A stretch of DNA of 32,000 bases from Propionibacterium ruminifibrarum (GTDB taxonomy: Bacteria; Actinomycetota; Actinomycetes; Propionibacteriales; Propionibacteriaceae), in assembly GCF_900289195.1 (NCBI RefSeq), contig NZ_OMOH01000001.1, forward strand, positions 268,706-300,705, in the 5' to 3' direction. Positions within the stretch are counted from its first letter, which is position 1. Every line of letters begins with the position of its first letter. Both the position numbers and the translations under genes were made by a program. Under the pieces are notes generated by a model that was given only the letters and a program-made list of their open reading frames with translations, made no database searches and was not told the DNA's origin. This document shows, piece after piece, positions 1 to 32,000 of this stretch.

Positions 1-76
1 GACGCGGCATGCCCGGCACCGTCCGGCCGGTGCTCCTGATCCAGCGTCTGGGGCGAGCCTATCGCGACGCCCCGCG

Positions 77-115
77 CAGCCGACAATAAGTGAGGTTCGG
101 CTGGGCTTATTTTTT
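77..115 (+). terminator. possible terminator of a gene running off the 5' edge
   Basis: Stem CAGCCGA (77-83) / TCGGCTG (97-103), or alternatively AATAAG (85-90) / CTTATT (106-111), followed by a T6 run at 110-115. An open high-GC3 frame entering from position 2 stops at TAA 86-88. Confidence 0.35.
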
Positions 116-142
116 CCGCACAGGTTCCCTAGTCTGGTGCTC

Positions 143-961
143 ATGGCTGACAAGAGAACCGAACCCGATACCCCGCTTCCCTTCGCCGACCGGCCGGTGT
201 CCTCCGCGCCCGGGCACTGGGTTCTCGCGCGGGCCGGCAAACGGGTGCTGCGCCCCGGGGGCGCCGCACTGTCATGGCAGATGCTCGACGAGGCCCGGAT
301 CGCAGGCTCTGACATCGTCGAGCTGGCGCCCGGGCTGGGCCGGACGGCCGTCGAGGTGCTCAGGAGGGAGCCGGGCTCCTACACGGCGATCGACCGGGAC
401 CCCGACGCCGTTCAGCGCGTCGCCGCCATCATCGCCGACCGCGGCACCTGTCGGCAGGGCGAGGCCTCCGACACCGGCCTGGACGATGCCTGCGCCGACG
501 TGGTGATCGGCGAGGCGATGCTCACCATGCAGGGCGACAAGGGGAAACGAGCCATCGTCGAGGAGGCTGCGAGGATCCTGCGGCCGGGCGGGCGCTACGC
601 GATCCACGAACTCGGCATCGTCCCCGACGACGTCGACGAGGAGATCTACACCCAGGTGCGCCAGGGGCTGGCCAGGGCCATCCACGTGAATGCCCGGCCG
701 ATGACGGAGAAGTCCTGGCGGGAGCTCTTGGCGGACGCCGGCCTGGTCGTCGACTGGGTGGGCATGGCGCCCATGGCCCTGCTCAAGCCGCGCCGCAATC
801 TTGAGGACGAGGGCGTCCGAGGGGTCCTGCGGATGGCCCGCAACATCCTGGCCGACAAGGAGCTGCGGCAGCGCATCCGGGGCATGGCGGCGACCTTCAG
901 GACCTACGAGGACAGCATGCGCGGCATCGCCGTCGTGGCCCACAAGCCGCTGTCCGGCTGA
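143..961 (+). CDS. class I SAM-dependent methyltransferase
   Basis: ORF 137..961. The translation has VELAPGLGRTAVEVL (glycine-rich SAM-binding loop) and ILRPGGRYAIHE, typical of Methyltransf_11/25-type enzymes. ATG 143 lies 7 nt after TAGTCT (130-135), so a leaderless start at 143 is preferred over GTG 137. Confidence 0.8.
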   Translation: MADKRTEPDTPLPFADRPVSSAPGHWVLARAGKRVLRPGGAALSWQMLDEARIAGSDIVELAPGLGRTAVEVLRREPGSYTAIDRDPDAVQRVAAIIADRGTCRQGEASDTGLDDACADVVIGEAMLTMQGDKGKRAIVEEAARILRPGGRYAIHELGIVPDDVDEEIYTQVRQGLARAIHVNARPMTEKSWRELLADAGLVVDWVGMAPMALLKPRRNLEDEGVRGVLRMARNILADKELRQRIRGMAATFRTYEDSMRGIAVVAHKPLSG

Positions 962-978
962 CCGCTGCCCGATCAGGG

Positions 979-1016
979 GCAGTGGTTCCGTGGTGCTGCC
1001 ACCACGGAACCACTGC
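979..1016. terminator. perfect hairpin between convergent genes (bidirectional terminator candidate)
   Basis: CAGTGGTTCCGTGGTG (980-995), loop CTGC, CACCACGGAACCACTG (1000-1015). This is a 16-17 bp perfect stem between the methyltransferase stop (961) and the permease stop (1042). No U-tract. Confidence 0.6.
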
Positions 1017-1041
1017 GCGCGTCCGAGCGGAGGATCCTCCC

Positions 1042-2772
1042 TCACCCCTCCCGGGAGGAGGCAGCAACGGCAGCCACCGAGGCGAGCACGAGCGCGAGCG
1101 CCGGGGCAAGGACGACCCAAGGTGCTCGTTCCAAGTAGTCGATGCCCTCTGACAACAGCAGGCCCCATTCGGGCGAGGGCGGCTGCGCCCCGAGTCCGAG
1201 GAACCCCAGCGAGGCGAGTTCGAGTGCCCTGCCTGGAAGCCTCAGGACAGCGTGCCGGCCGATCGTCGGCACGACGGCCGGCAGCACACCGAAGAACAGC
1301 TGCCGCGCTTTGCCCACGCCCCACAGCGGTTGCAGCTGGATGTAGGGTCGCGCCCTGACCTCGGCCACGAGATCCGCCGTGTGCGCCGCGAGCGGCGCCC
1401 AGGCGGTGATCGCCACTGCGATGGCAGCGCCCAACCAATTCGGGCCCGTTACCGCGGCAACGAGCAGGCCGACGATCAGTGTCGGCAGCGCGTTGACGAC
1501 CTCGATGAGACCGGTCGCCCAGCGCCCGCACAGGCCGACGAGGATGCCGATGACGAACGTGGCGGCCACCACGAGGACGGCGACCCCCAGTGTCGAGACG
1601 GCGCCGTGGGCGACCCTGGCGAGAACGTCGCGCCCTGAAGCGTCGGCGCCGAGGGGAAGCCCCCAGCTGGGGGCCTGGAGCCTTTCATGGTCGGCGGCGT
1701 AAGGGTCGCGCGGCAGCCCTGCCGCGATGATCAGCCCGAGCAGCCCGGCAGCAACGAGCGCCGTGACACCGGTTCGTCTCGTACCCACCGCCGCAGGTCT
1801 CGGCACGGGAATGGCCCCGCCCCTCAGCGCGGGGCCGAGAATGATCCACCGTCCGACGGCGGCCAGGACGCCGACCACCGCGGCGAGCAGGAGCAGCAGC
1901 ACCATGGCGGCTTGGACCGCAGGCACGTCCTGGGCCGCCGCCGAGCCGAGCATGCTGCGGCCCAGGCCGGGGATGGCGAAGATCTGCTCGACGGCGACCG
2001 CACCGGCCGTCAGGGCGACGATCGACAGGGCGACCTGGGACAGCAGGCCGCTCATCGCGCGTCGCAGGACGGCCAGGCCCAGACTGCGCTCCGGCACACC
2101 GCCCAGCACCCAGGTCCGCACCCAGGGCTCGCTCCACGCCCCCGCCACGGCGTCGGAGAGCAGCCGTCCGAAGTAGGCCCCCGTGGGAACACCCATGGCG
2201 ATGGCCGGCAGCACCGCGTAACGGATGCTCTGCCAGCCGTATGGCGGGAACCAGCCCAACCAGACCGCGAAGCAGATGAGCAGCAGCGAACCAAGCAGAA
2301 AGGTCGGCAGCGAGGACAGTGCAGCCGACCCCAGTCCCGAACCCCGGTTGGGGCGGAAGCGCAGCCCATCGCGCATCGGGCGGATGAGCATCAGTGCGAC
2401 GACGAGCAAGGCCACCACGAGGGACAGGCCCATCAGGGTGAGCGAGACGCTGAACGAGCGAAACAGCCCGGGGCCGAGAGCCTCCCCGGTGATCCAGGAA
2501 CTGCCCAGGTCACCGTGCAGCAGACCGGTCAGCCACTGCCAGAAGATCACCCACGGCCCCCGGTCCAGCCCGAGCTCGGCACGGACCAGTGCCAGGTTCT
2601 CGGGAGTCGCTTCGAGTTCGGCGTACCGCGCGCGCAGGATCGTGTATTCGGCCGAACTGCCACTCAGCCAGGGCATCATGCCGATGAGCAGGATGACCAG
2701 CGCCGTTGCGGTGACACGCGAGGCGGCGAGCACCAGGCCGTTGACCAGGCCCGGCCGAATCGTGCGTCTCAT
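1042..2772 (-). CDS. fused ABC transporter permease (DppB-like plus DppC-like halves)
   Basis: ORF 1042..2829. About 576 aa of polytopic membrane protein, roughly twice the usual permease length, with two tandem permease-like halves. ATG 2772 overlaps the stop of the upstream binding-protein gene (ATGA), so it is preferred over the 2829 start. Confidence 0.8.
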   Translation of the reverse strand: MRRTIRPGLVNGLVLAASRVTATALVILLIGMMPWLSGSSAEYTILRARYAELEATPENLALVRAELGLDRGPWVIFWQWLTGLLHGDLGSSWITGEALGPGLFRSFSVSLTLMGLSLVVALLVVALMLIRPMRDGLRFRPNRGSGLGSAALSSLPTFLLGSLLLICFAVWLGWFPPYGWQSIRYAVLPAIAMGVPTGAYFGRLLSDAVAGAWSEPWVRTWVLGGVPERSLGLAVLRRAMSGLLSQVALSIVALTAGAVAVEQIFAIPGLGRSMLGSAAAQDVPAVQAAMVLLLLLAAVVGVLAAVGRWIILGPALRGGAIPVPRPAAVGTRRTGVTALVAAGLLGLIIAAGLPRDPYAADHERLQAPSWGLPLGADASGRDVLARVAHGAVSTLGVAVLVVAATFVIGILVGLCGRWATGLIEVVNALPTLIVGLLVAAVTGPNWLGAAIAVAITAWAPLAAHTADLVAEVRARPYIQLQPLWGVGKARQLFFGVLPAVVPTIGRHAVLRLPGRALELASLGFLGLGAQPPSPEWGLLLSEGIDYLERAPWVVLAPALALVLASVAAVAASSREG

Positions 2773-4295
2773 CGGGTCACGTTCGTCCTGCTCGTCACCA
2801 ACAGTCGTTCCTGGGGGTCTCGGGCGCATTCGGCGACCCCGGACCCCTCGCCCTGCAAGCTGCGCTCATGCAGCAGCGGGATGACGGCATCGCGGGCGAG
2901 GACGCCGGCCTCGGCCCGGGCGATCGCGTCCTGACGGTCCTCGCCGGGCTCAATGACGCCAGCCGCGGCGATCAGCTGGTCGACGGCGGAGTCCTTCAGC
3001 AACGGAATGTTGAAGCTACCCTCGGTTCCGAAATCACTGGCCAGGGTCGAGACCGGGTCCCCGGTGTCGATCGTCATGGCACGGGAGAGGATCACGGCGT
3101 CGAAGCCGCCGTCCAGGATCTCCTTGTTCATGTACTGGTACTCACGCACGTCCTGGGTGACGGTGAAACCGGCAGACTCGAGCATCTGCTGAACCTGGAC
3201 GGCCAGTTCGGGCAGTTCGGAACGGTCGCTGTAGGTGGCGAGAGTGACCGCCTGGCCGTTCAGGTCAGTGGCGGCACCCGCCCGCGAGGAGAGCAGGTCA
3301 TCGAAGCCGACGCGTCCACGAGCCTGGGCCGCCCATCCGAGCGCGGGGCCGAACAATCCCTCGGGAAGATCGGCATGCCCCTCGAAGACCTTGTCGATGA
3401 GGGTCTGCGCGTCGATCGCGGCCCGGGCTGCGGCGCGGACGGCCGGGTCGGCGAAGGGACCGGAAGCGGTGTTGAGGTACAGGCTGGTGGTGCGAGAGGT
3501 CCGCACCTCGTGAATGAGTTCCTCGTCGATGCCCCCGAGCTGACCGATCGGTACGGCCTCGGCGATGTCGGCCTCACCGGTGCGCAGGGCCGAGGCCCGG
3601 GCGGTGCCATCCGGCACGAACGTGGCGTCGATACCGGCCAGGAGTGCCTTCTCGCCCCAGTAGTCCTCGTAGCGGTCGAGACTGGCGCTGGCATTGCCGT
3701 TGAGCCCGGCGATCATGAAGGCGCCGGTGCCATAACCGATCGGGTCCGTGGCGTCGGCACCATAGGCGGCGGTGGCCAGCAGGCACAGACTCGGACTCGA
3801 CATGCGATTGGGCAGCAGCGGGTCTGGCGAGGCGGTGGTGACGACAAGCCGGCCGTCCTCGGCGCTGGCGGACAGGCCCACCCCGGTCAGGACCCGCGGG
3901 AGCGGGCTGGCCTCGGCGGCCCTGGTCAACGAGTTCGCAGCGGTTTCGGCGGTGAACGCGGTGCCGTCGTGGAAGCTGACGCCGTCGCGCAGCGTGAAAA
4001 CCCACTCGGTGTCACTGCGCTGCTCCCAGCTGGTGGCCAGGTTGGGTTGGGGCGTGCCCTCCTCGTCCAGGACGGTCAGGCACTCGGCCGCCGACCAGGC
4101 GATGAGCTTGTAGGCGTCGTCCGAGAAGGGTGACAGCGATGAGCGCGGGGCCGACAGGCAGGCGATCCTGATGCGCTCGCTCCGGCTGGAGGACGAGCCC
4201 GTGGAATCGGAGTCGCCGAAGCAGCCGGTCAGGGCCGTACCACTCAGACCTGCCAGGCCGATGGCGCCCAGGAGTGCTCGTCGTGATGTCTTCAT
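2769..4295 (-). CDS. ABC transporter substrate-binding lipoprotein, family 5 (peptide/nickel/opine type)
   Basis: ORF 2769..4541. The internal ATG 4295 is preceded by GAAAGG. The N-terminus MKTSRRALLGAIGLAGLSGTALTGC is a twin-arginine-like signal plus an LTGC lipobox. The ~500-aa periplasmic-binding body is typical of the DppA/OppA/NikA family. The 82 codons upstream are Arg/Pro-rich junk. Confidence 0.8.
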   Translation of the reverse strand: MKTSRRALLGAIGLAGLSGTALTGCFGDSDSTGSSSSRSERIRIACLSAPRSSLSPFSDDAYKLIAWSAAECLTVLDEEGTPQPNLATSWEQRSDTEWVFTLRDGVSFHDGTAFTAETAANSLTRAAEASPLPRVLTGVGLSASAEDGRLVVTTASPDPLLPNRMSSPSLCLLATAAYGADATDPIGYGTGAFMIAGLNGNASASLDRYEDYWGEKALLAGIDATFVPDGTARASALRTGEADIAEAVPIGQLGGIDEELIHEVRTSRTTSLYLNTASGPFADPAVRAAARAAIDAQTLIDKVFEGHADLPEGLFGPALGWAAQARGRVGFDDLLSSRAGAATDLNGQAVTLATYSDRSELPELAVQVQQMLESAGFTVTQDVREYQYMNKEILDGGFDAVILSRAMTIDTGDPVSTLASDFGTEGSFNIPLLKDSAVDQLIAAAGVIEPGEDRQDAIARAEAGVLARDAVIPLLHERSLQGEGSGVAECARDPQERLLVTSRTNVTR

Positions 4296-4411
4296 GAGGA
4301 ACCTTTCGCGTGATGGGGGTTGTGGCGGGCCACCGGCAACAGCGGTGATGGCCCCTGGTCGTTTTGTTGTTCTGGCCAGAGCTTGTGGGGTCTGCGTGTC
4401 GTGTTGCCTGC

Positions 4412-5158
4412 TCAACCCCTGATCCGCGGGACCGCCTCGACGAGGGTGCGCGTCACGGGGTGCTGGGGGTCGTTCATCACGGCAGTCAGGTCGCCGGACT
4501 CGACGATGCGCCCTCGAGCCATGACGAGCAGATAGGTGCACACCCGGTTGACGCCGGACAGGTCATGGCTGACGAGCAGGACGCCGACGCCCTGGGCCCG
4601 CAGCTCGGAAAGCAGGTCCAGTACCTGGAGCCGTAGCGGCGCGTCCAGGCCACTGGTCGGCTCATCGGCCAGCACGTACCTGGGTGCGGTGACGATGGCC
4701 CGGGCGACCGCCACCCGCTGTGCCTCACCGCCCGACAGTCCCGAAGCCCTCTGGGCGATGAGCCGATCGGGCAGTCCGACGCGGTTCAGCGCGGTGCGAA
4801 CCATGGAGTCGTGATCGCCGGTCACGCCGAGCCGCAGCAGCGGTTCACGGACCTGGGAGAGCACCGACCGGCGCGGGTCGAGGCTGCTCGCCGGGTCCTG
4901 CGGGACGAACTGCACGGCGCGCCGGAAGTCACGCAGTGCGCCGCGCGTGACCTCGGCGTCCTCCAGAACCATGCGCCCCGCATCGGGTTCGATGAGTCGG
5001 ATGAGGATGTGCAGCAGGGTCGACTTGCCACTGCCCGAGGGGCCGACGACCCCCAGCCCCTGCCCCGGGAGCAGCTCCAGGTCGACGCCGTCAAGGGCGG
5101 ACACCGCATGGCGTCCGATCCGGTAGGTCTTCGTCAGGGCCTCGGCGGACAGACTCAT
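4412..5158 (-). CDS. ABC transporter ATP-binding protein
   Basis: Walker A GPSGSGKST, signature LSGGEAQR, Walker B VLADEPTSGLD. The start overlaps the upstream ATPase stop (ATGA at 5155-5158). Confidence 0.9.
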   Translation of the reverse strand: MSLSAEALTKTYRIGRHAVSALDGVDLELLPGQGLGVVGPSGSGKSTLLHILIRLIEPDAGRMVLEDAEVTRGALRDFRRAVQFVPQDPASSLDPRRSVLSQVREPLLRLGVTGDHDSMVRTALNRVGLPDRLIAQRASGLSGGEAQRVAVARAIVTAPRYVLADEPTSGLDAPLRLQVLDLLSELRAQGVGVLLVSHDLSGVNRVCTYLLVMARGRIVESGDLTAVMNDPQHPVTRTLVEAVPRIRG

Positions 5159-5898
5159 GAGTCGACCCCGCTCATGGCGCGTGCCGCGGCGACGAGGCGA
5201 CTCACGTAGTCATCGCCGGTGCGGCCCAGCAGGGTGGTGAAGTCCTCGTCGGCCACGATGGTCCCCTCGTGCATGACCAGTGCGCGGTCGCACAGCCCGC
5301 TGGCCAGGGCGACGTCATGGGTGATGAACAACAGTGCGGCCCGGCCCGGGCCGGTCGCGGCGCGCAGGGCCCTGACCACCTCGGCCTGGCTGACGGTGTC
5401 CAGGGCGCTGGTCGGCTCGTCGGCGACGAGGATCCGGGGCCTGCGCAGTACGGCCATGGCCAGGCACACCCGCTGGAGCTGACCGCCGGACAGCTGCATG
5501 GGATAGGAGGCGAGGACGCGGTCGGGATCATCGAAGTCGAGCGCGACGAGCGTCTCGGCGGCGTCACGGTGCTCGTGGCCGGCCAGCCGGAACTGCCTGC
5601 CCACCCTCATGAGCGGGTTCAGCGCGGTGGCCGTGGCCTGGAAGACGGCGGCCATGCCGGCCCTGTCCTGAGGGAGCGTACCGGTGACGTCGACACCCTC
5701 GAACTCAACGACGCCGCTGCGGCTCAGACGCGCATGAAGAGTGCCGAGCAGGGACTCGGCTGTGAGGGACTTGCCCGAGCCGCTTGCGCCGAGCAGCGCC
5801 AGCCGCTCCCCCTCCATCACGGAGAAGCTCACGCCCCTGACCAGCTGTTGCCGACCGGCGGCGACGCGCAGGTCGTGCACGCCGAGGACTTCATTCAC
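5155..5898 (-). CDS. ABC transporter ATP-binding protein
   Basis: Walker A GASGSGKS, signature LSGGQLQR, Walker B ILVADEPTSALD. The ORF track start at 5988 is a TTG with a non-ABC-like 30-aa extension. GTG 5898 (VNEVLGVHDLRV...) lies 6 nt after TATTTT (5910-5905, minus strand), consistent with a leaderless start. Confidence 0.8.
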   Translation of the reverse strand: MNEVLGVHDLRVAAGRQQLVRGVSFSVMEGERLALLGASGSGKSLTAESLLGTLHARLSRSGVVEFEGVDVTGTLPQDRAGMAAVFQATATALNPLMRVGRQFRLAGHEHRDAAETLVALDFDDPDRVLASYPMQLSGGQLQRVCLAMAVLRRPRILVADEPTSALDTVSQAEVVRALRAATGPGRAALLFITHDVALASGLCDRALVMHEGTIVADEDFTTLLGRTGDDYVSRLVAAARAMSGVDS

Positions 5899-6107
5899 TG
5901 GGGGAAAATAACGGCTCCCATCCAGGGCCCTCAAGGCCAGGCTCGCCCCGCACCGGTCGCACCAGCACGCAGGAATGGTCCTCGACAAGGAGCATCACGA
6001 AGAGAGGAGGCCATCATCCGCTGACCTTCTCTCTCGTACCGCTGGCAGAGATCATCAGGAATTACCTAGGGTGGAAACAATCCAACTCGTTTCCGGTGGG
6101 AGCACCC

Positions 6108-7136
6108 ATGAGCAGCAGCCGACCCTTCGACACGGAACTCCCCCTCGTCGCCGCGCCCATGGCGGGCGGCCCCTCCACGACGGCACTGGTCCAGGCAGTG
6201 GCCGGGGCAGGCGGCCTGGGTTTCCTCGCGGCGGGCTACAAGACGCCCGAGCGAATGGCTGAGGAGCTGGACACCGCCAGGGGCTGGGGCGTGCCCTTCG
6301 GGGTCAATCTCTTCGTCCCGAACGACCAGCCCTATGACGAGCAGGCCCTGAACGCGTACGCCGCCGAGCTGGCCGACGAGGCGGCGGCACTGGGCGCCGA
6401 GGTCCGTTTCGCGCCCGGTGCCGACGACGACCACTGGGCCGACAAGATCGCCCTCCTGCTGGATGCCCCCGTCCCGGCCGTCTCGTTCAGTTTCGCGCTG
6501 CCGGACCGCTCCCTCATCGCCGAACTCAAGGGCAGGGGCACCGTCGTGCTGCAGACCGTCACGACCCTGGACGAGGCCAGGGCGGCGCTCGACGCCGGTG
6601 TGGATGCCCTGGTGGTGCAGGGGCCCCGGGCCGGCGGGCACTCGGCGACCTGGACGCCCACCCGGGCGATCGAGGACTTCCCCACCGCACGGATCGTGGC
6701 CCGGATCCGGGCACTGACGAGCGTGCCGATCATCGGCACGGGTGGGGTCGACGGCCCCGGGACGGTGCGCGAGATCATGGCCGCCGGCGCCGACGGCGTC
6801 GCGATCGGCACCCTGCTCGTGCGGGCGGAGGAGTCGGGCGCCTCACCGGTCTACCAGGACGCCCTCGTCAGCGGCGAGTTCACGCGGACGACGATCACCA
6901 GGGCCTTCACCGGAAGACCTGCGCGCGGACTGCACAACGGCTTCATCGAGCGTCACGGCGAGCACGCGCCCACCGCCTACCCGGCCGTCCACCGGATGAC
7001 GAGCCCGATGCGAACCAGGGCGTGGATCACCGGCGACACCGATCGCCTCTCACTGTGGGCCGGCACCGGCTTCGCGAGCGCCCAGGCGGCGCCGACGGCG
7101 CAGATCCTGCACGGTCTCGCATCGCAGCTGCCCTGA
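6108..7136 (+). CDS. nitronate monooxygenase / 2-nitropropane dioxygenase family FMN enzyme (FabK-like)
   Basis: PLVAAPMAGGPSTTALVQAVAGAGGLGFLAAGY and VVQGPRAGGH...IIGTGGV are typical of the NMO TIM-barrel family. ATG 6108 is preceded by GGTGGGAG, so it is preferred over GTG 6096. Confidence 0.8.
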   Translation: MSSSRPFDTELPLVAAPMAGGPSTTALVQAVAGAGGLGFLAAGYKTPERMAEELDTARGWGVPFGVNLFVPNDQPYDEQALNAYAAELADEAAALGAEVRFAPGADDDHWADKIALLLDAPVPAVSFSFALPDRSLIAELKGRGTVVLQTVTTLDEARAALDAGVDALVVQGPRAGGHSATWTPTRAIEDFPTARIVARIRALTSVPIIGTGGVDGPGTVREIMAAGADGVAIGTLLVRAEESGASPVYQDALVSGEFTRTTITRAFTGRPARGLHNGFIERHGEHAPTAYPAVHRMTSPMRTRAWITGDTDRLSLWAGTGFASAQAAPTAQILHGLASQLP

Positions 7137-7176
7137 GAGGCCGGTCGGGCGGGCCGGCGCCGCCGAACGCCGGGCC

Positions 7177-8262
7177 CTACCCGATCCCGGGTCCTCTGCG
7201 ACGCAGAGGAACGCCCGCGGCGTCGAGGTACGGCGTGCCCTCTCCCCGAGCGGAGTCGTCGCCGATGCACACCGTACCGGCCTCTCCCCCGGCGCTCTCG
7301 ATGTGAAAGCCCGAGTCGGTGATCATCGCCAAGTCGTCGCGCCCGGGCTGGCCCTCACTGGTGAGGTAGTCGCCGAGGAAGATCGAGTTCGCCACCTCCA
7401 GGACCAACGGTTGCAGGGTGCGGATGTGGTACTCGCGTCCGGCGGCAGAGCGCACCTCCGCGTCGGGATGGACCAGCCGCACCATCGAGAGGATGCGCAG
7501 GCACCGCTGCGGGGTGAGTTCGCGGTGACCGGCCAGCGACGTGCCCTGGAAGGGCAGCAGGAAGTTGACCGGCACGGAGCCGACACCCATCGCGCGCAGG
7601 GCGAGGACCACGTCGACGAGTTCCTCGTCGCTCTCCCCCATGCCCGCGATGAGTCCGGAGCACGGGCTGATCCCCGCTGCCTGCACGGCGTCCACGGTGG
7701 CGGCGCGGTCGTCGTAGCCGTGGCTCGTGCAGATCTCGTCGTAGTGCGAACGTGCCGTGTTGAGGTTGTGGTTGTAGCGTTCGGCACCCGCCTCGCGCAG
7801 GACGGCCGCCTTGTCCTCGTCGAGCAGCCCGAGACACGCGCAGATGTGCACATCCGGATGCTCACGATGGATGCGGGCGATGATCCGGGCGACCCGGTCG
7901 GTATCGCGTGCGGACGGGCCGCGCCCCGAGGCCACCAGGCAGATCGTCGAGGCCCCGTGCGCGATGCCGGTTCTCACACTCTCATGCACCTGCTCGTCGT
8001 CGATCCAGGTGTACCTGGGTATCGCCGCCGACGAGCCGAGGGCCTGCGAGCAGTAGGAGCAGTTCTCGGGGCACATGCCGGACTTGAGACTGATGAGGTG
8101 GTTGAGTCGCACTCCCGTGCCGAAGAAGTGTCGGCGCACTCGCCCCGCCGCCGCAACGATCGGCAGGGTCATCGCATCGTCGGCGGCCAGGAGCTCCAGG
8201 GCCTGCCCCTTGGAGACCGAGCGTCCTTGCAGCCCTTCTCGGACCATGGCCTCAAGATCCAT
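7177..8262 (-). CDS. bioB: biotin synthase
   Basis: Radical-SAM CPENCSYC (CxxxCxxC), YNHNLNT, and overall BioB-like sequence. ATG 8262 (MDLEAMVREG...) is preceded by GGGAG, so it is preferred over 8334. Confidence 0.9.
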   Translation of the reverse strand: MDLEAMVREGLQGRSVSKGQALELLAADDAMTLPIVAAAGRVRRHFFGTGVRLNHLISLKSGMCPENCSYCSQALGSSAAIPRYTWIDDEQVHESVRTGIAHGASTICLVASGRGPSARDTDRVARIIARIHREHPDVHICACLGLLDEDKAAVLREAGAERYNHNLNTARSHYDEICTSHGYDDRAATVDAVQAAGISPCSGLIAGMGESDEELVDVVLALRAMGVGSVPVNFLLPFQGTSLAGHRELTPQRCLRILSMVRLVHPDAEVRSAAGREYHIRTLQPLVLEVANSIFLGDYLTSEGQPGRDDLAMITDSGFHIESAGGEAGTVCIGDDSARGEGTPYLDAAGVPLRRRGPGIG

Positions 8263-8314
8263 CACGGCTCCCGTTCCTGCCGGAGGGGACCTTCCCAACC
8301 CCGCAGACGCCAAC

Positions 8315-8353
8315 CTACTCGCTGACTTGAACACTGTTCAAGTCAGCGAGTAG
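8315..8353. promoter_or_regulatory. 39-bp perfect palindrome containing a BioQ-type operator core TGAAC-ACT-GTTCA
   Basis: CTACTCGCTGACTTGAACA-C-TGTTCAAGTCAGCGAGTAG, with 19-bp arms. The core TGAAC (8328-8332)-N3-GTTCA (8336-8340) starts 53 nt upstream of the bioB ATG and ends 67 nt downstream of the MFS gene stop. Confidence 0.6.
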
Positions 8354-8419
8354 GGGCGCACCGGCTGCCGGGCATGCGATTGGCCAGGCGGCCGCATCGG
8401 CGCTGCCGTCAGGGACGGA

Positions 8420-9835
8420 TCAGCTCGTCTCGGCCAGGCCCAGGCGGGACTCCATCTCCTCCAGGGGCACGCCCTTGGTCTCGGGCATCACCCTGAGCAC
8501 CCAGAACAGCTGGCCGCACATGAACACGAAGAAGATCAGGAATGCGACACCGCCGCCGAGTGTGGCGATGACCGGTGGGAAGGCGTAGGTGGTCAGGGCG
8601 GCGAACGTCCAGTGCGTCATCGAGCCGAGGGACTGGCCGCGACCACGGACCCGGTTCGGGAAGATCTCCGAGATGAACACCCAGATCACCGAGCCCTGGC
8701 CGAAGGCATGGGCTGCGATGAACACGAGCAGGCCGACGAGCACCAGCACCGACGACGTGGTGTTGAAGTGTCCGGAGAAACCGAACATGACGCCGGCCAG
8801 GAAACCCAGTGAGACGAGATAGCCGATGGAACCGACGATCATGAGGGCGCGACGTCCGATTTTGTCGATCACGGTGAGAGCCGCCATCGTGGCGATGAGG
8901 TTCATGAGGCCGACGGCGACGCTCATGAGGTACGACGAGTCGGTCGAGGCACCGGCCTCCTGGATCACGACCGGGGCGTAGTAGAGGATCGCGTTCACGC
9001 CTGACATCTGATTGAACATGGCGATGCAGAACGCCAGGAGAATCACCTTCCGATAGCGCTTGGAGAAGAACTTCACCTTCACCGAGCGCAACTCGGCCTG
9101 TTCGGCGAGCTGGGCGCGGATCTCCGCGATCTGCTCATCGGATTCCTCCCGGGTGGTGCACAGCCGACGGCTGATCGCGATGGCCTCGTCCTCGCGGCCC
9201 ACGGACATCAGCCAGCGGGGCGTCTCGGGAACGGCCAGCAGCAGGATGAGGAAGATGGCGGCGGGGACGGCCATGACGCCGAGCATCCAGCGCCAGGCGA
9301 CATCCTCGGGAGCGATGAGCCTGATGATGTAGTTGCTCAGATAGGCCAGCAGGATGCCGAGCACGACGTTGCCCTGGACGAGGCCGACGAGGCGCCCGCG
9401 GTGTGCGGCCGGGGCGATCTCGGCGGTGTAGATGGGCGCGCACACGCTCGACATGCCGACGCCGACACCGCCGAGGAAGCGGAACACGAGGAAGAGCCCG
9501 TGCGCCCCCGCCGGGGTGAGCGCAGTACCGAGCGAGCCCACGATGTAGAGCACCCCGATGCTGTACAGCATGATCTTGCGGCCATAGCGGTCGGCGAGAT
9601 TGCCCGAGAACAGGGCCCCGACGATGGTGCCGATGGTGGCCATGGCCACGGTGAAACCGAGACCGGACGGGCTGAGGTTGAAGACCTTCTCCAGGGAAGT
9701 GGTCGTGCCTGAGATTACGGCGGTGTCGAAGCCGAAGACGAGACCGCCGAGGGCCGCCACGACGGCGCTTCGCAGCACCAGACCGTTGGCTCTGGTGGGG
9801 TTGGCCGGCTGGGCGCCGGCAGTGGTACTGGACAT
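8420..9835 (-). CDS. MFS transporter, sugar porter family
   Basis: 471 aa, about 12 TM segments. Sugar-porter signatures DRYGRK, PETPRWL and the conserved loop motifs are present. GGAGG lies upstream of ATG 9835. Confidence 0.9.
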   Translation of the reverse strand: MSSTTAGAQPANPTRANGLVLRSAVVAALGGLVFGFDTAVISGTTTSLEKVFNLSPSGLGFTVAMATIGTIVGALFSGNLADRYGRKIMLYSIGVLYIVGSLGTALTPAGAHGLFLVFRFLGGVGVGMSSVCAPIYTAEIAPAAHRGRLVGLVQGNVVLGILLAYLSNYIIRLIAPEDVAWRWMLGVMAVPAAIFLILLLAVPETPRWLMSVGREDEAIAISRRLCTTREESDEQIAEIRAQLAEQAELRSVKVKFFSKRYRKVILLAFCIAMFNQMSGVNAILYYAPVVIQEAGASTDSSYLMSVAVGLMNLIATMAALTVIDKIGRRALMIVGSIGYLVSLGFLAGVMFGFSGHFNTTSSVLVLVGLLVFIAAHAFGQGSVIWVFISEIFPNRVRGRGQSLGSMTHWTFAALTTYAFPPVIATLGGGVAFLIFFVFMCGQLFWVLRVMPETKGVPLEEMESRLGLAETS

Positions 9836-9968
9836 TCGTCTGCCTCCAGATGTTGGGGTTCCATCACGGATGGTCTGTCCCCAGCGAACTTACGCCTGGA
9901 GGAGCGGGCAGAGGGGTTGTTCCAGTTTTTAATCCGGTGCCGCAGCACGGCTCGACGGGACGGGTCCC

Positions 9969-10265
9969 TCAGTGCCGCACGAGACGCTCGTACTCGGGAT
10001 GCTTGGTGATCCACCGGGCGACGAAGGAGCACGTGGGCACCACGGTCCGGCCGGCAGCAGCGGCGTCGTCGAGTGCCCGGCGGGCCAGCATCCCGGCCAG
10101 GCCGCGGCCTGAGAACGCCGGGTCGACGACCGTGTGCGGCATCGTCACGACCTCACCGTCCACCGAGTACTCCAGGAAGCCCGCGACGGCGTCGTCGACG
10201 AGAACCTCGTAGCGGTGCCGCTCGGCGTTGTCGGTGATCTCGATGCTCTCGGCGCCTCTGCTCAT
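9969..10265 (-). CDS. small GNAT-like N-acetyltransferase (YjdJ type)
   Basis: 98 aa. The pattern ...RYEVLVDDAVAGFLEYS...VVTMPHTVVDPAFSGRGLAGMLARRALDDAAAAGRTVVPTCSFV is typical of the ~95-aa GNAT-fold family. GAAGGAG lies upstream, 13 nt after the preceding gene's stop. Confidence 0.75.
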   Translation of the reverse strand: MSRGAESIEITDNAERHRYEVLVDDAVAGFLEYSVDGEVVTMPHTVVDPAFSGRGLAGMLARRALDDAAAAGRTVVPTCSFVARWITKHPEYERLVRH

Positions 10266-10278
10266 GGTGTGCTCCTTC

Positions 10279-11490
10279 TCAGTCGTTCAGGCGTGTGGTG
10301 GCCAGCCGGGCGCCCTCGGTGAGTGATTCGAGCTTCGCCCAGGCGATGAGCGGGTGGATGCGGCCGCCCAGCCCGCAGTCCGTCGAGGCGATGACACGAT
10401 CCGGCCCCACCGCCGAGACGAAGTTCATGATGCGTTCGGCGACGAGTTCGGGATGTTCGACCACATTGGTCGAGTGCGAGACGACGCCGGGGATGATGAC
10501 CTTGTCCTCGGGCAGCGGGACATGGTGCCACAGCCTCCATTCGTGCTCGTGCCGGGCGTTGGCGGCCTCGAAGGAGTAGCCGTGGGCCCTGACCGACAGC
10601 ACCTGGTCGATGATGTCGGCGAACGGGATGTCGGTGGTGTGCGGACCGTGCCAGGAGCCCCAGCAGACGTGCAGGCGCACCTGGTCGGCGGGGATGGACT
10701 CCAGGGCCCGGTTGATCGCGTCGATGCGCAGGCCGATGAAGTCGCGGTAGTCACTGACGGTCGGTTCCGGGTTGATCTGGTCCCAACTCTCGGCGATGTC
10801 GGGGGCGTCGATCTGCACGGTCAGGCCGGCGTCGGTGATCGCCTTGTACTCCTCATGCATCGCATCGGCGCAGGCGGCCAGCAGGTCGGCGTCGCTGTCG
10901 TAGTACTCGTTCCTCACCCGCGCAGCCGACCCCGGGCTGAGTGCGGCGATGAAGCCGTCTGCCGGGGACAGCCCGTTGTCGGCCAGGCCCTCGAGCAGCA
11001 GCTCGATGTCGGCGTCGACGGCCTCGGAACCGATGTAGGTCAGCGGACCGGTGATCTTGGGGTTCCCCACCGAGGCGCGTCCGGTGAGGATGCCCGAATC
11101 CGGGTCCTCGTAGGCGGCGCGGAAGGCCGCGCGGTCGCGGCGGTCGGGGAAGGACGTGAGCCGTGGGTTGCCCGGCGTCGAACGCACGATCTCGGGGTTC
11201 GCCCAGCGGTCCTCGTCGGTCATCGTCAGGCCGCCCAGGCGGGTGAATGAGTAGTTCCACCACGCGCCGTAGTCGACTGCCCCGGATGTGATGTGGCCGT
11301 ACTCGCCCTCGTTGACGATGTCGAGGCCGATCTCGCGCTGGCGGGCGACGACCTGCTCGACGCTGGCGCCGAGGACCGAGGCGAACTCCTCGTCGTCGAT
11401 GGCGCCCCCGGACCGTCGGGCATTCGCCTCCAGCAGTTCGTCGGGACGGGGCAGGGAGCCCACGTGGGTGGTTCGAATGCGATGGGCCAT
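10279..11490 (-). CDS. cobalamin-independent methionine synthase family protein (MetE C-terminal-like, about 400 aa)
   Basis: MAHRIRTTHVGSLPRPDELL... and the C-terminal ...STDCGLGGRIHP... are typical of Meth_synt_2 / methionine synthase II proteins. ATG 11490 is preceded by GGGGGA. The 95 upstream codons of the ORF are junk. Confidence 0.8.
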   Translation of the reverse strand: MAHRIRTTHVGSLPRPDELLEANARRSGGAIDDEEFASVLGASVEQVVARQREIGLDIVNEGEYGHITSGAVDYGAWWNYSFTRLGGLTMTDEDRWANPEIVRSTPGNPRLTSFPDRRDRAAFRAAYEDPDSGILTGRASVGNPKITGPLTYIGSEAVDADIELLLEGLADNGLSPADGFIAALSPGSAARVRNEYYDSDADLLAACADAMHEEYKAITDAGLTVQIDAPDIAESWDQINPEPTVSDYRDFIGLRIDAINRALESIPADQVRLHVCWGSWHGPHTTDIPFADIIDQVLSVRAHGYSFEAANARHEHEWRLWHHVPLPEDKVIIPGVVSHSTNVVEHPELVAERIMNFVSAVGPDRVIASTDCGLGGRIHPLIAWAKLESLTEGARLATTRLND

Positions 11491-11588
11491 GGTGTGTCCC
11501 CCAACTGTCGGCGCACGTGGCACCAAGATTATCCGGGCCGCCGGGACGCCCCTGCACTCGAACGCGGGCGCGTGGCGCCCGGCCTCGT

Positions 11589-12833
11589 TCAGCGGACCAG
11601 GGTTCGGTCGGCGAGCCTGATGAGCCGGTCGAGGACCGCCCCGCCCGAGGCGTTCGAGCCGTTGTGCTCGTACTCGCTGGTGATCCAGACGTGCATGTCC
11701 GGGAGCAGCGCCGCCGTCTCGAGCGAGTGGTGCAGGGGCACGTAGGCGTCGTGGGCGTAGACGGCTGCGGCGCACGGCACATCGGCCTCGGCCAGCGCCT
11801 GCGGATCATAGAGCCTGGGCCAGGGGTGCTCGGCGATGAGCTGGGCGCTGTGCTTCCAGGGGCGCAGCGAGGAGTCCTCGTCGAACCATTCGGGGAAGAC
11901 GTGCTCTCCGGTCAGCAGGGTCGGATCGGCCCGGAAGGCCTCGGGCAGCGTGCGGGCGGCCGCCCAGTTCGTCACCACGCCGTCGGCGTAGCTCGACTCG
12001 TGGATCACCGTGTACAGCACGTTGCGTCCGCCGAAGGGCAGCAGGTCCGCCAGGTCGTAGCGGAAGCCGCGTGACCCCGGATCGCGTTCGAGCAGGTAGT
12101 GCAGCTTCTCGGCCCCGCCCGAGGCGCCGAGCAGGTGGCCGAGTGAGCGGATGCGGGACGGCCCGACCACGTCGCCGTTGGGGGTGCGAAGGGCCTCCTG
12201 GGCGGCCAGGTCGACCAGCCGTGCGACGCGGTCGCGGTCCTCGGGGAACCGCCGGTAGTACTCCAGTGATTTCCCGGCCATCGTCTCGTAGCAGGCGGTG
12301 TAGATGTCCTCGGCGCTGTGGCCGACACCGGTCAGGCCGCCGGTGAAGTAGACCGCCAGCAGCGCGTCGGGGCGGGTCGACAGGTAGTGGACGGCGGTGA
12401 AACCGCCGAAGGACTGGCCCAGCACCGCCCAGCGCTCGACCCCGAGGTGGGCGCGCAGGTCCTCGCAGTCGGCGACGATCTCGTCGGCACGCAGATGCGT
12501 GAGGTACTCGGCCTGGTCGGCCGCCGACCCGAGCGGCTCACTGATCGGGCTCGACAGTCCGGTGCCGCGCTGGTCGAGCAGTACCACCTGGTAGTCGTCA
12601 AGGGCACGGCGCAGCCAGCCCGGCCACATCGGGTCGAGCCCGGGACGGGGGGACTCGCACCCTGGCCCGCCCTGCAGGAAGACCAGGTAGGGGCGGTCGG
12701 TGCCGTCGGGGGCAGCGACGATCCTGGCGAAGATGGTGATGCCGCGTTCGTCCGCGGGATTGGAGTGGTCGAGGGGGACGTTGATCCGGACCTCGCGGGT
12801 CAGGAGTCCGGGAATGCTGCGCTGCCACGTCAT
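11589..12833 (-). CDS. pip: prolyl aminopeptidase-like alpha/beta hydrolase (S33 family)
   Basis: LVFLQGGPGCESPRP, the nucleophile elbow GQSFGG, and the 414-aa length fit the family. ATG 12833 lies 6 nt after TAGCAT (12845-12840, minus strand), indicating a leaderless-type start. Confidence 0.75.
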   Translation of the reverse strand: MTWQRSIPGLLTREVRINVPLDHSNPADERGITIFARIVAAPDGTDRPYLVFLQGGPGCESPRPGLDPMWPGWLRRALDDYQVVLLDQRGTGLSSPISEPLGSAADQAEYLTHLRADEIVADCEDLRAHLGVERWAVLGQSFGGFTAVHYLSTRPDALLAVYFTGGLTGVGHSAEDIYTACYETMAGKSLEYYRRFPEDRDRVARLVDLAAQEALRTPNGDVVGPSRIRSLGHLLGASGGAEKLHYLLERDPGSRGFRYDLADLLPFGGRNVLYTVIHESSYADGVVTNWAAARTLPEAFRADPTLLTGEHVFPEWFDEDSSLRPWKHSAQLIAEHPWPRLYDPQALAEADVPCAAAVYAHDAYVPLHHSLETAALLPDMHVWITSEYEHNGSNASGGAVLDRLIRLADRTLVR

Positions 12834-12870
12834 GGGCCCATGCTAGTGGTCCGCACCCGCCAGGGGCCGC

Positions 12871-13644
12871 TCACCGGTCCTGGTCGAGGGTGCGCGACAG
12901 CAGGGGGCCGATCAGGTCCATGGGCAGAGGGAAGACGACCGTCGAGTTCTGGTCGGCACCGAGCTCGAGCAGCGTCTGCAGGTACCGCAGTTGCAGGGAG
13001 GCGGGGCTGGCCGAGAGCACGTCGGCGGCCTGCCTCAGTTCGCCGGACGCCTGGAGCTCGCCGCGGGCGTTGATCACCTTGGCGCGACGCTCACGCTCGG
13101 CCTCGGCCTCGCGGGCCATCGCCCGCTGCATGGCCTCGGGAATCTCCACGTCCTTGATCTCGACCACGGACACGTCGACGCCCCAGGAGGAGGTCTGCAC
13201 CTCGATGATCTCGCGCAGATCGCGATTGAGCCCCTCGCGATGGGCCAGCAGGGTGTCGAGGTCGGCGCGCCCGAGCACGGTGCGCAGCGTGGTCTGGGCG
13301 ATCTGGCTGGTCGCCACCGCGTAGTTCTCCACGTTCATCACCGCGTTCATCGGATCGGTGACATTGAACAGGACGACGGCGTTGACCCGGGCCGGAACGT
13401 TGTCGCGGGTGATGATCTCCTGCGGCGGGATCGTCAGGGTCACCGTCCTCGTGTCGACCCGGACGATCCTGTCCAGGCCGGGGACGATGAGGGCCAGGCC
13501 CGCCCCGTGCAGCGGCCTCACCTTGCCGAGGCGGAAGATGACGGCCCGCTCGTACTCGGGGATGATCTTCAGGCAGGTGACCAGGAGGCCGGCCACGAGA
13601 ATGACGAGTGCGATGAGGGTGAAGAACCACTGAGTACTGCCCAC
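12871..13644 (-). CDS. SPFH/band-7 (stomatin-like, slipin) membrane protein
   Basis: N-terminal TM helix, then IIPEYERAVIFRLGK...TRDNV...EIKDVEIP...AMAREAEAERERRAKV, a canonical stomatin/PHB domain. GTG 13644 is preceded by AGGAG embedded in the 3' end of the upstream gene. Confidence 0.9.
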   Translation of the reverse strand: MGSTQWFFTLIALVILVAGLLVTCLKIIPEYERAVIFRLGKVRPLHGAGLALIVPGLDRIVRVDTRTVTLTIPPQEIITRDNVPARVNAVVLFNVTDPMNAVMNVENYAVATSQIAQTTLRTVLGRADLDTLLAHREGLNRDLREIIEVQTSSWGVDVSVVEIKDVEIPEAMQRAMAREAEAERERRAKVINARGELQASGELRQAADVLSASPASLQLRYLQTLLELGADQNSTVVFPLPMDLIGPLLSRTLDQDR

Positions 13645-13646
13645 GG

Positions 13647-14399
13647 TCAGCTCCTGTCGGTGTCGTCAAGGGTCGAGTGATAACGGGTGCGTCCGCTCGA
13701 CCATGCGGGTGCGTAGCGTTCGATGAGGCGCGTGGCCTCATCGGCGGCGCGGTCCGTCTGAGCCTGTCCGTGCACGCCGTGAGTCCTGACCCGCTGAGCC
13801 GTGGTCCGTTTCCCCGTCCCGGTGGTCATGACCGGGCCGGCATCATCGTCGGGGACGGAGGACTCGAGGGGCAGGTCCTCGGGCGCGTTGACCGGTGTGG
13901 TGCGCAGCGAGCGGATCATCGGCCAGGCGGCCACGACGACGAAGGCGACGGCCGCGCCGAGCGCGATGCGCTGAGCGAGCCCGTTCGCCACGGCCTGCAT
14001 GGCCGCCGGGAGCGCTGCACCGGCGGCCATGATCGCAAGGCTCATGCCCCGGTGGAACACCCCCGCCTCGGAGTGCGGCCAGGGATCGACCGGCTGGGTG
14101 ATCTCACGCGGACCCAGCCGTGGCGCGCAGTCCCTCTTGACGGGGCAGCGCCCGCAGATCTCGTCCTGCCCCCGGTAGCGGATGACGCGTTTCTCCGGGT
14201 CGAAGCTGGCGGGCCACAGCCACTGGTCCTGGTGGCACTTCCACGCGCCGTGGTCCTCGTGGAAGACGAAGGTACTGGTCCGCCACTCCCGGGACCGCTG
14301 GTTGCTGCGCCGCCCCAGCACGTCCAGCCCCCAGGCGAAGGCGACGAGGACGACCGCGTAGAGGCAGGACAGGTAGACCTGGGCGCCCATCTCGTCCAT
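13647..14399 (-). CDS. 3-TM membrane protein with a WhiB-like Cys motif (C-X26-C-X2-C-X5-C; CGRCPVKRDC)
   Basis: These are the last 250 codons of the 802-aa ORF 13647..16055. The ATG 14399 lies 2 nt after the norB stop codon (14402-14404). High GC3, hydrophobic helices at residues ~7-27, ~118-137 and ~144-165. The Cys codons were checked directly in the DNA (TGC at 14156-14154, 14147-14145 and 14129-14127). Confidence 0.7.
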   Translation of the reverse strand: MDEMGAQVYLSCLYAVVLVAFAWGLDVLGRRSNQRSREWRTSTFVFHEDHGAWKCHQDQWLWPASFDPEKRVIRYRGQDEICGRCPVKRDCAPRLGPREITQPVDPWPHSEAGVFHRGMSLAIMAAGAALPAAMQAVANGLAQRIALGAAVAFVVVAAWPMIRSLRTTPVNAPEDLPLESSVPDDDAGPVMTTGTGKRTTAQRVRTHGVHGQAQTDRAADEATRLIERYAPAWSSGRTRYHSTLDDTDRS

Positions 14400-14401
14400 G
14401 G

Positions 14402-16756
14402 TCAGTCCACGCTCGCGATCGGGGCGTACCCGTGTCCGTCCGAGCCCACCTCGACGAACAGCCGTTCGACGGGCAGTTCGTCCACGGTGCGCCCCTCGTG
14501 ACGGTGGATCCAGCCGCGGACCGCCATGACGAGGAAGGGCAGGACACCGCCGAGGATGAAGACGAGGTCGCCCGGCATCCGCAGCCATTCGAGTACGACG
14601 TTCTTGTGCTCGGTGATGTAGTTGAGCGATCTCGCCTCGAAGTATCCGGCGCCGACCGAACGGTACAGCTGGAGCGCCCCCAGCGGCAGCAGGGTGACGA
14701 AGACCATCCAGGCGAGCCCGATGTTGGAGCACCAGAAGGAGACCTTGGCGAGCCTGTCGTCCCACTTGTCCTGCGGGATGAGGTAGCGCAGGGCGAACAT
14801 CGCCAGGCCCATCGCCATCATGCCGTAGACGCCCATCATGGAGCCGTGCGCGTGGTTGGCCGTCAGTGCCGTGCCGATCTCGTAGTAGGAGACGATGGGC
14901 AGGTTGATGAGGAAGCCGAACAGACCCGCACCGACGAAGTTCCAGAAACCCACGGCCACGAGGAACATGACGCACCAGCGGTGCGGGAACGGGGTGCTCG
15001 ACCTGGCCTCTCGTCTGGCACCCAACTGCATGAACGCCCAGGCCTCGACGGTCAGGAAGGTCAGCGGGATGACCTCGGCGGCCGAGAAGACCGCACCGAC
15101 CGCCATGTTCGAGCTCGGGGTGCCGGAGAAGTAGACGTGGTGCATGGTGCCGAGTACGCCGCCGACGGAGTAGAGGATGACGTCCATGTAGATGATTCCC
15201 AGGGCGACCTTCTCGCGCACCACGCCGAGCATGACGAAGATGTACGCGACCATGACGGTGGTGAACAGTTCGAGGAAGTCCTCGACCCACAGGTGGACCA
15301 CCCAGAAGCGCCAGTACTCGGCCACCGAGATCTGTGTCGTCGTACCGGCGAGCATGCCGACCGCGTAGAAGGCGGGGATGGACAGGGCGGAGAAGAAGAA
15401 CACCCAGGGCAGATTGCCGTGCGATTCGGCGCGCAGCCTGCCCCGGATGGCTCGGACGATGATGAACACCCAGAGGAACATGCCGAGCGTCAGCGCGGCC
15501 TGGAAGACCTTGGGCAGGTCCAGGTACTCCCACTGCTGGCCGAGGAGCGGCCCGCTGGCCCATGAGACCCCGTAGATCGACAGCATCTCGCCCGCGAGCG
15601 AGCCGAACACGACGAAGCAGACGGCACAGAACAGCACACCGACCCATCTGCTCTGGCCCCTGGGTTCCCTGCCCGAGATGAAGGGGGCGAGGAAGATGCC
15701 CCCGGCCAGGAAGGAGGCCGCCGTCCACAGCAGGGCGAGTTGGACGTGCCAGGTGCGCGCCAGGTTGTAGGGGAACCAGCTGGCCAGGTCGAAACCGAAG
15801 AAGCTCGTGATGTCGGCCCTGTAGTGCTCGGCCGCCGCACCCACGATGGTCTGCAGCAGGAACAGCGCCGATATCGCCACCCAGAACCAGGCCGTGACAC
15901 GCTGGGACCTGGTGAGCCCCACCCTGGACGGCGGGATGAAGGAGATCGACGGGGCGTCCGAGGCGTGCCAGCCGATCCTGGCGCTCCACCGTCCGTAAAT
16001 GGCGAACATCACGCCGATACCCCCGAGGAGCACGAGCAGGGACAGCGCCGACCACAGCACCATGTCGGCCGTGGGCTCGTTGGCAACGTTGCTCTCGGCC
16101 GGCCAGTTGTTCGTGTAGGAGTAGTCCTGCCCCGGTCGTTGGGCCGCCGCGCCCCAGGCGGTCCAGGCGAAGAAGCTCACCAGCTGGTGGATCTGCTCAG
16201 GATCGGTGATGTCGTCGGCGAGCAGGCCGAGATCGTGCGAGTCCTGCCCGAAGTAGCCGGCGTAGTAGCCGGTGAGCTCCCGGTAGGCGTCCGTCTGGTG
16301 CTCGGAGAACCGGAGCACCCCGCTGTCCTCGTCGTAACGGTTCGTGCGCCAGTCCGTGATGGTGGCGGCCGACGGGTCTGCGACGCCCTCGTCCCGGTAC
16401 GCCTGCAGCGTGCGGTCACTGGCCCGGCGCAGGTAGTCCGCGGTGAAGTCGGGTCCGAGGTAGCCGCCGTGGCCCAGCACCGATCCGTACTGCATCAGAC
16501 CGCGGTTCTGGAACAGTTCCTGGCCCGCGGCGATGTCGTCCCCGGTGAACAGCACCTCCCCGGATTGGTCGGTGACCTTGTCGGGAACGGGAATCGAGTC
16601 GGTGTAGGTGCGCCAGGCGAGGATGCCCATGACCGTGAATCCGAAGAGCATCACCAGGATGACGCCCTGGACCCACCCCCTGCTCACCACCATGGTACGG
16701 CGGGAGCAGCCGGGGCCGGCGATGGTGCTGTGCTGCGAGTCCGTCATGGGCGTCAT
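14402..16756 (-). CDS. norB: nitric-oxide reductase, quinol-dependent large subunit (qNOR)
   Basis: About 780-aa polytopic heme-copper-oxidase-like protein. The N-terminal region ...GQELFQNRGLMQYGSVLGHGGYLGPDFTADYLRRA is characteristic of single-subunit qNOR. The start is ambiguous between ATG 16756, 16747 and 16774. Codons upstream of 16756 are AT-rich and rare (ATA ATT ATC), so 16774 and 16945 are unlikely. Confidence 0.88.
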   Translation of the reverse strand: MTPMTDSQHSTIAGPGCSRRTMVVSRGWVQGVILVMLFGFTVMGILAWRTYTDSIPVPDKVTDQSGEVLFTGDDIAAGQELFQNRGLMQYGSVLGHGGYLGPDFTADYLRRASDRTLQAYRDEGVADPSAATITDWRTNRYDEDSGVLRFSEHQTDAYRELTGYYAGYFGQDSHDLGLLADDITDPEQIHQLVSFFAWTAWGAAAQRPGQDYSYTNNWPAESNVANEPTADMVLWSALSLLVLLGGIGVMFAIYGRWSARIGWHASDAPSISFIPPSRVGLTRSQRVTAWFWVAISALFLLQTIVGAAAEHYRADITSFFGFDLASWFPYNLARTWHVQLALLWTAASFLAGGIFLAPFISGREPRGQSRWVGVLFCAVCFVVFGSLAGEMLSIYGVSWASGPLLGQQWEYLDLPKVFQAALTLGMFLWVFIIVRAIRGRLRAESHGNLPWVFFFSALSIPAFYAVGMLAGTTTQISVAEYWRFWVVHLWVEDFLELFTTVMVAYIFVMLGVVREKVALGIIYMDVILYSVGGVLGTMHHVYFSGTPSSNMAVGAVFSAAEVIPLTFLTVEAWAFMQLGARREARSSTPFPHRWCVMFLVAVGFWNFVGAGLFGFLINLPIVSYYEIGTALTANHAHGSMMGVYGMMAMGLAMFALRYLIPQDKWDDRLAKVSFWCSNIGLAWMVFVTLLPLGALQLYRSVGAGYFEARSLNYITEHKNVVLEWLRMPGDLVFILGGVLPFLVMAVRGWIHRHEGRTVDELPVERLFVEVGSDGHGYAPIASVD

Positions 16757-16830
16757 GATAATTATCAGGAGCATCCCGGGTTTATTTTTGGACGGATTTA
16801 ATCCATTATCAGCCTTGTTTATTACTCTGG
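16755..16830 (-). promoter_or_regulatory. AT-rich norB promoter/operator island with palindromes
   Basis: About 64 percent A+T by hand count over ~74 nt, within a strongly GC-rich window. Elements: TGATAATTATCA (16756-16767), GGATT-T-AATCC (16794-16804), two CTGATAAT copies 44 bp apart (16768-16761 and 16812-16805, minus strand), and TATCAT (16760-16755) 7 nt before ATG 16747. Confidence 0.55.
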
Positions 16831-16906
16831 GCGAACAGGTCCGGGGGCGAGCGGATCGGAGTCCGCCCTGCGAGTGCCGGCTGGGAGGCACTCGTAGAAT
16901 GACTCC

Positions 16907-18184
16907 GTGCCGCACATCGCTCTCGACTACGAAATCGTCGAACACGACCTGGACAACGGGTTACGCGTCATCGTCAACCACGACCCCGGTGCACCGGCCG
17001 AGGCGGTGAACCTCTGGTACGCCGTCGGCTCGGGCGACGAGACCCTGGGCGTGACCGGTTTCGCCCACCTGTTCGAGCACCTCATGTTCGCCGGGTCGGC
17101 GCACGTGGCGGCCAGTGAGCACCTGGCCCTCATGGAGTCGGCCGGGGGAAGCGCCAACGCGACGACCAGCTTCGACCGCACGAACTACTTCGAGACGGTT
17201 CCACCGGGCGCCCTCGAGCTGGCGCTGTGGCTCGAGGCGGACCGCATGAGCACGCTGGCGGTGAACCAGGCCAACTTCGACACCCAGGTCGAAGTGGTCA
17301 AGGAGGAGAAACGCCAGCGCTACGACAACGTTCCCTACGGCGATCAGCTCGAACTGCTGCTGAAACTGAATTTCCCACCCGAGCACCCGTACGGCCACCC
17401 CACGATCGGGTCGATGAGCGACCTGGACGCCGCTTCACTGTCGGACGTGCAGGGCTTCTACCGGCGCTGGTACCACCCCGGGGGCGCCGTCCTGACCCTG
17501 TCGGGTCCGGTCGGGGCCGACAAGGCGGTCGGGCTGGTCGAGAAGTACTTCGCGGACATACCGGCCGCGCCCGCCCAGGACGCTCGCCCCTTCGCGCCCC
17601 TGCCCCGGCACGAGGACGTCCCCACGATCCAGGTGCGACGTGCCGTGCCCAGCACGATGGTGCACCTGTGCTGGCGCAGCCCGGACTTCAACTCTCCCCA
17701 GCGTTACGCCGTCGAGCAGGCGCTCGCGGTGCTGGCGTCCGGCCAGTCCAGCCGGCTGCCGAGCCTGCTGGTCCGTGACCGCGAGATCGCCGACGCCGTC
17801 GGCTCCGGTGATTTCGGTCTCGCCCGCGGCGTCTCGATGGCCTCGCTCAGCGCCAGGGTGCGCTCGGGTCACAGCCCCCAGGAACTCTGCGAGGCGATCC
17901 TCGAGCAACTCGTCCGGCTGGCGGAGCAGGGTCCTGATGAGGCGGAACTGGCCCGGGTCAATGCCGGTTTCGACCGTGAATGGCTCACCCGGTTGGCCAG
18001 CGTCGACTCCCGCGCCGACGAGATCAGCGGCTTCGCCAGCCTGTCCGGCGACCCGCACATGGTCAACAGCCTGCTGACCCGCATGCACGCGGTCACAGCC
18101 GATCAGATAGCCGAGGCCGCCGGTACCTGGCTGGCCCCGGAGCACCGAGCGGTGCTCATCTATGAAGCCGAGGATGCCCGATGA
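16907..18184 (+). CDS. M16 family zinc peptidase (active subunit, HxxEH)
   Basis: FAHLFEHLMFAGS (inverted zinc motif HxxEH) and a downstream E for zinc binding; 425 aa. GTG 16907 lies 6 nt after TAGAAT (16895-16900), a leaderless-type start. Confidence 0.88.
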   Translation: MPHIALDYEIVEHDLDNGLRVIVNHDPGAPAEAVNLWYAVGSGDETLGVTGFAHLFEHLMFAGSAHVAASEHLALMESAGGSANATTSFDRTNYFETVPPGALELALWLEADRMSTLAVNQANFDTQVEVVKEEKRQRYDNVPYGDQLELLLKLNFPPEHPYGHPTIGSMSDLDAASLSDVQGFYRRWYHPGGAVLTLSGPVGADKAVGLVEKYFADIPAAPAQDARPFAPLPRHEDVPTIQVRRAVPSTMVHLCWRSPDFNSPQRYAVEQALAVLASGQSSRLPSLLVRDREIADAVGSGDFGLARGVSMASLSARVRSGHSPQELCEAILEQLVRLAEQGPDEAELARVNAGFDREWLTRLASVDSRADEISGFASLSGDPHMVNSLLTRMHAVTADQIAEAAGTWLAPEHRAVLIYEAEDAR

Positions 18185-19542
18185 GTTCTGAGATCCTGCG
18201 CCCCCCTGTCGACCCGACCAGCACGTGGCGATTCCCCCTGCCCAGGGTCATCGACCTCGACAACGGCATGTGCATCTGGGCCTACGACCTGCCCGGTCAG
18301 TACGTCATCACCGCCGAGATCGTCTTCGACGTCGCGCTGACCGACGAACCCGCCGGCAAGGAGGGTGTCGCTCATCTGGCTGCCCGGTGCTGCGACGAGG
18401 GCTCGGTCGACCATCCCGGTGAGGCCCTCGCCCGACGCATCGAGGACATCGGTGCGGTCTTCGACAGTTCGGCCGGGTCCTGGGACACCCGCTGCGGCAT
18501 CGACGTCGCGGCCCCCTATGCGCTGGCCGGCATCGACCTGCTCGACGAGATCGTCCGCACCCCCGCCTACGCCGACTCCGACGTGGCCCGCCACAAGGCA
18601 CTGCGCCTCACCGAGATCGAGCAGCAACGGGCGAACTCGGCGGCCATGGCCACGATCGGCCTGGCCCAGAAGAGCTGGGTCACCGGTAGCCGTCAGCAGT
18701 TGCCCGCTGCGGGCACGTCGACCACCGTGCCGACGATCACGGCTGAGGACGTACGCGCCTTTCACGACCGCTGGTGGCGCGCCGATGGCGCCACGCTGAT
18801 CCTTGCCGGCGCCCTGCCCGACGGACTCGTCGAGCACGCGGCCGAGATCTTCGGGGCCTGGCCCGCAACCGGCGTACGCAGCGGCGCGCAGCCCCCGATC
18901 CCGGCAGAGGGCCCCTGCCCCACCTACGTCATCGACCGCCCCGAAGCGGTCGCCGCCGACATGCGCGTCGGCCTCATCGTGCCGGGGCGCGAGTGGGAGA
19001 ACTGGGCGCCGATGCAGGTCGCGACGAGCGCCGTCGGCGGACTGTTCGGCAGCCGGCTCAACATGGAGCTGCGGGAGAAGCACGGCTTCACCTACGGCGT
19101 GCAGGCCGGGTTGGCCGCGAGCAGGTTCAACGGCAGTTTCTCCATTCAGGCGAGTTTCCGCACCGAGGTGGCGGCGAGGGCGTTCCGCGGCGTCTTCGAG
19201 CTGCTCGACCTGTCGCGCCGGCCGCTGGAGAAGTCGGAGGCCGACGACGCGGTGCGCTTCATGGTGGGCATCGCGCCGCTGCGCTACGACACCGCCGATG
19301 CGATCGCCGCACAGGCGAGCGTCCTGGCCTCGCACCGGGTCGACGTCAACTGGGTCAACGAGCTGAACGAGAGGCTCGCCGCGACGAACGCCAACCAGGC
19401 CACGGCGGCCTTCGAGGCGACCGTCGGCAAGGCCACCCAGGAGGGCATGATGCGTGCCGTGCTGTGCGGCGACGCCTCCAGGCTCGTGCCCGACCTGCGC
19501 AGCTACGGCTTCCAGGTCGAGGTCATCGACCCCGTGCTGTGA
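18181..19542 (+). CDS. M16 family peptidase-like protein (non-catalytic partner)
   Basis: Same fold and length class (453 aa). The equivalent position reads VAHLAARCCDEGS (HLAAR rather than HxxEH). ATGA overlap with the upstream M16 gene at 18181-18184. Confidence 0.85.
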   Translation: MSSEILRPPVDPTSTWRFPLPRVIDLDNGMCIWAYDLPGQYVITAEIVFDVALTDEPAGKEGVAHLAARCCDEGSVDHPGEALARRIEDIGAVFDSSAGSWDTRCGIDVAAPYALAGIDLLDEIVRTPAYADSDVARHKALRLTEIEQQRANSAAMATIGLAQKSWVTGSRQQLPAAGTSTTVPTITAEDVRAFHDRWWRADGATLILAGALPDGLVEHAAEIFGAWPATGVRSGAQPPIPAEGPCPTYVIDRPEAVAADMRVGLIVPGREWENWAPMQVATSAVGGLFGSRLNMELREKHGFTYGVQAGLAASRFNGSFSIQASFRTEVAARAFRGVFELLDLSRRPLEKSEADDAVRFMVGIAPLRYDTADAIAAQASVLASHRVDVNWVNELNERLAATNANQATAAFEATVGKATQEGMMRAVLCGDASRLVPDLRSYGFQVEVIDPVL

Positions 19543-19549
19543 CGAGCCG

Positions 19550-19591
19550 GGTGTGGTTCCTCCGGGCCAGGTGGCCCGGAGGAACCACACC
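19550..19591. terminator. perfect 19-bp-stem hairpin between convergent genes
   Basis: GGTGTGGTTCCTCCGGGCC, loop AGGT, GGCCCGGAGGAACCACACC. Located between the M16 stop (19542) and the UPF0182 stop (19619). Confidence 0.65.
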
Positions 19592-19618
19592 GCTCCCCCG
19601 CGCGGGACGGGCGACGGG

Positions 19619-22537
19619 TCAGCCGTTGAGCCGCCGGTAGGCCTCCTGGGCCTTGGACTGGGCGGTCTCGATCTGGGTCTGGTACTCCCCCAGGTCGCCG
19701 TTCTTGAGGGCCTCGTCCGCCTTGGTGAAGGCGTCGTTCGCCTCCTGCAGCAGCTGTTTGGCGGCCTCCTCGTTCGTCAGCTGCTCGGTGGAACCCGAGT
19801 CGCCGGAGGACTGCTGGTCCACGTCCTCACCGGTGCTCGCGCCGGCGTCACCGGCGAAGACCGAGTCGAGGGCCTCCTGCAGGGTGTCGCCGATACCGAT
19901 GTGCGTGCCGAACCGGACGACGACGAAGCGCAACACCGGGTAAGTGCCGGCCGAGGAACCCGATGCCGCCGACTTGCGCTGGGTGTAGATCGGTTCGACG
20001 TAGATCAGGCCATTGCCCAGCGGCAGTGTCAGCAGATTGCCGTAGAGCGCGTCGGCCGAGCTGTCCGAGCCCTGGCCGATGAACGGCAGCAGCTTGTCGG
20101 CCACCTGCTGGTCGGAGACGATCGCGTTGTAGGTCTGGTTCGGCCCCGGCACCTGAGCCGTGTCGGAGAGTTTCAGGACCCGGATCTTGCCGTAGTCCGG
20201 ACTCGACGCGTCGGCCACGACCGACATGTACGCGGCCATGTTCTCGCGGTTCTTCGGCACGTAGACGGCCGTCTGGCTGAACATCGGGGACTCGTCGCCG
20301 GGCCACTTGATCGACAGGTAGTAGGGCGGTTCGTAGGCGCCGCTGGAGTCTCGCGGATCCGCCGGGACCACCCACAGATCCGACTGGTTGTACCAGCTGT
20401 CGGGGTTCTCCATGTGGTAGCGGCCGAGAACCTGGCGCTGAACCTTGAACAGGTCCTGCGGATAGCGCAGATGACTCATCAGGTCCTCGGAGATGTCGCC
20501 CCGGTCCTTCAGCAGGCCCGGGTAGACCTTCATCCAGGTCTGCAGGACCGGGTCGTCGGTGTCCCACGCATAGAGGTCGACGGTTCCGTCGAAGGCGTCC
20601 ACGACGGCCTTGACCGAGTTGCGCATGTAGTTGATCTGCGTGTCCTCGCCGGCGTTCTGGCGCGCCGAGTCCGAGATGGTCTCCTGCAGGTTGACGTGCT
20701 GCGCGTTCGGGTAGTCCGCGCTCGTGGTGTAGGCGTCGACGATCCACACGACGCGCCCGTCGACGACCGCCGGGTACGGGTCCTGGTCGACGGTCAGCCA
20801 TGGGGCGACCTCGCCGATGCGCTCACGGGGAGTGCGGTTGTACAGGATGCGTGAGGCCGAGTTCACGTTGCTCGACAGCAGCAGGTTCAGATCGGCGAAC
20901 TTGGTGGCGTACATGCCGCGCATCACGTAGTTGCCGATCGCCACGCCACCGGCCCCGGTGTAGGTGTAGTGCTGCTCGCCGCCGGATTCGGAGCCGCCGG
21001 GGGTGTCGAGCTCGATGGGTGTCGCACCCTCCACGTTGCCCGCGACGACCCACTGGCTCTCGGACTCGCCGTAGTAGATCCGGGACTCGTCGATGTCCAG
21101 TTCGCCCTCGGGAGGAATGTCGCCCTCGATCCACACGGGCTCACCGTTTGACGAGCTGCGGTTGCCGTAGGAGGCGACCACGCCGTACCCGTGGGTGTAG
21201 ACGGTGTGCGTGTTGATCCAGCTCTGGTCGGGCAGGCCCGCGATGTTGATCTCGCGGGCCGCGATGATCGTGTCCGTGGTGTCGCCATCGACGTCGTAGC
21301 GGTCGACGTCGAGCACGGAGGGGAACTGGTAGTAGCCGCGTACCTGTTGCAGCTGTTCGTAGGTCTCGCCGATCAACGCCGGATCCATGAGCCGGATGCC
21401 GGGAAGCGCCTCGGCGTCGGAGCGCAGCTGACCGGCGCTGACATTCGTCTCGGCGGAGTAGTCCGAGATCGTCACGTCCTCGATGTCATAGGCCGCCCTC
21501 GTCGCCTCGATCTGGCGTTCGATGTAGCTGCGCTCCTGGTTGACCTCGCTGGGGCGCACCGTGAACTGCTGGATCGCGACCGGGTAGACGCCCTGGATGA
21601 TGAGGCTGGAGACGATCATGAGGATGATCGCGGTGCCGGGCACACGCCACATCTTGAGCCGGACGTTGGCGAAGAACATGAGCGCGCAGATCCACGCGAT
21701 GATGGCGATGATGAGGCGGGCCGTGATGCGCGCATGGTCGTCGGTGTAGCCGATGCCGGTGAACAGGGCGTCGTTGTCGCTGACCGCGAACTCGTAGCGG
21801 GACAGCAGGCGCTGGAAGCCGTAGACGACCATGATGAGGCCGAGCATCACCGACAGGTGCACCTGGGCCGCCGCGCTGAACGGGTTCTTCAGCTCGACGG
21901 TCGGCGGATGGACGCCCTCCTCATCGGCGGTCTGCGGGCGCACCGCGACCGGGGAGGCGTACAGCGAGCCGGTGATGATGTGGACGACGGCCGCGGCAAG
22001 CGTCCCGATGATCAGGGCCGCCAGCAGGACCGAGACGATGTACCTCAGGAAGGGCAGGGTGAAGACGTAGAAGGAGACGTCCTTGCCGAAATACGCATCG
22101 GACTGGCCGAAGGGCGTGCGGTGGAGGAAGGCGAGGGTCTCGTCGATGTGGGTCACTGCCAGCGAGCCGCCCCCGAGCGCGATGACCAGTGAGGGTATGG
22201 CGATGATCACCGCCGTGCGCCTGGCCAGGGCCGCCCGGTAGTGGTCGAGGGTGGGCGAGTCGCTGATGGTGCGCTGGGGCCGTTTGCGCCAGGCGAGAGC
22301 CATGTTGAGCGCGCAGACACCGCCCAGCAGCAGGCCCTGACCGACGGCAAGGACCGCGCCCGTGACCAACCGAGTGGTGAAGACCTGACCGAAGTGCAGG
22401 TTGCGGAACCACATCCAGTCGGTGACGAACTCGCTGACGATCCACCACACGACGATGACCGCCACGAGGATGACGAGGGTCATGCCCAGTGCCGTGTGGT
22501 GACGCGGTGACTTCTTGGCCTGCGATGCGGTGCTCAT
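19619..22537 (-). CDS. UPF0182 family large polytopic membrane protein
   Basis: About 970 aa with N-terminal multi-TM region and a large extracytoplasmic domain, resembling the conserved actinobacterial UPF0182 family as I recall it (Rv3193c-like). ATG 22537 overlaps the upstream stop (ATGA), so it is preferred over 22558. Confidence 0.8.
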   Translation of the reverse strand: MSTASQAKKSPRHHTALGMTLVILVAVIVVWWIVSEFVTDWMWFRNLHFGQVFTTRLVTGAVLAVGQGLLLGGVCALNMALAWRKRPQRTISDSPTLDHYRAALARRTAVIIAIPSLVIALGGGSLAVTHIDETLAFLHRTPFGQSDAYFGKDVSFYVFTLPFLRYIVSVLLAALIIGTLAAAVVHIITGSLYASPVAVRPQTADEEGVHPPTVELKNPFSAAAQVHLSVMLGLIMVVYGFQRLLSRYEFAVSDNDALFTGIGYTDDHARITARLIIAIIAWICALMFFANVRLKMWRVPGTAIILMIVSSLIIQGVYPVAIQQFTVRPSEVNQERSYIERQIEATRAAYDIEDVTISDYSAETNVSAGQLRSDAEALPGIRLMDPALIGETYEQLQQVRGYYQFPSVLDVDRYDVDGDTTDTIIAAREINIAGLPDQSWINTHTVYTHGYGVVASYGNRSSSNGEPVWIEGDIPPEGELDIDESRIYYGESESQWVVAGNVEGATPIELDTPGGSESGGEQHYTYTGAGGVAIGNYVMRGMYATKFADLNLLLSSNVNSASRILYNRTPRERIGEVAPWLTVDQDPYPAVVDGRVVWIVDAYTTSADYPNAQHVNLQETISDSARQNAGEDTQINYMRNSVKAVVDAFDGTVDLYAWDTDDPVLQTWMKVYPGLLKDRGDISEDLMSHLRYPQDLFKVQRQVLGRYHMENPDSWYNQSDLWVVPADPRDSSGAYEPPYYLSIKWPGDESPMFSQTAVYVPKNRENMAAYMSVVADASSPDYGKIRVLKLSDTAQVPGPNQTYNAIVSDQQVADKLLPFIGQGSDSSADALYGNLLTLPLGNGLIYVEPIYTQRKSAASGSSAGTYPVLRFVVVRFGTHIGIGDTLQEALDSVFAGDAGASTGEDVDQQSSGDSGSTEQLTNEEAAKQLLQEANDAFTKADEALKNGDLGEYQTQIETAQSKAQEAYRRLNG

Positions 22538-23103
22538 GCCTGATCGGTGTCCTCCCACTCGAAGGTGCGCACGAGGGCGCTGGACAGGGCCGGTACGAGG
22601 TGGTCACCGGCCAGGAGTTCGTCTGGATGGCTGGCCAGCCTGGCCACGCCGTAGGTGGTGCCGTCACGCAGGGCGCCCATGACGACGCGGATGTCCTCGC
22701 GTGAGGGGTGCGAGGCCACGAAGTCGGCGGCCTCATCGGGATCGTCGGGGATCTCGGCCTCGTGGCCGGCGGGCAGGAAGGAGCGCTCGGTGCACACCGC
22801 ACAGCCCGTCACCGTTCCCGGCCAGGCGATGGCGGCCAGACCGGCCAGGACGTCCTGGCCGGGATGGAAGTCGTCCTGCTCGATCGAGGACAACTGGTCG
22901 GGCGCGCTCACCGTGAGCCGGCCTGCCAGGGAGGGCTCCGCCTCGAGAAGCCGGGCGGTCGGCGCCAACGCGAACAGCCGGGCCGGCTGGTCCCACCCGG
23001 AGGCCCCGACGTAGCGCTCGATCTCGATCAGGGCTGCCGCCAGGGGCTCCTGGGCCGGTGTCGGGCCGCCGGCCCCCGCATGGTCCTGGGACTCGGAACT
23101 CAT
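22534..23103 (-). CDS. conserved actinobacterial protein (PPA1309 family as I recall the NCBI name)
   Basis: 189 aa, high GC3. GGGGAGGAG lies upstream of ATG 23103 and the gene is translationally coupled to the UPF0182 gene. The family name is from memory; no catalytic motif is recognised. Confidence 0.65.
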   Translation of the reverse strand: MSSESQDHAGAGGPTPAQEPLAAALIEIERYVGASGWDQPARLFALAPTARLLEAEPSLAGRLTVSAPDQLSSIEQDDFHPGQDVLAGLAAIAWPGTVTGCAVCTERSFLPAGHEAEIPDDPDEAADFVASHPSREDIRVVMGALRDGTTYGVARLASHPDELLAGDHLVPALSSALVRTFEWEDTDQA

Positions 23104-23145
23104 TGGACTCCTCCCCTCATGAGTGGCCTGTGGTCATGGCCTCTT

Positions 23146-24186
23146 CTAGCACCTCGGCACCGCCTCGGCGCGCCCCTGGGACAGGGCATCGAGGGATGAC
23201 ACGGCGTCGGACAGTCGTGACACCCTGACGATCTCCATCCCCGTGGTGACCTCGGTCGCCTCGGAGCAGTTCGCCGCGGGGACCAGGAAGACCTCTGCGC
23301 CGTCTCGCTCGGCACCGCTCATGCGCTCGGCGATCCCGGAGACCGCCCCGACGGTTCCGTTGGCCTCAATGGTGCCGGTTCCCGCAACAACGCGCGAACT
23401 CATGAGATCCTCGCTGCGCAGCTTGTCGTAGATGGCCAGCGACAGCACGAGACCGGAACTCTCGTCGGCGACGTCCGGGACGTTGAACTCGACCTGCGGC
23501 TCGTACCGGTAGCCGGGCCGCATCGTGACCCCGACCCGCGGTACGGAACGGTCGGTCGAGCTCGCCTGCGTGATGACCGAGACGGTCATTGTCGAACCGC
23601 CCCGCACGATGCCGAAATCCGCTGTGGCCCCAACAGCCAGTGAACGAATGACGGTGTTGACCTCGTCGGCGGTGCGCACGGCCGTGTCATTGACCGTCTC
23701 GATGATGTCGCCGGTCTGCAGCAGCTCGTAGGAGGGCCCGCCGGTGGAGACCGAGTCGACGACCGGGTTCTCCTGCACGGCGATCCCGGCCGCGTTGAGG
23801 GCCGCGACCGTTGCGCTCTCCTGGGCCTCGTTCAGCCGCATCGCCGCATCGCCGGACAGGTCCGCCCCGCTGCGTCCCACCGGATAGGCCCAGTCCCTGG
23901 GCACGACATCGCGGACCTGACGCGCATAGGACAACAGCGCCGAGGGCAGGGTCAGCGTCGCACTGGACGAGGTGACCGACACCGAGGTGAGCAACAGGCT
24001 TCCCGAGGTCTCGGCCGTCTCGGCGCCGTGGACCGTGATCTCATCGGCCCCGTCGAACTGGCCGAGCACGTCATTCGTGACGCCCGGGTCCCACGCGACG
24101 TAGGGAATCGGAGTGAAGGCGATGACCCCGGCAAGAATGATGAGGACCAGGGCCGAGACGACTGCCGTCCAGGTCTGACGTGTCAT
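23146..24186 (-). CDS. PDZ domain plus Lon-protease-C-terminal-like (S16, YlbL/Rv3194c-like) membrane-anchored protein
   Basis: ATG 24186 (MTRQTWTAVVSALVLIILAGVIAF, a signal-anchor) is preceded by GGGGA. There is a central PDZ-like segment (LQTGDIIETVNDTAV), and the C-terminal ADESSGLVLSLAIYDKL...AGTGTIEANGTVGAVSGIAERMSGAERDGAEVFLVP resembles the Lon proteolytic domain. The 135 upstream codons of the ORF are junk. Confidence 0.78.
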   Translation of the reverse strand: MTRQTWTAVVSALVLIILAGVIAFTPIPYVAWDPGVTNDVLGQFDGADEITVHGAETAETSGSLLLTSVSVTSSSATLTLPSALLSYARQVRDVVPRDWAYPVGRSGADLSGDAAMRLNEAQESATVAALNAAGIAVQENPVVDSVSTGGPSYELLQTGDIIETVNDTAVRTADEVNTVIRSLAVGATADFGIVRGGSTMTVSVITQASSTDRSVPRVGVTMRPGYRYEPQVEFNVPDVADESSGLVLSLAIYDKLRSEDLMSSRVVAGTGTIEANGTVGAVSGIAERMSGAERDGAEVFLVPAANCSEATEVTTGMEIVRVSRLSDAVSSLDALSQGRAEAVPRC

Positions 24187-24388
24187 GCCCGGGTCCCCCT
24201 GCGTGTCGTCACCGGAACGGCTGTGTCCATGCCCTGGAAGTCTACCCATCGCCCATGGGCCCACCAGGGGTGCCGCACCGCAATCGCCGGTCAGGAGGAC
24301 GGGCCGCCGCCCCGGCATTGATCGGGCGCGCTTGAATGGAGGCATGCTGCGGCCGGGCCGGCCGCGTCGCACCACGAGGAGCCCTGTC

Positions 24389-25777
24389 ATGAGCGATGAC
24401 AACATCAGCCGTTCCCCCGGTGAGCCCGGCGAGGATCCGCTCAGTGAGTTGCTGCGCCAGCTCGGCATCAGCCTGCCCGAGGGCGGCATGAACCTGGGCG
24501 CCATGATGGGGCAGTTCCAGTCGATGATGGCCCAGGCGCAGGCCGGCTCCGAGTCGGCGACGGGAATCGACTGGACGATGGCCCGCCGCACCGCGCGTCA
24601 GGTCGCGGCGTCGCTCGGTTCCGATCCCGTGCCGTCCCAGACCCAGCGCACGCACCTGGCCGATTCGCATCGCCTGGCCGAGTCCTGGCTCGATCCGGTC
24701 GTCTCGTTCGAGGCCTGCCCCGCCCCGGCGCAGGCATGGAGCCGTGCCCAGTGGATCGAGGACACGATGGACTCGTGGCGTGCGATCGTCGAACCCGTCG
24801 TCACCTCGATCGCCGAGGCCATGAGTTCGGATCTCGGCGGGGAGGCCGCCGCCGAGATACCCGAGATGGCCCAGCTGACCGGCATGCTCACCCCGGTCAT
24901 GCGGATGGCGGCCGGCCAGATGTACACCTCGCAGCTCGCCCGGGCCATCGGCGAGATCTCCACCGAGGTCATCAGCGGCGCCGAGCTCGGACTGCAGCTG
25001 CTGTCGGCACCGCGCGTGGTCCTGCTGCCGACCAACGCCGAGGCCTTCGTCAAGGGGCTGGGCCTGCCGGACGAGGACACGCTCATGTACATCGTCGTCA
25101 GGGAGGCGGCCCGCCAGCGACTGTTCTCCTCCGTGAAATGGCTCGCCCCGCAGATGCTGGCGCTCATCGAGCACTACGCCCGTGAGATCACGATCGACAC
25201 GGGCGCCATCAGCGACACGATCGACATCGGCGACGTCTCCGAGATGACACCCGGCAAGCTCGCCGAGATCTCCGAGCAGCTGCAGGGCAAGCTCTTCAAA
25301 CCGACCCGTTCCCCCGAGCAGGAGGACATCCTGGCACGCCTGGAGACGCTGCTCGCCCTCGTCGAGGGCTGGGTCGACGCCGTGGCCCACGAGGCCTGCG
25401 GGCAGTGGCTCACCCACGAGCCGGCGCTGCTCGAGGCCGTCCGGCGGCGCCGCGCGACGAACGGGCCGACCGAGAAGATCACCAACGCCCTGCTGGGCCT
25501 GCAGCTGCGTCCCCGCCTCGTGCGCGAGAGCGCCCGCTTCTGGCAGGTCGTGCTCGCGGACCGCGGTGTCGCCGGCCGGGACCAGTTGTGGAGTCATCCC
25601 GATCTCATGCCGTCGGCCGCGGACATCGAGGACCCGATCGGTTTCGTTCAAGGCGAGTCCCACTCCGCCGAGGCCGGCGCCGACTGGGATCTCGAACTGA
25701 GCAGACTCCTCGAGCAGCACGACCGGGGGGACGACCCGGGCCATGACCCCGAGCCCGGTCCTGCCGAGCCCGCCTGA
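24389..25777 (+). CDS. conserved actinobacterial zincin-like protein (DUF2342 / 'zinc-dependent metalloprotease' family, Rv3195-like)
   Basis: ATG 24389 is preceded by GAGGAG with 7-nt spacing; 462 aa. The family assignment comes from overall resemblance and conserved neighbourhood as recalled. No HEXXH motif is present in the translation. Confidence 0.6.
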   Translation: MSDDNISRSPGEPGEDPLSELLRQLGISLPEGGMNLGAMMGQFQSMMAQAQAGSESATGIDWTMARRTARQVAASLGSDPVPSQTQRTHLADSHRLAESWLDPVVSFEACPAPAQAWSRAQWIEDTMDSWRAIVEPVVTSIAEAMSSDLGGEAAAEIPEMAQLTGMLTPVMRMAAGQMYTSQLARAIGEISTEVISGAELGLQLLSAPRVVLLPTNAEAFVKGLGLPDEDTLMYIVVREAARQRLFSSVKWLAPQMLALIEHYAREITIDTGAISDTIDIGDVSEMTPGKLAEISEQLQGKLFKPTRSPEQEDILARLETLLALVEGWVDAVAHEACGQWLTHEPALLEAVRRRRATNGPTEKITNALLGLQLRPRLVRESARFWQVVLADRGVAGRDQLWSHPDLMPSAADIEDPIGFVQGESHSAEAGADWDLELSRLLEQHDRGDDPGHDPEPGPAEPA

Positions 25778-25791
25778 CCCCTTCGTTCCCG

Positions 25792-26400
25792 TCAGCCGCC
25801 GCGGCGAGTGGCGGCGACACCCGCGTCCCAGCCCTCGAGGAAACCGTTGGCCTTCTCGATGAGTCCGTAGCGGCGCTCGATACGGCGGAACTGCGGTCCA
25901 TGGTCGGCGTGCACCAGGTGGGCCAGTTCGTGGACGAGGACGGCGTCGATGACCCAGTCGGGCATGGTGCGCATCCGGTCGGAGAGCCTGATCGTGCGGT
26001 TGGCCGATGTGCACGAGCCCCAGCGTGTCCGCTGATTCGAGACCCAGCGGACACTGACGGGATCCGGCGCCTCGGGGACGTACGCCCTGCGGACCCTGGC
26101 CGCCCGGGCCATGAGCCCGTCGTCACCGGCCTCCTGCGCCCGGTGCTGCTCGCGCGTGGCGATGCGCTCGACCATCTCACGCACCCACCGCGTCTCCTCG
26201 GCGCTGCTCATCGAAGCGGGGACCATGACGACGATCCGCCCGTCCTCGCGGCGGGCGGCCACGCTGCGGCGGCGACGTGCGCTGCGCCGCAGAACGACCC
26301 GGTCCACCCCGGCGGGCAACGTGACGCCGGCGGGGACCGGGACGATCGTGTCGGTGACGCCCCTTCTGACTGCCCGCACCGTCCGTTCATCACCGCTCAC
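25792..26400 (-). CDS. DUF45 / YgjP-like (M48-related) metal-dependent hydrolase
   Basis: Intact HEXXH in VLVHELAHLVHADHGPQF. The N-terminal basic segment LRRSARRRRSVAARREDGRIVV is typical of the family. GTG 26400 lies 6 nt after TAAGCT (26412-26407, minus strand). Confidence 0.78.
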   Translation of the reverse strand: MSGDERTVRAVRRGVTDTIVPVPAGVTLPAGVDRVVLRRSARRRRSVAARREDGRIVVMVPASMSSAEETRWVREMVERIATREQHRAQEAGDDGLMARAARVRRAYVPEAPDPVSVRWVSNQRTRWGSCTSANRTIRLSDRMRTMPDWVIDAVLVHELAHLVHADHGPQFRRIERRYGLIEKANGFLEGWDAGVAATRRGG

Positions 26401-26879
26401 CGGCTCAGCTTAACCACCGTCGCGCACGGTTCCCAGCACGGTGCCGGCGCCGATTTGACGCCTCCGACGACGGCCCGATATGGTTCACGAGAACCCCCGG
26501 TTCGGTGTTCTCTCTGCAGGGGAAGGCAGATGAGGAGCCGCCGGGGGTTTCCTCTGCGCCTGCGTCCCGATGAGGCTGCCCGGCTGCCGATGGGGCCGGC
26601 GGCCGGCACGGCGAGCGGTTCGCGAGCCCGCCACCACGGTCAACGCGTCCTCTCGGGGTAGTCGCGCCGAGCCCCTGCTGGGAACCGTTGTTCCTCGTCA
26701 CAAGGCTTGAATCCGCTGTGGGCGAAATCATCGTGACCCGGAGCCGTCCCGAGACCTTCCCTGACCGGGGTTCGGCGCGTCGGCTTCGCTCCCAGGCTGT
26801 GGCTACAGTTGTGGTCGCACGCCGGCCTCCGTCGCTCAGCCTGGAGCGGGTCGGCACGGACAACGAACGAGGAGGAAAT

Positions 26880-27041
26880 ATGGCAGACGAGACCTACGAG
26901 GGCGAGTACTACTGCGTCAAGTGCAAGGAGAAGCGTCACGCCCGGGGTACGGTCGTCGTGAATGACAAGGGCACTCGCATGGCCAAGGCCAAGTGCCCCG
27001 AATGCGGTACGAACCTGAACCGCATCCTCGGCAGGGCCTGA
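26880..27041 (+). CDS. 53-aa zinc-ribbon protein (DUF5679-like)
   Basis: MADETYEGEYYCVKCKEKRHARGTVVVNDKGTRMAKAKCPECGTNLNRILGRA has two CxxC pairs. A strong SD (GAGGAGG) lies 4 nt before ATG 26880. The in-frame upstream part of ORF 26688..27041 has lower GC3 and no homology signal. Confidence 0.72.
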   Translation: MADETYEGEYYCVKCKEKRHARGTVVVNDKGTRMAKAKCPECGTNLNRILGRA

Positions 27042-27067
27042 GACTTCCCCGGCCACGTGCCGGGCAT

Positions 27068-27108
27068 GGTGAGGGGCGGAACACCCACTGGGTGTTCCGC
27101 CCCTCACC
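27068..27108 (+). terminator. 41-bp perfect palindrome (20-bp arms) after the zinc-ribbon gene
   Basis: GGTGAGGGGCGGAACACCCA-C-TGGGTGTTCCGCCCCTCACC, starting 27 nt after the stop at 27041. No U-tract. Confidence 0.65.
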
Positions 27109-27188
27109 ATGCGGGACCTGGTCCGTTCGTGCCGCGCGGCACCTGATCCGTCGCGGGCTCCGGGCCGGCGCGTCCATGCGCCGACCGG

Positions 27189-27224
27189 CTCAGGTGTTGT
27201 CCGAATCGCCTCAGGTGTTGTCCG
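27189..27224 (+). repeat. tandem 15-bp direct repeat CTCAGGTGTTGTCCG x2 (21-bp period)
   Basis: Identical copies at 27189-27203 and 27210-27224, separated by AATCGC, immediately upstream of the first plausible start (27238) of the E1-like gene. Confidence 0.7.
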
Positions 27225-27237
27225 GTTCCCCCACACT

Positions 27238-28251
27238 ATGGACATCGGCCCGTCCACGGGCGACGCTAAGGGCATGCACACCACCCCCGGTCGCCGCAAT
27301 GACGCGGCCCCCACGGCGCAGCAGAGCCCGACGTCCAGCATGCCGCAGGGTCGTCGCGTGCCGCCCAGGACGCTTCGTCTCGACGCCGACGTCGTCCGCA
27401 TCTCGGCCACCGCGTACCAGTTGTACGGCCCCGATCGGGGGTGCGTCGCGATCACCGGCCGATCCGCGGGGCCCCTCACCCAGGCCCTGCGGCGGCTCGA
27501 CGGCCGCACCACCCTCGACGGCGCCTGCTGCGGTCTGTCCCCTGCTGAGCTGAAACTGTTCGAGGACCTGCTGAGACGACTGCGGTCCCTCGGGATGATC
27601 CGCAAACAGCCGTACCGCCCCAGCCCGGCCCGGATCGGCGTCATCGGGGAGGGCACGTGCGCCGAACACATCAGGCACGCCGTGGCCGCCACGCACTGGG
27701 TCCGAGGTTTCACCGAGCCGCTGCCACCGCGAAGCAGTCACGGCGAGCGGGTCACTCGGCAGGGCCCCGTGCCCCGGGTCGACCGGCTCGAGCACTGGAT
27801 GAGCATCGATGACACCCGGCTCGATCTCGTCATCGTCGCGATCTCCCGGCCCACACCCGACCCGGCCATGTCGTGGCTGCTCAGCCATCTGGGCATCCCG
27901 CACCTGATCGTCAGCGCCCATCACCGCGACGCACGTGTCGGGCCGCTGGTGAGGCCGGGCACCACGAGCTGCGCCTTCTGTGCGGCGGGGCCGGCCATCG
28001 GCCGCGGCATCAGCCCCGCCGCCGAGGCGGCGATTCCAGCCGCCGTCGTGATCGACTGGGTGGTCGCGATCACCAGGTCGGTGAGCGCCGCCTACCTCGA
28101 CGAGGGCACCGTCAGCCCCACGGTGGAGTTCAGTGGCGGAATCTGGCCGAGCAGGGCGCCTCAGGAGGACTGCCTGATCTGCACCCCCGGGTGGGGCCGG
28201 CTGCCCCCGACCGACAAGACGCACGCCGGGCAGCAGGCCGAGGCGTCCTAG
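27238..28251 (+). CDS. E1/ThiF-like protein with an N-terminal leader-peptide-binding (RRE/winged-helix)-type region; orphan 'TOMM docking'-like protein
   Basis: High GC3 throughout. LRLDADVVRISATAYQLYGPDRGCVAITGRSAGPLTQALRRLDGRTTLDG...LLRRLRSLGMI resembles RRE/PqqD-like leader-binding domains. ARIGVIGEGTCAEHI is a GxGxxA Rossmann loop. IPHLIVSAHHRDARVGPLVRPGTTSCAFCAAG plus CLIC gives two CxxC pairs, as in the zinc site of MoeB/ThiF-type E1s. Start uncertain (27238, 27274 or 27340). ATG 27109 is rejected because it abuts the hairpin and would translate the tandem repeat. Confidence 0.6.
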   Translation: MDIGPSTGDAKGMHTTPGRRNDAAPTAQQSPTSSMPQGRRVPPRTLRLDADVVRISATAYQLYGPDRGCVAITGRSAGPLTQALRRLDGRTTLDGACCGLSPAELKLFEDLLRRLRSLGMIRKQPYRPSPARIGVIGEGTCAEHIRHAVAATHWVRGFTEPLPPRSSHGERVTRQGPVPRVDRLEHWMSIDDTRLDLVIVAISRPTPDPAMSWLLSHLGIPHLIVSAHHRDARVGPLVRPGTTSCAFCAAGPAIGRGISPAAEAAIPAAVVIDWVVAITRSVSAAYLDEGTVSPTVEFSGGIWPSRAPQEDCLICTPGWGRLPPTDKTHAGQQAEAS

Positions 28252-30380
28252 CCGTCCGCGTCGGCCGAGGCGAGGACGTCGTCCACGTCCGCGCCCTTGA
28301 GGATGGCCAGCACATCCTCGCCGTACCGGCGGACCTTGGCGCGCCCGACGCCACGGATCTGGAGCAGGTCGTGTTCGCTGAGCGGTGCGTCCTGGGCCAG
28401 TGCCATGAGCGTCGCGTCGGTGAAGACGACGAACGCCGGCACGGACTGGCGTTTCGCCACGGCCAGACGCCAGGTTCTGAGACGTTCGAAGAGGTTCTCG
28501 TCGAAGGGCACCTCGCAGTCGGCGTGATGACCGAGCTTCATCTCGGCTCCCGTGCTCAGCGCCCTGCCGCAGACCATGCAGCGTGCGACACCGCGGCGGC
28601 GTGTTCGGGCGCCGGGCGCCGCCTCCTCATCGACGCCCCCGGTGGGCTCGACCAGGCCGCCGAGGAAACGCGAGGCCCTCCTGCGGCCGCGGTGGCCGGT
28701 CGCGCCGGTGGCCCAGCTCAGGCGCAGGTCGCGCCTGGCGCGCGTGAGACCGACGTAGAAGAGCCTTCGCTCCTCGGCGATCTGTCGCGTGGTCCTGGCC
28801 AGGGAGAAGGGCAGCAGCCCCTCCTGCACACCGACGAGCGCAACCGCATCCCACTCGAGGCCCTTCGCCGAGTGCAGTGTCGACAGGGTGACGCCATCGG
28901 CCACCGGGGCCTGCTGATCCGCGGCACGCTGGTCCAGGTCGGCCACGGCCTGCCCCAGGGACGCCGGGTGCTGTTCGGTGAGTTCGGCCACCTGGTCGTG
29001 CAGGGCCTGCCAGGACTCCCACCGTTCGCGGACCCGCCCCTGGCCTGCGGGCGGCTCGGGGCTCCAGCCGAGGGCGCCCAGCACCTCATCGACGGCCTCG
29101 AGGGCCGGGGCGGCCGGATCGGACTCGGCCGCCGCGTGCAGGCCCGCGAGAGCGGCACGGACCTCGGCCCGATCGTAGAAGCGCTCGGCTCCTCTCACCT
29201 GGTAGGGGACGCGGGCCTGCGCGAGAGCGGCCTCGAGCACCGGCGACTGCGAGTTCACCCGGTACAGCACGGCCATCTCGGACCAGGGCGTGCCCCGGCG
29301 GTGCCGGTCGACGAGCCAGGCCGACAGCATCGAGGCCTCCTCGTCCTGGTCGGAACTGCACACCGTCTCGACGGCGGGCCCCGCGGGGCGCATGGGACGC
29401 AGTACCACGCCCTGGCCGACGGCGGCCCGCCTCGGGGGATGCAGCAGGTCGTTGGCCACCTTGATGATCTGCGGTGTCGAGCGGTAGTTGCGGTCGAGGT
29501 GCAGTACCGTCGCACCGGGGAATTCCCGCGCGAAGCGGGTGAGGAAACGCGGGTCGGCGCCGGCGAAGGAGTGGATGGCCTGATCGGGATCCCCGACCAC
29601 GCAGATGTCCTGACCATCGCCGAGCCACTGGGTGAGCAGCGAGTGCTGCAACGGGCTGACGTCCTGGAACTCGTCGACCACGAAGTGCTGGTAGCCGGAA
29701 CGGAACTCCTGGGCCACCTCGGGGTGCTCGTGCATGAGGGCGACGGCGCACAGCAGGATGTCGTCGTAGTCCATGACACCGCGACGGGACTTCACCCGCT
29801 CGTACTCGGCCGCGACCCGGCCGACGGTCTCCGGGGCGACGCCCGCGACGGCACGGCCGGCCCTGGTGGCCAGGGCCGCGTAGTCCACCGGCAGCACGTT
29901 CGTGGACTTGGCCCAGCTGATCTCGCCCGTCAGGTCACGGATGAGAGCCGTGTCCGTGCCGAGGCGCTCACGCGACGCGGCCTCGGCGACCAGACCGAAG
30001 GTGGACCCGGCGACCTCTGGCAACTCGGTGCCGGTCACGCGCGGCCAGAAGTAGCGGATCTGACGCAGGGCGGCCGAGTGGAAGGTGCGCGCCTGGACGC
30101 GGGGGGCGCCGAGCGCGCGGAGTCTGGCCCGCATCTCACCGGCGGCCCGCGTCGTGAAGGTGACGGCCAGGATCGCCGAGGCCTTCTGCTGACCGGTGAG
30201 CACGGCGTGCACGATGCGGTGCGTGATGGCGCGTGTCTTGCCGGTGCCGGCGCCAGCGATGACCGCGACGGGCCCGCCGATGGTCGTGGCGACCTGCCGC
30301 TGCTCGGGATCGAGCCCGTTCAGGACGGACTCGTCGAGTTCGGCCGACGCGGATGCGCTGTCGAGCGGCTGACCATTCAT
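28248..30380 (-). CDS. uvrD2: ATP-dependent DNA helicase UvrD2 (SF1 helicase with C-terminal HRDC domain)
   Basis: Walker A AGAGTGKTR, DEFQD, a C-terminal CMVC-X14-HADC metal module, and an HRDC-like tail (FERLRTWRLAVAKRQSVPAFVVFTDATLMALA...IRGVGRAKVRRYG). The frame-consistent ATG 30380 (MNGQPLD...) gives 710 aa. The upstream 439 codons of ORF 28248..31697 are antisense to recC. Confidence 0.88.
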   Translation of the reverse strand: MNGQPLDSASASAELDESVLNGLDPEQRQVATTIGGPVAVIAGAGTGKTRAITHRIVHAVLTGQQKASAILAVTFTTRAAGEMRARLRALGAPRVQARTFHSAALRQIRYFWPRVTGTELPEVAGSTFGLVAEAASRERLGTDTALIRDLTGEISWAKSTNVLPVDYAALATRAGRAVAGVAPETVGRVAAEYERVKSRRGVMDYDDILLCAVALMHEHPEVAQEFRSGYQHFVVDEFQDVSPLQHSLLTQWLGDGQDICVVGDPDQAIHSFAGADPRFLTRFAREFPGATVLHLDRNYRSTPQIIKVANDLLHPPRRAAVGQGVVLRPMRPAGPAVETVCSSDQDEEASMLSAWLVDRHRRGTPWSEMAVLYRVNSQSPVLEAALAQARVPYQVRGAERFYDRAEVRAALAGLHAAAESDPAAPALEAVDEVLGALGWSPEPPAGQGRVRERWESWQALHDQVAELTEQHPASLGQAVADLDQRAADQQAPVADGVTLSTLHSAKGLEWDAVALVGVQEGLLPFSLARTTRQIAEERRLFYVGLTRARRDLRLSWATGATGHRGRRRASRFLGGLVEPTGGVDEEAAPGARTRRRGVARCMVCGRALSTGAEMKLGHHADCEVPFDENLFERLRTWRLAVAKRQSVPAFVVFTDATLMALAQDAPLSEHDLLQIRGVGRAKVRRYGEDVLAILKGADVDDVLASADADG

Positions 30381-30387
30381 GGTGGCA

Positions 30388-30409
30388 ACCTTAGGACCGA
30401 CCACCGGCA
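30388..30409 (-). promoter_or_regulatory. RecA-NDp-like (PafBC-type) promoter of uvrD2, leaderless
   Basis: The minus strand reads TGCCGGTG-gtcggtcc-TAAGGT-tgccacc-ATG. There is one mismatch to TGTCGGTG, an exact N8 spacer, a TANNNT -10, and 7 nt to the start codon. Coordinates are +/-1. Confidence 0.6.
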
Positions 30410-30477
30410 CGTTCATGTCCTGCCGGCGGTTGTCCACACCGGGCCGGCAGCGCCCACGTGGACACGGCGGCCCCAGG

Positions 30478-30499
30478 TGTCGGTGCCGCTGCCTAAGGT
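30478..30499 (+). promoter_or_regulatory. RecA-NDp (PafBC-type) promoter of recC, leaderless
   Basis: The plus strand reads TGTCGGTG-ccgctgcc-TAAGGT-gttgacc-ATG(30507). This is an exact match to TGTCRGTG-N8-TANNNT, with 7 nt to the start codon. Confidence 0.65.
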
Positions 30500-30506
30500 G
30501 TTGACC

Positions 30507-32000
30507 ATGGCGTACACGCGAGCACCGGACGAGCCCGGCAGGGCAGTCGTCACCGCCTGCCGCTCCTGGGCCGACGTCTGCGCCCACGCCGGCGAGTTCC
30601 TCGCCGCCCACGCAAACGATCCCTTCACCGTACCCGTGCTCGTCACTCCCGGTGCGGCCCACAGCCGCAGCATCGGGCAGTTCATCGCGGCGGCTCCGGA
30701 TGGCCCACAGGTCTTCGCCGGTGTCGACACCATGACACCGGGCGGTCTGCGTGCCCGGTTCGAACACGACCTGCTCGGTCTTGACCCACAGTCCGATCCC
30801 TGGCGTTCGAATGGTCTGGTCCTCCACGTCGCCTCGCTCATGCGCGACTGCGCCGCAGAACCCTGGTTCGCACTCGTCCAGCGGCACCTCGCGGGTCATC
30901 CCGGGCCCGGCGAGGCACCCGGGCCGGCCCCCGGACGCCTCGTCGCCACCGCCGAGGACTACACCCGCCTGGTCCGCAGCTACCTGCGGCACTGCCCCGC
31001 CATGGTGCAGTCCTGGTCGCAGGGTTCCCTGGTCGATCCGCTCGGGGCACCACTGGCGGCCCATGACCAGTGGCAGGCCCTCTTGTGGCAACGTCTGGTG
31101 GCGACGATCGACTGGCCCCACCCTGGAGTGCGCCACGAACGGCTCTGCCGGGCCGTGCACGAGGCACGGGAGGACTCGCTGCCCACCGCACTGGGGTTCG
31201 CCTGCCTCGAGGCGCCCCCGCCGTCCGACGTCGAACTGCTCACCGCGCTGGCCGGGCGACGACCGGTCCGCATCTGGCAGCTGGGATCCCCGGACTGGGC
31301 GGCCACGGATCGGGCGGGATCGCTGCTGCGGCAGCGCTATGGCACGGCCCGCGCGCGAAGCTGGCAGGGCTGGCTCAGCGCCGCGGTGACCGTCCGTCCC
31401 CCCGCCGAGCCCGTCCGGGACCCCTCGACCATGCTGGAGGCGCTCAAGTACCAGCTGCACACCGGCCGCCGGCCCGTTGAGCCGGCCGAGCCCGATGGCT
31501 CGGTCAGCATCCACGTCAGCCACGGCCCGGACCGCCAGGTCGAGGTGCTCCGCGAGGCATTGTGCGACGCCTTCGACTCCGACCCGACGTTGCAGCCGCG
31601 TGACGTCGCCGTGCTGTGCACCGACTTGCCCGCCTACGCGCCGCTGCTCGAGGCGGCCCTCGGACCCGTCGACGCTCCCGGCCATCACCCCGGGCACGAT
31701 CTGCGGGCCCGCATCGCAGGCCCCTCGACGGAGCGGCAGAACCAGGTGCTCACCGTTCTCCTGACCCTGCTCGACCTGCCGGCCTCACGAGCCACGAGCA
31801 CCGACCTGATCGCGCTGGCCTCACTCGAGCCCGTCGCACGCACCTTCGGCTTCGATGCCGGGGCCCTGGAGCGGGTCGTGCGGCTCGTCGAGCGGTCACA
31901 GATCAGGTGGGGCGTCGACTCGCGTCACCGCGCGGCGCACGGGCTGCCCACCGTGCGCCAGGGCACCTGGGTCACCGGCACCGACCGGCTGCTCGCCGGC
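30507..32000 (+). CDS. recC: exodeoxyribonuclease V gamma subunit RecC (5' part, runs off the window)
   Basis: Not in the ORF track because no stop is reached. The frame from ATG 30507 to 32000 is open (498 codons) with high GC3. The segment ...SVSIHVSHGPDRQVEVLREALCDAFDSDPTLQPRDVAVLCTDLPAYAPLLEAAL matches the conserved RecC region (E. coli ...HSCHSPMREVEVLHDRLL...DPTLTPRDIIVM... as recalled). Confidence 0.82.
   Translation, partial: MAYTRAPDEPGRAVVTACRSWADVCAHAGEFLAAHANDPFTVPVLVTPGAAHSRSIGQFIAAAPDGPQVFAGVDTMTPGGLRARFEHDLLGLDPQSDPWRSNGLVLHVASLMRDCAAEPWFALVQRHLAGHPGPGEAPGPAPGRLVATAEDYTRLVRSYLRHCPAMVQSWSQGSLVDPLGAPLAAHDQWQALLWQRLVATIDWPHPGVRHERLCRAVHEAREDSLPTALGFACLEAPPPSDVELLTALAGRRPVRIWQLGSPDWAATDRAGSLLRQRYGTARARSWQGWLSAAVTVRPPAEPVRDPSTMLEALKYQLHTGRRPVEPAEPDGSVSIHVSHGPDRQVEVLREALCDAFDSDPTLQPRDVAVLCTDLPAYAPLLEAALGPVDAPGHHPGHDLRARIAGPSTERQNQVLTVLLTLLDLPASRATSTDLIALASLEPVARTFGFDAGALERVVRLVERSQIRWGVDSRHRAAHGLPTVRQGTWVTGTDRLLAG

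What the first reader, a model, noticed from the sequence alone, without database searches (positions are those of the whole stretch)
13647..14399. Membrane-embedded WhiB-like Fe-S motif protein encoded between qNOR and a stomatin gene
The 250-aa product has the following layout:
- One N-terminal TM helix (AQVYLSCLYAVVLVAFAWGLDVL) followed by RRSNQRSREWR. By the positive-inside rule, the next domain is cytosolic.
- Then ...HGAWKCHQDQWLWP...(26 residues)...EICGRCPVKRDC.
- Then two more TM helices and a charged ~85-aa tail.

The Cys spacing C55-X26-C82-X2-C85-X5-C91 and the literal C-x-R-C-P-V-x3-C string are the hallmark of WhiB-like (Wbl) [4Fe-4S] proteins. M. tuberculosis WhiB1, as I recall it, reads AVCRDEDPELFFP...VCNRCPVTTEC, which is C-X27-C-X2-C-X5-C. 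The aromatic-aromatic-Pro after the first Cys (WLWP versus FFP) is also mirrored.

Known Wbl proteins are small soluble sigma-factor partners whose clusters react avidly with NO. Here the motif sits inside a 3-TM protein. The gene starts 2 nt after the norB stop codon, and the stomatin start follows 2 nt after its own stop. I am not aware of a described membrane-tethered Wbl, nor of a Wbl-like accessory protein for qNOR. It could be an NO/redox sensor or an Fe-S accessory or assembly factor for the reductase.
Basis: partly seen in the sequence, partly recalled or inferred. Interest (0 to 1): 0.78.

Follow-up and report, generated by a model that had tools for sequence, protein, structure and literature searches.

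The report
Conserved membrane partner of quinol NO reductase
The gene is real and nearly always sits directly behind one subtype of nitric oxide reductase in several bacterial phyla. Its four-cysteine domain is related to a module of IS1182 transposases, not to WhiB regulators, so an enzyme described as single-gene appears to have an undescribed dedicated partner.

Summary
Window 13647-14399 (minus strand) encodes a 250-aa protein with three membrane helices and a cytoplasmic C55-x26-C82-x2-C85-x5-C91 domain. It lies 2 nt after the qNOR stop and 2 nt before an SPFH/stomatin start.

The WhiB reading fails. Pfam Whib scores 14.5 bits against a 23.6-bit cut-off. The profile-profile match covers only the 18-column CxxCPxxxxC stretch (51%). 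There is no GVWGG motif. The predicted fold is beta-rich rather than a four-helix bundle, and Foldseek and PDB profile searches find no WhiB.

The domain is instead homologous to the four-cysteine module inside IS1182-family transposases. hhalign gives 98.5% probability over 69 columns with all four Cys, and 60 of 60 family members hit NCBIfam IS1182.

The qNOR-accessory idea is strongly supported:
- All 83 actinobacterial loci have qNOR upstream and SPFH downstream.
- In a distant branch (Verrucomicrobiota, Terriglobia, soil metagenomes), 67 of 68 testable loci have qNOR directly upstream but no SPFH.
- The linked qNORs form a 54-59% identical subclade.

The literature describes qNOR as a one-gene enzyme. 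The function and the bound metal (Zn or [4Fe-4S]) remain unknown. Most likely this is a dedicated qNOR accessory or maturation subunit.

The parts
14402..16774 (-). Quinol-dependent nitric oxide reductase (qNOR/NorZ). The longest ORF runs to 16945, but homologues align from about residue 60-80, so the start is probably near 16774.
   Evidence: Pfam NorB_cytochrome_c-like 3.2e-52 and COX1 2.4e-51. PDB qNORs of A. xylosoxidans, G. stearothermophilus and N. meningitidis score 5e-149 to 7e-143.
13647..14399 (-). Gene X: 250-aa, three-TM membrane protein with a cytoplasmic four-cysteine domain. This is the finding.
   Evidence: ORF and translation. 128 clusters at 90% identity and 270 at 50% identity are homologous. 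AlphaFold pLDDT is 83.6, and above 90 for most of residues 1-170.
14316..14381 (-). TM helix 1 (residues about 7-28), followed by RRSNQRSREWR.
   Evidence: Hydropathy and charge count. AlphaFold helix 3-40.
14070..14285 (-). Cytoplasmic four-cysteine module (residues about 39-110), homologous to the Cys module of IS1182-family transposases. The ligand codons are C55 14235-14237, C82 14154-14156, C85 14145-14147 and C91 14127-14129.
   Evidence: NCBIfam IS1182 E 3.3e-4, residues 34-104 against profile 348-417, and 60 of 60 relatives hit. hhalign 98.5%, E 2.3e-15, 69 columns. The four Cys are invariant. Strands lie at 45-47, 52-54, 60-67, 72-77 and 99-103.
13902..14057 (-). TM helices 2 and 3 (residues about 115-135 and 141-166), preceded by the conserved DPWPHSEAG-FHRG interface motif. 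This is the part kept in Cys-less 'mini' variants.
   Evidence: Hydropathy. AlphaFold helices 111-135 and 141-166. W107 and F115 are nearly invariant. The Streptomyces mini-X scores 44.6 bits on this part alone.
13650..13901 (-). Variable, charged C-terminal tail (residues 167-250), predicted cytoplasmic, with one low-confidence helix at 214-237.
   Evidence: Low pLDDT. Length and sequence vary among orthologues.
12871..13644 (-). SPFH/Band 7 (stomatin-like) protein, third gene of the actinobacterial cassette.
   Evidence: Pfam Band_7 1.2e-38. Present directly downstream in 83 of 83 actinobacterial loci, and in only 1 of 87 distant-branch loci.

Best explanation
Gene X encodes a dedicated membrane partner of a particular subclade of quinol-dependent nitric oxide reductase: an accessory subunit or maturation/stabilisation factor.

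Shown:
- It is a three-helix membrane protein (N-terminus out, C-terminus in).
- Its first cytoplasmic loop carries a compact, beta-rich, four-cysteine metal-binding module.
- That module shares ancestry with the Cys module embedded in IS1182-family transposases, not with WhiB.
- The gene is translationally coupled to qNOR (0-4 nt gaps or overlaps) and co-inherited with it in Actinomycetota, in at least Verrucomicrobiota and Terriglobia, and in many soil metagenome contigs.
- Actinomycetota have added an SPFH/stomatin gene to the cassette.

Inferred:
- X is made in step with qNOR and docks to it in the membrane through its TM bundle and the DPWPHSE-x-G-x-FHRG interface motif.
- This would place the metal-binding module at the cytoplasmic face of the enzyme, where qNOR's water channel to the active site opens.
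- There it would assist assembly or metallation, stabilise the enzyme, or tune its activity.
- The SPFH oligomer would then corral or protect this complex in a membrane microdomain, as stomatin cages do for other membrane proteins.

The bound metal is undetermined. A structural Zn and a [4Fe-4S] cluster are about equally plausible.
For: Synteny
- 83 of 83 actinobacterial loci spanning several families have qNOR immediately upstream and SPFH immediately downstream, while the outer flanking genes differ.
- In the distant branch, the five places read in four look-ups and 67 of 68 testable metagenome loci have qNOR directly upstream, often with a 4-nt overlap. The one exception is an IS insertion.
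- The linked qNORs are 54-59% identical across branches, against 38-43% to plasmid qNORs without X, so X marks a qNOR subclade.

Selection
- The four Cys and the x26 spacing are invariant in 169 of 170 loci, even though X itself is only about 25% identical between branches.

Structure
- The AlphaFold model is confident: pLDDT 83.6, three TM helices plus a beta-rich loop domain.

Domain ancestry
- NCBIfam IS1182: 60 of 60 relatives hit, best E 4.9e-13. Pfam DDE_Tnp_1_6: 51 of 60.
- tblastn of the domain against plasmids hits only IS1182 transposases.
- The domain HMM scores 36-55 bits on transposases against 8-11 bits on WhiBs.
- hhalign gives 98.5% and 97.8%.

Core versus module
- Cys-less 'mini-X' variants still follow qNOR. 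This suggests the membrane part is the core qNOR-linked element.

Context from papers
- qNOR is described as a one-gene cluster needing no chaperone, and active-site metal content in NORs is preparation- and host-dependent (PMC12067857).
- Stomatin cages enclose client membrane proteins (PMC12407830).
Against: - There is no direct evidence of physical interaction.
- The apparent qNOR-X and X-SPFH fusion proteins are probably assembly artefacts.
- Solved qNOR structures, including a native preparation, report no extra subunit. Those enzymes belong to clades without X.
- 196 plasmid records hold a qNOR homologue, yet neither X query found a full X on any plasmid; two of these loci were inspected, and one carries a Cys-less mini-X. 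X is therefore not generally required for qNOR function.
- Some lineages have lost the Cys module, so the module is dispensable at least there.
- No expression or mutant data were found.
Confidence: 0.7

Rival explanations
1. Membrane-tethered Wbl protein. The domain would be a WhiB-family [4Fe-4S] domain that reacts with NO, and it would signal to or regulate qNOR or transcription.
For: - The Cys spacing is nearly the same as in WhiB1: x26 against x27, then x2 and x5.
- There is local similarity over CxxCPxxxxC: Pfam Whib E 0.052 and hhalign 51% over 18 columns.
- The gene sits in an NO-related operon.
Against: - It is below the Pfam threshold, and only 8 of 60 relatives hit.
- There is no GVWGG motif and no C-terminal DNA-binding motif.
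- No WhiB appears in Foldseek or PDB profile searches, or by tblastn of WhiBs against all loci.
- The Pro after the third Cys is not conserved outside Actinomycetota.
- The whole 70-residue domain aligns to IS1182 transposases instead.
Confidence: 0.03
2. It works like an Fe-S NO/redox sensor without being a Wbl protein. The four Cys would hold a [4Fe-4S] cluster at the cytoplasmic face, and its nitrosylation or oxidation would switch qNOR activity, stability or SPFH association.
For: - C-Xn-C-X2-C-X5-C is a recurrent [4Fe-4S] signature in unrelated proteins: Wbl, AddB/Dna2 (PMC3439918) and, from my own knowledge, EndoIII/MutY.
- There are weak EndIII_4Fe-2S hits in 9 of 24 relatives.
- The location is cytoplasmic.
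- The operon deals with NO.
Against:
- The first ligand sits in a CPxG beta-knuckle of the kind common in zinc sites (my own knowledge).
- Cys-less variants exist.
- No transposase with this module is known to bind Fe-S (searches found none).
Confidence: 0.2
3. Iron (FeB) or haem metallochaperone for qNOR. The module would bind and hand over Fe(II) at the mouth of qNOR's cytoplasmic channel, doing the job that NorQD does for cNOR.
For: - Coupling to qNOR is strict.
- qNOR clusters lack NorQD, and active-site metal content in NORs is reported as preparation- and host-dependent (PMC12067857).
- The module is a metal-binding domain at the cytoplasmic face.
Against: - A fixed four-Cys site is an unusual carrier for labile Fe(II).
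- Most qNOR clades lack X.
- Cys-less variants exist.
- This is purely inferential.
Confidence: 0.12
4. X is primarily the membrane partner of the SPFH protein (an NfeD-like role), and it lies next to qNOR only because SPFH does.
For: - X occupies the upstream position that NfeD usually holds in SPFH operons (my own knowledge).
- X and SPFH are coupled by 2-4 nt.
- One relative weakly hits NfeD_membrane, E 3e-4.
Against: - In the distant branch X follows qNOR with no SPFH gene in 86 of 87 loci.
- There is no NfeD OB-fold or protease domain.
Confidence: 0.08
5. A decaying fragment of an IS1182 transposase with no cellular function.
For: The domain is homologous to IS1182 transposases. One UniRef name for a relative reads 'Transposase DDE domain-containing protein'.
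Against: - Only about 70 residues align.
- The protein has its own conserved TM helices, a fixed position behind qNOR in hundreds of genomes, and invariant Cys across phyla.
- Nothing beyond the ~70-residue Cys module aligns to the transposases, and no IS ends were looked for in the window.
Confidence: 0.01

Closest known systems
Cys-rich module of IS1182-family transposases (NCBIfam NF033551 positions about 348-417; N-terminal part of Pfam PF13751 DDE_Tnp_1_6)
   Same: Homologous over about 70 residues: F-x-Y-x3-D-x-[WY]-x-C-P-x-G-x2-L ... Y ... C-x2-C-x-K-x2-C-T ... G-R-x-I. All four Cys align.
   Different: X aligns to none of the rest of the transposase, which holds the catalytic domain. 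Its C1-C2 spacing is fixed at 26 residues, whereas the eight transposases examined range from 26 to 34. The module is inserted between TM helices of a membrane protein. The function of the module in transposases is itself uncharacterised.
WhiB-like (Wbl) [4Fe-4S] proteins, e.g. M. tuberculosis WhiB1 (PDB 5OAY)
   Same: Four Cys with nearly the same spacing, and a locally similar C-x-x-C-P-x4-C stretch. X is widespread in Actinomycetota and lies in an NO-related context.
   Different: There is no significant profile or fold similarity. X is beta-rich rather than a four-helix bundle, has no GVWGG motif and no DNA-binding tail, and is membrane-embedded. It is also found outside Actinomycetota.
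Accessory and assembly proteins of NO reductases: NorQ/NorD (FeB insertion), NorE/NorF, and NorH of Thermus cNOR
   Same: A small gene directly linked to the catalytic subunit gene. It is plausibly a non-catalytic subunit or maturation factor.
   Different: No sequence relationship was found (Pfam and NCBIfam found none). The known proteins serve cNOR, and qNOR is described as having none (PMC12067857).
SPFH/stomatin operons with an NfeD partner, and stomatin cages that enclose client membrane proteins
   Same: In Actinomycetota X is coupled to an SPFH gene and sits in the position of the usual membrane partner.
   Different: X has no NfeD domains. The X-qNOR pair exists without SPFH in other phyla.
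Fe-S 'iron staple' sites of AddB/Dna2 and the cluster loop of EndoIII/MutY
   Same: The same C-Xn-C-X2-C-X5-C ligand spacing.
   Different: No homology was detected. Metal content of X is untested.

Membership tests
WhiB-like (Wbl) proteins, Pfam PF02467 | Four conserved Cys, C-Xn-C-X2-C-X5-C | tested here: met
   C55-x26-C82-x2-C85-x5-C91, invariant in relatives. WhiB1 is C9-x27-C37-x2-C40-x5-C46. The pattern is not unique to Wbl proteins.
WhiB-like (Wbl) proteins, Pfam PF02467 | Score at or above the Pfam gathering threshold for the Whib profile | tested here: not met
   14.5 bits against a 23.6-bit cut-off, E 0.052, residues 64-92 only. Only 8 of 60 relatives hit, best E 0.024. hhalign against a WhiB alignment gives 51% over 18 columns.
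WhiB-like (Wbl) proteins, Pfam PF02467 | G[V/I]WGG turn after the cluster-binding region (PMC5741622) | tested here: not met
   There is no WGG anywhere in the 250-aa sequence. The corresponding region reads APRLGPREITQPVDPWPHSEAG.
WhiB-like (Wbl) proteins, Pfam PF02467 | Four-helix-bundle fold held by the cluster | tested here: not met
   AlphaFold predicts strands 45-47, 52-54, 60-67, 72-77 and 99-103, with only two 4-5-residue helices. Foldseek against the PDB finds no WhiB, with best E 0.6-0.7 to unrelated folds.
WhiB-like (Wbl) proteins, Pfam PF02467 | Small soluble protein with a C-terminal DNA-binding motif that partners with sigma factor A | tested here: not met
   X has three TM helices and a variable tail with no conserved basic motif. 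Sigma-factor binding cannot be tested here.
WhiB-like (Wbl) proteins, Pfam PF02467 | Binds an NO-reactive [4Fe-4S] cluster | not testable with these tools
   This needs anaerobic purification and spectroscopy.
IS1182-family transposase (NCBIfam NF033551 / Pfam PF13751) | Homology of the four-cysteine module | tested here: met
   hhalign 98.5%, E 2.3e-15, 69 columns. 60 of 60 relatives hit NF033551, best E 4.9e-13. 51 of 60 hit PF13751.
IS1182-family transposase (NCBIfam NF033551 / Pfam PF13751) | Full-length match including the DDE catalytic domain (NCBIfam cut-off 270 bits) | tested here: not met
   19.7 bits, and only profile positions 348-417 of 488 are matched. hhalign of the full-length family aligns only residues 40-114. 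X shares a module but is not a transposase.
NfeD (usual SPFH operon partner) | NfeD OB-fold C-terminal domain and/or ClpP-like protease domain | tested here: not met
   No NfeD domain appears in Pfam scans of 60 relatives, apart from one weak NfeD_membrane hit at E 3e-4.
Known NOR accessory proteins (NorQ, NorD, NorE, NorF) | Sequence similarity to any of these families | tested here: not met
   No such family appears in Pfam or NCBIfam scans at E up to 10.
qNOR (for the upstream gene) | N-terminal cytochrome c-like domain fused to a COX1-type catalytic subunit, with similarity to solved qNORs | tested here: met
   Pfam NorB_cytochrome_c-like plus COX1. PDB qNORs score 5e-149, with HLWVE and HHxYF motifs present in the alignment. 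Quinol use and NO reduction were not tested.

The most novel reading that the evidence does not exclude
A whole subclade of quinol-dependent NO reductases is not a single-subunit enzyme. This subclade is found in skin and oral actinobacteria (Cutibacterium, Actinomyces), in Mycolicibacter, Gordonia and Corynebacterium, and in abundant soil Verrucomicrobiota and Acidobacteriota. Under this reading it works with an obligate, previously unrecognised membrane subunit whose cytoplasmic domain was recruited from an IS1182 transposase and holds an NO- or redox-reactive [4Fe-4S] cluster, or delivers the FeB iron. This would give qNOR a built-in sensor or metallation device. It would also imply that IS1182 transposases are themselves Fe-S or metal-regulated enzymes.
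Probability: 0.2. Interest if true: 0.85.

Novelty: new variant of a known kind. Interest (0 to 1): 0.68.

Why it matters
qNOR detoxifies host NO in pathogens and commensals and is a source of N2O in soils. It is treated as a one-gene, one-subunit enzyme that needs no helper (PMC12067857).

A partner gene that is translationally coupled to qNOR, co-inherited across phyla and marks a distinct qNOR subclade would mean two things. First, the studied enzymes (Neisseria, Alcaligenes, Geobacillus) do not represent all qNORs. Second, heterologous expression of this clade without X may give incomplete or mis-metallated enzyme.

The finding also offers a clear case of a transposase-derived (or transposase-shared) metal-binding module serving in a respiratory membrane complex. 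It points to an untested metal site in a large IS family. In Actinomycetota it gives a concrete candidate client (qNOR plus X) for a bacterial SPFH/stomatin scaffold.

Tried and rejected
- **WhiB homology.** Tested with the Pfam profile, hhalign against a 24-sequence WhiB alignment, PDB sequence-profile searches, Foldseek on the full-length and domain-only models, and tblastn of three PDB WhiBs against all loci. All were negative or limited to the CxxCPxxxxC stretch.
- **Structure search.** Neither the full model nor the domain model has a significant PDB match. The domain-only model is of moderate quality (pLDDT 68), so the absence of matches is weak evidence on its own.
- **Gene fusions as 'Rosetta stone' evidence.** Several predicted proteins join the qNOR C-terminus to X, or X to SPFH. 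The two I could inspect lie on a 3x-coverage contig with a truncated SPFH gene, or next to a split SPFH gene. A qNOR-X fusion would also conflict with the predicted N-out topology of X. I rejected these as probable artefacts.
- **C-terminal tail motif.** I looked for a motif (RY..RW.S) that might correlate with SPFH. It occurs in only 22 of 79 actinobacterial orthologues, so I dropped it.
- **Phage_holin_2 (PF23778).** Similarity to the TM2-TM3 hairpin is sub-threshold (26.7 against 32 bits). I treated it as unresolved rather than as evidence for a holin.
- **Alignments for locus searches.** A2 and A3 were too diverse for the search for related loci. A1 and A7 worked.
- **Literature.** Searches for qNOR with stomatin/SPFH, for genes downstream of norB, and for IS1182 with zinc or Fe-S found nothing describing this protein or the module's metal.
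- **Promoter and terminator scan.** It found nothing inside the three-gene block. The scan uses a sigma-70 consensus and is uninformative in this high-GC genome.
Full report
**1. The observation**

The finding lies on the minus strand.

- Cysteines lie at residues 12, 55, 82, 85 and 91. This gives C55-x26-C82-x2-C85-x5-C91 and the string ICGRCPVKRDC.
- Three hydrophobic segments lie at about 7-28, 115-135 and 141-166.
- The 17 residues after the first segment hold five Arg/Lys, and the six before it hold none. The topology N-out, Cys-domain-in, C-in is therefore the likely one.
- The upstream gene is a bona fide qNOR: Pfam NorB_cytochrome_c-like 3e-52 and COX1 2e-51, with 5e-149 to the solved qNORs.
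- The downstream gene is an SPFH/Band 7 protein at 1e-38.

**2. It is a real, conserved family**

The protein has 128 relatives among 90%-identity clusters and 270 among 50%-identity representatives. All are unnamed or 'hypothetical'. The four Cys are invariant in 24 close relatives and in 60 sequences down to about 25% identity. Other conserved positions include F44, W53, Y75, K88, R98, W107 and F115. In 169 of 170 genomic and metagenomic loci the motif is present with exactly 26 residues between the first two Cys.

**3. It is not WhiB-like**

- *Profile.* The Pfam Whib profile gives 14.5 bits (cut-off 23.6, E 0.052) over residues 64-92 only. Among 60 relatives only 8 hit at all, best E 0.024.
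- *Profile-profile.* Comparison of the domain with a 24-sequence WhiB alignment matches 18 columns around CxxCPxxxxC at 51% probability.
- *PDB sequences.* Profile searches of PDB sequences, which hold nine distinct WhiB chains, return nothing at E up to 10.
- *tblastn.* Three WhiBs searched against all loci find nothing.
- *Fold.* AlphaFold gives a confident full-length model (pLDDT 83.6). Its loop domain has strands 45-47, 52-54, 60-67, 72-77 and 99-103 and only two very short helices. The domain modelled alone has the same layout. [quoted passage not shown] X has none of these.
- *Foldseek.* Neither model finds a WhiB structure or any significant match.
- *The 'hallmark' Pro.* The Pro after the third Cys is actinobacterial only. 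In the distant branch that residue is His in 75 of 86 loci.

**4. What the domain is related to**

NCBIfam gave an unexpected hit. Residues 34-104 match positions 348-417 of the IS1182-family transposase model at E 3.3e-4. Across the family this becomes decisive.

- 60 of 60 relatives match IS1182 (best E 4.9e-13), and 51 of 60 match Pfam DDE_Tnp_1_6.
- A tblastn of one relative's domain against 72,556 plasmids hits 37 records. Every annotated feature among the 25 listed is a transposase, mostly IS1182-family.
- An HMM of the X domain scores eight such transposases at 36-55 bits over 60-75 positions including all four Cys. WhiB1, WhiB and WhiB3 score 8-11 bits.
- hhalign gives 98.5% probability (E 2.3e-15, 69 columns) for the window's branch and 97.8% for the distant branch.
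- The shared pattern is F-x-Y-x3-D-x-[WY]-x-C-P-x-G-x2-L ... Y ... C-x2-C-x-K-x2-C-T ... G-R-x-I.
- Only this module is shared. X lacks the rest of the transposase, which holds the catalytic domain, and the TM helices have no counterpart.

I found no paper on what this module does in transposases.

**5. Genomic context**

A scan of one genome per species found 280 loci encoding relatives, and the best 79 were fetched. Together with four loci from earlier look-ups, all 83 have qNOR immediately upstream and SPFH immediately downstream. They span Propionibacterium, Acidipropionibacterium, Cutibacterium, Intrasporangium and other Dermatophilaceae, Actinomyces, Mycolicibacter/Mycobacterium, Gordonia, Corynebacterium propinquum and Nocardioidaceae. 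The outer flanks differ between genera, so the three genes travel as a cassette.

A profile of the distant members found 617 more proteins, a few of them named as Verrucomicrobiota or Terriglobia MAGs.

- The five places read in four look-ups, and 67 of 68 metagenome loci with enough upstream sequence, have qNOR directly upstream, often overlapping by 4 nt.
- Only 1 of 87 has an SPFH gene.
- The single exception carries an IS1595-like insertion between a truncated qNOR and X.

The ancient, cross-phylum unit is therefore qNOR plus X. SPFH is an actinobacterial addition.

The window's qNOR is 54-59% identical to the X-linked qNORs of the distant branch. It is only 38-43% identical to plasmid qNORs without X. 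X therefore marks a distinct qNOR subclade.

X is not universal. 196 plasmid records carry a qNOR homologue, yet neither X query found a full X on any plasmid; I inspected two of these loci. The Methylosinus OB3b plasmid qNOR has no X downstream. A Streptomyces plasmid qNOR, 55% identical, is followed with a 4-nt overlap by a 129-aa 'mini-X'. This keeps TM1, the DWPHSEA-RFHH motif, TM2 and TM3 (44.6 bits to the family HMM) but lacks the Cys module. A metagenomic relative, P0208, shows a similar internal deletion. I infer that the membrane part is the core qNOR-linked element and the Cys module an accessory to it.

**6. Mechanism**

*Shown:* architecture, topology prediction, domain ancestry, strict coupling to a qNOR subclade, and purifying selection on the four Cys.

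*Inferred:* X is produced with qNOR and binds it in the membrane. The metal-binding module then lies at the cytoplasmic face, where qNOR's hydrophilic channel to the active site opens. The literature proposes that channel as a proton route and possibly as an iron-insertion route (PMC12067857).

I consider a role as accessory subunit or maturation/stabilisation factor most likely (0.7). Sub-hypotheses are an Fe-S based NO/redox switch (0.2) and an FeB metallochaperone (0.12).

The metal cannot be decided here. The C-Xn-C-X2-C-X5-C spacing is used by [4Fe-4S] sites in unrelated proteins such as Wbl and AddB/Dna2. The first ligand, however, sits in a CPxG knuckle after a beta strand, as in many zinc sites (my own knowledge).

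In Actinomycetota the SPFH protein probably encloses or stabilises the qNOR-X unit. This is by analogy with stomatin cages around client membrane proteins (PMC12407830, PMC12344292; listed) and is inference only.

**7. Comparison with what is known, and novelty**

[quoted passage not shown] A broad survey of NOR diversity does not mention accessory genes for qNOR (PMC11214002). A native qNOR cryo-EM paper reports no extra subunit, but it concerns a clade without X. Searches joining NO reductase with stomatin/SPFH found nothing relevant.

X has no Pfam or NCBIfam family of its own. I class it as a new variant of a known kind, namely dedicated accessory proteins of heme-copper-type NO reductases, built from an unexpected part.

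**8. Caveats**

- No interaction, expression or metal data exist.
- The domain-only model is of moderate confidence.
- The eight transposases used for the alignments were chosen through similarity to X. The independent NCBIfam and Pfam models, however, give the same answer.
- Taxonomic assignment of the distant branch rests on a few named MAG proteins.

Noticed in passing
L181 4909-5298 (Streptomyces sp. NBC_00271 plasmid NZ_CP108071.1): A 129-aa 'mini-X' overlaps the stop of a qNOR (55% identical to the window's) by 4 nt. It keeps TM1, the DWPHSEA-RFHH motif and TM2-TM3 but lacks the whole four-cysteine module. The pair is flanked by ISL3 and IS110 transposases and has no SPFH gene.
   Followed up: partly
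P0208 (132 aa, metagenomic relative): This relative has a clean internal deletion of the Cys module (…GFSYQPDSD|LGREITQSLDPWPHSE…). It is a second apparent loss of the module.
   Followed up: no
L127 270-2110: This is the only distant-branch locus without an adjacent qNOR. An IS1595-like transposase ORF (312-1181) and another ORF are inserted between a truncated qNOR 3' end and X.
   Followed up: partly
P0162, P0180, P0219, P0225, P0263 (qNOR C-terminus + X) and P0155, P0169 (X + SPFH); loci L099, L100: These predicted proteins read through from qNOR into X, or from X into SPFH. The two contigs inspected look error-prone: one has 3x coverage and a truncated SPFH gene, the other has a split SPFH gene. 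The fusions are probably artefacts, but real fusions in some lineages are not excluded.
   Followed up: partly
window 13902-14080 (residues about 106-167 of X); P0017, P0039: The WPHSE-FHRG motif plus the TM2-TM3 hairpin gives sub-threshold matches to Pfam PF23778 'Putative phage holin family 2' (26.7 bits, cut-off 32; 12 of 60 relatives). This could be remote homology or shared TM composition. It is unresolved.
   Followed up: partly
window 13647-16055, minus strand: The reading frame of X stays open for 802 codons upstream, running out of frame through most of the qNOR gene. Long stop-free overlapping ORFs on both strands are common across this high-GC window and are not genes.
   Followed up: yes
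L092 1878-2468 and L093 1881-2492; L096 7051-7689: In the Verrucomicrobiota-type loci a hemerythrin-domain gene lies divergently upstream of qNOR-X. In another locus a Crp/Fnr-type regulator lies nearby. These are candidate NO-related accessory or regulatory genes of the distant branch.
   Followed up: no
window 16907-19542 (+), 19619-22558 (-), 6096-7136 (+): A pair of M16 peptidase-like genes lies divergently upstream of qNOR, with starts that would overlap the longest qNOR ORF. The window also holds a UPF0182 membrane protein and, about 7 kb away, a nitronate monooxygenase. I saw no evidence that any of these belongs to the cassette.
   Followed up: no
IS1182 transposases L084-L091 (e.g. 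L090 residues 330-406): The four-cysteine module of IS1182 transposases has the C-Xn-C-X2-C-X5-C spacing typical of [4Fe-4S] sites in DNA-processing enzymes. No paper on its metal content was found. The metal in this large IS family appears untested.
   Followed up: partly
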